Positions 1 through 54,965 of a DNA stretch of 54,965 bases are shown piece after piece (the first letter of the stretch is position 1; each line of letters opens with the position of its first letter). The notes under the pieces are model-generated. The model was not told the origin of the DNA. It made no database searches and saw only the letters and a list, made by a program, of their open reading frames with translations. A program made the translations under genes and the position numbers. The stretch comes from an uncultured Clostridia bacterium (GTDB lineage: Bacteria > Bacillota > Clostridia > TANB77 > UBA1234), in contig CAMUYU010000003.1 in NCBI GenBank assembly GCA_947164995.1, positions 1 through 54,965 on the forward strand, in the 5' to 3' direction.

Positions 1-491
1 TTATGTCCAACTGCTGTAGTAAGACCTGTATTAACTGTAGCATCTGGTTTTGTAATAAATTCTGACTTCATCCCACCAGAAAAATCATCATTTTTAACAT
101 TCGACCATCCATTTTCATACTCTTGAACAGTAAATTGTGTATCTTTGTACACAGAACCAACTATTGAACTTGTGTCATCTGGTTCTTGGTAAATATTAGC
201 TGAAGAAACATTAACCTTTGCGCCTTCTATAAGTTTGCTTATTGGATTACCATATATGCTACTTTTTGATTCACCAGAATCAATTTCAGCATATGTTGAA
301 CCGCTTGGATTGTTAGCAACAGCATTGTTTATTTCTTCTTCAATAATAGTATTTATTTGCTCTTCTGTTTTTTTGTATGCATCTCCAGAAACATTATAGT
401 TTAAATTAGCATCATTAATTTGAATGCACAACCATACAAATGGTGCAGCAATAATTATCAAAGCAACGATTAGACCTTTTGGACTTCTCAT
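1..491 (-). CDS. Membrane-anchored SH3b-domain protein. The N-terminal 163 codons are present and the C-terminus runs off the window.
   Basis: ATG at 489-491 (complement) lies 8-9 nt downstream of an AGAGGAGGA RBS (about 500-508). I translated the frame by hand and it stays open to position 1. It begins MRSPKGLIVALIIIAAPFVWLC (TM anchor) and contains an SH3b-like stretch ANIYQEPDDTSSIVGSVYKDTQFTVQEYENGWSNVK. It is absent from the ORF track because no stop lies in the window. Confidence 0.6.
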   Translation of the reverse strand, partial: MRSPKGLIVALIIIAAPFVWLCIQINDANLNYNVSGDAYKKTEEQINTIIEEEINNAVANNPSGSTYAEIDSGESKSSIYGNPISKLIEGAKVNVSSANIYQEPDDTSSIVGSVYKDTQFTVQEYENGWSNVKNDDFSGGMKSEFITKPDATVNTGLTTAVGH

Positions 492-568
492 AATAATTCT
501 TCCTCCTCTTTATGAAGATATTATATATTTAATTGAATACAATATCAACATTACAAATTACTCACCTA

Positions 569-2557
569 TTACATGTAATCCTTTAACTTCTTGCTACGAC
601 TTGGATGACGAAGTTTACGAAGTGCTTTAGCTTCAATTTGACGTATACGTTCACGAGTAACATTAAACTCTTTTCCTACTTCTTCAAGTGTTCTTGCTTT
701 TCCATCATCTAAACCAAATCTTAATCTTAAAACTTTTGCTTCTCTAGGTGTTAATGTTTGAATAATTTCATCTAATTGCTCTCTCAAAAGTGCATATGCT
801 GCAAGTTCTGATGGAGATGGTGCATCTTCATCTGGAATAAAATCTCCCAAGTGACTATCTTCTTCTTCACCAATTGGAGTTTCAAGTGATACTGGTTCTT
901 GAGAAACTTTCTTAATCTCTTTAACTCTTTCAACTGGCATTTCCATCTCTTCTGCAACTTCTTCAATGGTCGGTTCTCTACCTAATGATTGAAGTAAGTG
1001 TCTTTGTGTACGAATAAGCTTGTTAATTGTTTCAACCATATGAACAGGAATACGGATAGTTCTAGCCTGGTCTGCTATAGCACGTGTAATTGCTTGTCTA
1101 ATCCACCATGTTGCATATGTAGAAAACTTATAACCTTTTCTATAATCAAATTTTTCAACTGCTTTTATAAGTCCTAGATTTCCTTCTTGAATTAAATCTA
1201 AGAATAACATTCCTCTACCAACATATTTTTTAGCAATACTTACTACTAATCTTAAGTTTGCTTCAGATAATTTCTTTCTAGCGTTTTCATCGCCATCCAT
1301 CATCTTTTGAGCATATTCGATTTCTTCTTCTGCAGTTAGAAGCGGAATCTTACCAATTTCTTTTAAATATAATCTAACTGGATCTTCAATGTTTACTTGA
1401 TCAAGCATGTCTGAATCAGACATATCTTCATCAACTTTAATTTCTTCTTCGATTTTTTCAAGTTCTTCAACATCAGGTTCTAATCCATCATCATCAATAT
1501 CATCAATATCTTCAATGACGTCTATGTTTGCTTGTTCTAATGCTTCATATACTTTTTCAATTGCTTCTGCATCTAAATGCATTTTTTCAAGGGTTTCAAT
1601 CATTTCTTTAAAAGTAATAACACCCTTTTTTTGGAACTTTGCTATAACTATAGCAATTAATTCATCTACTGTTTTTCCTTCGTATGATTCTTCAACTTCT
1701 TTTTGTGCTTTTTTAGAACTCTTTTTTGGTTCTTCTTTTTTATTATCTACAACAACTTCATCTATCTTGATTTGAGCTTCTTCCTTTTCCTTAAGCTCTT
1801 TTTTACTTTCTTTTTCTTCCTTTTTAGTTTTCTTTGGTTTTTCCACGATAGCCTCTTTCTTTAATTTAGAAACACTTTTACCTTTATCTGCCAATTGTTT
1901 AATATCTTTTTTACTTTGAACCTTCTTAACTTCTTTAGCTGGTTTAACTTTTTTAACAGTTTCTTTAACTTTTACATTTTTAGAAGGTTTAACTTTTGAT
2001 TTATCATTCTTCTTTGTTGTCTTTAAAGTATTTTTAGGCGCAACAATCTTACTACTCTTTGTAGCCTTAACTGATTTAACATTTTTTGTTGCTTTAACGC
2101 TTTTAGCATTCTTAACGTTTTTAGTTTGTTTAGTAACTTTAGCTGATTTAGCATTCTTTGCTGTAACTTTGGCATTTTTTGTAGGCTTCGTAGCTTTAGA
2201 AGTTTTAGCATTCTTAGTTACTTTAGCTGATTTAGTTGCCTTTGTAACTTTTGTAGTTTTTGATGCTTTAGTTACTTTTGCAGATTTTGCTTGTTTAACA
2301 TTCTTAGCAGGTTTAACTGATTTAGTTACTTTAGTAGGTTTAGCACTTTTAGCATTTTTTGAAACTTTTACAGTTTTAGCTGATTTGCTTGTTTTAACTG
2401 GTTTTGTATCTTTTGATGTTTTCTTTGGAGCCTTAGTAACTTTCACTTGCTTAACAGGCTTACTAGCTTTTACTTTTTTAGCTGGTTTAGTAGTCTTAAC
2501 TTGCTTAGTTACTTTTGCTTTTTTCTTTAAATCTTTTTTTGATTCTGTTTTCTTCAA
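569..2557 (-). CDS. rpoD: Primary RNA polymerase sigma-70 factor (SigA/RpoD) with a Lys-rich N-terminal extension of about 290 aa.
   Basis: The C-terminal ~370 aa carry all the sigma-70 regions ([100 protein letters not shown]). TTG start with a GAGAGGA RBS. The gene sits directly downstream of dnaG, the classic dnaG-rpoD pair. Confidence 0.95.
1960..2540 (-). repeat. Degenerate short-period in-frame coding repeat encoding K-x-x-K / (A/S/T)KVTK units of the rpoD N-terminal tail.
   Basis: Reiterated motifs gctttagttac / tttagctgatttag / ttttagcattctt appear on the plus strand. The translation reads [20 protein letters not shown] and similar units many times. Confidence 0.6.
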
Positions 2558-2579
2558 TTTAAAACATCCTCTCTTTTAA

Positions 2580-4388
2580 TCATTTTCTTACAATATTTGA
2601 AATTATTTCCCTTATTTCACTTTCAATTCGATTCTTTTCTTCTGGATCGGTTGTTTGCTTCATAAGTTCCATAAGTTCATTTCTTCTTTGTTGCAATTTT
2701 AATAGTTTAAAGTTTTGCAACACTTCATCTGTAATTTTTTCAAAATCATCTAAAGTGTTTTGCTTAAGCATAACCTTTGTAAGAAGATTTACTTCTTCTT
2801 CTGTCTCACATAATGAAGTCAAATCAATTTCATTGATAGTGCCTAATTCGTATGCCCTATATAACTTTGATAATAAATTCTTACAAGTTCCAGATTTAAA
2901 GTCCCCTTCTTTTACTACTTCTTTAATCTTCTCATAAACTCTTTTTTCTTTAGACGTTAGAAGATACACAATAGTTTCCTCTTCTTGAGAAGAAAGATAG
3001 TTTTTTTCTTCTTTAATTTCTTCGACTTTTGGAATGTTAAGATTTACTACCTTTTTATCTTGTTCTTTAAATAAAAACTTTTCAACTTCTGCTACAAGAG
3101 CTTCCTTACCAACCCCAACCTCTTTTGATAACTTCTCAATATAAATATCTCTTTCAATGTTGTTTGGAAGCTTTGACAAAATCTCTGCCATTTTATTTAA
3201 AAAACGAATTTTTTCTGAAGTATCATTCAAGTTGTAATTTTTCTTAAGATTTAAAATTTTATATTCAACAGCAGTTATACTGTTATCTATAAGCTGATTA
3301 AATTTTTCTGGACCATACTTCAATACGAACTCATCAGGGTCTTTTGCGCCACTCATTTGAAGAACTTTACAAGTTACTCCAAGGTTTTGTAAAACGTCGA
3401 TTCCTCTCATAATAGCATTTTGTCCAGCGTCATCTGAGTCATATGATAATATTACTTCATCAGTATAATTACGTAGAAGCTTTCCTTGATTTTCTGTAAG
3501 AGCAGTACCAAGTGATGCCACAACATTAGTAACTCCCTTAGATACAGGACTTACAACATCCATATATCCTTCAACAACTAAAATCTTTTTTAGCTTACTA
3601 GCATTCTTTTTGGCTAAATTTAAACCATATAAATGTTTACCTTTTGTGTATGCTAAATTTTCTGGTGAATTAACGTATTTAGGAATATGTTTTTCTTTTT
3701 GTTCTTCATTACTTACTAAAGTTCTACCACCAAAAGCAACTACTCTTCCTCTAATATCAAAAATAGGAAACATCAAACGATTCTTAAATTTATCATATAG
3801 CACACCACTTTGTGACTTACCTACTAAACCACTTGCAATTAAATCTTGCTCTTTATATCCTTTTTCTTTTAAAAACTTATAAAGACCATTGTCATCTTTT
3901 GCAAAACCTATCCCAAACTTTCTAACAGTTGAAATATCTAGTTTTCTTGCCGTTAGATAGTCTTGTGCTATTTTGGATGTGTAAATATTTTGATGAAAAA
4001 ATTTACCAGCATCTCTATTAATGTTATATAAAACTGATTTATGATATTCGCGAAGCTTTAACTCTTCATCCTCATCATTACTATCAGCTTTTCCGGCTGT
4101 AATATCTAATTTTGCTCTATCTGCTAAAAATTCCACCGCTTCTTGAAAACCTAGATTTTCAATTTTCATAATAAATGTAATTACATTTCCACCTTGACCA
4201 CAACCAAAGCAATGGAATATTTGTTTATCAGGTGCAACAGAAAAAGATGGTGTTTTTTCTCTATGAAATGGACAATTACCAAAATAATTAGTACCATGTC
4301 TTTTTAAATTTACATAAGAAGAAACAACATCTAAAATATCGTTTGAAGATTTAACTTCCTCTATAAACTCTTCAGAATAATATGCCAT
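2580..4388 (-). CDS. dnaG: DNA primase.
   Basis: Zinc-ribbon CPFHREKTPSFSV...FHCFGCGQGGNVITF and Toprim motifs (VVEGYMDV, SYDSDDAGQNA). The preferred start is the ATG at 4386-4388, 5 nt after AGGTGG. The track ORF begins 3 codons earlier at a GTG. Confidence 0.93.
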   Translation of the reverse strand: MAYYSEEFIEEVKSSNDILDVVSSYVNLKRHGTNYFGNCPFHREKTPSFSVAPDKQIFHCFGCGQGGNVITFIMKIENLGFQEAVEFLADRAKLDITAGKADSNDEDEELKLREYHKSVLYNINRDAGKFFHQNIYTSKIAQDYLTARKLDISTVRKFGIGFAKDDNGLYKFLKEKGYKEQDLIASGLVGKSQSGVLYDKFKNRLMFPIFDIRGRVVAFGGRTLVSNEEQKEKHIPKYVNSPENLAYTKGKHLYGLNLAKKNASKLKKILVVEGYMDVVSPVSKGVTNVVASLGTALTENQGKLLRNYTDEVILSYDSDDAGQNAIMRGIDVLQNLGVTCKVLQMSGAKDPDEFVLKYGPEKFNQLIDNSITAVEYKILNLKKNYNLNDTSEKIRFLNKMAEILSKLPNNIERDIYIEKLSKEVGVGKEALVAEVEKFLFKEQDKKVVNLNIPKVEEIKEEKNYLSSQEEETIVYLLTSKEKRVYEKIKEVVKEGDFKSGTCKNLLSKLYRAYELGTINEIDLTSLCETEEEVNLLTKVMLKQNTLDDFEKITDEVLQNFKLLKLQQRRNELMELMKQTTDPEEKNRIESEIREIISNIVRK

Positions 4389-4418
4389 GTTCACCACCTA
4401 CACATAAACATTCAATGT

Positions 4419-4446
4419 ATTATATCATAAACAGCGAGAAATTCAA
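4419..4446 (-). promoter_or_regulatory. Candidate sigma-A promoter of dnaG-rpoD.
   Basis: On the minus strand: TTGAAT (4441-4446), 16-nt spacer, TGaTATAAT extended -10 (TATAAT at 4419-4424). Confidence 0.45.
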
Positions 4447-4471
4447 ACATATTTTCTATACATATTAATTA

Positions 4472-4500
4472 TTGTAACTCATAGAATAAAATGGTATAAT
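4472..4500 (+). promoter_or_regulatory. Candidate sigma-A promoter of the small lipoprotein gene.
   Basis: TTGTAA (4472-4477), 17-nt spacer, TATAAT (4495-4500). Confidence 0.45.
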
Positions 4501-4539
4501 CACGTTATGTTCACTACACTTTTAAAAGGAGATTTTTCT

Positions 4540-4938
4540 ATGAATATTAAAAGCAATTTATCAATTATGTATACTATTTTAATGATTTTTGCCATTATTA
4601 TGTTACCTGGATGTGGTAAAAATGGTGGATTTATTGCTACAAAAATAACAGAATCAGGTATTGTTATTACAAATGAAATAATTCCTCAAGATGATAAAGT
4701 TACAGTTAAAACTTCTACTACCTATGAAACTAAAGAAAAAGCTATGAAAGCAGTTGCTTATATTGAAGATCCTCAAAATAGGCCTGATGAATTACCAGCA
4801 GATTATACTGTAAAACGTAGTGGAAGAATTGTCACCCTTTCCTATTCAATAGATGCTAGTAAAGAAAACACCCAAGAAATCGTTGAACGTCTAAAAAGTT
4901 CAATAAGTCCAAATGAATATATTATAAAAGATACATAA
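4540..4938 (+). CDS. Small putative lipoprotein.
   Basis: The ATG at 4540 lies 8 nt after AAAGGAG. Signal peptide with a lipobox, MNIKSNLSIMYTILMIFAIIMLPGC. No recognisable catalytic motif. Confidence 0.6.
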   Translation: MNIKSNLSIMYTILMIFAIIMLPGCGKNGGFIATKITESGIVITNEIIPQDDKVTVKTSTTYETKEKAMKAVAYIEDPQNRPDELPADYTVKRSGRIVTLSYSIDASKENTQEIVERLKSSISPNEYIIKDT

Positions 4939-4941
4939 AAA

Positions 4942-4969
4942 AATAAGGCAAGTAATTGCCTTATTTTTT
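4942..4969. terminator. Bidirectional intrinsic terminator shared by the lipoprotein gene and recG.
   Basis: Hairpin ataaggcaa-gta-attgccttat flanked by an A-run and a T-run. Confidence 0.6.
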
Positions 4970-7013
4970 ATATTGTAATTGTCTTAAATAAATCATCTAT
5001 CTTTTCCTTAATCTTAAGATTCTCATCCTTCTTTAAATACGGATCATCAAGTAAAATCTTTTTAGAACACTCTTGTGCTTTCTTTAGTAATTCCATGTCT
5101 GTAAACAAATTAGCAACTTTAAATTCTGGTACACCATGTTGCATAGTACCAAAGAAATCACCAGGACCTCTTAACTTCAAATCTTGTTCAGAAATAACAA
5201 ATCCGTCATTAGTTTGTTCCATTATCTTCATTCTTTGCTTAACTATATCCGAATTTGATTCATATTTTAATATACAATAAGATTTATGCTTACCTCTTCC
5301 AACTCTTCCTCTTAGCTGATGAAGTTGTGCAAGTCCAAATCTTTCCGCATTTTCTACTATCATAAGAGTAGCATTTGGTACGTCAACTCCTACTTCAATT
5401 ACTGTAGTAGAAATCAATATATCTATATCTCCATTTTTAAAAGAAGTCATTATTTCATCTTTTTCTTTATTCTTCATTTTACCATGTAAGAATTTAATTC
5501 TTAAATCAGGAAATACCTTTTTATAGTACTCATACATTAGCTCTACACTTTTTAAATCTGATGCATCAGACTCCTCGATTAACGGACAAACTACATATGC
5601 TTGTCTTCCTTCACCAATTTGTTTTTTAATAAAATCATTGATTCTGTTTTCCATATTCTTCTTAACTGCGTATGTATCTATTTTCTGTCTTCCAGGTGGT
5701 AATTCATCAATAATTGAAATATCTAGATCTCCATATAAAATTAATGCAAGTGTTCTAGGAATAGGTGTTGCAGTCATAACAAGTGTATCTGTACATTCTC
5801 CTTTACTAGAAAGTTTTGCACGTTGTCTAACTCCAAATCTATGTTGCTCATCTGTAATAACAAGACCAACATTTTTAAATTCTATATCTTCTTCAATAAG
5901 TGCATGAGTACCAATAGCAATATCAATTTCACCATTAATTAATTCTTCTTTTAATTTTTCTTTTTGCTTTTTAGTTAAACTACTTGTAAATAATGCACAT
6001 TTTATTCCAAAAGGTTCAAGCATTTTTGAAATGCTCTCATAATGCTGTGTAGCTAGTATTGCAGTAGGTGCCATCATAGAAGCTTGATAACCATTTTTTA
6101 CTGCTTTATACATTGCCATTGCAGCTACAACTGTTTTGCCGGAACCTACATCACCTTGAACAAGTCTATTCATAGCCTTGTTGCTTTCCATATCTTTTCT
6201 AATTTCATTCCATGCTCTCATTTGTGCATTAGTTAATTTAAATGGTAAGACATTTAGAAATTCATCAATATGTTCATCTTCTTTAAACTCTATTCCAACA
6301 TTTTCTACTTTTGCTTTTTCTTTAAAATTTAATAGTCCTAATTGCAATAATAGTAATTCTTGAAAAGCAATTCTTTTTTTTGCAATCATAAAATCTTCTG
6401 TCTTCTCTGGAAAATGAATATTATTAATTGCATAATTTATTTCACAAATATCATAATCTTTCCTAATCCAAGAAGGCAAAAATTCTTCGAATTGATTATT
6501 AGTTATTTTTAATGCATTTTCTATTATACTTCTTATAACATTTTGAGACATTCCATAAGTTAATGGATATAAAGGTATAATCTTACCTGTATTTTTTGTT
6601 TCACCATCTTTATCAAATATAGCATTTGATATTTCAACTCTTCCACCATAAGCGCGTTGTACTTTTCCATAAAATACATACTCTTCTGCAGCATCTATTT
6701 GGTTTTTAATATAGCTTTGATTAAACCACGTTAAAAGTGCAGTACCAGTTTCATCTCTAACAATTACTTTTGTAATTGTCATATTCTTTTTAATCCTTGC
6801 TTCATTTGGTCTGCTAATTGGTACTGCTTTAAAGCACGCAACATCCCCATCTACAAGTTCAGAGATTTTTTTAAAAACACCTCTGTCCTCGTATTCACGT
6901 GGGAAATATGTAACTAAATCTTCTAATGTAAATATTCCAAGTTTATTTAAAAGTGCAACCCTTGCAGGACCTACACCTTTAATAAATTGAATATTTTGTT
7001 TTAAATCAATCAT
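4968..7013 (-). CDS. recG: ATP-dependent DNA helicase RecG.
   Basis: Wedge/OB N-terminus and SF2 helicase motifs (GDVGSGKTVVA, DEQHRFGV, MTATPIPRTL, QLHQLRGRVGRG). RBS GAGGT. Confidence 0.95.
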   Translation of the reverse strand: MIDLKQNIQFIKGVGPARVALLNKLGIFTLEDLVTYFPREYEDRGVFKKISELVDGDVACFKAVPISRPNEARIKKNMTITKVIVRDETGTALLTWFNQSYIKNQIDAAEEYVFYGKVQRAYGGRVEISNAIFDKDGETKNTGKIIPLYPLTYGMSQNVIRSIIENALKITNNQFEEFLPSWIRKDYDICEINYAINNIHFPEKTEDFMIAKKRIAFQELLLLQLGLLNFKEKAKVENVGIEFKEDEHIDEFLNVLPFKLTNAQMRAWNEIRKDMESNKAMNRLVQGDVGSGKTVVAAMAMYKAVKNGYQASMMAPTAILATQHYESISKMLEPFGIKCALFTSSLTKKQKEKLKEELINGEIDIAIGTHALIEEDIEFKNVGLVITDEQHRFGVRQRAKLSSKGECTDTLVMTATPIPRTLALILYGDLDISIIDELPPGRQKIDTYAVKKNMENRINDFIKKQIGEGRQAYVVCPLIEESDASDLKSVELMYEYYKKVFPDLRIKFLHGKMKNKEKDEIMTSFKNGDIDILISTTVIEVGVDVPNATLMIVENAERFGLAQLHQLRGRVGRGKHKSYCILKYESNSDIVKQRMKIMEQTNDGFVISEQDLKLRGPGDFFGTMQHGVPEFKVANLFTDMELLKKAQECSKKILLDDPYLKKDENLKIKEKIDDLFKTITI

Positions 7014-7020
7014 TAATACC

Positions 7021-8235
7021 TCATTCTTTATTATTTGATATATGTAATCTTTCTTTTAAATATTCTTTAATAGCTTTTAAAGAAATCTTAGAATTAAATT
7101 TTTTGTCTTGAAAATCAACCGTACAATCATGTGGAATATCATCCTTAGTAGATAAATCTGCATAGTAATAATCTTTATTATAAGAAAATTCCTTTGTACT
7201 ATAAAGGATCTTTTTATCAGGCGAAATATTTGTAATATCACAATTGTACCAATTATCACCAATTCTAACTTGATTCCATGCATGACCTCCACTATGCAAA
7301 TTATAAAACCTTTTTCCAAAATAATGTGAAATAGAAAGATTAGCATCATATTTTTCTTTTGCATCATTAAATTCAGTCATACTTTCAGGAGCAATATTGG
7401 GTTTGCTTGGATATATATTAAACATGTTTTTTATTCTTTCATTATGATTTTTATTTCTTAGAAATCCTCCAATTGTACTACATTCTATACCAAAATATTC
7501 TGAAGCTTGTTTTAATAGTGTTGCATAGCCAGAACATACGCAACTTTTTTCTAATAATGCATTTTGCATATTTCTAGAATTGATTCTTACAGTATTACTC
7601 TTTTTTCCTTCTTTTGTTATAGCATTTTCATCATATTTAATACCATAAAAAATTCTTACATAAATCTTTCTAAATACTTCATATTGACTTTCAGGATCAT
7701 TTGTTGCATGTGGAATTCCTATAAAAAAACTTAAGAATTCTTTATGCATTTTTATAAAATCATCTTTTGAATAATACACTTTCCAGCCAGGCATTTTTAC
7801 AAACTTTATATTATCATCATCAAGATTTAATGAGTCTACGTTTTTCATAGAATCTAAATATACTACGTGATATTTTAGATGCTCTTGTAACCCTTTAATT
7901 GTATCTTGGTTTAATGTTGCTATATAATCAAGTACTCTCCCGTTTTCACCAAAATCAATAAGTTCATCAAAAAAATCAAACAACTCATCTTCTTCTAATT
8001 TCAAAGATAGATTAGAAAAAATATGCGCCTTATTAATTGATGATAAAGTGTCTATATTATTTTTATAAAAAGTCATATAATCTTCTTCAGATAAAGAAAA
8101 GGCAAACTCTAATAATTTGTACTTTGTATTTGCATCAATAAACTTTACCTTTGAAATCAATATGTTTTTTATTTTCTTTTGTAAATCTTTATAGCGTTTA
8201 GATTCTAGCTTAAAACCTCTAATAGTTTTTTGCAT
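7021..8235 (-). CDS. Transglutaminase-like (papain-fold Cys-His-Asp) domain protein with no signal peptide.
   Basis: C-terminal half: CVCSGYATLL (Cys), GGHAWNQV (His) and WYNCDIT (Asp), with the spacing typical of the transglutaminase-core family. It ends 7 nt upstream of recG. Confidence 0.65.
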   Translation of the reverse strand: MQKTIRGFKLESKRYKDLQKKIKNILISKVKFIDANTKYKLLEFAFSLSEEDYMTFYKNNIDTLSSINKAHIFSNLSLKLEEDELFDFFDELIDFGENGRVLDYIATLNQDTIKGLQEHLKYHVVYLDSMKNVDSLNLDDDNIKFVKMPGWKVYYSKDDFIKMHKEFLSFFIGIPHATNDPESQYEVFRKIYVRIFYGIKYDENAITKEGKKSNTVRINSRNMQNALLEKSCVCSGYATLLKQASEYFGIECSTIGGFLRNKNHNERIKNMFNIYPSKPNIAPESMTEFNDAKEKYDANLSISHYFGKRFYNLHSGGHAWNQVRIGDNWYNCDITNISPDKKILYSTKEFSYNKDYYYADLSTKDDIPHDCTVDFQDKKFNSKISLKAIKEYLKERLHISNNKE

Positions 8236-8252
8236 AAAAACACCTCAAAATA

Positions 8253-8281
8253 ATTTTACACATTAAAACGTTGTCGTTCAA
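8253..8281 (-). promoter_or_regulatory. Candidate sigma-A promoter for the transglutaminase-like gene and recG.
   Basis: On the minus strand: TTGAAC (8276-8281), 17-nt spacer, TAAAAT (8253-8258). Confidence 0.35.
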
Positions 8282-8313
8282 CAACATATACTTTTTGTTA
8301 ACTAAAATTTAAT

Positions 8314-8341
8314 AAAAAACTCCCTCAAATTTTTGAGAGAG
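8314..8341 (-). terminator. Intrinsic terminator after the 8348-9007 gene.
   Basis: On the minus strand: ctctctcaaa-aa-tttgagggag followed by a U6 tract. Confidence 0.6.
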
Positions 8342-8347
8342 TTAAAC

Positions 8348-9007
8348 TTAATTAGATACTAATTGTCTTTTAATCAAATATACAACTGTATATAATTCAT
8401 AATCATTATCTACTTCAATGGTAAACTTTTTATTATTTTGTAAAATAGTTCCAAATATATATTTTTCAGGGAACCCTTCGCAAAATGTTGCAATTTTTGA
8501 ACTATCAAAAAGCCCTTTAAAGTCATCATTAATAGGTTTTTTAGATATAACTGACATCTTCCAGTCATAAAAGTTATTTCGAAGAATAAGTTTTAGCCCT
8601 AGTTTTTTTACTTCTATCATAAATACAGGAAGTTTTACAGATTTTGAAGTGTGAAATGAAACACATTGAGGTTCAATAATTGATAACTCTTCTTCTCCCT
8701 CGTAAAGCATTTCATTAAGAACATCTCTTACAAAAACACATTGCTTAGCCAAACCTTCTCGATATAACAAGGTTGGTCTTGGCCTATTAACACGAACCCA
8801 AGAAGTGATATTTATAGGTAAGTGTTCATCATAATAATTACTAATTAGTTCAATTAATTCTGGGCTAGAAGCATCTTCTTCATAATCATCAATAATCGAA
8901 TAATTAATCTTACTAAAAACTAAATCTGGATCATTAATATCAACGTATTTTTTTAAGTCTTCAAACCGGCTTCTTGATATCCGATACGTTACTTTTTCGT
9001 CTTCCAT
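8348..9007 (-). CDS. Hypothetical protein of about 219 aa with no recognisable motif.
   Basis: Long ORF. The preferred start is the ATG at 9005-9007, 6 nt after AGGAGG (MEDEKVTYRIS...). The track start 10 codons upstream has no RBS. Confidence 0.55.
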   Translation of the reverse strand: MEDEKVTYRISRSRFEDLKKYVDINDPDLVFSKINYSIIDDYEEDASSPELIELISNYYDEHLPINITSWVRVNRPRPTLLYREGLAKQCVFVRDVLNEMLYEGEEELSIIEPQCVSFHTSKSVKLPVFMIEVKKLGLKLILRNNFYDWKMSVISKKPINDDFKGLFDSSKIATFCEGFPEKYIFGTILQNNKKFTIEVDNDYELYTVVYLIKRQLVSN

Positions 9008-9017
9008 ATGCGCCCTC

Positions 9018-9509
9018 CTAGCAATAGTAAAAGTCAAAAGCCTCTTCTAAACTATAAACTGTGTTATAACCTTTATATGGTCCTTTTTCAAATATAAAGG
9101 CTTGACCACCTGATTGTTCCCAATCAACAACATTTTCAATATGATCATCAACAAGAAGATGCCTCGTCAATCCCAGTTTAGGACAAACAACTTCACTTTT
9201 AAGAACATGACCGGGACAAATAATAATATTATTATCAAGGCCATTTTCTCTTAAATAAATAATCTTTTCACGCGCTTCATTAATCGACCAACAAGTCGTT
9301 AGTATAGAAACATATTTCGAAGAATGCATTTTAAGGAATTCAAAACTGTTCTTCTTTGGTCCACATTTTCTAAGCCAACTTCGCCAGTCTAATTCCTTAA
9401 TATACTGTTCTTTTGTGAAATCTTTTCTATACTCTATGATCCGATAATAGTCATCGAAAAGACCATTTTCGGTATCACCAATAACACCATCATAGTCTAA
9501 GTAAATCAT
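9018..9509 (-). CDS. Small HAD-superfamily hydrolase, possibly 5'(3')-deoxyribonucleotidase-like.
   Basis: HAD motif I at the extreme N-terminus (MIYLDYDGVIGDT) and a later LVDDH acidic motif. The size (163 aa) and layout resemble the NT5C-type nucleotidases. Confidence 0.5.
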   Translation of the reverse strand: MIYLDYDGVIGDTENGLFDDYYRIIEYRKDFTKEQYIKELDWRSWLRKCGPKKNSFEFLKMHSSKYVSILTTCWSINEAREKIIYLRENGLDNNIIICPGHVLKSEVVCPKLGLTRHLLVDDHIENVVDWEQSGGQAFIFEKGPYKGYNTVYSLEEAFDFYYC

Positions 9510-9594
9510 GATTTTCCTCCTTTTTTAATTGTAAAAGAGAGCCAAAATACTATTTAATGTTCATAATATAGCATTAAATCGGCTTTTGTGCAAT

Positions 9595-9621
9595 AAAAAA
9601 CGGAAAATCAATGATTTTCCG
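9595..9621 (-). terminator. Intrinsic terminator after ftsH.
   Basis: On the minus strand: cggaaaatca-t-tgattttccg followed by a U6 tract. Confidence 0.65.
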
Positions 9622-9632
9622 TTTGAAATATG

Positions 9633-11447
9633 TTAACTATTCATTATTGCCTCAAACTCTTCATCTTCAATCTTTTCTTTCTCAAGAAGTACACTAGCAA
9701 CATTATGAAGCTTATCTTCATGTTCTTTTAAGATTTGCTCAGCTCTCTTATAAGCTTTATCAATAATGCTCTTAACTTCAACATCAATAACTGCTGCAAT
9801 TTCATCAGAATAGTTTTTAATATTATTAATATCTCTACCTAAAAATACTTCTTCTTGGTCATTACCAAAAGTTATTGTACCTAACTTTTCACTCATACCA
9901 TAACGCATAACCATAGCTCTTGCCATTTTAGATGCACGTTCTATATCATTAGAAGCACCTGTGCTAACATCATGTAAAATAAGTGCTTCAGCAACTCTTC
10001 CTCCAAGTAGTGAACAAATTCTATCTTCCATTTCTAGTTTAGACATAAATGATCTATCTTCTGTATTTTTATACATTGTATATCCACCAGCAGTACCTCT
10101 TGGAATGATAGATATTTGATGTACTGGTTCAGAAAACTCTAAGTATCTTGATACAACAGCATGTCCACCTTCATGATAAGCTGTCAATTTCTTCTCTTTA
10201 TCAGAAATAACTCTAGATTTTTTCTCAGGTCCCATAATTACTTTAACCATAGCATTTTCTAAGTCTTCCATAGTAATTGCTTTTCTATCAGCACGAGCAG
10301 CTAAAAGCGCAGCTTCATTAAGCATGTTCTCTAAGTCAGCACCAACAAATCCTGCAGTGTTTTTAGCAAGTAATCCTAAATCAATTGAGCCATCCATTTT
10401 CTTTTTAGCTGCATATAAAGCAAGTATTTCTTCTCTTCCTTTAACATCAGGACTTGGAACTACTATTTGTCTATCAAATCTTCCTGCACGAAGAAGAGCC
10501 CTATCTAAAATATCAGGTCTATTAGTAGCCGCAAGAACTATAACACCAGAGTTTGTACCAAAGCCATCCATCTCAACTAACAATTGATTAAGTGTTTGTT
10601 CTCTTTCATCATGTCCACCACCAAGGCCAGCACCTCTTTGACGACCAACAGCATCAATTTCATCTATAAATACAATACATGGTGCTTTTTCTTTTGCAGT
10701 TTGGAATAAATCTCTAACACGCGATGCACCAACACCAACATACATTTCTACGAAATCAGAACCAGAAATAGAATAAAATGGAACTCCTGCTTCACCAGCA
10801 ACAGCTTTAGCAAGTAATGTTTTACCTGTACCTGGTTGACCAACTAATAAAACTCCCTTAGGAATTCTTGCCCCCATATCAGTAAACTTTTTAGGGAATT
10901 TCAAAAATTCAACAATCTCTTCAAGTTCTTCCATTTCTTCTGGAAGACCAGCAACATCTTTAAACTTAATTTTGTCTTTGCTATCAGGGTCAGATAAACG
11001 AGCTCTATTTTTAGTAAACGTCATAGCTCCTTTTCCACCATTCATAGACTGCATCATAAACACCCAGAATAGAATAAATACAAGAACTAATGAAATTGGG
11101 GTTAAATAATCTAGAAACGTTAAAACTGGAGATGGAGACTCAACTTTAACAACAACTTCTCCTTCTTCAATTTCCTCTTCAATTGCATTCATAAATGCAG
11201 TAAGACTAGGTATGTTAACTATGCTAATCTCTTTTGAAATATTACCTTCTTCATCTTTGTATTTAACCGCAGCCGTACCACCATCACTTGAAAGCGATAC
11301 TTCAGCCACACTTCCTTTTGATATTGAACTCATTAGTTCAGAATATGTTATTTCTTTTGTAGTATTTCTTTGCATAACAACAACAGCAAGAAACATTACA
11401 ATTAATACTATAATAATAAATGATGGAATTCCTCTTCCTCTTCTCAT
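9633..11447 (-). CDS. ftsH: ATP-dependent zinc metalloprotease FtsH.
   Basis: Two N-terminal TM segments, AAA+ Walker [19 protein letters not shown], the second region of homology, and the zinc motif HEGGHA. Confidence 0.97.
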
Positions 11448-11467
11448 TTTTCCTCCTTAATAATGCA

Positions 11468-12433
11468 TTATATCTTTTCAAAATGAATTTTATGATTACT
11501 AATACTAACTTTAATGTTTTTATTTGGTGTTAAATATTTTCCACCCACATTATTTTTACACATCTTAACTATATCGTCAATATGGACCTTTTCTATGTCT
11601 TTTGCTGTTCCAAGTACGGCCGAAATAGCTTTTAAAACCAATCTTTTTCTAATCATTGCATGTAAATTGTTAAACTTTTTTAAGCTAAATGTAATACAAT
11701 TGTAATCACTACTTAGAACTATATCATTATAAGCTTTATCCAATTCAATGTTAACAAAGTCTTCCTGTTCTTCAATAATTTTAGAAGTTCTAGAAATTGC
11801 TTCAATAACATTTGAATTAATATTTTTTTCTATATATGGAATTAGTTTAAGTCTAATTTTATTTCTCGTATATGTATCTTCATCATTAGTTTCATCATGA
11901 CAAGGATTTAAATCATTTTCTTTACAATATTTCAAAATTTCTTTTCTAGAACATTCTATCAAAGGTCTAATAACATTATTATTCTTTGCTAGAATTCCTT
12001 TTAAACCTGAAACTCCACTGCCTCTAAACAAGTTAAGTAATACAGTTTCTGCATTATCATTTTCATTATGTGCAGTTGCAATTAAATTTGCATTTTCAAG
12101 TTCTAAAACTTCTTTAAAAAAATCATACCTAGCTTTTCTACCAGCTTCTTCACTAGACATTCCATTTAAATTCTTTTTTATTTTTAAATTAATCTTTTTA
12201 GTATAACATTTTAAATTTCTATCTTTACAAAATTTCTTAACAAATTTTTCATCTAAATTAGCATTTTCTCTAAGTCCATGATTAATATGACACACAACAA
12301 CATCATAGTCCAGTTTATATAAAATATCTAAAAGTGCGATTGAATCAGGTCCACCAGAAACACCAACAACAATTTTATCTTTTTTACTAATTAGATTATT
12401 CTTTAAAATAAAGTCTTTTACTTTATTAATCAT
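11468..12433 (-). CDS. tilS: tRNA(Ile)-lysidine synthase.
   Basis: PP-loop VGVSGGPDS at the N-terminus. The tilS-ftsH adjacency is typical of Firmicutes. Confidence 0.88.
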   Translation of the reverse strand: MINKVKDFILKNNLISKKDKIVVGVSGGPDSIALLDILYKLDYDVVVCHINHGLRENANLDEKFVKKFCKDRNLKCYTKKINLKIKKNLNGMSSEEAGRKARYDFFKEVLELENANLIATAHNENDNAETVLLNLFRGSGVSGLKGILAKNNNVIRPLIECSRKEILKYCKENDLNPCHDETNDEDTYTRNKIRLKLIPYIEKNINSNVIEAISRTSKIIEEQEDFVNIELDKAYNDIVLSSDYNCITFSLKKFNNLHAMIRKRLVLKAISAVLGTAKDIEKVHIDDIVKMCKNNVGGKYLTPNKNIKVSISNHKIHFEKI

Positions 12434-12448
12434 AATTACCTCTTAATC

Positions 12449-13453
12449 TTATGACATAATAATTTTTTGCAATCCAACTTTTAAATCAGTACTTATAGTT
12501 TTAGATTCAATATCTAAATTAACTAATTCTTTATAAATCCTTACCAATTCATCTTTGGTAAAATTTTTAGCCTGATTTATGTACTTACTAGCTATAAAAG
12601 AATAGCTAAGTCCTAACTCGGTTTGAACATTCTTCTTTTGAAGTTCACACTCTTTAGTTATAACTAGTTGCCAAAAATGTCTCATAATCATAACAAATAT
12701 TTTTTGAACAGGCTCTTTGTTATTAATTAAATCATCAAGATTCTTAATGGCTTCATCTTTTTTCTTGGCACCTATATTATCGGTTAAATCAAATATAATT
12801 ATTTCAGATGTCCTTGTACAAATTTCATCAACACTTGCTTTTGTTATTTCTTTATTATCAACATAAGCAGCTAGTTTTTCAAATTCATTAGCGATTGCAT
12901 TTTTATCACTTCCACATATTTCAATAAGATATGTCGCAACATCTTTATTCATAACACATCCTTTTGAAAGCGAATAAGCGACAAGCCACGAAGCAAGTTC
13001 GTTTGGTTTCTTTTTTTCAAATGCAACAACCTTACCATTCTTTGAAATTAACTTATATAGTTTCCCTTTTGATGTACCTTCTTCAACAAATACAAGTGTT
13101 ATATTTTCAATTTTATTTAAAATGCTCTCTTCTAACTCCTCTGTAAACCAATCCACAGAAGATTTTTTATTTGCTACTTCTTCTACAATTTCATCATTAT
13201 TTTCATCATCTTCATTTGACTCATCATTTTTAGTCTGTGACCTCTTGTTTTTAGGAACAGAAACAACTATCAATTTAGGTTCTGAGAAAAAAGAGTAAGT
13301 GGTTAATTCAGAAGAAAGATTAGAAATATTATCTTTATCAAATTTTAAATAATTAATTCCTTTATCAAGTTTTGAAAAATTCTGTTTAAGTTTATCTAAG
13401 TAATCCATCTTAGCAAAATTATCATCACCTGATAACAAATACAAATTTTCCAT
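12449..13453 (-). CDS. holA: DNA polymerase III delta subunit.
   Basis: Length and layout fit HolA (N-terminal MENLYLLSGDDNF..., C-terminal helical domain). It carries an acidic insert, NDESNEDDENNDEIVEE. Confidence 0.75.
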   Translation of the reverse strand: MENLYLLSGDDNFAKMDYLDKLKQNFSKLDKGINYLKFDKDNISNLSSELTTYSFFSEPKLIVVSVPKNKRSQTKNDESNEDDENNDEIVEEVANKKSSVDWFTEELEESILNKIENITLVFVEEGTSKGKLYKLISKNGKVVAFEKKKPNELASWLVAYSLSKGCVMNKDVATYLIEICGSDKNAIANEFEKLAAYVDNKEITKASVDEICTRTSEIIIFDLTDNIGAKKKDEAIKNLDDLINNKEPVQKIFVMIMRHFWQLVITKECELQKKNVQTELGLSYSFIASKYINQAKNFTKDELVRIYKELVNLDIESKTISTDLKVGLQKIIMS

Positions 13454-13470
13454 ATATTAACCTTTCCAAA

Positions 13471-13959
13471 TTATGATATAGGCTCCGCAAATTTGCTAGA
13501 ATGTGCATGACATATAGCAATTGCTATTGCATCAGTCGTATCATCTAATTTAGGAATCTTTTCTAAATTTAAAATGGCTTTAACCATACTTTGAACTTGT
13601 TTTTTATCTGCCCTACCATAACCTACAACAGCTTGTTTAACTTGAAGAGGAGTATATTCATATATAGGTGTATTTGTTTTAGAGGCAGAAATCACAACTG
13701 CTCCTCTTCCATGTGCAACTTGAATTCCAGTAGTAATATTAGTGTTAAAGAATAATTCTTCAACAGCAATTGCATCTGGTTTATAAGTATCAATCAAAGT
13801 CATCATATCATCATAAATTTTTTGAATACGTTTTGGAAATGGAACACCTTTTTTTGTTTCAATTGCGCCAGAATCAATTAACTTAAAATGATTTCCTTCA
13901 TATTCAATTAAGCCATACCCCGTAATCGCATAGCCGGGGTCAATTCCAAGAATTATCAT
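13471..13959 (-). CDS. ruvC: Crossover junction endodeoxyribonuclease RuvC.
   Basis: MIILGIDPGYAITGYG..., the catalytic acidic residues, and C-terminal DAIAIAICHA. The ATG at 13957-13959 is preferred over the upstream TTG. Confidence 0.88.
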   Translation of the reverse strand: MIILGIDPGYAITGYGLIEYEGNHFKLIDSGAIETKKGVPFPKRIQKIYDDMMTLIDTYKPDAIAVEELFFNTNITTGIQVAHGRGAVVISASKTNTPIYEYTPLQVKQAVVGYGRADKKQVQSMVKAILNLEKIPKLDDTTDAIAIAICHAHSSKFAEPIS

Positions 13960-13980
13960 AAAACAACCTTTCAAATATAT

Positions 13981-16029
13981 CTATTTTAAAACAATCGATA
14001 TTACTGCAGATACAGACCAAGCTTGTGCCAATGCACCATTAGCATATTGTGGTTCTTCAGCATCATATATTTCTGCTATACTTCCCACACATCCATCATT
14101 TAATAATTCTTCAGCATTTGAAATCTTAAATGCTTTTTTATTAATATATTTATAAGCTTTTGCATATTCTCCCAAAAGCCAAATCCAGCAAGTTCCTTGG
14201 TGATAGCTTGAATCTCTATTATAGCTGTCCCCTTCATATCTTGGCTTATATTCTGGGTCTTCAGGGGCTAAAGTTCTAATACCCTTTAATGTGTATAGCT
14301 TATCTCTTACAATATGTAATATTTCTGCTGCTTTTTCTCCAGAAACCACAGGATGAGAAAGGCTAATTGCCATTATTTGATTTGGTCTTACTTGTTCATT
14401 ATATGGATCGATAGTATCAAACAAACCATCATCTGCATAAAACTTTTTAAACGATTCCTTTACTTTCTTGGCAAGTCTACCATCGAAAACTATATTTAGT
14501 ACTTCGTAATATACTAACGCTTTATCAGACAAAAACAAATCTCTAGTTTTTGCCTCATCAAATTCTTCATCATTTTCGTCTTCATCTATTAAATATATTG
14601 CATTTAATACATCTTTTGCACTAGCGTCTTGGTCTAGATTTTCAGCATATTTTTTTCTTAATTTATCATTTAAATCTTTAATGTTCATAAGAGCATTATA
14701 CCAAAGAGCATTTATTTCGACTGCTTTACCATATCTAGGTGTTGGAATATAGTCTCCAATCTTTGCATCCATCCAAGTAAGCTGAGTATCTTTACTTCCA
14801 GCAAAGATTAAACCATCATCATCCATATATATATTAAAATCAGTTCCAGTCATATACGAATAGATTATCTCAAGCATCTTAGGAAATATTTCTTTAATTG
14901 TGCCTAAATCTCCAGTATAAGAATAATAATTATATGCTGCTTCAATATACCACAAAGAAGCATCAGCGGTATTATAGCTTCCTCCACCTTTATCATTAAT
15001 ATAATTAGGCACCAAACCATTTTTTATATAATTAGCAAAATATTTTAAAATTTGTTTGGCTTCAATAAATCTATTTGTCTTCAATAATAATCCTTCTAAA
15101 GCAATGAATGTATCCCTTCCCCAATCCGAAAACCATGGATATCCTGCAACAATACTCTTTTCTTTGCCTTTATTAACTACAAATTGATCAGAAGATATAA
15201 CTAATTCTTTTTCCAAATCTGTTTTAGCAGATGATATCTTACAAATCTTTTCTAGTCTAATTTCTTCTAATCTAATAGCAGATGCTGTTTCATCATCATC
15301 AATAGTACATTTTTTATTTAGTTCAGCAACTACATATATCTCTTTTTGTTCATTTGGTAAAAGTTGAATTTTAAATTCACCAGGGATAAACTGATTTTCA
15401 TATGAATCAAAGCCACGAGATTGCTCTACTCTATAGTACATATTATTATAAAATGTGTCTTTATACTCTGTATAATCACTGTCTGTCACTTTAATGTATA
15501 AATTATACTTGCTATCTACTTTAACCGTAAGATATTCATCGAATTTTTGAGGATATCCATACGCACTTTGTGTTTGATGAAACCCTCTATAATTAACAAA
15601 TGGTAGTAATGAAAAGTATGCTATAGAATCTTTGGTATTAACAATGTTGTATCTAACAACAACTTTGTTTTCTCCTTTTACCATAACAATTTTTTTTGCA
15701 ATCTCAACTCCATTAACATTGTATAAAAACTCTGGTAAGTATTTTCTTTCAAATGCTTCTTGATATATGTATCCTTTTTCAATATATCCTGCACACTCAT
15801 TGCTAGAAAAAGAGTATCTTTCGCCATCAATTGTGATAAATTCATTGAATTTAGATAAAGTCATTACTCTTTCCATATTGTTTCCTAGTGAAGCTACAAG
15901 CAATCCATGATATTTTCTAGTGTTAACACCTATAATTGTTGAACTAGCATAACCTCCAATACCATTTGTTACAAGCCATTCATTTCTAAGATTTTTTTCG
16001 AAAGTACTTGAAATATCTTTTGTAAACAT
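13981..16029 (-). CDS. Glycogen debranching enzyme / amylo-alpha-1,6-glucosidase family protein.
   Basis: N-terminal WLVTNGIGGYASSTIIGVNTRKYHGLLVA and central AGYPWFSDWGRDTFIAL are the hallmark strings of the bacterial/archaeal GDE family. Confidence 0.82.
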   Translation of the reverse strand: MFTKDISSTFEKNLRNEWLVTNGIGGYASSTIIGVNTRKYHGLLVASLGNNMERVMTLSKFNEFITIDGERYSFSSNECAGYIEKGYIYQEAFERKYLPEFLYNVNGVEIAKKIVMVKGENKVVVRYNIVNTKDSIAYFSLLPFVNYRGFHQTQSAYGYPQKFDEYLTVKVDSKYNLYIKVTDSDYTEYKDTFYNNMYYRVEQSRGFDSYENQFIPGEFKIQLLPNEQKEIYVVAELNKKCTIDDDETASAIRLEEIRLEKICKISSAKTDLEKELVISSDQFVVNKGKEKSIVAGYPWFSDWGRDTFIALEGLLLKTNRFIEAKQILKYFANYIKNGLVPNYINDKGGGSYNTADASLWYIEAAYNYYSYTGDLGTIKEIFPKMLEIIYSYMTGTDFNIYMDDDGLIFAGSKDTQLTWMDAKIGDYIPTPRYGKAVEINALWYNALMNIKDLNDKLRKKYAENLDQDASAKDVLNAIYLIDEDENDEEFDEAKTRDLFLSDKALVYYEVLNIVFDGRLAKKVKESFKKFYADDGLFDTIDPYNEQVRPNQIMAISLSHPVVSGEKAAEILHIVRDKLYTLKGIRTLAPEDPEYKPRYEGDSYNRDSSYHQGTCWIWLLGEYAKAYKYINKKAFKISNAEELLNDGCVGSIAEIYDAEEPQYANGALAQAWSVSAVISIVLK

Positions 16030-16060
16030 ATAGGTCTCCTTTTTCTTGCGTATATTTTAA

Positions 16061-17473
16061 TTACTTATCACTTTTACTATCGCCTTTCATTTTTGAAGGT
16101 GTAATAATTTTTGTGTCTTGGAATAAAATACTCTTCTTCTTTTTCTTACGATTTTTATCTAATTTAGATTTAATTTTATATGCTTCAAAAGCTTGTTTAT
16201 GATGTTTTAAATCCATATTGTTGTATGCCATTGTCATTATAGCATCTCCAAGCTTTTTATAATCATGTCTAATATATCCTTGTTCATCATTTGTTGCAAA
16301 ATTATCAACTGCTAGTTTTACACCAGTAGCTTTTATTTCAGATTTATCAATTTCCAAAAGTTCACTACCTTCTTCGTTGTATCTTCTAATATACTCAGGC
16401 ATAATTTCACTTTCACTAGCTAACACATAGTCAACAATTCCTTTTCCAGCATGTTCATGAACAGAATTTACTAAATCAGAAACTGCATAACCATCCGTTT
16501 GACCAGGCTCAGTCATGATATTTGATACAAAAATCTTGAGAGCTTTACTTCCTTTAATACTATCTGATACTTCTTTTAGAAGTAATGTTGGTATAATACC
16601 AGTGTATAAACTACCTGGACCGATTACTATTAAATCAGCCTCTTTAATACTATTAATAACTCCAGGAGCAGGTTCAACAACAGCTGGTTGAAGGAAAATT
16701 TTTTCAATAGGAGATTTTCTTTCTAATACTTTATCTGTAATCGAATCTTCCCCAAGAACTCTAGAACCATCTTTAAGTACTGCACCTATTTGAACATGAT
16801 CCAAAGTAACAGGTAATACCTTGCCAGTAACAGATAAAACTTCAGAAGTGTCTTGAATTGCTTTAGCAAAATTATTGTCGCATATATCATTCATAGCAGC
16901 TAACAATAGATTTGCAAAATTTTGTCCTTTAAGTTTTCCTGTTTTAAATTTATATTTCATTAAGTTTTGCATTTTATCTTCTGAACTTGATAAAGCAATA
17001 ATAGATTGTCTAACATCATTAGGAGGTAAGATTCCTAAATCATTTGTCATGCTATCATCTCTATTGCCTCCACCTGCAGTATTTACTATCGCTGTAATAT
17101 TTTCAGAATATGTTTTTAATCCTTTTAAAACAGATGCTAAGCCAGAACCACCACCAATAACAACTATCTTTATTCCTTTATCTAATGCTTTTTTATCATA
17201 TATTAATTTCTTAATATTGATATTTTTATTAGATTTTATGGTAGCTTCAGCAATAGTTTTTACCAATTCTTGTTGTGAGAAAATATATGAAAACACAACA
17301 CATACAACTCCAAACACGAATAGCAACCCATATTTTATTATTTGAGATATTTCAATATTGTCATTAATAATAATCTTATTAATACCATAAGCAATAAAGA
17401 ATACACCAACTAATATGAAAAATAACCATCGCTTCAGTTTTAAATTTGATTTAAACCATTCTATAAAATTCAT
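16061..17473 (-). CDS. YvcK/CofD-family (gluconeogenesis factor-like) protein with an N-terminal membrane anchor and a Lys-rich tail.
   Basis: VVIGGGSGLASVLKGLK nucleotide-binding loop and PPNDVRQSIIALS. Two predicted TM helices occupy the first ~65 aa. Confidence 0.78.
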   Translation of the reverse strand: MNFIEWFKSNLKLKRWLFFILVGVFFIAYGINKIIINDNIEISQIIKYGLLFVFGVVCVVFSYIFSQQELVKTIAEATIKSNKNINIKKLIYDKKALDKGIKIVVIGGGSGLASVLKGLKTYSENITAIVNTAGGGNRDDSMTNDLGILPPNDVRQSIIALSSSEDKMQNLMKYKFKTGKLKGQNFANLLLAAMNDICDNNFAKAIQDTSEVLSVTGKVLPVTLDHVQIGAVLKDGSRVLGEDSITDKVLERKSPIEKIFLQPAVVEPAPGVINSIKEADLIVIGPGSLYTGIIPTLLLKEVSDSIKGSKALKIFVSNIMTEPGQTDGYAVSDLVNSVHEHAGKGIVDYVLASESEIMPEYIRRYNEEGSELLEIDKSEIKATGVKLAVDNFATNDEQGYIRHDYKKLGDAIMTMAYNNMDLKHHKQAFEAYKIKSKLDKNRKKKKKSILFQDTKIITPSKMKGDSKSDK

Positions 17474-17475
17474 AA

Positions 17476-18408
17476 TTACCTCTCTCCTACAATTTTAACT
17501 TCTTCATGAAGTGTAACATTATATTTTTCAAAAATTACTTTTTTAATATAATCTATTAAATCTAAAATATCTTGTGATGTAGCATTATCACTATTTACAA
17601 TAAATCCTGCGTGCAAAGTAGATACTTCAGCACCACCCACCTTGTGCCCTTTAAGTCCAGCATCATCTATAAGTTTTGCAACAATAACTCCTTCTTCTCT
17701 TCTAAATATGCTTCCAGCACACGGAAGATTAATAGGTTGCTTTGCAGCTCTTGATATAATATTTTCTTTCATTTTTTCTGATATATCTTCTTTGTTTCCT
17801 TTTTCAAGTTTTATTTTACATGAAAGAATAATCGCTTTTTCTAAGGAATGAAAAATGCTACTTCTATATTCAAATTTACACTCGGCATTTGAAAAAACTT
17901 TAATAACATTTTCATTTGGAAGATAACATTCAACTTCTTCAACTATATCTTTAAATTCTCCACCATAAGCACCTGCATTCATATAAATGCCACCACCAAT
18001 GGTTCCAGGAATACCACAAGCAAATTCAAAACCTGTTAATTCATTATCTCTTGCAAAGTTAGATGCCTTAATTGTAGAATAGCCTGCTCCAATTTTTATT
18101 TCACAAGTATTATCATTGTAATCAATTTTATCCAAACCTTTTAAAGAAATAATTATTCCTCTAATACCTTTATCAGTAACTAAAGTGTTGCTACCATTAC
18201 CAAATAAAGTATATTCAATCTCATTATCTTTTGAAAACGACACCAATTTTTTAATTTCTTCTCCACTAGAAGGAACAACATAAAAATCAGCTGGTCCACC
18301 TGTATGAAAAGTTGTATGATTACTCATTGGCTCATCTTTAAAGATTTTATCTTCAGAAACAATCTTCTTTAATTCATTAAAAATATCCTCTTTTGACAAA
18401 GTATACAT
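17476..18408 (-). CDS. murB: UDP-N-acetylenolpyruvoylglucosamine reductase.
   Basis: FAD-binding domain (MSNHTTFHTGGPADF, GNGSN) and C-terminal MurB motifs (CAGSIFRR, GGAEVSTLHAGFIVN). Confidence 0.95.
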   Translation of the reverse strand: MYTLSKEDIFNELKKIVSEDKIFKDEPMSNHTTFHTGGPADFYVVPSSGEEIKKLVSFSKDNEIEYTLFGNGSNTLVTDKGIRGIIISLKGLDKIDYNDNTCEIKIGAGYSTIKASNFARDNELTGFEFACGIPGTIGGGIYMNAGAYGGEFKDIVEEVECYLPNENVIKVFSNAECKFEYRSSIFHSLEKAIILSCKIKLEKGNKEDISEKMKENIISRAAKQPINLPCAGSIFRREEGVIVAKLIDDAGLKGHKVGGAEVSTLHAGFIVNSDNATSQDILDLIDYIKKVIFEKYNVTLHEEVKIVGER

Positions 18409-18423
18409 CCTTCCATTTTATAA

Positions 18424-19272
18424 TTACATACTATCCAAAAACGATGCACCTATTAATCCGGCATCATTTCCTAGTTTTGCAAACTTCAATTTAACATCAT
18501 TCGTTTCTCTATTAAATAATCTTGATGCAATTTTTCCTCGAAGCACATAGTAAAATCTATCACCAAACCATGCGATGCTTCCTCCTATAACTAACATATC
18601 AACATCATTTATCATAATAAAATTAGCAAGACCTTCAGCTAAATCATCTAAGTATTCATCAAACACTTTTGCAAGTTCTGGCGATGAATCCATACTAGTA
18701 AATAATTCACCTAATGATTTAGTTTTAGTTATCTCTAGTAACCTTGATACAGATGCATATTTTTCAAAGCATCCTTTTCTACCACAGTTGCATTGTATGC
18801 CACCTTTTTTTATGACAATATGTCCTAACTCACCTGCATAACCATTTTTACCTTCATATACTTTTCCATTAAAGATTAACCCTGAACCAATCCCAGTGCC
18901 TAGTGTAACTAATGCATAATTAGTATATTTACACTTATCAATTATTTTATATTCTGCAATAGTTGCACACAAAGCATCATTAGCAAGCTTTATTGGTAAA
19001 GTAGTATGAATCTTTTTAACAAAGTTAGGATCTTCAAGGCTTAAATTACATGTATAAACAATTCTATTGTTTTTAATTATTCCTGGAACACCAATCCCAA
19101 CAAAATTCACTCTGTCTTCTCTTGCTTTTATATATTCAGATATTTTTTTTATTATGTATTTGGAAGAATTGTCATTAGCAAAATTGACTATTTCTTTTTC
19201 ATAGACTTTACCATTTTCGTCTACCATAGCCATACCAACATGTCTTCCACCTATATCTATACCAATGTTAAT
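18424..19272 (-). CDS. ROK-family sugar kinase (glucokinase-like), probably starting at a non-canonical ATT codon.
   Basis: ROK motifs are present (GTGIGSGLI, zinc motif GHIVIKKGGIQCNCGRKGCFE). The phosphate-1 loop INIGIDIGGRHVG is encoded in frame upstream of the first ATG. The frame opens at 19278, and the ATT at 19270-19272 lies 6 nt after GAGGTGA. Confidence 0.75.
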   Translation of the reverse strand: MNIGIDIGGRHVGMAMVDENGKVYEKEIVNFANDNSSKYIIKKISEYIKAREDRVNFVGIGVPGIIKNNRIVYTCNLSLEDPNFVKKIHTTLPIKLANDALCATIAEYKIIDKCKYTNYALVTLGTGIGSGLIFNGKVYEGKNGYAGELGHIVIKKGGIQCNCGRKGCFEKYASVSRLLEITKTKSLGELFTSMDSSPELAKVFDEYLDDLAEGLANFIMINDVDMLVIGGSIAWFGDRFYYVLRGKIASRLFNRETNDVKLKFAKLGNDAGLIGASFLDSM

Positions 19273-19286
19273 GATTTCTCACCTCT

Positions 19287-20825
19287 TTATTTTTCAATTG
19301 AAACTCCAGTATAATACCATTTAATAATTTCTTCAGCACTAAATCCTGCTTTTGCCATACCTTTAGCACCATTTTGGCTCATACCAACTGCGTGTCCCCA
19401 TCCTCTTCCTCTAAATACAAATGAGTTCTTAGAAGAGCTGGCCTCATATTTTTTGCTTTGAGTTTGGACACCACCATTTCCATAAACAATATCTGAAAGA
19501 CCTTCTGAAATAAAACTACAAATTGAATTTAATAAAGGTTTTCTAGATATTTTAATATTTTGTTCTTCATACTCTTCTTCTGTAGTTGCAACATTTATTT
19601 TTTTATCATTTGATTCATCTATTTTTTCATCAATTTCTTTAACAAAGTTTTTCTCTTCAGATACATAATCTGTAGTAACTTCATTTATTTTATCTTCATC
19701 ATATTTTAAAAACCATTCTGGGTCGCTATTTTCCTCTTCAACAATTTCAGTTACTGCTTGAGGAGTAGAAACTTTTGTAATAACTTGTGGTGCTTCATCA
19801 TTTATTGAATACCATTGACTCTTTAAACCTAAATAACTTCTAACACTTGATTTAGATATTATTTTTTCTCCAGCTGTACCAACAACTTTTAATTCTAGAA
19901 TTCTTCCTGCGTCAGTATATTCAACAGGTTCTAAATCAATAATATCTCCAACATTAATTCCATTTTTTTGTAATTTTGTTTTCACTTCATCGGCACTCAT
20001 AGTAACTTCCCAAGTAGTGTTACCTTCAATTTCTGGTTCATAAGTATCAGGGACTGCTTTTAAATAATCAACTGAACTTGTCCATACGTTTTCAGAGTTT
20101 TCAGTATAACCACCTGATGTTGAAAAGTAGTAGCCACCAATTAAATCTCCATCATACACAACAACTTGTCCATAAGTTTCGTCAACTGCCTTATTAGAGT
20201 TTGCAACTTCCCACTCATATCCACCATATGCTTGGTCATCAACTGTAGGCATAACATCAAAACCTAATTTAGAACGTTTGCCATAATTTTTACACGCATA
20301 TGTTCTTGCAACTATTGCTTGTGCTTTAACTGCTTCTATTGGACTGTTGCCTCCTATTTCTCTAGGAACAACTCCATATAAATATTCTTGCATAGTAACA
20401 TGATTAATTACAGTCATGTCACTATCTGAAAATCTTCTAATTTCAATATTACCTCTATATTTTGTGCCATTGACTATCATTAAAGAAATTCCATCTTTTT
20501 CTATGCTTTTGAAATATGGATAATCATTTGCTGAACCTATGTCACCATAGCCTTCAATATATACAGCTCCTGGTATTGAACTTTTTTGAACGGTAATGGT
20601 TTCATTTTTTAATGCTTCATCTTCGAATGTGAATTCACCATTTCGCATTGTTCCAATTTCAATTCCACCTGGAGATGATAATGTTATAGAAGATTTGGCA
20701 GATGAGGCATAAAAAAGCCCAACTCTAATATCTTCTGGTACATTTAATTTTGAAGATTTTGCAAAACTAGATCCAGATAATAGTATGAAATTCATAATTA
20801 TAAATACAATTAATAATTTTTTCAT
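19287..20825 (-). CDS. SpoIID/LytB-domain protein (lytic transglycosylase / amidase enhancer family).
   Basis: Signal peptide, QEYLYGVVPREIGGNSPIEAVKAQAIVARTYA, and terminal GRGWGHAVGMSQNGAKGMA. Confidence 0.85.
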   Translation of the reverse strand: MKKLLIVFIIMNFILLSGSSFAKSSKLNVPEDIRVGLFYASSAKSSITLSSPGGIEIGTMRNGEFTFEDEALKNETITVQKSSIPGAVYIEGYGDIGSANDYPYFKSIEKDGISLMIVNGTKYRGNIEIRRFSDSDMTVINHVTMQEYLYGVVPREIGGNSPIEAVKAQAIVARTYACKNYGKRSKLGFDVMPTVDDQAYGGYEWEVANSNKAVDETYGQVVVYDGDLIGGYYFSTSGGYTENSENVWTSSVDYLKAVPDTYEPEIEGNTTWEVTMSADEVKTKLQKNGINVGDIIDLEPVEYTDAGRILELKVVGTAGEKIISKSSVRSYLGLKSQWYSINDEAPQVITKVSTPQAVTEIVEEENSDPEWFLKYDEDKINEVTTDYVSEEKNFVKEIDEKIDESNDKKINVATTEEEYEEQNIKISRKPLLNSICSFISEGLSDIVYGNGGVQTQSKKYEASSSKNSFVFRGRGWGHAVGMSQNGAKGMAKAGFSAEEIIKWYYTGVSIEK

Positions 20826-20865
20826 TTGTAAATCCTTTCTTAACCGCGATTTATAATCGCTGTAT

Positions 20866-21210
20866 CTAACTCCACTTTATTACTATAATTGTAATTCCTG
20901 AGTTCATTTGTCCTAAATCTTTGTCTTTACGAAAGTCATCGCACATATCTAAAACTTTACGAGTCGTTTCGTCAAATGCTGTCCAATTTTCACCAGGCAC
21001 ATAATCCGCAATTATCTTAGCACCTTTTAACTGATCTAAATATCTTCTTATGCCTGTTCTTAATGCTCCACCTTTACCCGTAGAACCATATCCATGAATA
21101 ATCTTAAATGCTTTTTCTCCTTTTGCACGATACATTTCTAAGTTATTTTTAACTAGTATTTCTGCTTGGTATACAGTGGGCATATATTTTTCTATATTTG
21201 CTACTTCCAT
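20866..21210 (-). CDS. Stand-alone Smr-domain protein.
   Basis: IIHGYGSTGKGGALR in a 114-aa protein matches the Smr (MutS2 C-terminal-like) nuclease fold signature. RBS AAGGAG. Confidence 0.7.
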   Translation of the reverse strand: MEVANIEKYMPTVYQAEILVKNNLEMYRAKGEKAFKIIHGYGSTGKGGALRTGIRRYLDQLKGAKIIADYVPGENWTAFDETTRKVLDMCDDFRKDKDLGQMNSGITIIVIKWS

Positions 21211-21286
21211 AATGCTCCTTAAAAAAATTTAATTTGACATAAGGACACAATAAGTCCATTATTTCGTTATATATTCTATCATACAT

Positions 21287-21315
21287 TTGCATTTTGTACA
21301 ATTTTATGCTATATT
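21287..21315 (+). promoter_or_regulatory. Candidate sigma-A promoter of ychF.
   Basis: TTGCAT (21287-21292), 17-nt spacer, TGcTATATT extended -10 (TATATT at 21310-21315). Confidence 0.4.
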
Positions 21316-21403
21316 TTTTAGGAATTTGTAACATAAACAAGTGCAAAAATTATGTTAATATAGTTTAACATAATATAGTTCATAGAGAAAGGATGTTTAA
21401 TAA

Positions 21404-22495
21404 ATGGAAATTGGAATTGTTGGATTACCAAACGTTGGAAAAAGTACTATGTTTAATGCAATTACAAAGGCTGGTGCTGAATGTGCAAACTACCCATTTT
21501 GTACAATCGAACCAAATATTGGAATAGTACCTGTACCAGATGAAAGATTAGATAAATTATCAGAACTATATCATCCTCAAAAAACAACCCATGCTATCGT
21601 AAAATTTGTTGATATTGCTGGATTAGTTAAAGGTGCATCAAAAGGTGAAGGCTTAGGAAATAAATTCTTATCTCACATTCGTGAAGTTGATGCAATAGTT
21701 CAAGTAGTAAGATGCTTTGAAGATTCAAATATTGTTCACGTAGATGGAAGTATCGACCCTATTCGTGATGTTGAAACAATAAACTTAGAATTAATATTCG
21801 CTGATTTAGAAGCAGTAGATAAAAGAAGAGAAAAAGCAATTAAACTTGCAAGAACAAATAAAAAAGATCAAGTCCAAGTTGATGCATTAGATAAAATAAA
21901 AGCTGTTCTTATGGAAGGAAACCTTGCTTCTACTTGCATACTTACAGATGAAGAAAAAGAATCAATCAAAGATTTATTCTTACTTACTGACAAACCTATG
22001 ATGTACGTAGCAAATATTTCTGAAGAACAATTAAAAGATGCCGAAAATGATGCAAATGTTTTAAAACTAAAAGAATATGCTGCAAAACATAATAGTAAAG
22101 TAATTCCACTATGTGTTAAAGTTGAAGAAGAATTAGCAAGTTTGGATGATAGTGAAAAAGAAGAAATGCTTGCACTATATGGAATAGAAAAATCTGGATT
22201 AGATAGATTAATAACAGAAAGTTATGATTTATTAGGACTTATATCGTTCTTAACATCGGGTGAAGATGAATGTAGAGCTTGGACAATTACTAAAGGAACA
22301 AAAGCTCCTCAAGCTGCAGGAAAAATTCATACAGATTTTGAAAGAGGATTTATTAAAGCAGAAGTAATTGGATTTAATGAATTAATAGAATGTGGAAATC
22401 ACACAAAAGCAAAAGAAAAAGGATTAATTAGAATTGAAGGAAAAGACTACGTCGTACAAGATGGAGATGTAATCTTATTTAGATTTAATGTATAG
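21404..22495 (+). CDS. ychF: Ribosome-binding ATPase YchF.
   Basis: GIVGLPNVGKST P-loop, DIAGLVKGAS, and a C-terminal TGS-like domain (RAWTI..GT.APQAAG.IHTDFERGFI.AEV). Confidence 0.97.
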   Translation: MEIGIVGLPNVGKSTMFNAITKAGAECANYPFCTIEPNIGIVPVPDERLDKLSELYHPQKTTHAIVKFVDIAGLVKGASKGEGLGNKFLSHIREVDAIVQVVRCFEDSNIVHVDGSIDPIRDVETINLELIFADLEAVDKRREKAIKLARTNKKDQVQVDALDKIKAVLMEGNLASTCILTDEEKESIKDLFLLTDKPMMYVANISEEQLKDAENDANVLKLKEYAAKHNSKVIPLCVKVEEELASLDDSEKEEMLALYGIEKSGLDRLITESYDLLGLISFLTSGEDECRAWTITKGTKAPQAAGKIHTDFERGFIKAEVIGFNELIECGNHTKAKEKGLIRIEGKDYVVQDGDVILFRFNV

Positions 22496-22502
22496 AAAAA
22501 CA

Positions 22503-22537
22503 AAAAAGACATTTTGAAAAATCAAAATGTCTTTTTA
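22503..22537. terminator. Bidirectional intrinsic terminator between ychF and the 22549 gene.
   Basis: aaagacatttt-gaaaaatc-aaaatgtcttt flanked by A- and T-runs. Confidence 0.65.
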
Positions 22538-22548
22538 TTATTATTAAA

Positions 22549-23010
22549 TTAATCTTTCATAGCAGCTTCTACTAAAGCAGATAATTTCTTGATTATTTCA
22601 ATCATTTCGTCACCTGACATCCCCATAAAATCAAGCATACTTGCATAATCAACCATTTCATCTTCACTTGTTTCTTCTTTTATTCTTAATGCTGCTTGAT
22701 TTCCAATTCCAAATCCTGCTTCTCTATCTTGAGCTTCACTAGTTGTTGAACAGAATAATTGAATTGCTTCACCAATATCATAAGCAACATAAGAAGCAAG
22801 TTTAGTATCTTTCTTTATTGCAATTGCAGTTCCTAAAGAAAAAGCAAGTTTAGCAACTTCTGGTGCATCTGCTTTAACTTCTGTTACAACCTTTTCAACA
22901 TCAATATTCTTTTCAGCACAAATCTCTTTAACATTTTCCAAAGAACTAATTGCATATTTAGCAAAAATTTCTTTTAGTCTTTCAGTTTTTTCTTCATCTA
23001 ATTCAAACAT
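22549..23010 (-). CDS. Hypothetical acidic protein of about 153 aa.
   Basis: The ATG at 23008-23010 lies after GAGGT (MFELDEEKTERLKEI...). No motif recognised. It occupies the position after gpmI where eno usually sits. Confidence 0.5.
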   Translation of the reverse strand: MFELDEEKTERLKEIFAKYAISSLENVKEICAEKNIDVEKVVTEVKADAPEVAKLAFSLGTAIAIKKDTKLASYVAYDIGEAIQLFCSTTSEAQDREAGFGIGNQAALRIKEETSEDEMVDYASMLDFMGMSGDEMIEIIKKLSALVEAAMKD

Positions 23011-23082
23011 AATTATTACCTCACTTATATAAGTTATTAAAATAATTTTACAATAACAAAAAGCATATAGCAACTATATTTT

Positions 23083-24621
23083 TTAGCTTCTAACAATTAG
23101 ACTTCTTCCTGTCATCTCAGCTGGTTTTTCTAATCCCATTAAATCAAGTAAACTTGGTGCAATATCTGCAAGTCTTCCTTCAGCAACTTTTAATTCAGGA
23201 TTTTTAGTAACCAATATAATTGGAACTGGATTTGTTGTATGTGCTGTATGTGGCTCTCCTGTAGTATAATCAATCATTTGCTCACAATTTCCATGATCCG
23301 CAATTATTACTAACGAACCATTAACTTTCAATACTTCATTTGCAATTTTCCCTACACATTCATCAACAGTTTCAACTGCTTTAATAGCAGCTTCTAAGCT
23401 TCCTGTGTGACCAACCATATCGCAATTTGCAAAGTTTAGAATAATTGCATCTGTTTCATTTTCACGAATTACATCAACAACTCTATCTGTTACTTCATAA
23501 GCGCTCATTTCTGGTTGTAAATCATATGTTGCAACTTTTGGAGAATTAACAAGTATTCTCTTTTCACCTGGATATTCAACTTCTTCTCCACCATTAAAGA
23601 AAAATGTAACATGAGCATACTTTTCTGTTTCAGCAATTCTTAGTTGTGTATATCCTAATTTAGAAATGTACTCACCAAAGTTGTTAGTTAGCTTTTCTGG
23701 TTTATAGGCCACCTCAACATTTGGCATTGTAGCATCATATTCTGTCATACAAATATATTTTGTTGGAAAATGTTCTACTGGAAATGCATCAAATTCAGGA
23801 TCAACAATTGATCTTGTAATCTCCCTTGCTCTATCTGTACGGAAATTAAAGAATATAATAGAATCATTTGCTTTAATTGTAGCTAGTGCCTCTCCATCTG
23901 CATTTGTAACAACAGTTGGCTTAACAAATTCATCAAACTCTTCTCTTTGATAAGAACCTTCAATTGCATCAACAGCAGAAGATGCTTTTAATCCTTCTCC
24001 TCTTAGTAATGCATTATACGCAAGTTCTACTCTATCCCATCTCTTATCTCTATCCATTGCATAATATCTTCCCATAATAGAAGCTATTTTACCTACGCCA
24101 ATTTCTTTCATTTTATCTTCTAGTTCCATTATGTAATTTTCTGCAGATGCAGGAGGAGTATCTCTACCATCTAAGAAACAATGAACAAAAACTCTATCAA
24201 ATTCTTGTTCTTTACATAACTTTAATAAAGCATATAAATGTGTATTGTGACTATGAACACCACCATCAGATAATAATCCATAAATATGTAAATTAGTATT
24301 GTTTTCCTTTGCATTATTAATAGCATCAATGAACTCTTTCTTTTTGAAAAAGTCTCCATCAGTAATTGATTTAGAAATTCTAGTAAACTCTTGATATACT
24401 ATTCTTCCTGCACCAATGTTCATATGTCCAACTTCTGAGTTTCCCATCTGACCATCTGGAAGTCCAACATCAAGACCAGAAGTATGTACAATTGAGTTTG
24501 GATATTGAGAAAATAGACTGTCAAAGTTTGGTGTATTTGCCAATTTAGCAGCATTTGCTTCCTCTTTTTCATTAATGCCCCATCCATCTACTATAATAAG
24601 CATTGTTAATTTGTCTTTCAT
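23083..24621 (-). CDS. gpmI: 2,3-bisphosphoglycerate-independent phosphoglycerate mutase.
   Basis: LIIVDGWG, GNSEVGHMNIGAGR, and C-terminal ADHGNCE...HT motifs. The start was chosen at the ATG 7 nt after AAAGGAA. Confidence 0.95.
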   Translation of the reverse strand: MKDKLTMLIIVDGWGINEKEEANAAKLANTPNFDSLFSQYPNSIVHTSGLDVGLPDGQMGNSEVGHMNIGAGRIVYQEFTRISKSITDGDFFKKKEFIDAINNAKENNTNLHIYGLLSDGGVHSHNTHLYALLKLCKEQEFDRVFVHCFLDGRDTPPASAENYIMELEDKMKEIGVGKIASIMGRYYAMDRDKRWDRVELAYNALLRGEGLKASSAVDAIEGSYQREEFDEFVKPTVVTNADGEALATIKANDSIIFFNFRTDRAREITRSIVDPEFDAFPVEHFPTKYICMTEYDATMPNVEVAYKPEKLTNNFGEYISKLGYTQLRIAETEKYAHVTFFFNGGEEVEYPGEKRILVNSPKVATYDLQPEMSAYEVTDRVVDVIRENETDAIILNFANCDMVGHTGSLEAAIKAVETVDECVGKIANEVLKVNGSLVIIADHGNCEQMIDYTTGEPHTAHTTNPVPIILVTKNPELKVAEGRLADIAPSLLDLMGLEKPAEMTGRSLIVRS

Positions 24622-24758
24622 TTTCATTTCCTTTCTGTATATCATCATTAATTGACATTCTATATAATTATACCATTAAAATAAAAAAATAAAACACTTC
24701 AACCAAAAAATAATTGTTATGTCTACGCATTATGTACAATAAAAAAGATGAAGATTAA

Positions 24759-25400
24759 TCAATCTCCATCTCTAAACATCTTATACTCTAAATATGCTTC
24801 AGTAAACTTTTTATCATCTGCAAGAAGTTCTGCAAATACTTTTTTCATGTTCTCAAAATCAGGATCATAAAAATAAGTTTTTGCTTTACCATTCGGCCCA
24901 TACTTTTCTTCAATATGTTTTCGAACTTCTTCCATTGTTTCATAAAAAGTCAAATCATTTCTATGCCGTCTATTGTAATAAAAAGAACGTTTAATAACAG
25001 TACGAAAATCTGTAGACCTATCTGCCGTAGAAAGAACTCTTCCATAAACGGAACGTGGCGTTCCATCTAGCGAAGACCTATGATCTTCAACCGCTTCTTT
25101 CATTATTAGCATTTGCTCTTCGCTAAAAAATTCACGCAATTTTTTATCTTCGTAAAGTCTTTGTGCACCAAGTGCTTCATGATTGTCTTTATCTACATGA
25201 TGCATCACATCATGATAAGCCGCGCATGTAATGCACATCTCAATGTCGCATCCTGCTTGCTTTCCAAACTCAATACTTCTTCTAATGACATACCTTGCAT
25301 GGTCTTGTCCATGACCTTTATCATTTAAGTCATATTCAGGCAATATCTCTTCATTTAGGTACTCAATCAATTCTTGCCGTGGTACAATTTCATTTTGCAT
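24759..25400 (-). CDS. HD-domain phosphohydrolase family protein.
   Basis: H...HD signature (GHGQDHARYV ... AAYHDVMHHVD). The ATG lies 7 nt after GGAGGG. Confidence 0.72.
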   Translation of the reverse strand: MQNEIVPRQELIEYLNEEILPEYDLNDKGHGQDHARYVIRRSIEFGKQAGCDIEMCITCAAYHDVMHHVDKDNHEALGAQRLYEDKKLREFFSEEQMLIMKEAVEDHRSSLDGTPRSVYGRVLSTADRSTDFRTVIKRSFYYNRRHRNDLTFYETMEEVRKHIEEKYGPNGKAKTYFYDPDFENMKKVFAELLADDKKFTEAYLEYKMFRDGD

Positions 25401-25487
25401 AGTGATTCCCTCCAATTGTCGGAAAAGCCATAAAACTTTTATCTTACGTATCTTTTATACCACAGCATTATGTAAAATTCAAGTATT

Positions 25488-26675
25488 TTATTCTTTTTCA
25501 GAAATACAATCAATTCCTGGAAGTACTTTTCCTTCTAAAAATTCTAATGAAGCTCCTCCACCAGTAGAAATATGTGTCATTTTATCTGCAAAGCCACCCT
25601 TCTCTACCGCTGCAGAAGAGTCTCCTCCCCCAATGATAGTTGTAGCATTTTCAAGGCTTGCAAGGATTTCAGCTACCTTGTTAGTACCTACTGCAAAATT
25701 ATCAAATTCAAATACTCCAACTGGTCCATTCCATACCACTGTTTTAGCATCTTTTAATACTTCTTTATATAACTCTATAGTTGCTGGTCCTACATCAACT
25801 CCCATATAATCAGCAGGAATTTCATCACTTGAAACTACTTTTGAAGGAGCATCATTTGAAAATTCTTGAACAACTACGTTATCAACTGGAAGAATTAGTT
25901 TAACTCCCTTTTCTTCAGCTTTTTGAAGAAGTTCTTTTGCTAAATCAATTTTATCTTCTTCAACGATTGATTTTCCAATTTCTTTTCCTTGAGCTTTAAA
26001 GAATGTATATGCCATTCCTCCACCAATTATTAATGAATCAACTTTATCTAATAGATTTTCAATTACTGAAATCTTATCAGATACTTTCTTACCACCCATA
26101 ATTGCAACAAATGGTCTTTCTGGATTTTCTAAGGCTTTACCCATAATATCAATTTCTTTTTTAATTAGATAACCAACAGCTGATGGCAAGTAATCTGCAA
26201 CACCTGCTGTAGAACTATGAGCTCTGTGTGCAGTACCAAAAGCATCATTTACATATAAATCTGCAAGACTAGCTAATTCTTTTGAAAGTTCAGGGTCGTT
26301 TTTCTCTTCTCTTGCATCATATCTAACATTTTCAAGAAGCATTACTTCTCTGTCTTGTAAATTTTCTGCAAGCTTTTTAGCAGATTCTCCAACTACATCT
26401 TCAGCCATCTTAACTTCTACGTTAAGTAATTCTTCTAATCTTCTAGCAACTGGCTTTAACGAATACTTAGGATTAACTTCACCCTTTGGTCTTCCTAAAT
26501 GTGAGCAAAGAATAACTCTTGCATCGTGCTCCATTAAATATTGAATTGTTGGAAGTGCTCCTCTAATTCTTCTGTCGTCTGTGATATTTCCATTTTCATC
26601 TTGTGGAACGTTAAAATCACATCTTACTAAAACTCTCTTTCCAGCAACGTCTAAATCTTCAATTGACTTTTTCAT
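25488..26675 (-). CDS. pgk: Phosphoglycerate kinase.
   Basis: [19 protein letters not shown], and [18 protein letters not shown]. The ATG at 26673-26675 follows AAGGAGG. Confidence 0.97.
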
Positions 26676-26748
26676 TATTATTTCCTCCTTATATTTCTTT
26701 AACGTTAAAACGTCTTTATCCAAAAGTTGAAACTATAAAATTTCCATA

Positions 26749-28455
26749 TTAATAGTCAAATCTTTTTTCGTTTTCTACTGGTTTTGAACTATCATACTCA
26801 ACCAATAAATCTAATACTTTATATTCTTTATCAAAAGTATCATCTTTTAATTCTTCATTTTCTTTTTCAATATACGATTTCAAATCAGTAAATATTTCTT
26901 TATATTCTTTACTTACACTAAGAGGTACAGAAGTACGTTCATGCTCACCTAATTTTAATATAATAAAACTTTCATCATATTTGTAACCATCGATAATACC
27001 AGAAACTGGAAGAATTAAGAAATCTTTATTATTACTTCTTTCATATAAAATCCAGTTTTTAAGAACATTTACATATCTAACTAATACAATTGCTTTTCTT
27101 ATGCCAGTATTATCGTAATATTCTTCTTCAGTTTCTTTAAATGATACACTTTGTTCATCTTTATAACTTTTATTATTTCTATCTTTAAAAGATACTGTTA
27201 ATTTTAATTCTCCGTTTTCTTTATTGCCTTTTGGAGTAACTTTTAAAAGAATAACTCCGCCTTTTACTTCTCCGCCTTCACTCTTTGATGGGAATAAAGT
27301 GTTTACTTTCATAATATTTCCATTTTTAGCATTTGCACTATCAGAACCATAAATTGCTTCTATACTATAATCTTTAGAATCAACATCTAGTGACAAATCA
27401 AATACTAAAGGTGTTACCATAAATTCAAATTCTTCACCCATTCTTTTTTGGAACTCTTCATTATTATGAACTGAATAATAGTTAGCACCCTTAACATCTG
27501 TAATTTCTTCTATTAGTTTAGTATTAAAATCTACACCAACGCCAATAAATGTTGTATATATTCCACTTGTTGCATTATTATCAACCATCTTTAAAAGACT
27601 ATTACTACCTGTTTCTCCATAGTTTGGCATTGCATCTGTAATGATAATAATTCTATTTTCATATTCATCTTTATTTGCATTTTGGAAATTTTTAAAAGCA
27701 GCCGTTGCTTCTATGTAACCAGCTGAAAAATTTGTGCCCCCTCTATCAGTAATTTCCATTATATTGTTTTTTAAATTGCTAAGATTTAAATCTGACACTT
27801 GTTTAATTGTTTGTAGTGTTTTGGCTTCTGAATCAAAAGTTACTAATCCAAAACAATCATCTGGTTTTAATTGATCAATCAATGTGCACACTGCTTTATT
27901 AGCAAGTTTCATTTTGCTCTCACTAATACCACCATTAGCAAAAGGATTATCATAATAATAACTACTAAAGCTTGAACCCATTGATCCAGAAATATCTAAT
28001 AAAACTAATAGATTTAATTTCTTTCTTTGAAAATCTTCTTTAATATTTGAATTAAGACCAACAGTTAAATAATATTCATTTTTACTAGAAACAGGATCTT
28101 TTGAAATTGCAGTTGAATATGATGGGAAAAATAACGGTTCATCACCAGTTCTATTTTCATCTAGCATTCCTGTATCAAACATATAATCATAGAAAATACC
28201 ATTATATGTTACATCTGTTGAAATAGGAAAATAACCATTTTCAATATTTTCTCTAAAGTTTTCAATATCTTTTGCTCCTCCAACAGAATAACCTAAATAA
28301 CTAGCAGATTCCATTTTCCCATAATTCATTGAAGAAAGACCCTGACCAGCATTTTGTGCTATTTGTTGACTTTGGTTCATTAACAACGTTGCAAATGACA
28401 AAAGAACAACTAATATAATTACTACTACAACAATTACAACAATTTTTGTCTTCAT
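26749..28455 (-). CDS. Membrane-anchored von Willebrand factor A protein, YfbK-like architecture.
   Basis: N-terminal TM, then SYLGYSVGGAKDIENFRENIENGYFP (vWA N-terminal module), then the MIDAS motif LLVLLDISGSMGS ... GGTN ... ITDAMPN. The start is ambiguous: the ATG at 28455 has an AAAGGAG RBS, while the ATG at 28476 overlaps the tpiA stop. Confidence 0.78.
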   Translation of the reverse strand: MKTKIVVIVVVVIILVVLLSFATLLMNQSQQIAQNAGQGLSSMNYGKMESASYLGYSVGGAKDIENFRENIENGYFPISTDVTYNGIFYDYMFDTGMLDENRTGDEPLFFPSYSTAISKDPVSSKNEYYLTVGLNSNIKEDFQRKKLNLLVLLDISGSMGSSFSSYYYDNPFANGGISESKMKLANKAVCTLIDQLKPDDCFGLVTFDSEAKTLQTIKQVSDLNLSNLKNNIMEITDRGGTNFSAGYIEATAAFKNFQNANKDEYENRIIIITDAMPNYGETGSNSLLKMVDNNATSGIYTTFIGVGVDFNTKLIEEITDVKGANYYSVHNNEEFQKRMGEEFEFMVTPLVFDLSLDVDSKDYSIEAIYGSDSANAKNGNIMKVNTLFPSKSEGGEVKGGVILLKVTPKGNKENGELKLTVSFKDRNNKSYKDEQSVSFKETEEEYYDNTGIRKAIVLVRYVNVLKNWILYERSNNKDFLILPVSGIIDGYKYDESFIILKLGEHERTSVPLSVSKEYKEIFTDLKSYIEKENEELKDDTFDKEYKVLDLLVEYDSSKPVENEKRFDY

Positions 28456-28475
28456 AATAAATCTCCTTTTAGACA

Positions 28476-29228
28476 TTATTTGTCAAAATTAACAATATCA
28501 GCAAAATCTTTAGGTGTAAGGCTTGCTCCTCCTACTAACCCACCATCAATATCTTCTAAATTAAATAGTTCTTGTGCATTAGTTGGCTTAACACTTCCGC
28601 CATATAAAATTCTAATTTTATCTGCTACATCATCATTGTACATTTTTCTAATTTCATCTCTTATTAATTTACATGCTTCATTTGCATCTTCAGTAGAAGC
28701 TGTCTTACCTGTTCCAATTGCCCAAATAGGTTCATAAGCTATAATCATTTGTTCAGCAAATTTTGCAGGTAGTCCTTCTAAATCTTTTCTAATTTGAATA
28801 ATTATTTTTTCTTTTGCTATTCCTAATTCTCTTTCATATAATGTTTCACCAACACATAGAATAGGTACAATTTCATGATCAAAAGCAGATTTAATTTTCA
28901 AATTAACATAGTCATCTGTTTCATGATGGAATTGTCTTCTTTCTGAATGCCCTATTATAGAATATTTTATACCAATATCTTCAAGCATTTTTACAGAAAC
29001 GTCGCCTGTTAAAGCCCCTGCAACTTGATGATTTAAATTTTGAGTTCCTATCTTAATATTTGTATCATGTGTACTTTCTAAAGCTGCTGCAACATCAATA
29101 TAAGGTACACACAAAATGATTTCATGTTCACTATCCTTAACCAAATCATTAAATTCAGCAAAATAATTTCTTGTGTCTTTTGGAGAATGATTCATCTTCC
29201 AATTTCCTGCTATAACTTTTTTACGCAT
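28476..29228 (-). CDS. tpiA: Triosephosphate isomerase.
   Basis: AGNWKMN, IGHSERR, AYEPIWAIGTG and GGASL motifs. Confidence 0.97.
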   Translation of the reverse strand: MRKKVIAGNWKMNHSPKDTRNYFAEFNDLVKDSEHEIILCVPYIDVAAALESTHDTNIKIGTQNLNHQVAGALTGDVSVKMLEDIGIKYSIIGHSERRQFHHETDDYVNLKIKSAFDHEIVPILCVGETLYERELGIAKEKIIIQIRKDLEGLPAKFAEQMIIAYEPIWAIGTGKTASTEDANEACKLIRDEIRKMYNDDVADKIRILYGGSVKPTNAQELFNLEDIDGGLVGGASLTPKDFADIVNFDK

Positions 29229-29358
29229 AAAAAATCTCCTTCTTTCTTACCATACTAATTTTGGAATAACCCTATAATATGGTACTATAACGAAAATAAT
29301 ATTTCAATTATTTAGAAGAATTGTAATAATTAAAGTTCCATGAAAAATAAATAAAAAT

Positions 29359-29393
29359 AAAAAAAGAGCTATAATCTAAAAAGACTATAGCTC
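29359..29393 (-). terminator. Intrinsic terminator closing the GC-rich RNA candidate.
   Basis: On the minus strand: gagctatagtc-uuuuu-agattatagctc (11 bp including one G-U) followed by a U7 tract (plus-strand A-run at 29359-29365). Confidence 0.7.
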
Positions 29394-29700
29394 CCTCCGG
29401 CAAAAGACAACAGGCCGGAGTATCTCAAATGGTCGCGCAAAAAAGCCCTTCGGACTACAGCGAGGATCACGCCTTGCCCTCATTGGCAAACCTCCCGGAA
29501 CCTTATAAGAGTAATAGTCCTATTATTACCTTCATAACAGGATTCCCCTTGCATCACTCTTTTCCGCCGGGCAAACTACACATCATTTTCTGGTAGACCT
29601 TCCCATCTATTTGATACCATAAAGCATCAAAACAAGGAGTCCCTTTTGTTCCTTTAAATACAGCGCGGCCATTTGCTTCTGACATTAAAATACTCTTAAT
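29359..29700 (-). ncRNA. Unclassified structured RNA candidate, either a stand-alone sRNA or a cis-leader of tpiA.
   Basis: There is no ORF of 60 aa or more in any frame across 29229-29832. By hand count the GC content is about 45%, rising above 50% over 29401-29520, against about 30% in the flanks. Helices on the minus strand: 29663-29674 pairs with 29427-29438; a hairpin spans 29497-29546; further hairpins at 29474-29489, 29444-29456 and 29395-29420; and a terminator follows. The G-U pairs favour the minus strand. Confidence 0.4.
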
Positions 29701-29789
29701 AAAAATCGTTAAATTATAGTCAGTATTTTTCATTTGAAATATTGGCTTGCTATATTAGCATCGCCTCTTTAATTCTTTTGTTCAACGAT

Positions 29790-29818
29790 AAAATATCATA
29801 TTTTTACAATTATGTCAA
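29790..29818 (-). promoter_or_regulatory. Candidate sigma-A promoter upstream of the RNA candidate.
   Basis: On the minus strand: TTGACA (29813-29818), 17-nt spacer, TGaTATTTT extended -10 (29790-29795). Confidence 0.3.
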
Positions 29819-29832
29819 CGCATTTTTTACTA

Positions 29833-31591
29833 TTAATGATTCATTACTGGCATTCCGCCTGGTATAATACTTGAAAAATCATATTTTTCAGAATAAGAAA
29901 GTTTTTCAATTTTTCCGGCAACACTAACATCATTCATATTTCCAGATTTATTTGATTCAAAATGACAGCTAACTTTTGAAATACTACCATCATTGTGAAC
30001 TAAATACCCATCAAAATAATTTGCCAATCCTTTTTCAGAAGAATATATTTCTTTAATATCATTTATTGAATTATTCACAAGGAATGATTTTAGTGGCTCT
30101 TCATTATAAGCTGAGTCCGTCAAATAATAGTAACATTCTCTTCCGGATATCACCCCCTACAACGATGGCTTTCTTTTGTCCAAAAGAGTAGTTAGAAACT
30201 TCGGCTATTCTATAATTATTATTATTTAAATCTTTATATTGACCATTTATTGGACTATTTAAAACAAATCCTTCATTAATATAATCATCTCTAAAATAAT
30301 CATCACTAATTTTAATTAAGTCGAAATCTTTCCCCCTTTTCTCTGATACAAGTTTTTTCCCATCCTGTGAAACATAATAAAAATCTATTTCATTATCATA
30401 TTTTCCATCTAGGTAATCATCTATAAAATATATACCAAACCCTCTTGAATCTGGATAACCTACTTTTACATTAAAATATTTATTATCATAAGAAACCTTT
30501 ATGTTATTTTTGTTACTATAAATAACAGAATACCATTCAAATCTTGACGAATAAATCTTAACACACTCGCCTGCTTTATTTATATAGATTCCATCTCTAC
30601 CTACTTTGTCACTAATTATATTTAATTCGCCATTTTCAAAGTCAACATCTTCTGCATCAATACTACTATTCTTATAAGTAATTTCCACTTCTCTTGTATC
30701 ATTATTCCATTCTATTTGTGCACCAAACAATTTAGAAATTGCTCTTACAGGTAAATACGTCGTATCTTGATAAGAAATTGGATAAACTGTTAAACCATTA
30801 GCATCTTCAAATTTTTGCAGATTGCTCATATAATAAACCTTAATTTTTGTATTTACTTGTGCACTTATATCTTCCATTTTATTGCTTTCATGTCTTTCAA
30901 CTATTTTTACACAATTAGAAGAAATATCACCTTCACCTAGCAAAATACTTTGATTTTCGCCATTCCATGCAATCTGGGTTTTGAAAAGACCAGATAAGGC
31001 TCTAATTGGAAGGTAAGTAGTTCCATTGTAAGTAATAGGAAATACTCTATCACCATTAGCATTATAAAATTCTAAATAATTACCATTAATAGATATTGGT
31101 AACTCTTTATTCAAAATCATAGGATAATAATTAGATTGAGAAGTTTGAGTAGTTTGAGTAGTTTGAACAACGCTTGTAGTATTAGCTTTTTCTTCCAGTT
31201 TATTAGGAACATTATATGGAATATCTATATCATACATTGGTAAATGTGTTGCTGTTTCATATATATATACGTAGATATATACCGTTTTTCCATAAATATA
31301 TATTCCCTTTGATTCCGCATCATATAAAAGTTCACTTACAGATATGCCATCATTATAAATCTTTCCACCACGAGAACTACTTGAAACATCATAGACAAAG
31401 CCACAAATAACAGTATATTCATCTCCAACATCTGGTGATATTTCTAATTTAAATTTTTCATTTTTACTAAATGTTTCTGGTTCAACAAGATTAACATCAA
31501 ACATTTTTACATCATAATGATATGCTGCATAACAAGATGCAGATATTAATAATAACAATAAAACACTCAAAAATGTAACTTTTTTAAACAT
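29833..31591 (-). pseudogene. Secreted protein with two copper-amine-oxidase-N-terminal-like (stalk) repeats. The reading frame is broken at a G5 run.
   Basis: Signal peptide MFKKVTFLSVLLLLLISASCYA. Two repeats of the type ...VFPITYNGTTYLPIRALSGLFKTQIAWNGENQSILL / ...VYPISYQDTTYLPVRAISKLFGAQIEWNNDTREVEI. ORFs 30104-31591 and 29833-30153 overlap in different frames, and removing one G from GGGGG (30153-30157) joins them. Confidence 0.55.
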
Positions 31592-31610
31592 ATAAACACT
31601 CTCCTAATAA

Positions 31611-31649
31611 AAATAAAAGAATTGAAAATACAAATACTTCTCAATTCTT
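31611..31649 (-). terminator. Intrinsic terminator after gap.
   Basis: On the minus strand: aagaattga-(15-nt loop)-tcaattctt followed by a U-rich tract. Confidence 0.5.
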
Positions 31650-31681
31650 TTATATAAACTATTATAATAATTAAATACAAA

Positions 31682-32689
<1,008 letters not shown>

Positions 32690-32755
32690 TCATTCCTCCT
32701 TATTTAAAGCATATAAAAAAATATGCTTAATTTCCACATAAAATTGTACTACTAT

Positions 32756-32798
32756 AAAAAAATATATGCAAGGAAAAATTACTCTTTCCTTGCATATA
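32756..32798 (-). terminator. Intrinsic terminator after the PrsW-like gene.
   Basis: On the minus strand: tatatgcaagga-(12-nt loop)-tccttgcatata followed by a U7 tract. Confidence 0.65.
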
Positions 32799-32806
32799 CA
32801 AAATTT

Positions 32807-33529
32807 TTATTCTTGATAATGAACATTATTTTCAGCAGCACTTCTTACCATTTCTACACAGAAAGTATAAAGTGAAATTAAAAGTACAAACCATAGAATC
32901 ATAAATAAACGCATTTCACTAATAATAAAGAAATCATATAAGCAATGTATAATAGAAGGTATCATAACACTTGCAAATAAAAATATCTTCTCTTGAGATT
33001 TATTTTTCTTTGTTTGTGCCATCTTAGCAAATGAAATACAATAGCCCATAAATATACTAAAAAATGCATGTCCGGGTATAGAGGTAACAAATCTTAATGA
33101 CGCAGTATATAAACTTGCTACTACTCCTTCATTAATTAAATCTGTAAATATATAAATCAAATTCTCTATTGCTGCAAATCCTAATGAAACAAAAACGCAA
33201 TAAACTATCGCATCATAAGTTTCATCAAATTGTTTATTATTATAATTAATCTTCATAACGACAAACCATTTAAACAACTCTTCAACAAGAGCAACAGCTA
33301 TAAATGTATTAATAAACAACTGTGGAAAAGAATCAACAGACATCATATCTGTTGGGAACCAATCTTCTATACATAACTCAACTATTGCAACTGGAATAAT
33401 TGCTAGTGCTCCGAAAATGATGGATTTAGCAAGTTGCCACGATGGTTCTTTATGAACATCTTTTTTATATATATACCAGAGAATGATTGCAACTGGAGCT
33501 AGCGCCAGAGCAAAAAATATGTCGGTCAT
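32807..33529 (-). CDS. PrsW-family intramembrane metalloprotease.
   Basis: Polytopic membrane protein with EELFKW, FAAIENLIY, GHAFFS and HCLYDF, the four conserved PrsW/CAAX-like motifs. Confidence 0.78.
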   Translation of the reverse strand: MTDIFFALALAPVAIILWYIYKKDVHKEPSWQLAKSIIFGALAIIPVAIVELCIEDWFPTDMMSVDSFPQLFINTFIAVALVEELFKWFVVMKINYNNKQFDETYDAIVYCVFVSLGFAAIENLIYIFTDLINEGVVASLYTASLRFVTSIPGHAFFSIFMGYCISFAKMAQTKKNKSQEKIFLFASVMIPSIIHCLYDFFIISEMRLFMILWFVLLISLYTFCVEMVRSAAENNVHYQE

Positions 33530-33648
33530 ATTATCTCCCCTTCATCCTTAGTTATAATTTAATTGTAACATAACTAAATGAAAATGCAACTAAAGAACAA
33601 ACAAAAACAGACTTAGATAAATCTAAGTCTGTTTTATAATTTCATATA

Positions 33649-35286
33649 TTATTCCTTTGGTATTTTTAATTCTTTTAAATTATCGCATTCAAGAAAAGAT
33701 GTTGTACTAACCTCTTTTAAAGTCTTTGGAAGTTTTATATTTTTAATTCCTGACTTATAAAATGCATAAGGTGCAATTTTGACTAAATTTGTTTTGCCAA
33801 AGTCTATCTTTTTTAGTTTTTTACATTTACCAAATGCTTCATATTCTATTTCTTCTATTGTTTTTGGAAGTTTGATTTTTTCAATGTTTGAATTAAAGAA
33901 ACTATATGCTCCAATTTTCTTTATTGAAGTATTTGATAAATCAATCTCTTTTAACTCTTTACAATCACTAAATACTGCAAAGTCAATTCCATTTATATCA
34001 TTAGGAAGTTTAACTTTTCTTACACCGGAATTAGCCAAAAATCCTGCATCTAATTGTGTAATCTTAGTATTTGATAAATCTAATTTTTTTAATTCTTTAC
34101 AATTACTAAATGATTCCAAATCAACTGTTTCTAGTTCAGAAGAAACTTTAATCTTTTTTATGCCGGAATTATAAAAAGCATTGCGATTAATTTTAGAAAC
34201 TCTTGTTGAAGATAAATCAACTTCTTTCAATTCATTACAATTTGCGAAAGCATTTTTTCCTATTGATTTTAATGATGATGGTGCAATTAGCTTTCTTATA
34301 TTTGAGTTATAGAATGTATTATCTTCTATTGTTTCAATTCTAGTTCCTGATAAATCTACATCAGAGATATTAACGTTTTCTCTAAATAAGTTGCCACCTA
34401 TTCTCTTTGCAGTACTTGGAAGTTTAACCGAAAAGTTGCACAAAATATTTACATTGTTTAAATCTAAGTAAATATTCTCTATTCCTTCTTCAAAAATTAT
34501 TCTAATATTTTTAGTGATTCTAGGTCTTACTAAATACTCTCTTAGTTTTTGAACATCAGCTAGATTCATTTTGTTCTTTTCACTTTTTGGGTTATACCTA
34601 ATTTTAAATACCTTTACAAATCCGAAATAATTATAAGAACTAATAGAAAATCCCAAAGAATGATTTGGTGCAAGAATCAAACTATTATCTGGTTGCCATT
34701 GAGGTGGAAGTCTATAATTCGAGCTTGGTTTTTCAATATTCAAAATACCTTCCCAAAACTTTAAAGAATTAACTTCTATGTTAACTCTTTCACATATATC
34801 AACCTTAAGCATAGCAGCATAATAATTATCATCATAAGCAAAGTCATTAATATTGTTTTTAACTCTTTCAACAATATAATCTTCCATAGTTTCATCAAAG
34901 CCTTCACATAGGGCTTTTGCTTTTTCAATGTTTCTAGTTTCAAGATATTTACACATCAAAACATATTGTGCTTCTTGAATCTTCATTAAAACAGCATAAG
35001 AAGACTTATCACATCTTAAATACCTTTGCTTAACTTCTACTAAATCTATCTCAAGTCTTTCAATGTTATCCCTTAAAATGCTACTATCCAACATATTAAT
35101 TAAAATTGAAAATATATTTTTATAGTAATCATTATGATTTTCCATATCTAAAAGACCTAAGTTTGAAGATATTTCTATGTTTTCGTTATTAACATTTGAT
35201 TGTTGTGATAATTGCTCATTTGAAGAAAAATCTTCAATAATTGCAAAGTCTTTATCTTCTACAACCATTATATCTCTCACTTTCAT
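33649..35286 (-). CDS. BspA-type leucine-rich-repeat (LRR_5-like) protein with a ~300-aa unknown N-terminal domain and no signal peptide.
   Basis: At least six tandem ~23-aa units in the C-terminal half (…F.NC.ELKEIDLS.T.I.KI...AF.NS.I.KIKLP…). The start codon is uncertain (35286 or 35268). Confidence 0.72.
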   Translation of the reverse strand: MKVRDIMVVEDKDFAIIEDFSSNEQLSQQSNVNNENIEISSNLGLLDMENHNDYYKNIFSILINMLDSSILRDNIERLEIDLVEVKQRYLRCDKSSYAVLMKIQEAQYVLMCKYLETRNIEKAKALCEGFDETMEDYIVERVKNNINDFAYDDNYYAAMLKVDICERVNIEVNSLKFWEGILNIEKPSSNYRLPPQWQPDNSLILAPNHSLGFSISSYNYFGFVKVFKIRYNPKSEKNKMNLADVQKLREYLVRPRITKNIRIIFEEGIENIYLDLNNVNILCNFSVKLPSTAKRIGGNLFRENVNISDVDLSGTRIETIEDNTFYNSNIRKLIAPSSLKSIGKNAFANCNELKEVDLSSTRVSKINRNAFYNSGIKKIKVSSELETVDLESFSNCKELKKLDLSNTKITQLDAGFLANSGVRKVKLPNDINGIDFAVFSDCKELKEIDLSNTSIKKIGAYSFFNSNIEKIKLPKTIEEIEYEAFGKCKKLKKIDFGKTNLVKIAPYAFYKSGIKNIKLPKTLKEVSTTSFLECDNLKELKIPKE

Positions 35287-35436
35287 TTTTTACATAAAAC
35301 AAAAAACAAGACGACACTTTTTCGCCTTGTTTTCTTTTGTATATAAAAAGTCATTAGTATGGACATATGATATCATGCTTGACATAAAAAATCAACATAT
35401 TTTAACAGATTTCCTACCAGTATTCACCTTATTAGA

Positions 35437-35465
35437 TTGACATAATGCAGACTTTATGGTATATT
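35437..35465 (+). promoter_or_regulatory. Candidate sigma-A promoter of the TelA-like gene.
   Basis: TTGACA (35437-35442), 17-nt spacer, TGgTATATT extended -10 (35460-35465). Confidence 0.45.
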
Positions 35466-35502
35466 ATGGAAAATTAACAATTAATTATTGGAGGTTACAC
35501 AA

Positions 35503-36417
35503 ATGGGTACAGCTCCACTTACTTTAAATAAGCAATCTAATTTTATTACTATTGACGAAAATGATTTTACACCACAAGAAATTTCTACTGCAAAATCCTT
35601 AGTACCAAATATAGATATTATGGATTATCAACTCGTAGCAACATATGGTTATGCATCTCAAAAGAAGCTCTCACTATCTTCCGAAGATATTTTAAAACAA
35701 ATGCGAATGAAAGATATGGAAAGTGTTAGAAGAGATATTGAAGATTTGATTTCTATTATTTCTAAATTAAAAACAGAAGCAATGTCTTATTTAGACCATT
35801 CTATTGGTCTTTTTTCAAAAAGATCTAATGAACGGTTAATCATTGAGTACTCTATTGCAGAGAACGAAATAGAAAAGATTATAAAAAGACTAGAAGAACA
35901 TCAGCTTTTTATAATGCAAGATTTAAACACATTGAGACGTTTTAAAAAAGCAAACACTCGCTGTTACAAAGAGTTATCACTTTATATATGGGCAGGTCAA
36001 GAAAAACTAAATCAACTTAGTCAGCTTCCAAATCAAAGTAATGATTTAAAATCTGCAATCGAAAGATTTAAAAGAAAACTTTCAGAGCTTGCTCTTTCTA
36101 GAAATGTAGCACTTCAAACTTCTGCACAAATAGAGCTTATTCTTAACAATGACCAAGAAATACTAGAGCGAATTTCAACTATCATTAATAGTACTCTTCC
36201 TCTTTGGAAAAACCAAATTGTACTTGCTCTTGGTATTGATGACTTGTCAGATTCATTTTTAACACAATCTAAAAAGAGAAAAGTAGATATATCTGCTCTT
36301 ATAAACACTAATCAAAAAATTGAAGAAATCTTATCTTCAACAAGAGCAATACAATTAGATAGTGGTAAAAAACGAGCAATTGCAGAATATGATTTAAAGT
36401 TATTAAATGAACAATAA
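35503..36417 (+). CDS. TelA/YaaN-like toxic-anion-resistance family protein.
   Basis: The ATG lies 8 nt after GGAGG. The N-terminal pattern (IDIMDYQLVATYGYASQKKLSLSSEDILKQMRMKDMESVRRDIEDL) follows the conserved opening of TelA/YaaN proteins as I remember them. The rest is all-helical. Confidence 0.65.
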   Translation: MGTAPLTLNKQSNFITIDENDFTPQEISTAKSLVPNIDIMDYQLVATYGYASQKKLSLSSEDILKQMRMKDMESVRRDIEDLISIISKLKTEAMSYLDHSIGLFSKRSNERLIIEYSIAENEIEKIIKRLEEHQLFIMQDLNTLRRFKKANTRCYKELSLYIWAGQEKLNQLSQLPNQSNDLKSAIERFKRKLSELALSRNVALQTSAQIELILNNDQEILERISTIINSTLPLWKNQIVLALGIDDLSDSFLTQSKKRKVDISALINTNQKIEEILSSTRAIQLDSGKKRAIAEYDLKLLNEQ

Positions 36418-36449
36418 AAAATAGCACGGAAATTTCCGTGCTATTTTTA
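36416..36449. terminator. Bidirectional intrinsic terminator between the TelA-like gene and the vWA lipoprotein gene.
   Basis: atagcacgga-aatt-tccgtgctat flanked by an A-run and a T-run. Confidence 0.7.
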
Positions 36450-36452
36450 TTT

Positions 36453-38141
36453 TTATGCTTCAGCATTAAATAGGGATTTTAGAACATATCCAATTTCCTC
36501 ACTAGAAGCGTTTAGATAAATACCATTATTAAGCTTTGCAATTGCTTCCATCTCTTTCACATCAGCATCATATCCTATAGTATAAACTGGTGTGTCAAAA
36601 GTAGAAATTAAATTACTTACTCTTGAAAGAGGACTATAACCGCTGTTTGTTTGACCATCACTTAAAAGAAAAATGATTGGCTTAATGTCAGGGGTTTTTG
36701 TCTTTTCTAATTCTAGAATTTGTAAAGCAATTAACAAAGCATCATTAGTAGCAGTACCTCCACCTGCTTTTAAAGCTTGAATTGCACCTACATAAAAACT
36801 TTGCTGACTTTCATCGAATTCAGAAATAGGAAGACTATAGTACACATGGTCATCATAAGAAATAATTCCAACTAAACTATCTTCACTTATATACTGCATT
36901 GCATTAATTGCAGATTCTTTAAGTGCTCTAAGCGGTTTCTCAACCATACTTCCAGAAACATCACATACAAAAATAACTGCAACTTTCTTTCCAGAAGATT
37001 TATTTTCTTTCCAAAAGCTAAGAACATCATTAAGCAAGCCATCATAATTTTCGGGAATAACTGTTGAAATGTAATCATCATCTCTTCCCAATCCTTCTTC
37101 GTTAGCTTTTTTAACAATATCTTCTCTTTCAAAAAGATTAGCAAAATCTTTCAATACATTTGCTTCTTCATCCGTTACACCTTCCATTGAAAAAAGTGTG
37201 TAATGATTTTCAGCACCAAATGGAACAAATACATGATCTTTTAAATTTCCATCCATGATATGTTCCTGATAGGTTGTCACAAATGCATTGAATTTACCTT
37301 CATTATATGCTTTCCACGTTTGAGTAAACGAATAAGCAACGGAAGGTATTCTACCTTGGAACACTGTGAAATCTGTTGTAGCTTCCATGCTTAATGGACT
37401 ATTAGCATCAAAATATGAAAGAAGTGAAACAATAAAGTTTAGGCCAGACAAGTTATTCATAGGATTAGTGTATCCTATTAAAAGTGCTCCTTGCATACAA
37501 CCACTAACAATTGCTTGTTCATCTACTACTTCATATTTTGTTTTAAGAAGCTCATATGTTTCTGAAGAAATTACAACTCCTAAATTGTTTGTTGTTAACC
37601 CTTTATATATCTCGTTAGAACTAATTCCTGATTCTTTTAGTAACAGTGCATATAACGCATTCGGTGAAATAAATCCTTTAGGATTATATTCTCCACCATT
37701 AATAAAGTCTATTGCAAGGTTTGAGTCAAGAAGTCTAACAGTTATGGAAGAAGTTGTATTTTCTTCATTATATTTTTTAGCAGCATATACTACTAAATCC
37801 GAAATACCTAGGTTATCTTCTTCTGGAACAAAAATTTCCACATCAAGCGGAGCGTTTCCTTTAACTAGTGGTTCATAACTACTAATATCAGGAAGTTCAT
37901 ACATAACTGTTGAATTAACAGCATTTGATTTCTTATGTGCTTCTTTAACAAATTCTGGAATTTCTCCAGATTTAAGTTCCTCTTCAATAACACTTATCCG
38001 AAGCCTATCTATAAGCTCGATTGGATCACCTTCTGCAATTTCTTCATCTTTATATATAGGAGACGTGTCGATTAAACAACCCGTCAAAAGTAGACATACA
38101 ACAACCATCATCGCTATGAGAATTGTTGCTTTTTTATTCAT
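36453..38141 (-). CDS. Lipoprotein with a C-terminal vWA domain and a ~370-aa N-terminal extracytoplasmic domain.
   Basis: Lipobox LLLTGC. MIDAS motif VIFVCDVSGSM ... GGGTATNDA ... LLSDGQTN. Confidence 0.78.
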   Translation of the reverse strand: MNKKATILIAMMVVVCLLLTGCLIDTSPIYKDEEIAEGDPIELIDRLRISVIEEELKSGEIPEFVKEAHKKSNAVNSTVMYELPDISSYEPLVKGNAPLDVEIFVPEEDNLGISDLVVYAAKKYNEENTTSSITVRLLDSNLAIDFINGGEYNPKGFISPNALYALLLKESGISSNEIYKGLTTNNLGVVISSETYELLKTKYEVVDEQAIVSGCMQGALLIGYTNPMNNLSGLNFIVSLLSYFDANSPLSMEATTDFTVFQGRIPSVAYSFTQTWKAYNEGKFNAFVTTYQEHIMDGNLKDHVFVPFGAENHYTLFSMEGVTDEEANVLKDFANLFEREDIVKKANEEGLGRDDDYISTVIPENYDGLLNDVLSFWKENKSSGKKVAVIFVCDVSGSMVEKPLRALKESAINAMQYISEDSLVGIISYDDHVYYSLPISEFDESQQSFYVGAIQALKAGGGTATNDALLIALQILELEKTKTPDIKPIIFLLSDGQTNSGYSPLSRVSNLISTFDTPVYTIGYDADVKEMEAIAKLNNGIYLNASSEEIGYVLKSLFNAEA

Positions 38142-38222
38142 TGCTAAAATCCTCCATAATAAATAATTATTCGTGGAGGCTTTATAATATTAAGCCTCCA
38201 CTACTGTTCGCTATGCCCAATG

Positions 38223-39713
38223 TTAATAACCAACAACTTTAAAGAATACTTCTGTACGGCGATTAGCAGCTTTTCCTTCTTCTGTATTATTACTTGCAAT
38301 AGGATTAGAATCACCATTACCAATAATAATAAATCTAGAAGGATTAATGCCTAAGCCCTGCAAGTATTTTGCAACACTTCTTGCACGTTTATAAGAAAAG
38401 TCTTTACCGTCATCTCCATCAACTTTTGCTGTGTTACCTTCAATTTGAATGTAGACACCATTAAGCATTTTTGCAGTATCTGCAAATTCAATTAAATCTG
38501 GATATGACTCAGAAGAAATTTTATATGAATCAACTTCAAACTTAACATTTAGCTTAACCGAAAGAAGTGCAGAGTTATTATCAATTTGCTGAGCAGCCTG
38601 TCTTCCTTCATTCGAAAAAGCAAAAGAAGTAACTTCATCATCTGGATACTTATCTTTTAGCTTTTCAATATAAGCTGTAGTAAAAGCAGTCTCACTTTTT
38701 TCAGGAACAGCTTTTTCGCCGAGAGAAATCCAGATGTTTGCCATCTGCTTATACATTATAACTGCACTAGATGAAAGAAGATTCATATTGTCTGCCCATG
38801 TTGCAACTGATGCATTTGCGCACATATCTTTGATTTCGTCATTATCCATCAGTTCAAACATCGGCATAACTTTAATGGAATTAAACTCTCTTAAATACAT
38901 TGCGTTTGCTTCTAGAGCACCATCAATGAGCTTTACAATAAATTCTTCATTAACATCAAGAAAATCTTTTCTAAATACAAGACCATCAAGTATTAAATTA
39001 GTACCCATGGATGTATCAAAAAGAATTCTAGAATTTGTTGAAGAAGATGCTTGAGTAAGATATGGTTCCCAAGTAGCAGCCGCATCAACCGAACCAGCAA
39101 AGAATGCTTCTGCAGTATCATCAGCTGTCTCAAAATATGCCATATCAGCGTGAATCTGTGCTACTTCTGCATCTGACAGGTCTGAATTCTTAAGAAGCCA
39201 TTCTACTAAAGTTTGGGCTTCTGAAAACTTAGGAACTGCAATTTTCTTTCCAACTAAATCTTTAACAGAACGAATTTCAGACTTCGAAATAATACCATCA
39301 CCACCATTACTATAGTTAGTAATGTATGGCATAACTACATCAACTTTTGCGTCATCAAACTTTGATTGTAAAAATGCATATCTGTTAACTGTATACCCGG
39401 CACCTTGAAGTTCACCAGATATAAGTCCAGCAGAAGACACAGTTGCATCATTCATAACAACGTATTTAACATTAATACCATTTCTTGCATTAATGCTATC
39501 TGCAGTTGTTGAAAGTCCACCATTTGCATAAATAAGAGGCTTCCATCCAATCCACTCATCAAGAGAAATAACAACTTCTTTTATCTCACTGGGATTATAT
39601 ACTGGAACCTTATCTTTTTCAAATTTGTTTAAAACGTACTCAACCCCAAAGATGCCACCAGCAATAATCGCCAAAACAAGGATTGCGCCTATAATCCGGC
39701 TAGCATATTTCAT
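38223..39713 (-). CDS. NitT/TauT-family (NMT1-like) substrate-binding protein fused to a C-terminal OmpA-like peptidoglycan-binding domain (copy 1).
   Basis: The ATG at 39711-39713 follows AGGAGG. N-terminal TM anchor. The SBP core includes DLVGKKIAVPKFSEAQTL ... VDAAATWEPYL. The C-terminus, YIQIEGNTA...SYKRARSVAKYLQGLGINPSRFIIIGNGDSNPIASNNTEEGKAANRRTEVFF, matches the OmpA/MotB C-terminal signature. Confidence 0.8.
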   Translation of the reverse strand: MKYASRIIGAILVLAIIAGGIFGVEYVLNKFEKDKVPVYNPSEIKEVVISLDEWIGWKPLIYANGGLSTTADSINARNGINVKYVVMNDATVSSAGLISGELQGAGYTVNRYAFLQSKFDDAKVDVVMPYITNYSNGGDGIISKSEIRSVKDLVGKKIAVPKFSEAQTLVEWLLKNSDLSDAEVAQIHADMAYFETADDTAEAFFAGSVDAAATWEPYLTQASSSTNSRILFDTSMGTNLILDGLVFRKDFLDVNEEFIVKLIDGALEANAMYLREFNSIKVMPMFELMDNDEIKDMCANASVATWADNMNLLSSSAVIMYKQMANIWISLGEKAVPEKSETAFTTAYIEKLKDKYPDDEVTSFAFSNEGRQAAQQIDNNSALLSVKLNVKFEVDSYKISSESYPDLIEFADTAKMLNGVYIQIEGNTAKVDGDDGKDFSYKRARSVAKYLQGLGINPSRFIIIGNGDSNPIASNNTEEGKAANRRTEVFFKVVGY

Positions 39714-39762
39714 TTTTGCCTCCTTTTTGCTGTTCTTAGGTCTTGAAGGAGTGGGGAACATT

Positions 39763-40545
39763 TTAGGTTCCCCCTCTCACTTCAAAATCTTTTGCCTTTT
39801 TAGAATTAGAAGGATTTAAAGTTAAATTAATTCCAACATCCTCATCATCTTCATCATCTACAGCTTCATCTCTAGAAGTACGAAGTTGCTGAAGATTTTC
39901 AATTGCATCGAGAAGTCCAGGATCTTCCGGATTAAAATCATCACCCATTCGCTTTACTTCTTCTAAAAGCAAATCGAATTTATCCACAAGATCATTTGTA
40001 CTTTTCAAGACATCTTTAACACTACTTACTTCTTCAATCGTTTTAGGACGATTTTTCTCAGCCTGTGCATCATACACTATTAGGCTCTTTAAAAGTTTCT
40101 TAGCATTTGCAAGAATAAAATCTTGAGTTGCCTTATTTCTTTCTTCTAAAAATCTTTTTGCTTTATCATCATTCATCTCTACTAAAGTATTTAATACTTT
40201 TTGTTTTGCAGATAATGAATAAAAACTACGCATAAACGAAACTACAACATCATGAAACTCAGGTTTATCATCACTTAACGCCTGAAGTTGTGTCATGTAA
40301 GTTGAAAGATTGTCTTCCGAATTTTTAAAGCGTCGCTGCATCTCATATTCTTCTGATGCTTTAATCTTGGCAATTTTTTTGTCAAAATATGACATTGTAA
40401 AAGTATGAATTGCCAATGCCAAAGCAGGAACAATTATGATATACAGCAAACTTCTTCCAAACGAAACTCTTAATATCACATACAAAAGTAGTGATAAAAG
40501 AATTAAAAAGATATCAGATAACAGCTTCTTTTTCCGCATCTTCAT
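39763..40545 (-). CDS. Membrane protein with two N-terminal TM helices and a helical cytoplasmic domain; tentatively XpaC-like.
   Basis: The architecture matches the XpaC family, which neighbours the TelA homologue yaaN in Bacillus subtilis. I cannot verify sequence-level similarity. The 5' end overlaps the ATPase gene by about 30 nt. Confidence 0.4.
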   Translation of the reverse strand: MKMRKKKLLSDIFLILLSLLLYVILRVSFGRSLLYIIIVPALALAIHTFTMSYFDKKIAKIKASEEYEMQRRFKNSEDNLSTYMTQLQALSDDKPEFHDVVVSFMRSFYSLSAKQKVLNTLVEMNDDKAKRFLEERNKATQDFILANAKKLLKSLIVYDAQAEKNRPKTIEEVSSVKDVLKSTNDLVDKFDLLLEEVKRMGDDFNPEDPGLLDAIENLQQLRTSRDEAVDDEDDEDVGINLTLNPSNSKKAKDFEVRGGT

Positions 40546-41296
40546 AAACCTCCTTAGGAAGTGGTTTATTCTTTAAGAACTTTTCTGTAGGCATTACTTT
40601 TTTTGGTCTAATACGAAATTCAGGTGAAAATTCTATAATGATTGGTGCAAGACCATCTATTACATGTTGTTCATGAGTAATAATAATCTCAATCGTATTG
40701 AACTTCGCTTGATGCTCTTTGATAAATTCAACAACGAGCATATCGTTTACTTCATCAAGAGCCGATGTAGGTTCATCATAAAGTAATACCGGACTCCAAC
40801 GATTTACAAAAGCACTTGCCAAACTCAAACGCTGGTCTTGACCACCAGATATTTGTGTTGGCCACTTTTGTGCATGATCTGCGATACCTAGTCTTTCCAA
40901 AACTTCCATTGCTTGCTTAACATCATCAGTTGTAGGTTTAACTTTATGTCCCTTATGAACCATAAGAACATTATCTAAGCAAGAAAGCCATGGAAAGCTT
41001 TTATAATGCTGATGGACCATGTGAATTTCTGGAATTGGTTTCTTAACAGTAATTGAATTTCTTTTAAACTCAATACCATTTTCAATTTTAACCATTTCAT
41101 CTTCTTCCAAAAGAATTGTTCCGGTGTACCTTGTTTCAAGCCCAGCAATCATTCGCATTAATGTGCTCTTGCCAACTCCAGAAGGACCAGAGAAAGCATA
41201 GATACCAGGCTTAAATTCGTAATCCAAATTGGCAAACAATTCGTTTGTGCCAAATGAAAGACTAATGTCTTTAAGCTGTAGCACTCTTTCTTTCAT
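40514..41296 (-). CDS. ABC transporter ATP-binding protein (TauB/SsuB-like).
   Basis: Walker A GPSGVGKST, signature ISGGQDQRLSLA, Walker B LLYDEPTSALD. The ATG at 41294-41296 lies 7 nt after GGAGG. Confidence 0.9.
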   Translation of the reverse strand: MKERVLQLKDISLSFGTNELFANLDYEFKPGIYAFSGPSGVGKSTLMRMIAGLETRYTGTILLEEDEMVKIENGIEFKRNSITVKKPIPEIHMVHQHYKSFPWLSCLDNVLMVHKGHKVKPTTDDVKQAMEVLERLGIADHAQKWPTQISGGQDQRLSLASAFVNRWSPVLLYDEPTSALDEVNDMLVVEFIKEHQAKFNTIEIIITHEQHVIDGLAPIIIEFSPEFRIRPKKVMPTEKFLKNKPLPKEVYEDAEKEAVI

Positions 41297-42065
41297 CTTC
41301 AATCCTCCAACTAAAGATTTTCCTCGTTATCCACGTCGCAAGCTTATTAAAGATCATGCTAAATACAAACAACGTTATAATGGCTGCAAATACCATTGCA
41401 GTTTTACCACGTGCACCACCAATATACATTAAATGACCTAAACCATATTGTGTATTATTAGTTTCTGCAATAACAACATATGTCCAACCAACAGCATAAA
41501 GATTAATAAAAGATTCTACGAGCGATGGTGTGATATAAGGTATTAAACAATGCATTAACATTCTTGAATAACTAAATCCCATTGTAAGAGCAGTCTCTTT
41601 TAGTTTTACAGTTTCATCTGTAGTATCTTGGCACGTTTGGATAACAGCTGGCAAAAACGAAAATATACACGCAATAGTCACAAGTCCAATTTTCATTTCT
41701 TCCCCAATACCGAGGTAAAGAACAAGCAAAGACTGGAAGCAAGTGACTGGTGCAAATTTTAAGGAATTAACAATTGGATTCAAAAGCTTACCTACCGGAG
41801 AATACCATGACATTAACATTCCAAGAGGAATTGAAACTACTGTAGCAATTAAAATTCCAATTGTGACTCTCAAAAAGCTTGCCCATAGATGTTTGAAAAA
41901 TGCTCCTGTACTAAGAAGATTTATAATAACATCTAAAGTGCTCTTTGGAGAAGGTGCAAATAATTCCTTGTTTGTAGCTTTGCTCCAAATCCACCAAAGA
42001 ACAATAATGCATGCTACATAGATTATAGTGTATGCGCGCTTGCTAAGTTTTTTCAAATTCTTCAC
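41271..42065 (-). CDS. ABC transporter permease (TauC/SsuC-like, BPD_transp_1).
   Basis: Six predicted TM helices with an EAA-like loop (ETALTMGFSYSRMLMHCLIPYITP). The start is the GTG at 42065 or the TTG at 42056. Confidence 0.88.
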   Translation of the reverse strand: MKNLKKLSKRAYTIIYVACIIVLWWIWSKATNKELFAPSPKSTLDVIINLLSTGAFFKHLWASFLRVTIGILIATVVSIPLGMLMSWYSPVGKLLNPIVNSLKFAPVTCFQSLLVLYLGIGEEMKIGLVTIACIFSFLPAVIQTCQDTTDETVKLKETALTMGFSYSRMLMHCLIPYITPSLVESFINLYAVGWTYVVIAETNNTQYGLGHLMYIGGARGKTAMVFAAIITLFVFSMIFNKLATWITRKIFSWRIEDERKSATA

Positions 42066-42091
42066 CTCTTCCGCGTTGTAAGGTAATCAAA

Positions 42092-42120
42092 GAAAAAGAG
42101 GTTGGCACTGCCAACCTCTC
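42092..42120 (-). terminator. Intra-operon hairpin (partial terminator or attenuator) between SBP copy 2 and the permease gene.
   Basis: On the minus strand: agaggttggc-agt-gccaacctct followed by UUUUUC. Confidence 0.55.
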
Positions 42121-42138
42121 ATTTCTTTAATTATAAAA

Positions 42139-43614
42139 TTAATATCCTCTAATCGTCTTGAAGTAAAATTCAGTACGACGATTTTCAGGACTTGCCAGGT
42201 TGGCAGAATTTAATGGCTTAAAGTCACCATTACCAAGTACTACAATCCTATTAGGATCAATTCCATGGGTAGTAAAGTAATCTGCAACCGCCTGGGCTCT
42301 CTCACGAGAAAAATCTGTGATTTGAGCATCTGATACGCCATTAGCACGCTTGGCGGCATTTCCTTCGAGCTGGATATAAACACCATCCAAAATTTTTGCA
42401 ATTTTAATAAACTCTTCAAGCTGAGGAATCGATTCTGCTTTAATCTGAGTTGAATTAAGATCAAACTTAATATCAGCTCTATAAGTAAGCAGAGCCTCCG
42501 GGCTTTCAATCAATGTTGCTTTTTGCTCGTCAGTAAGTGCTACTGAAGCCTTCTCATCATCTTTTGCAGGGTACTTACTCAAAAGGGCCTGTGCAAAAGT
42601 GGGATTAAATGCGGAAGTCGCCTTACTAGGATCAGCCTGTTCACCAACAACAATCCATACTTCGGCCATATCTTTGTACATCTGAACAGCAGTATCTGTG
42701 AGCAAGGTTACATTCTGTGCACAAGTTGCAAGGTCAGCGCCGTTGGCCATATCAATTATTTCATCATCTTCCATAAGTTCAAACATGGGCAGCTGCTTAA
42801 TGTTTGCAAATTCTACTTTGTACATCGAAGCCGCTTCAAGTGCACCATCCATGAGTTTCTGGATAAAGTCACCATTCTTCGTGATGAAGTCACCGCGGAA
42901 AACAATACCATCCAGAATCAGATTAGTAGACATCGAAGTATCAAAAAGGATTCTACTATCTGTGCTAGATGCAGCCTGTGTAAGATAGGGTTCCCAAGTT
43001 GCAGCAGCATCTGCGGCACCACTAAAGAATGCCTTAGCTGTATCATCTGCTGTTTCAAAGTACACCATATCTTTACGAATCTGAGTCTTTTCTGCGTCAG
43101 TAAGGTCGGAATTGTTCAAAAGCCATTCAATAAGAGTCTGCGCTTCAGAAAACTTCGGGACAGCAACAACTCGGCCAACCAAGTCATTTACAGACTTAAT
43201 ATCAGCCTTTGCAATGATACCGTCACCACCATTGGAAAAGTTCGTGATATAACACATTTGCACAGGCAGACGTGCCTCATCAAACTTTGCCTGCAAGAAA
43301 GCGTAGCGATTAACGGTGTAGCCAGCACCCTGAAGTTCACCAGAGATGAGTGCAGCGCTGGATGTAGTTGCATCATTCATAACAACATACTCAACGTTAA
43401 TGCCATTTCTTGCATTGATAGAATCCGGAGCCGTTCTCAAGCCACCATTGGCATCAAGAAGGCTCTGCCAGCCAATCCATTCATCTATACTAATCCGTAC
43501 AGCATTAGATGCTGCATGTGCACTAGGCTGCACAAACCCCAAGCCTGTAATCATGACAACTGCAAGAATAATCGCCAGAGAAAACCGAATAGTTGCGAAA
43601 ATACCCTTTTTCAT
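42139..43614 (-). CDS. NitT/TauT-family substrate-binding protein fused to a C-terminal OmpA-like domain (copy 2).
   Basis: Signal peptide MKKGIFATIRFSLAIILAVVMITGLGFVQPSAHA. The SBP core is collinear with copy 1. C-terminus: YIQLEGNAA...SRERAQAVADYFTTHGIDPNRIVVLGNGDFKPLNSANLASPENRRTEFYF. Confidence 0.8.
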   Translation of the reverse strand: MKKGIFATIRFSLAIILAVVMITGLGFVQPSAHAASNAVRISIDEWIGWQSLLDANGGLRTAPDSINARNGINVEYVVMNDATTSSAALISGELQGAGYTVNRYAFLQAKFDEARLPVQMCYITNFSNGGDGIIAKADIKSVNDLVGRVVAVPKFSEAQTLIEWLLNNSDLTDAEKTQIRKDMVYFETADDTAKAFFSGAADAAATWEPYLTQAASSTDSRILFDTSMSTNLILDGIVFRGDFITKNGDFIQKLMDGALEAASMYKVEFANIKQLPMFELMEDDEIIDMANGADLATCAQNVTLLTDTAVQMYKDMAEVWIVVGEQADPSKATSAFNPTFAQALLSKYPAKDDEKASVALTDEQKATLIESPEALLTYRADIKFDLNSTQIKAESIPQLEEFIKIAKILDGVYIQLEGNAAKRANGVSDAQITDFSRERAQAVADYFTTHGIDPNRIVVLGNGDFKPLNSANLASPENRRTEFYFKTIRGY

Positions 43615-43775
43615 AAGAGCCTCCTTAATTTTTACACCTTAAAAGGTGGTATTTATGATGTTATTGATAGTGAAACGATTCAGATTTTTCTTACAAATCA
43701 AGTATTTATCTTGTCGATAATTTCACTCTCCTTCAAATTTGAACATGAGTTTTACAACTTATTTAAAGCGTCACA

Positions 43776-43804
43776 ATTTTATCACGGTCTATGCTTTATG
43801 TCAA
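43776..43804 (-). promoter_or_regulatory. Candidate sigma-A promoter of the SBP2-permease-ATPase operon.
   Basis: On the minus strand: TTGACA (43799-43804), 17-nt spacer, TAAAAT (43776-43781). It leaves a leader of about 155 nt. Confidence 0.5.
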
Positions 43805-43837
43805 CATATTTGTAATATTTTTGTAACATTTTGACAT

Positions 43838-43866
43838 AAAAAAGCGACTAAAAAGTCGCTTTTTTT
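43838..43866 (-). terminator. Intrinsic terminator after glyQS.
   Basis: aaagcgact-aaaa-agtcgcttt flanked by A- and T-runs. Confidence 0.7.
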
Positions 43867-43870
43867 CTTA

Positions 43871-45256
43871 CTAAAATTTAATTCTTTCTTCAATGTACTT
43901 TTCAACCTCTGAAATAGGGATTCTAACTTGTTCCATAGTGTCTCTATCTCTTATTGTCACACAGTTATCTTCTAAAGTATCAAAATCTACTGTAATACAG
44001 AAAGGAGTACCAACTTCATCCTCTCTTCTATATCTCTTACCTATACTTCCAGCTTCATCATAATCGATCATAAACTTCTTTGAAAGTTCTTCATATAGCT
44101 TTGTAGCAGGTTCTGAAAGTTTTTTAGAAAGTGGAAGAATTGCAGCTTTAAATGGTGCTAAAGCAGGATGTAATTTTAGTACAGTTCTTACATCTCCTTC
44201 TGCTATTTCTTCTTCATTGTACGCATCACATAAGAACATTAAGAATAATCTATCAACACCAACGGCTGGTTCTACGCAATATGGTACATACTTTTCATTT
44301 GTTTCAGGGTCCATATAAGTTAAATCTTCTTTTGAAGCTTCCATATGACGAGATAAATCATAATCAGTTCTATCTGCAATACCCCAAAGTTCGCCCCAAC
44401 CAAATGGGAATAAATATTCAATATCTGTTGTACCTTTACTATAGAAAGATAATTCTTCTTTTGAATGCTCACGAAGTCTTAAGTTTTCTTCTTTACAACC
44501 TAAGTTTACTAGGAACTTTTTACAAGTATCTTTCCAATAAGCATACCATTCTAAATCAGTTCCTGGTTTGCAGAAAAATTCAAGTTCCATTTGTTCGAAT
44601 TCTCTTGTTCTAAAAATAAAATTACCAGGTGTAATTTCATTTCTAAAACTTCTTCCCATTTGACCAATACCCATAGGCATTCTACGTCTTGTTGTTCTTA
44701 AAACATTTTTAAAGTTAACAAACATACCTTGTGCAGTTTCAGGTCTTAAATAAACTTCTGATTTAGCATCTTCAGTAACACCCATAAAGGTCTTAAACAT
44801 TAAATTAAATTTTCTAATATCTGTGAAATCTGATTTGCCACAATCAGGACAAGGAATATTGTTTTCTTTAATGTAATTAACAAGTTGTTCGTTTGTCCAG
44901 CCATCAAGTCCAGATACATCTTTTCCTTGAGCAAAACTCCATTCTTCAATTAGCTTATCTGCTCTGTGTCTTGTTTTACATGCTTTACAGTCAATTAATG
45001 GATCTGAAAATCCCCCAACGTGACCTGTAGTTACCCATACTTGTGGATTCATAATAATTGCAGCATCAATACCAACGTTGTTTTTATTTTCTCTAATAAA
45101 TTTTTGCCACCACGCATCTTTGATGTTTTTCTTAAGTTCTGCACCTAAAGGACCATAGTCCCAGCTATTTGCCAAACCTCCATAGATTTCACTTCCAGGG
45201 TATACAAAACCTCTGTTTTTACAAAGTGATACAATTTTGTCCATTGATTTGTCCAT
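43871..45256 (-). CDS. glyQS: Glycine--tRNA ligase (single-chain class II, GlyQS type).
   Basis: [56 protein letters not shown] and GVDRL motifs. It is preceded by a T-box leader. Confidence 0.96.
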
Positions 45257-45296
45257 TTTTTCTCTCCCTTTCTTTTTGTTTTGGAGTACTTAGGGC

Positions 45297-45507
45297 ATAA
45301 AAAAAGTCCCTAAGTCCTATGACTTAGGGACGAAGTATATCCGCGATTCCACCCTAATTGATAGCTTCTGTTACCCTTGAAACTATCCACCTTAATTTAT
45401 GAAATATTTGCTCCAAAGTTCCAATTATAAAAACACAATGTTTATCTTTCAGCTTATGATAAACTCTCTTTAATTGCTTTATTTTATAAAACTCTTTCTC
45501 AACGCAA
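45297..45507 (-). promoter_or_regulatory. T-box riboswitch (glycine-specific) with terminator.
   Basis: On the minus strand: stem I opening UUGCGUUGAGAAAGAGU, AGAGAG box, specifier context AAUUGGAACUUUGGAGCA (GGA at 45420-45422), T-box CAAUUAGGGUGGAAUCGCGG (45341-45360), and terminator GUCCCUAAGUC-AUA-GGACUUAGGGAC followed by U7 (45297-45331). Confidence 0.88.
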
Positions 45508-45536
45508 ATTATTTAACTATAAGTAAAATAACACTT

Positions 45537-46940
45537 TTAGAAATCTTTGTCAATAACTTCACCTTTTAAATACCAAACATGTTGCGATATTATTTTAACT
45601 TCTATTTCTTTTCCAATCAAAGACTTATCTCCTTCAAAATTTACAATTTTATTTGAATCTGTTCTTGCAGTTAAAACATCTTTATTAGTTTTGCTTTCAC
45701 CTTCAACTAAAACATGTTGAATCGTACCAACGTATTTATTCATACCTTCTTCGGTCATTTTATCCGATAAAGTTTTTAATCTATTAAATCTTTCAGATTT
45801 AACCTCTTCTGATAAATGACCTTCCATATTTTCAGCACGTGTTCCATGTCTTAAACTATATATAAACATGAAGACTTGTTCAAAATCTACTTTTCTTACA
45901 ACATCTAAAGTATCTTCAAAATCTTCTTCTGTTTCACCTGGAAAGCCAACAATAATATCTGTTGTAAAATATACATTAGGAATTTTTTTTCTAATTCTAT
46001 CTACTAAATCTAGATATTGTTCTTTCGTATATCCTCTATTCATAAGTTTTAAAACTCTTGAACTTCCTGATTGCAATGGAAGATGAATTACTTTAGAAAT
46101 CTTTTTGCTATTTGCAATAACATCTATTACATCATCTTTAAAATCTTTAGGATGAGGTGATGTAAATCTAATAATATCTATTCCATCAACTTTATCTAAA
46201 TCTGCTAATAGATTTGCAAAATTATAATCTTCACGAGGTTTATATGAATTAACATTTTGACCAAGTAACAAAATTTCTTTACAACCATCTTTTGCTAATT
46301 CTTGTGCTTCAAAAATAATATCTTCTGGCGCACGAGAACGCTCTCTACCACGTACATAAGGAACAATACAATATGAGCAAAAATTATTACAGCCATTCAT
46401 AATAATAATAGAAGCTTGTGTCTTACTTTCTCTTTTTACTGGAAGTCCTTCATATATTTCTCCATCTATATTCCAAACATCAACAACTCTTTTTGGTTGT
46501 TTTGAGATTTTTTCAAATAGCATCTCTGGAAATTTATAAATGTTGTGTGTTCCAAATATTATATCTACATGTGGATAACTTTTTTGAATCTTTTCTATAA
46601 CATGTGGTTCTTGAGACATACAACCTGCGAAACAAATTATCATGTTATTTTTCTCTTTAAGATTTTTAAGTTCGCCAAGCTTTCCAAATACTTTTTCTTC
46701 AGCATTTTCACGAATAGAACAAGTGTTGAAAACTACAAGATTAGCTTCTTCAAAGCTATCACATTTTTCATAGCCCATTTCTTCAAGCATACCAGAAATC
46801 TTTTCACTATCAGCTTCATTTAATTTACAACCCATAGTATTGATACAGTACTTAAGTCCTTTTGAACTTAACTCTTTAACTTTCTCCATGTATTCATATT
46901 GCTTTTTTATTTCTTCATCAGAAACTTTTGTAATAGACAT
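45537..46940 (-). CDS. miaB: Radical-SAM methylthiotransferase, MiaB-like (tRNA ms2i6A37).
   Basis: UPF0004 N-terminal domain (TMGCKLNEADSE), radical-SAM CNNFCSYCIVP, and a C-terminal TRAM domain. MiaB and its paralogues MtaB/RimO are not fully distinguishable by eye. Confidence 0.72.
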   Translation of the reverse strand: MSITKVSDEEIKKQYEYMEKVKELSSKGLKYCINTMGCKLNEADSEKISGMLEEMGYEKCDSFEEANLVVFNTCSIRENAEEKVFGKLGELKNLKEKNNMIICFAGCMSQEPHVIEKIQKSYPHVDIIFGTHNIYKFPEMLFEKISKQPKRVVDVWNIDGEIYEGLPVKRESKTQASIIIMNGCNNFCSYCIVPYVRGRERSRAPEDIIFEAQELAKDGCKEILLLGQNVNSYKPREDYNFANLLADLDKVDGIDIIRFTSPHPKDFKDDVIDVIANSKKISKVIHLPLQSGSSRVLKLMNRGYTKEQYLDLVDRIRKKIPNVYFTTDIIVGFPGETEEDFEDTLDVVRKVDFEQVFMFIYSLRHGTRAENMEGHLSEEVKSERFNRLKTLSDKMTEEGMNKYVGTIQHVLVEGESKTNKDVLTARTDSNKIVNFEGDKSLIGKEIEVKIISQHVWYLKGEVIDKDF

Positions 46941-46977
46941 TTTAAAAATCCTTTCATGATTATCTATTTTAATAATT

Positions 46978-47004
46978 AAAAAGGCTTAAATAAAAATTTA
47001 AGCC
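46978..47004 (-). terminator. Intrinsic terminator after the efp-coupled zinc-ribbon gene.
   Basis: On the minus strand: ggcttaaa-tttttat-tttaagcc followed by a U5 tract. Confidence 0.55.
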
Positions 47005-47013
47005 CATTAAAAA

Positions 47014-47550
47014 CTATTTTTTCTTTTTAGCTGTACTTTTTTTAGGTTTTGTTGAATTTGAATTTTCAAAAGAAGAAATTTCTTTTTTAAACTCTTCAAA
47101 GTTAACAATTTTGCTGCAAGAAGAATCATCACTCTTACAACCATGTTCACAACACTTTCCACAGCTATTGTGCTCACATCCATTTTCATCGTCATACATG
47201 ATTTCTAATTCTATAGTATTGTGACAATTTGGACATTCAACATCAGAAAAATCACCATTCTTTAAATCAAGAGGAATATCTTCTCCACAATATGGACAAG
47301 TACCAAAAGCATCTCCATCATCAGAAACACTTTCTAGAAAATCATCTTGTAAGTCAGCAAAATGTTCTTCAAGAGACATTAATTCTTCTTCAAGCTCGTC
47401 TTGATGTTCTTTAAGTTGAACAACATGAGTAGTAAACTCCTGAATCATATTTTGCAAACACTTAAGTACTTTAAGTCTTTCTTCTTCATTTGAAATAGTG
47501 TTATTAATTTCTTCAACTTGCTTTGAAATTTCATCTTTAAATTTAAGCAT
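47014..47550 (-). CDS. Coiled-coil / zinc-ribbon / Cys-cluster protein translationally coupled to efp.
   Basis: CPYCGEDIP...CPNCHNTIE (two CxxC pairs), then CEHNSCGKCCEHGCKSDDSSCS, then a Lys-rich tail. The ATG (47548-47550) directly abuts the efp TAG (47551-47553). Confidence 0.6.
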   Translation of the reverse strand: MLKFKDEISKQVEEINNTISNEEERLKVLKCLQNMIQEFTTHVVQLKEHQDELEEELMSLEEHFADLQDDFLESVSDDGDAFGTCPYCGEDIPLDLKNGDFSDVECPNCHNTIELEIMYDDENGCEHNSCGKCCEHGCKSDDSSCSKIVNFEEFKKEISSFENSNSTKPKKSTAKKKK

Positions 47551-48108
47551 CTATACACGCTCCATATATTCGCCAGTACGAGTATCAATACGAATCTTGT
47601 CTCCGATTTCAACAAATAATGGCACATTAACTTGATATCCTGTTTGAGTTGTAGCTGGTTTTAAAGTACCTGTAGAAGTATTTCCTTTAAATCCAGGCTC
47701 TGTATATGTAATTTCTAATTCTACAAACATAGGTGGTTCAACACCAAATACTTTACCTTTGTATGATAGAACTTTAACTTCCATATTATCTAATAGATAA
47801 TTTAAGATATCTCCTAAATCATCTTTTGTAAGTGGAAGTTGTTCAAATGTATCATTATCCATAAAGTAGTAAGTATCTCCATCATTATATAAGTATTGCA
47901 TTGTTTTTCTATCAATTTGAGCTTCTTCAACTTTTGTTGTTGGGTTAAATGTTTGTTCTGTAACAGCTCCTGTAATAACGTTTTTAAGTTTTGTTCTTAC
48001 AAATGCTGCACCCTTTCCAGGTTTAACGTGTTGGAATTCAACTATTCTATATACTTGACCCTCCATCTCAAAAGTCATACCATTTCTAAAATCTCCTGCT
48101 GTAAGCAT
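47551..48108 (-). CDS. efp: Elongation factor P.
   Basis: [37 protein letters not shown] is the canonical EF-P N-terminus with the modified-Lys loop. Confidence 0.97.
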
Positions 48109-48217
48109 TTAAATTACCCCTTCCTTTTTTCTTGTTCAAGATTTTAACCGCGTTTATTGTATAACAAAAATAAAAATAATACAAGTATTTTTTATAGCGG
48201 TATCACAATATAAAAAT

Positions 48218-48297
48218 CGCTAAAGTAGCCCAACGCAGCCAAAATGTCATTCGCCGGAAGGCGAAGACATTTATGGCGACGAGATTGGGCGGAAGCG
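48218..48297 (-). other. GC-rich three-tier imperfect hairpin just downstream of gatB.
   Basis: Inner stem 48243-48255 / 48260-48271 (12 bp, one bulge, GGAA/UUCC loop). Middle tier has 5 of 7 bp. Outer tiers are GCCCAA/TTGGGC (48228-48233 / 48285-48290) and CGCT/AGCG. There is no adjacent U-tract. Confidence 0.3.
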
Positions 48298-48303
48298 TTC
48301 ATC

Positions 48304-49734
48304 TTATTTTAGGTACTCCATAATCAAGCGATTAATAATTTGTGGATTTCCCTTGCCTTTTAATTCTTTCATGCATTGACCAACTAAAAATCCAAGTGCT
48401 CTATCTTTACCAGCTTTGTAGTCTACAATAGATTGAGGATTTGCAGCAACTACTCTATCTACGACTTCTTTAATAGCACTTTCATCGCTAATTTGAAGAA
48501 GCCCTTTTTCTTTAACGATTTCTTCAGGCTCTTTATTTTCAGAAATCATATCTTCAAATACCTTTTTACCAATAGTATTCGAAATCGAACCACTATCAAT
48601 TAATTTGATTAAAGATGCAAATCTTTTTGCACTAAAAGGAAGATCACTATAATCGATATCATTCTCTCTAGCTATACGAATAATGTCAGTCATAATCCAG
48701 TTACTAACTGCCTTTGGATTGCCACATTCTTTTGAAGCTTCTTCAAAGAAATCTGAAAGAGCTTTTGAAGATGTAATAATTCCAGCATCATATTCTGGAA
48801 GTTTAAGTTCTTCAATATATCTTGCTTTTCTTCTCTCAGGAAGTTCTGGAAGATTTTCTTTAATATTATTAATGTAATCATCTGAAAGTTTTATAGGCAT
48901 TAAGTCTGGCTCTGGGAAGTATCTATAATCGTCTGCATCTTCTTTACTACGCATTGCGTAACCTTCTCCAGTAGCTTCGTCCCAACGTCTAGTTTCTTGA
49001 ATAACTTTTCCACCAGACTCTAAAATTTCCTTTTGTCTTTGAATTTCAAAGTTAATCATATGTTCAATAGCTCTAAAAGAGTTTAAGTTTTTAGACTCTG
49101 TACGAGTTCCAAATTCTTTTTGACCAACAGGTCTTAAAGATAAGTTAACATCAGCTCTTAAAGAACCTTCTTGCATTTTACAATCTGATACTCCAATATA
49201 TTCTAATATACCTTTTAATTTTTCAACATAAGCAACTGCTTCTTCAGCACTTCTCATATCAGGTTCAGAAACTATTTCTATAAGTGGAACACCTGCTCTA
49301 TTTAAATCAACTAAAGTACCTCCAGTATAAGTATCGTGAACAAGTTTTCCAGCATCATCTTCAATATGAATTCTAGTAATACCAATTCTCTTAGTTGTAC
49401 CATCTTTTAATGTGATATCAAAACCACCATTAATACATAAAGGTAAATCAAATTGTGAAATCTGATATGCTCTAGGTGTATCTGGATAGAAATAGTTCTT
49501 TCTATCTTGTTTTGAGTTTCTATTGATTTGAGCTCCAACTGCAAGACCAGCTTTAACAGCATATTCAACTACTTTTTCATTTAATACTGGAAGTGCTCCT
49601 GGCATACCTGTACAAATTGGGCAGCAATGAGTGTTTGGGTCTCCACCAAACTCAGTAGTGCAACCACAATAAATTTTTGTTTTAGTAGAAAGTTCTGCGT
49701 GAACTTCAAGACCAATTACAACTTCGTATTCCAT
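48304..49734 (-). CDS. gatB: Asp/Glu-tRNA(Asn/Gln) amidotransferase subunit B.
   Basis: YEVVIGLEVHAELSTKTKIYCGC..., with a C-terminal YqeY-like domain. Confidence 0.97.
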   Translation of the reverse strand: MEYEVVIGLEVHAELSTKTKIYCGCTTEFGGDPNTHCCPICTGMPGALPVLNEKVVEYAVKAGLAVGAQINRNSKQDRKNYFYPDTPRAYQISQFDLPLCINGGFDITLKDGTTKRIGITRIHIEDDAGKLVHDTYTGGTLVDLNRAGVPLIEIVSEPDMRSAEEAVAYVEKLKGILEYIGVSDCKMQEGSLRADVNLSLRPVGQKEFGTRTESKNLNSFRAIEHMINFEIQRQKEILESGGKVIQETRRWDEATGEGYAMRSKEDADDYRYFPEPDLMPIKLSDDYINNIKENLPELPERRKARYIEELKLPEYDAGIITSSKALSDFFEEASKECGNPKAVSNWIMTDIIRIARENDIDYSDLPFSAKRFASLIKLIDSGSISNTIGKKVFEDMISENKEPEEIVKEKGLLQISDESAIKEVVDRVVAANPQSIVDYKAGKDRALGFLVGQCMKELKGKGNPQIINRLIMEYLK

Positions 49735-49736
49735 GA

Positions 49737-51197
49737 TTACACCTCCCTGCTTTTCTCAAATGTATATGCAACACGATAAAGTGTTTCTTCTGAAAAATGT
49801 TTTCCAATAATTTGCATTCCAATAGGAAGTCCATTATTATCTTTTCCACAAGGAATAGAAATTGCAGGAATTCCAGCAATATTTATAGGAACTGTAAATA
49901 AATCTGCAAGATACATTTCTAACGGATTATTTACTTTTTCGCCTATGTTCCATGCAGTAGTTGGTGATACTGGAGCAATCAAAACATCATATTTAGAAAA
50001 TGCATCATCAAATTGTTTTTTAATTAGGGTTCTAACTTTTTGTGCCTTTTTATAATATGCATCATAATAACCTGCAGAAAGCACATAAGTACCCAAAATA
50101 ATTCTTCTTTTTACTTCTTTACCAAAACCTTCGCTACGAGTGTTTTTATAAATATCTTTTAAGTTTTCAAAATTCTTTGTTCTGTATCCGTATCTAATAC
50201 CATCAAATCTTCCTAAGTTTGAAGAAGCTTCTGCATCAGCAATTATATAGTACGTAGGAAGTGCAACTTTGCATGCTGCAAGTGAACAAGTTCCTACTTC
50301 AGCACCTAAAGATTTTAGTTTTTCAATTGCTTTTTCAACTGCTTCTTTAACTTCTTTTTGAATTCCTTCTCCAAAGAATTCTTCTGGTACACCAATCTTT
50401 AAGCCTTTAACGTCATTAATTAATGCTTTAGTATAATCTTTCTTTTCAATATTTGCAGAAGTAGAATCCATTTCATCATGGCCTGCAATTGCATTTAATA
50501 AAATTGCATTATCTTCAACATCTTTAGTCATAGGTCCAATTTGATCTAATGAAGAAGCATATGCAACCAATCCATAACGAGAAATAAGTCCATAAGTAGG
50601 TTTCATACCAACTATTCCGCAAAGAGATGCTGGCATTCTAATAGAACCACCTGTATCAGAGCCTAGTGAAATAGGTGCTAAATCACCAGCTACTGCTGCA
50701 GCACTACCACCAGAACTTCCACCTGGAACCTTTGTTAAGTCAACTGGGTTGTGAGTTACAAAAAATGCTGAATTTTCACAAGAACTTCCCATAGCAAATT
50801 CATCCATATTTACTTTACCAAGCATAATTGCACCTTGCTCTTTTAAATTCTTAATAACGGTAGCATCATATGGGCTAATAAAGTTTTCAAGAATTTTAGA
50901 AGCACAAGTTGTTTTTACTCCATAAGTATTCATATTATCTTTAATAGCTATAGGCACACCAAATAAAGCTGGAAGCTCGTCAAATGTACCATTTGCAAGA
51001 GCCTCACTAATTTTGCTGTCGGCAATTTCTGCACATTTTAAAGCATCTTCTTTGCACAAAGTAATAAATGCCTTAATGTCGCCGTCTTTTTCATCTATAT
51101 TTTTATAGAAGCTTTCTACAACTTCTTTTACAGTAAAATCTTTATTCTTATAACCTTCACGAATCTCGTGAGAAGTTAATTTAGTAATATTTTTCAT
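49737..51197 (-). CDS. gatA: Glutamyl-tRNA(Gln) amidotransferase subunit A.
   Basis: Amidase signature [12 protein letters not shown]...[13 protein letters not shown]. Its stop lies 2 nt before the gatB start. Confidence 0.97.
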
Positions 51198-51235
51198 AAT
51201 ATTATCCTTTCATTAATTGATTATAATTCCCATAA

Positions 51236-51355
51236 TTTGCATCAAAATCGTTATATTGCAAGGAATTAGATTGCGAGGAGCGCAAACGTATGTGGTATAC
51301 GTTGAGCACCGTAGACAATCGTAATGACGCAGCAAGATAATGATTTTCATGCAAA
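51236..51355. repeat. 120-nt imperfect palindrome filling the gatC-gatA spacer.
   Basis: The outer arms 51236-51259 (tttgcatcaaaatcgttatattgc) and 51332-51355 (gcaagataatgattttcatgcaaa) are complementary at 21 of 24 positions. The GC-richer inner arms end in a perfect AACGTAT/ATACGTT 7-bp stem around a 5-nt loop (about 51286-51304). Confidence 0.55.
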
Positions 51356-51643
51356 TTATTCAATAACAGGTGGGATTTGATAAGCCACTCCATTTGACGA
51401 AGGAGCATTCTGCATCAAAAGCTCTCTATCAAAAGACTCTCTAACTTCATCTTTTCTAAAAACATTGTAAGAATCAAGAGCAAACGCAGATTCTTCTAAT
51501 CCATCTGTATTAATTTCATTAATTTGATTAGCAAAAGCAATAATTTCTTGCATATCCTTTGCATACCCATCAACTTCATCTTCACTTAGATTTAACATAC
51601 TTAAATTAGCGATATGTTCAATATCTTTCTTCGTAATTTCCAT
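51356..51643 (-). CDS. gatC: Asp/Glu-tRNA amidotransferase subunit C.
   Basis: 95 aa, with IEHIANLSMLNLSEDEV... and ending ...YQIPPVIE. It heads gatCAB. Confidence 0.9.
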   Translation of the reverse strand: MEITKKDIEHIANLSMLNLSEDEVDGYAKDMQEIIAFANQINEINTDGLEESAFALDSYNVFRKDEVRESFDRELLMQNAPSSNGVAYQIPPVIE

Positions 51644-51713
51644 AACTATTTCCTTTCCTAAAAAAATACTTATAATCTTCGTTATTTTATCGCAAAATCA
51701 TAATATTTGCAAC

Positions 51714-51740
51714 AAAAAAGCACGCTTTCGCGTGCTTTTT
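51714..51740 (-). terminator. Intrinsic terminator after rny.
   Basis: agcacgc-tttc-gcgtgct flanked by A- and T-runs. Confidence 0.7.
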
Positions 51741-51746
51741 ATAATC

Positions 51747-53315
51747 TTATTTTGCATACTCAATAGCTCTATTTTCTCTAACAATTGTAACTTTGATTTG
51801 TCCTGGATATTCCATCTCATCTTCGATACGTTTAGCTACATCATGAGCCATAACTGTCATTTGGTCATCTGAAACGTTTTCTGGTTTAACCATTATACGA
51901 ACTTCACGACCAGCTTGAATTGCATAAGATTTTTCAACTCCATTGAAGCTATCTGCAATTTCTTCAAGCTTTTCTAGACGTTTGATGTATGTTTCCAAAG
52001 TTTCACGTCTTGCACCTGGACGGCTAGCTGAAATAGCATCTGCTGCCATAACAACAACGGCCTCAAGTGAAGCAGGCTCTACATCTCCATGGTGAGCATG
52101 AACGGCATTGATAACCTTTTCATTTTCTTTATATCTCTTTAAGATATCTACACCAATTTCAACGTGAGTACCTTCAATTTCGTGGTCTATTGATTTACCA
52201 ATGTCATGAAGCAAACCTGCTCTTTTAGCAAGTTTAACATCTAAGCCAAGTTCTTCAGCAATAATACCACAAAGTTGAGAAACTTCTATTGAGTGATTAA
52301 GAACATTTTGGCCATAACTTGTTCTATATTTAAGTTTACCAATTAGCTTAATAATATCTGGGTCTAAACCAACTACACCAGTTTCCATTGAAGCTCTTTC
52401 GCCCTCATCTTTAATGATTTGTTCAAGCTCATCTTTAGCTTTCTCAACCATTTCTTCGATTCTAGCAGGATGAATTCTTCCATCTACAATTAGCTTTTCA
52501 AGTGCTATCCTAGCAACTTCTCTTCTGATAGGATCAAACCCTGAAAGTACTATAGCTTCAGGAGTATCATCGATGATTAAATCGATACCTGTAAGAGATT
52601 CTAAAGCTTTAATGTTACGTCCTTCTCTACCAATGATACGACCTTTCATATCATCTGATGGTAGTGGAACAACTGAAACTGTAGTTTCTTGAGTGTGATC
52701 AGCAGCACACTTTTGAATTGCAAAAGTGATAAGATTTTTAGCTTTTTTGTCAGCTTCATCTTTTGCTCTGTTTTCAGCTTCTTTAATCTCAAGTGCAAGC
52801 TCATGTGATAAAGTTTCACGGATATTTTTAAGCAAATATTCTTTAGCTTCCTCTTTTGAAAGCCCTGAAATACGAACTAATTCTTCGTTTTGCTTATCTA
52901 CAAATTTTTCAAGTTCTTCTCTAATTTTATCATTTTCTGCCATTTGCTCTTGAAGTTTAAGTTCTTTTCTTTCTAAGTTGTCTACTTTTCTATCAAGAGT
53001 TTCTTCTTTTTGAACTAATCTTTTTTCTTGTTTTTGAAGTTCTGCTCTTCTTTCTTTAATCTCTTTTTCTAACTCTGCCTTCTCAGCTTGAATCTCTTCT
53101 TTAGCAGCAAGTATTTTTTCTTTTCTTTCACTTTCTGCTTCTTTCTTAGCATCATCAATAATCTTTTCTGCTTTTTCATTTGCATTACTTAAAATTGATT
53201 CGCCTTTTTCTGCCTTAGACTTTTCAAGTCTTTTATAAACAATTTTAGAAACAATTACTGAAATAACAATAGTTATTATAGAAGATAAAAGAGCAGCAAA
53301 AATCCAATTTTCCAT
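51747..53315 (-). CDS. rny: Ribonuclease Y.
   Basis: N-terminal TM, a long coiled coil, a KH domain ([11 protein letters not shown]), and an HD domain (LLHDIGK...HH). The ATG at 53313-53315 follows GAGGAGG. Confidence 0.95.
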
Positions 53316-53498
53316 GTTCTTTTCCTCCTCATATTTAAATGTCAATGTACAATATATTAAACAATTTGTATATCTCATTTGAAGTTATTATGTAAACATC
53401 TCTTGAGCCGAATAATATACCATTACGAGTTATATTCTATTATTTATATACCACTATGTCAAGAGAAAAATCCCTATAAATACGACCAAATATATCAC

Positions 53499-53528
53499 AA
53501 AAAGACGACCAATTTAATTGGTCGTCTT
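53499..53528 (-). terminator. Intrinsic terminator after the large surface-protein gene.
   Basis: aagacgaccaatt-t-aattggtcgtctt, with a plus-strand A-run that gives the minus-strand U-tract. Confidence 0.7.
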
Positions 53529-53543
53529 AATAATATCAAATGA

Positions 53544-54965
53544 TTAATTTGTCATTGTTCCATCATTATCTACTACATTGTTCCAATCTGTTTCATAAAT
53601 TGCTACTGCATCATTTGGTACTTTTGCAGGTGATCCACTTGGAAGTGTTATATCTCTCATTCCTGTTGCTATTGTCCATACTACATCTGGATTATTGAAA
53701 TCTTTTCCTGGTGTCTTATCTTTCTCATCTGCAGTGTATTCAATACCTGTTGCATCATTTAATGTTTCTGGTCCTTTGTATTGTAAATAATCATCTCCAG
53801 GTGTTATTGTCGTTCCTGGTGTTGCTGGTACAATTGGTGCTTTTGTGTTTAATGACTTAATCTTAAATCTTACTAAAATATATCCTGTCTTATATGTCAA
53901 TGTTGAATCATTTGTCTTTATTGCTTTATCTGCAGTTACTGGATCTGTACCTTGTTTTACTGCTACTGTTGAACTTGGCAAAGCATATCCTGCATACCAA
54001 TGTCCTACTGAACCTATTACCATTTGCTCTCCTGTTTCTGCACTATTAAATCCATAGTGAGCTACTGCTGTCTTTGCATTTTGAGCAATAACTGCTTTTG
54101 TATTACCATATAGTTTTCTTCCACCATTATCTGTCATATATTCATTAAAGTTATCATAAGTTAGTCTTAAGTTATGTGGTAATAATAGTTTTGCTAATGT
54201 TCCGCATTCTACTCTTAATTGATAGTTATATTTTGGTAAGTTTTCTAATGGATATATTGTATTTGAATTATTCATTTCTATTGGCTCTACACCCATAAAC
54301 TTATTTGTTAATGTAACTCCTATTTTTGATACATTGTTTTCTGGTGTTATCTTCAAATAGTTTCCATTACTTGCCATATAGTATAAATCTACTGGTATTG
54401 CAGTTCCTCCTGTCTTTGCTACAAAGTAGAATCCATTTTCTGCAACTTTTACATCTATTTGATTACTCTTTCTTCCTTTTGTCTTAAAGTTAAATACAAA
54501 TGTATATCCAAGTTTTGGTGCATATGGATATGCTGTATTTTTATTTTGGCTTGGGTTAACTGCAGGTGTTACTCCTGTTGACCTTGTTCTACCAAATGGG
54601 AATTCATTTGCTCTTACATATCCTGTTGAGTAACCTAATGACTGTACATTTCCTATCCAATCTTTATCTGTTGACTCATTTACTTGTAAATCGTAAATCT
54701 TTCCTATTACTTCTACTGGTATGTATTTAATTGCTATATATTTAGAATGGTCTGCTTGAGTATTTGCTAATTCTTGCTCTAAGCCTGCATCTTTACTTGG
54801 AGCATTTTCTGCTATTACTCTTAACTTAATACCTTTGTTTCCTAAATATTCTCCTTCTTTTGCCCATACTGGAACTGTAAATCTCCATGTTATACCTGCT
54901 GCAGATCCTTTAAAGTCTACTCCTGTAATTCCTGATTCAGATAGCCATGTATCATGTTTTAAGAA
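53544..54965 (-). CDS. C-terminal 473 codons of a large, probably extracellular protein. The 5' end lies beyond the window.
   Basis: I translated the frame upstream of the track's first Met (54377) codon by codon to 54965 and found neither a stop nor a Met, so the track entry is a truncation. The product is beta-rich and Thr/Gly/Asn-rich, and no domain was recognised. Confidence 0.6.
   Translation of the reverse strand, partial: FLKHDTWLSESGITGVDFKGSAAGITWRFTVPVWAKEGEYLGNKGIKLRVIAENAPSKDAGLEQELANTQADHSKYIAIKYIPVEVIGKIYDLQVNESTDKDWIGNVQSLGYSTGYVRANEFPFGRTRSTGVTPAVNPSQNKNTAYPYAPKLGYTFVFNFKTKGRKSNQIDVKVAENGFYFVAKTGGTAIPVDLYYMASNGNYLKITPENNVSKIGVTLTNKFMGVEPIEMNNSNTIYPLENLPKYNYQLRVECGTLAKLLLPHNLRLTYDNFNEYMTDNGGRKLYGNTKAVIAQNAKTAVAHYGFNSAETGEQMVIGSVGHWYAGYALPSSTVAVKQGTDPVTADKAIKTNDSTLTYKTGYILVRFKIKSLNTKAPIVPATPGTTITPGDDYLQYKGPETLNDATGIEYTADEKDKTPGKDFNNPDVVWTIATGMRDITLPSGSPAKVPNDAVAIYETDWNNVVDNDGTMTN

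Follow-up and report, generated by a model that had tools for sequence, protein, structure and literature searches.

We have analysed the gap between gapA and tpiA in a 54,965-nt stretch of DNA from an uncultured Clostridia bacterium (the window). The gap, at 29229-29832, holds a GC-rich element on the minus strand, which is also the strand of tpiA, and its neighbours gapA and tpiA are among the most highly expressed glycolytic genes. The initial annotation had described the gap as free of ORFs of 60 aa or more, and the longest that we found is indeed 59 aa. It had also described a GC island of about 45% (50-52% at 29401-29520) in an AT-rich genome, and recomputation gave the same figures: 0.454 for 29401-29680 and 0.508 for 29401-29520, whereas the window as a whole has 0.310, tpiA 0.301 and gapA 0.345. 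Positions 29401-29680 form the top non-coding GC peak within the window. Two additional ORFs lie beside the element in the window when it is compared with L003, a contig of the same species.

Homologs were sought by a TpiA synteny search among species-representative genomes, followed by TpiA and GapA homolog searches with look-ups of the contigs. These yielded a diverged homolog with the full element in L090, whose TpiA is 84% identical to that of the window, and the 3' end of the element in a third lineage, L149; other contigs either carried no element or had flanks that were too short. The window and L090 elements match with E = 1.5e-27 (nhmmer), and in L090 the GC content of the element reaches 0.66. 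In all three lineages it lies directly upstream of tpiA and on the same strand. It was not found upstream of tpiA in the nearest species-representative genomes L082, L004 and L005, and in L154 gapA is followed by a gap of 182 nt and then tpiA-vWA-pgk, with no element. The spread is patchy: relatives with TpiA 71-85% identical lack it. A scan of JGI metagenomes with the pattern GTGATCCTCN{3,14}CCGAAGGGCTT gave no homolog, all 57 of its 57 matches being chance or coding; about half of them are the RND-transporter motif VILY..PKGFFP of high-GC soil bacteria. The 23-nt block CGCGACCAYTTGASATACTCCGG would be a better homolog probe than this pattern. Scans of IMG/VR with two patterns returned 0 and 1 matches, the single one by chance and neither a homolog, blastn against plasmids and phages gave no match to the element, and a covariance model of subdomain A (described below) detected no additional copy elsewhere in the window or among 40 other loci. 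Across these searches its carriers are a few uncultured rumen/gut Clostridia that are close relatives of one another, and it appears to be restricted to this clade.

The signals that would delimit a transcript are the following, all on the minus strand:

29790-29818, minus strand: sigma-A type promoter, with -35 TTGACA at 29818-29813, a 17-nt spacer and a TG-extended -10 TATTTT at 29795-29790
29359-29783, minus strand: predicted transcript of about 420 nt, from the promoter and terminator positions, in which an AU-rich 5' part precedes the GC-rich core, with helix P1 closing the core and hairpin P8 and the terminator following it
29359-29393, minus strand: intrinsic terminator, an 11-bp stem (29393-29383 with 29376-29366) followed by a U7 tract, from a terminator scan
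29279-29307, minus strand: tpiA promoter TTGAAA-17-TACCAT, from a promoter scan, downstream of the terminator of the RNA and outside the RNA

The promoter candidate TTGACA-17-TGaTATTTT at 29790-29818, proposed earlier by eye, was recovered as a near-consensus site by a promoter scan, with a score of 10/12 plus the upstream TG. It is kept in L090, where it reads TTGACA-17-TATTAT after TGG and GTTGACATAAT is identical to the window. Transcription is predicted to start at about 29783, and the stretch that is homologous to L003 starts a few bases upstream of the -35 box. The terminator at 29359-29393 with its U7 tract had likewise been proposed; the scan called a strong terminator at 29398-29361 plus the U-tract, and it is conserved in L090. 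Compared with L090 and L149 it shows one compensatory change from A-U to G-C, and one G.U pair of the window stem is A-U in L001, L003, L090 and L149. The span from promoter to terminator predicts an RNA of about 420 nt in place of the roughly 330 nt given in the initial annotation. The gene order in L090 is the same as in the window, with the gapA terminator, the promoter, the GC-rich element, its terminator, the tpiA promoter and tpiA; the gapA terminator precedes the element in both L003 and L090. By computation, then, the element has its own promoter and its own terminator and is flanked by other units, as in a stand-alone sRNA.

Could the element instead be a cis-regulatory leader of tpiA, or of tpiA-vWA-pgk? 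Such a leader would be a riboswitch or a protein-dependent attenuator in which the core senses a signal and P8 and the terminator decide on read-through. Its position just ahead of tpiA, in the same orientation, in all three lineages would fit, and a multi-helix core closed by P1 and followed by a terminator is the usual layout of a riboswitch. Moreover, the 3' strand of P8 has, on reading the sequence, two copies of GGAG (CCGGAGGGAGC), so that CUCC might in principle slip into the other register and loosen the foot of the terminator. Against this stands the stretch of about 130 nt between the terminator and the tpiA start, which holds a promoter of its own, so that the element and the gene are not joined without a promoter between them as they would be in a riboswitch leader. 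The ATTGA.A and TATAGTA..AT parts of this promoter (TTGAAA-17-TAnnAT) are invariant in 8 relatives, and four of these (L082, L086, L004 and L154) keep it although they lack the element; we therefore regard the element as a transcription unit separate from tpiA. Because L154 has gapA-tpiA-vWA-pgk without the element, expression of tpiA is presumably independent of it. There is also no match to a riboswitch family, and we found no conserved antiterminator: the best upstream partners of the 5' strand of the terminator differ between the window and L090, a comparison of two sequences in which a short conserved switch could be missed. We consider the leader quite unlikely. The initial annotation had left two readings side by side, a stand-alone sRNA and a tpiA leader; the first is favoured and the second disfavoured by the tpiA promoter in the 8 relatives.

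A gene for a small protein, or an SR1-like dual-function sRNA, would be another way to read a transcript at this place. The minus strand does carry an ATG ORF of 59 aa (29733-29554), shorter ones could also be considered, and the locus adjoins gapA; in B. subtilis the 39-aa peptide SR1P of SR1 binds GapA and is a precedent for a GapA-linked peptide (PMC4152353). However, the 59-aa ORF, as read from the sequence, has no Shine-Dalgarno sequence, and none of the L090 ORFs corresponds to it. Two short ORFs that start at the shared AUGGCCGCG are dissimilar and end in different frames relative to a conserved AUAGAU block. In L003 and L090 gene calling left this region empty, Pfam searches on the ORFs and the other frames gave a best E of 0.067, which is below the cut-off and not significant, and a six-frame search of 5.8 billion protein clusters found no match at E<=0.1. 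A 178-aa ORF behind a similar promoter in L152 gave no match in tblastn. It had been foreseen that the segment might prove to be a fragment of a protein gene; tblastx of the window against L090 gave short matches in mixed frames with no frame-consistent conservation, and the RNA reading survives this comparison. By all these searches the element is non-coding, and we regard a small-protein or dual-function gene as very improbable.

The predicted fold of the minus-strand RNA, from 5' to 3', has these parts:

29679-29723, minus strand: P0, an AU-rich hairpin closed by CUGAC/GUCAG, just 5' of P1 (minimum free energy fold of the window)
29663-29675, minus strand: 5' strand of P1, CAAAUGG-C-CGCGC (pair probability about 1.0)
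29595-29642, minus strand: subdomain A, with P3, P4 and P5 (ungapped alignment with L090 1291-1338)
29564-29572, minus strand: 5' strand of P6, GCCC-GG-CGG (pair probability 0.79)
29497-29546, minus strand: H2, an AU-rich 50-nt hairpin with 19 pairs, 3 of them G-U (-12.9 kcal/mol), in the window lineage only and absent in L090
29474-29489, minus strand: H3, hairpin UUGCC-AAUGAG-GGCAA (pair probability 0.90), in the window lineage only
29459-29473, minus strand: P7, hairpin GGCG-UGAUCCU-CGCU, with an invariant 7-nt loop that is anti-Shine-Dalgarno-like
29445-29453, minus strand: 3' strand of P6, within the invariant block CCGAAGGGCUUUU, a 13-nt exact match to L090
29426-29438, minus strand: 3' strand of P1, GCGCG-A-CCAUUUG, pairing with the 5' strand and holding the CGCGACCA block
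29395-29420, minus strand: P8, hairpin CUCCGGC-loop-GCCGGAG (minimum free energy fold)

The long-range closing helix had been placed earlier at 29663-29674 with 29427-29438 with one mismatch, and it is present at these coordinates to within one position. P1 has 12 bp, 29675-29669 with 29432-29426 and 29667-29663 with 29438-29434, and a C.A mismatch at 29668/29433. In L090 two of its pairs show compensatory changes and the C.A mismatch recurs, and the CGCGACCA block of its 3' strand is identical in L090 and L149. Taken alone the helix is not significant, since a 12-bp long-range Watson-Crick helix with one mismatch arose in 11 of 60 dinucleotide shuffles, a little above the earlier estimate of about 0.1 expected by chance. 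Three nucleotides before P1, at the place of P0, L090 has a hairpin of like size closed by AUGACG/CGUCAU, and by inspection the pairs common to the two are limited to the closing UGAC/GUCA. In subdomain A, P3 (GGAC/GUCU) is followed by a 2-nt bulge and P4 (UCCU/GGGA), the joiners UGU and UAGAU are invariant, and P5 is the hairpin UUUGAUGCU-UUAU-GGUAUCAAA. The long-range pairs of P6 (GCCC/GGGC, 29572-29569 with 29448-29445, and CGG/CCG, 29566-29564 with 29453-29451) can also form in L090, between GCCC...CGG and CCG-AA-GGGC. They fit better than the hairpin AGUCC-GAA-GGGCU at 29456-29444 of the initial annotation, for which only 2 bp are possible in L090, so we have replaced that hairpin. L090 keeps the 14 nt GGCGUGAUCCUCGC of P7 unchanged and has a longer stem there (GCGGCG/CGCCGC, probability 1.0); in the window P7 competes with other pairing in the minimum free energy fold, and the homologous fold is forced at a cost of 3.1 kcal/mol. 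The hairpin CUCCGGC...GCCGGAG at 29395-29420 was confirmed as P8, its stem being the same in L090 and L149 and its loop varying in sequence and in length (12 compared with 8 nt). The two remaining hairpins noted earlier belong to the window lineage: the 50-nt one has the 19 bp that were claimed, with three G-U pairs in place of four and no counterpart in L090, and that at 29474-29489 folds well in the window but is not conserved in L090.

The minus strand is not the only one on which a functional RNA could be sought, and a plus-strand RNA, which would run antisense to the neighbouring genes, would account for two observations. Folding z-scores are lower on the plus strand, both for the whole region (-6.1 compared with -3.6) and for the core (-4.9 compared with -2.7), and the conserved C.A mismatch of P1 would be a U.G wobble there. 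This last point had already been raised as a worry about the strand, and it is both real and conserved, but it is outweighed by nine minus-strand G-U pairs, each of which would be an A.C mismatch if read from the plus strand. For subdomain A the consensus fold reaches -19.4 kcal/mol on the tpiA strand, whereas on the opposite strand it reaches -5.5 kcal/mol with 3 broken pairs. In absolute stability too the minus strand is ahead for the whole region (-129.8 compared with -111.3 kcal/mol), and the conserved promoter and the U-tract terminator lie on the minus strand in both the window and L090. The predicted functional strand is thus clearly that of tpiA, and we hold a plus-strand RNA to be extremely improbable.

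Is the element under selection? Between the window and L090, tpiA retains only 45% identity at its four-fold sites, whereas the element shares exact blocks of 14, 13, 11, 9, 9, 8 and 8 nt, arranged alike in both. By this measure it is conserved well above the neutral level. A global MAFFT alignment misplaced the 5' half, and we used anchoring on shared k-mers with module-wise alignment instead. Two shared words were dropped from the model as homologous blocks, the 10-mer UUUGCCCGGC, which is out of order, and the 8-mer CAAGGGGA, which is short enough for chance. The model shared by the window and L090 has 57 bp, derived partly from the same sequences that test it: 41 are invariant, 9 still pair after a change on one side, 6 have compensatory changes and 1 is broken, so that 15 of the 16 changed pairs remain paired, six of them by double changes. 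Subdomain A was recovered independently by RNAalifold, which gave 17 pairs with 3 compensatory changes, 7 one-sided changes and 1 broken pair at the -19.4 kcal/mol given above. Here 98% of cells are paired, compared with 31-57% when the partners are slid, and 14 of 500 shuffles of the 3' letters reached the observed value. The covariation statistics are weak because there are only two full-length diverged copies and one fragment, and the strongest helices (P6, P8 and most of P1) are mostly invariant and so uninformative; P6, with its invariant pairs, gives no covariation evidence. Compensatory substitutions between two full diverged sequences, which are not statistically robust, suggest that the pairing is upheld. 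The 5' half of the core differs in that P2 encloses subdomain A in L090 and is missing from the window, which has H2 and H3 where L090 has neither.

A decaying insert of higher-GC foreign or mobile DNA with no function, alike in its carriers through recent descent or transfer and not through selection, would explain the patchy spread among relatives with TpiA 71-85% identical and a GC content well beyond that of the host (reaching 0.66 in L090). It would also suit a region that is an indel hot spot, with two extra adjacent ORFs compared with L003, and a core half of which differs in architecture between lineages. What such a remnant explains poorly is the blockwise conservation, with exact blocks of 13-14 nt against 45% identity at neutral sites, the 15 of 16 changed pairs that still pair and the six double changes, and the promoter and terminator that are intact in both lineages; nor does the element match plasmids, phages, viral contigs or any protein. 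We judge the remnant unlikely.

Our preferred reading is that the gap probably holds a stand-alone structured non-coding RNA gene of about 420 nt that matches no known family. We have good confidence that a real and selected RNA gene lies on the minus strand, and favour on balance, with less assurance, its being stand-alone and not cis-acting. The central proposal of the initial annotation, that the minus strand encodes an unclassified structured RNA between a promoter and a terminator of its own, is borne out by the blocks shared with L090, the six compensatory changes and the strand preference. Transcription would run for about 420 nt, from the strong sigma-A promoter at 29818-29790 to the intrinsic terminator at 29393-29359; the product would consist of P0, the P1-closed core with the conserved P3-P4-P5 arm of three helices, the conserved internal-loop helix P6 and the small hairpin P7, a conserved linker and P8. 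We infer that it may act in trans through its invariant exposed segments, namely the P7 loop, the UGU and UAGAU joiners and the ACCAYUUGASAUA linker, whose partner would be a protein or the ribosome-binding sites of mRNAs. That the RNA base-pairs with Shine-Dalgarno regions in particular is possible but doubtful. In a search of the start regions in the window, the P7 loop gave only generic GGAGG ribosome-binding sites as targets, and the conserved loops gave nothing specific to gapA, tpiA or pgk. The size and layout of the core are usual for ligand binding, protein binding or catalysis rather than for simple antisense pairing. Perhaps, then, the core is a new class of complex-folded RNA recently acquired by this clade of rumen Clostridia: an orphan aptamer (e.g. 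for a glycolytic intermediate), a small ribozyme or a component of an RNP. As an aptamer it would control its own termination and read-through toward tpiA, or act in trans. We regard a new class of this kind as improbable.

If the RNA is real, it would be a new and fairly large structured RNA family among the bacterial orphan ncRNAs, from uncultured rumen/gut Clostridia. Its practical value is limited, with three metagenomic lineages, no cultured host and position alone as the clue to function; it is a candidate for a wider covariance-model search and not yet a discovery that alters understanding.

The initial annotation had recognised no known RNA family, and this holds: no Rfam family reached its gathering score in the window (Rfam 15, 4227 covariance models, including RNase P, SRP, 6S, tmRNA, T-box and all curated riboswitches as well as raiA, OLE, GOLLD, ROOL, HEARO and RsaE), and ARAGORN found no tRNA or tmRNA there. 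At E<=10 the best matches are junk, snoRNA models with 18-21 bits against thresholds of 40-47, and the same permissive search of the L090 element gave no Rfam match either. The only bacterial cis-regulatory match at E<=10 in the GC-rich element is the PyrR binding site (RF00515). A PyrR-binding hairpin has a conserved ARUCCAGAGAGGCU-type loop and lies upstream of a terminator. We rejected this candidate, whose 18.2 bits (E = 7.1) against a threshold of 54 are carried by the terminator hairpin and the U-tract.

Among known systems, SR1 is a stand-alone Firmicute sRNA with a functional link to gapA, whereas the gapA link of our element is positional only; SR1 is known from the Bacillales and, unlike the element, does not lie next to gapA. 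Membership of SR1/SR1P was rejected, there being no conserved small ORF and no match in sequence or structure. With transcription-terminating riboswitch leaders the element shares a GC-rich multi-helix domain closed by P1, a terminator and a metabolic gene downstream on the same strand, but it differs from them in the promoter between terminator and gene, in matching no aptamer class and in having no conserved antiterminator that we could find. The trans-acting RNAs RsaE/RoxS, FsrA and RNAIII, which bind ribosome-binding sites by C-rich loops (PMC4152353), likewise have their own promoter and terminator. Like RsaE/RoxS-type sRNAs, the element is set among genes of central metabolism and has an invariant CU-rich loop, UGAUCCU(C), complementary to Shine-Dalgarno sequences of the GAGG/GGAGGAU type. 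Unlike them it lacks a UCCC motif, matches neither RsaE nor the others in Rfam and is about 420 nt long compared with about 100 nt for RsaE, with a complex closed core instead of simple hairpins; the likeness is a conjecture about function and not a claim of homology. The Breaker-laboratory GC-IGR/DIMPL orphan ncRNAs (PMC8632094, PMC11109978, PMC8723152) offer a further comparison. None of these families matches, two papers on them mention no motif associated with tpiA, gapA or glycolysis, and the element is far narrower in spread, with its three metagenome-only lineages. Like them it is an orphan and forms a GC island within long intergenic DNA of an AT-rich Firmicute; a long-range helix closes its multi-helix core, the joiners and loops are invariant and the peripheral hairpins vary.

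In the window, gapA, the Cu_amine_oxidN1-domain ORF, the 106-aa ORF, the GC island, tpiA, the vWA-domain gene and pgk follow each other in this order on the minus strand. The initial annotation described the gap between the 106-aa ORF and tpiA as ORF-free and GC-rich, and this was borne out: the gap contains 0 ORFs of at least 60 aa and includes the top non-coding GC peak of the window, with a GC of 0.454 at 29401-29680 and 0.508 at 29401-29520. The whole window has 0.310, tpiA 0.301 and gapA 0.345. The proposed promoter and terminator were both recovered on the minus strand by a consensus scan, the latter as a 17-pair hairpin with a U-tract at 29398-29361.

Features of the locus and of the predicted RNA element
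31682-32686, minus: gapA
30104-31591, minus: Cu_amine_oxidN1-domain ORF, 495 aa
29833-30153, minus: 106-aa ORF
29818-29790, minus: promoter TTGACA-17-TATTTT with upstream TG (consensus scan)
near 29783, minus: predicted transcription start
29723-29679, minus: hairpin P0, in the AU-rich 5' part
29675-29663 with 29438-29426, minus: P1
29642-29595, minus: arm P3-P4-P5 with invariant joiners UGU and UAGAU
29572-29564 with 29453-29445, minus: P6, GCCC-GG-CGG with CCG-AA-GGGC
29546-29497, minus: H2, window-specific hairpin
29489-29474, minus: H3, window-specific hairpin
29473-29459, minus: P7, invariant loop UGAUCCU
between P7 and P8 in the order listed, minus: linker UUGAGAUA
29420-29395, minus: P8
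29393-29359, minus: terminator
28476-29228, minus: tpiA
26749-28476, minus: vWA-domain gene

The vWA-domain protein gene (554-575 aa) splits tpiA from pgk in a glycolytic cluster that is usually compact, and it occupies the same position in L154, the locus of a relative (2090-3754). The Cu_amine_oxidN1-domain ORF and the 106-aa ORF overlap by 50 nt in different frames and could be one frameshifted gene.

Is the element a known RNA, or the remains of a protein gene? The Rfam search suggested in the initial annotation yielded no family of Rfam 15 at threshold in the whole window; the permissive mode gave only snoRNA noise and an 18-bit, terminator-driven PyrR match, and ARAGORN found nothing. 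Nor did a decayed protein gene emerge when the window was compared by tblastx with L090, a diverged full copy of the element, as only short pieces in mixed frames were obtained. Pfam gave no significant match (the best, E = 0.067, was below its cut-off), a search with the six-frame translations of both elements against 5.8 billion protein clusters gave nothing at E<=0.1, and blastn against plasmids and phages returned no matches for the element. A 59-aa ORF was rejected as a gene, having neither a Shine-Dalgarno sequence nor a counterpart in L090. On these sequence searches the element is demonstrably non-coding.

The main evidence for a maintained RNA comes from L090 (ENA sample ERZ1029114), which was reached through TpiA clusters and encodes a TpiA 84% identical to that of the window. 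In L090 the gapA 3' end is followed by a terminator and by TTGACATAAT...TGGTATTAT; next comes a GC-rich stretch of ~500 nt in which GC reaches 0.66, and then another terminator, the promoter of tpiA and tpiA itself. The window's element matches it by nhmmer at E = 1.5e-27, and exact blocks recur in the same order (GTTGACATAAT, AUGGCCGCG, CCUUGUUU, GGCGUGAUCCUCGC, CCGAAGGGCUUUU, CGCGACCA, AUACUCCGG and CCGGAGGG, then the terminator), separated by highly divergent sequence with indels. For the same pair, identity at four-fold degenerate sites is 45% in tpiA, and 79% in gapA, whose codon usage is strongly biased. The 48-nt arm aligns without gaps (window 29642-29595, L090 1291-1338), and unguided RNAalifold gave it 17 pairs, of which 3 are compensatory, 7 have a compatible change on one side and 1 is broken. 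Paired cells make up 98%, and shifting the partners by 1-3 columns lowers this to 31-57%; in this alignment of three rows only, two of them nearly identical, 14 of 500 shuffles reach the observed values. The helices common to the window and L090 (P1, P3-P8 and the terminator) comprise 57 pairs, 41 invariant, 9 one-sided and 6 double-changed, these 15 all still pairing, and 1 broken, counts that lean towards structure as the helices were chosen from the same two sequences. Forced into this common fold, the window core lies 3.1 kcal/mol above its MFE. The pair counts give good support for, not proof of, a maintained RNA structure.

All helices drawn in the initial annotation can fold, although its 50-nt hairpin has three G-U pairs and not four; a 12-bp long-range helix with one mismatch, for which it gave a rough estimate of about 0.1 expected by chance, is not rare, as 11 of 60 shuffles contain one. 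L090 lacks H2 and H3, has an extra helix P2 around the arm and a longer P7, and its 5' end is ~165 nt longer. Structured RNAs typically have a conserved core and variable peripheral hairpins. The large difference in the 5' half makes the structural model provisional. In the 5' parts of both elements (window 29740-29790, L090 950-1030) a Shine-Dalgarno-like sequence and ATG are followed by a stop within 1-4 codons (AAAGGAGGACTACAAAATGTAG in L090 and AAAGAGGCGATGCTAATATAG in the window), which could be a mini-ORF or what is left of a displaced gene start. At another relative's locus, L152 (1290-1410), a promoter downstream of gapA, TTTACATAATCTAATGTTTGTGGTATAAT, closely resembles the RNA promoter of L090 and precedes and drives a 178-aa ORF.

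The initial annotation called the strand evidence mixed. The single-sequence z-score is -6.1 for the plus strand and -3.6 for the minus strand, an advantage we attribute to composition, since in absolute energy the minus strand is the more stable. The arm consensus folds at -19.4 kcal/mol on the tpiA strand; on the opposite strand it reaches only -5.5, and three pairs are broken. The tpiA strand has 9 G-U pairs in the shared helices, and both lineages carry the promoter and U-tract terminator on the tpiA strand. The conserved C.A mismatch of P1 is the sole comparative point for the plus strand; the remaining comparative data clearly place the predicted functional strand on that of tpiA. Both lineages keep this mismatch (window 29668/29433, L090 1263/1415) while the pairs next to it covary; rather than an imperfection, it may be a non-canonical pair with a function.

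A stand-alone sRNA and a tpiA leader had both been proposed. When 110-120 nt upstream of tpiA were aligned from eight relatives with or without the element, a promoter, ATTGA.A-N17-TATAGTA..AT, and the ribosome-binding site GAAAGAAGG were invariant regardless of its presence, so that the element, with its own promoter and terminator, sits upstream of a complete, older tpiA promoter. A conserved antiterminator was sought in the window and L090 and none was found. Read-through from the element may regulate tpiA, but the complete promoter and the lack of a conserved antiterminator in these two sequences disfavour a leader and favour an independent RNA gene. Comparison of sequences shows an element that is conserved beyond the neutral expectation, keeps its pairing on the tpiA strand, is non-coding and forms a predicted transcription unit of its own.

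The element has a narrow distribution. An identical TpiA is encoded on 3 ENA contigs, each with the element at ~99% identity. In one of them, the same-species contig L003, the gapA 3' end and terminator lie directly upstream, and homology with the window begins only a few bases ahead of the -35 box. The window's two extra ORFs (29833-31591, minus strand), which L003 lacks, therefore represent a strain-level insertion or deletion that has its edge at this point and adjoins the element's promoter without entering it. A third lineage, Logan contig L149 (TpiA 90% identical to L090), starts inside the element and retains its last ~70 nt; further searches of relatives' contigs gave no copies beyond L090 and L149. 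The nearest species-representative genomes (TpiA 85%, 79% and 70% identical) have no element upstream of tpiA, and L154 (GapA 92%, TpiA 71%) shares the gapA-tpiA-vWA-pgk order with a gap of only 182 nt. As L154 and other neighbours lack it, the element is present in one small clade, whose hosts, judged from the nearest MAGs, are uncultured Clostridia of ruminant fore-stomach and similar samples. Another uncultured Clostridium lineage (TpiA 57% identical; L006 2862-2990, also L007-L010) carries, immediately upstream of the ribosome-binding site of tpiA, a GC-rich segment of its own (~110 nt, GC 0.47) with many hairpins, among them GCCCCUUUAACAAGGGGGC and GUCGCCCGAAUGGGCGAC. Its sequence is not related to that of the element, and Rfam gave no match for it at E<=1. 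Matches to the probe GTGATCCTC-N12-CCGAAGGGCTT (L094, L098, L100 and ~25 other loci) were rejected as copies: they are a recurrent false positive of this pattern, caused by a conserved motif, ..VILY....PKGFFP.., that is encoded by RND-type transporter genes of high-GC soil bacteria.

What might such an RNA do? Most likely it is a stand-alone structured sRNA acting in trans, whose invariant exposed segments would bind a partner. With its P7 loop, (G)UGAUCCUC, which complements ribosome-binding sites of the GAGG/GGAGGAU type, the RNA might pair with the Shine-Dalgarno sequence of mRNAs; within the window the loop matched generic ribosome-binding sites only and did not favour gapA, tpiA or pgk. 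We consider this specific anti-Shine-Dalgarno mechanism rather doubtful, and a core this complex might just as well bind a protein or a ligand.

The GapA-linked sRNA SR1/SR1P was rejected as a precedent because the element has no conserved ORF. Pairing through the P7 loop would mirror that of RsaE, FsrA and RNAIII, which act on ribosome-binding sites with C-rich loops in Firmicutes (PMC4152353). The closest known things to the whole element are the orphan GC-rich intergenic motifs from comparative genomics (PMC8632094, PMC11109978), none of which is tied to tpiA, gapA or glycolysis; among such orphan structured RNAs the element would form a new family of narrow distribution.
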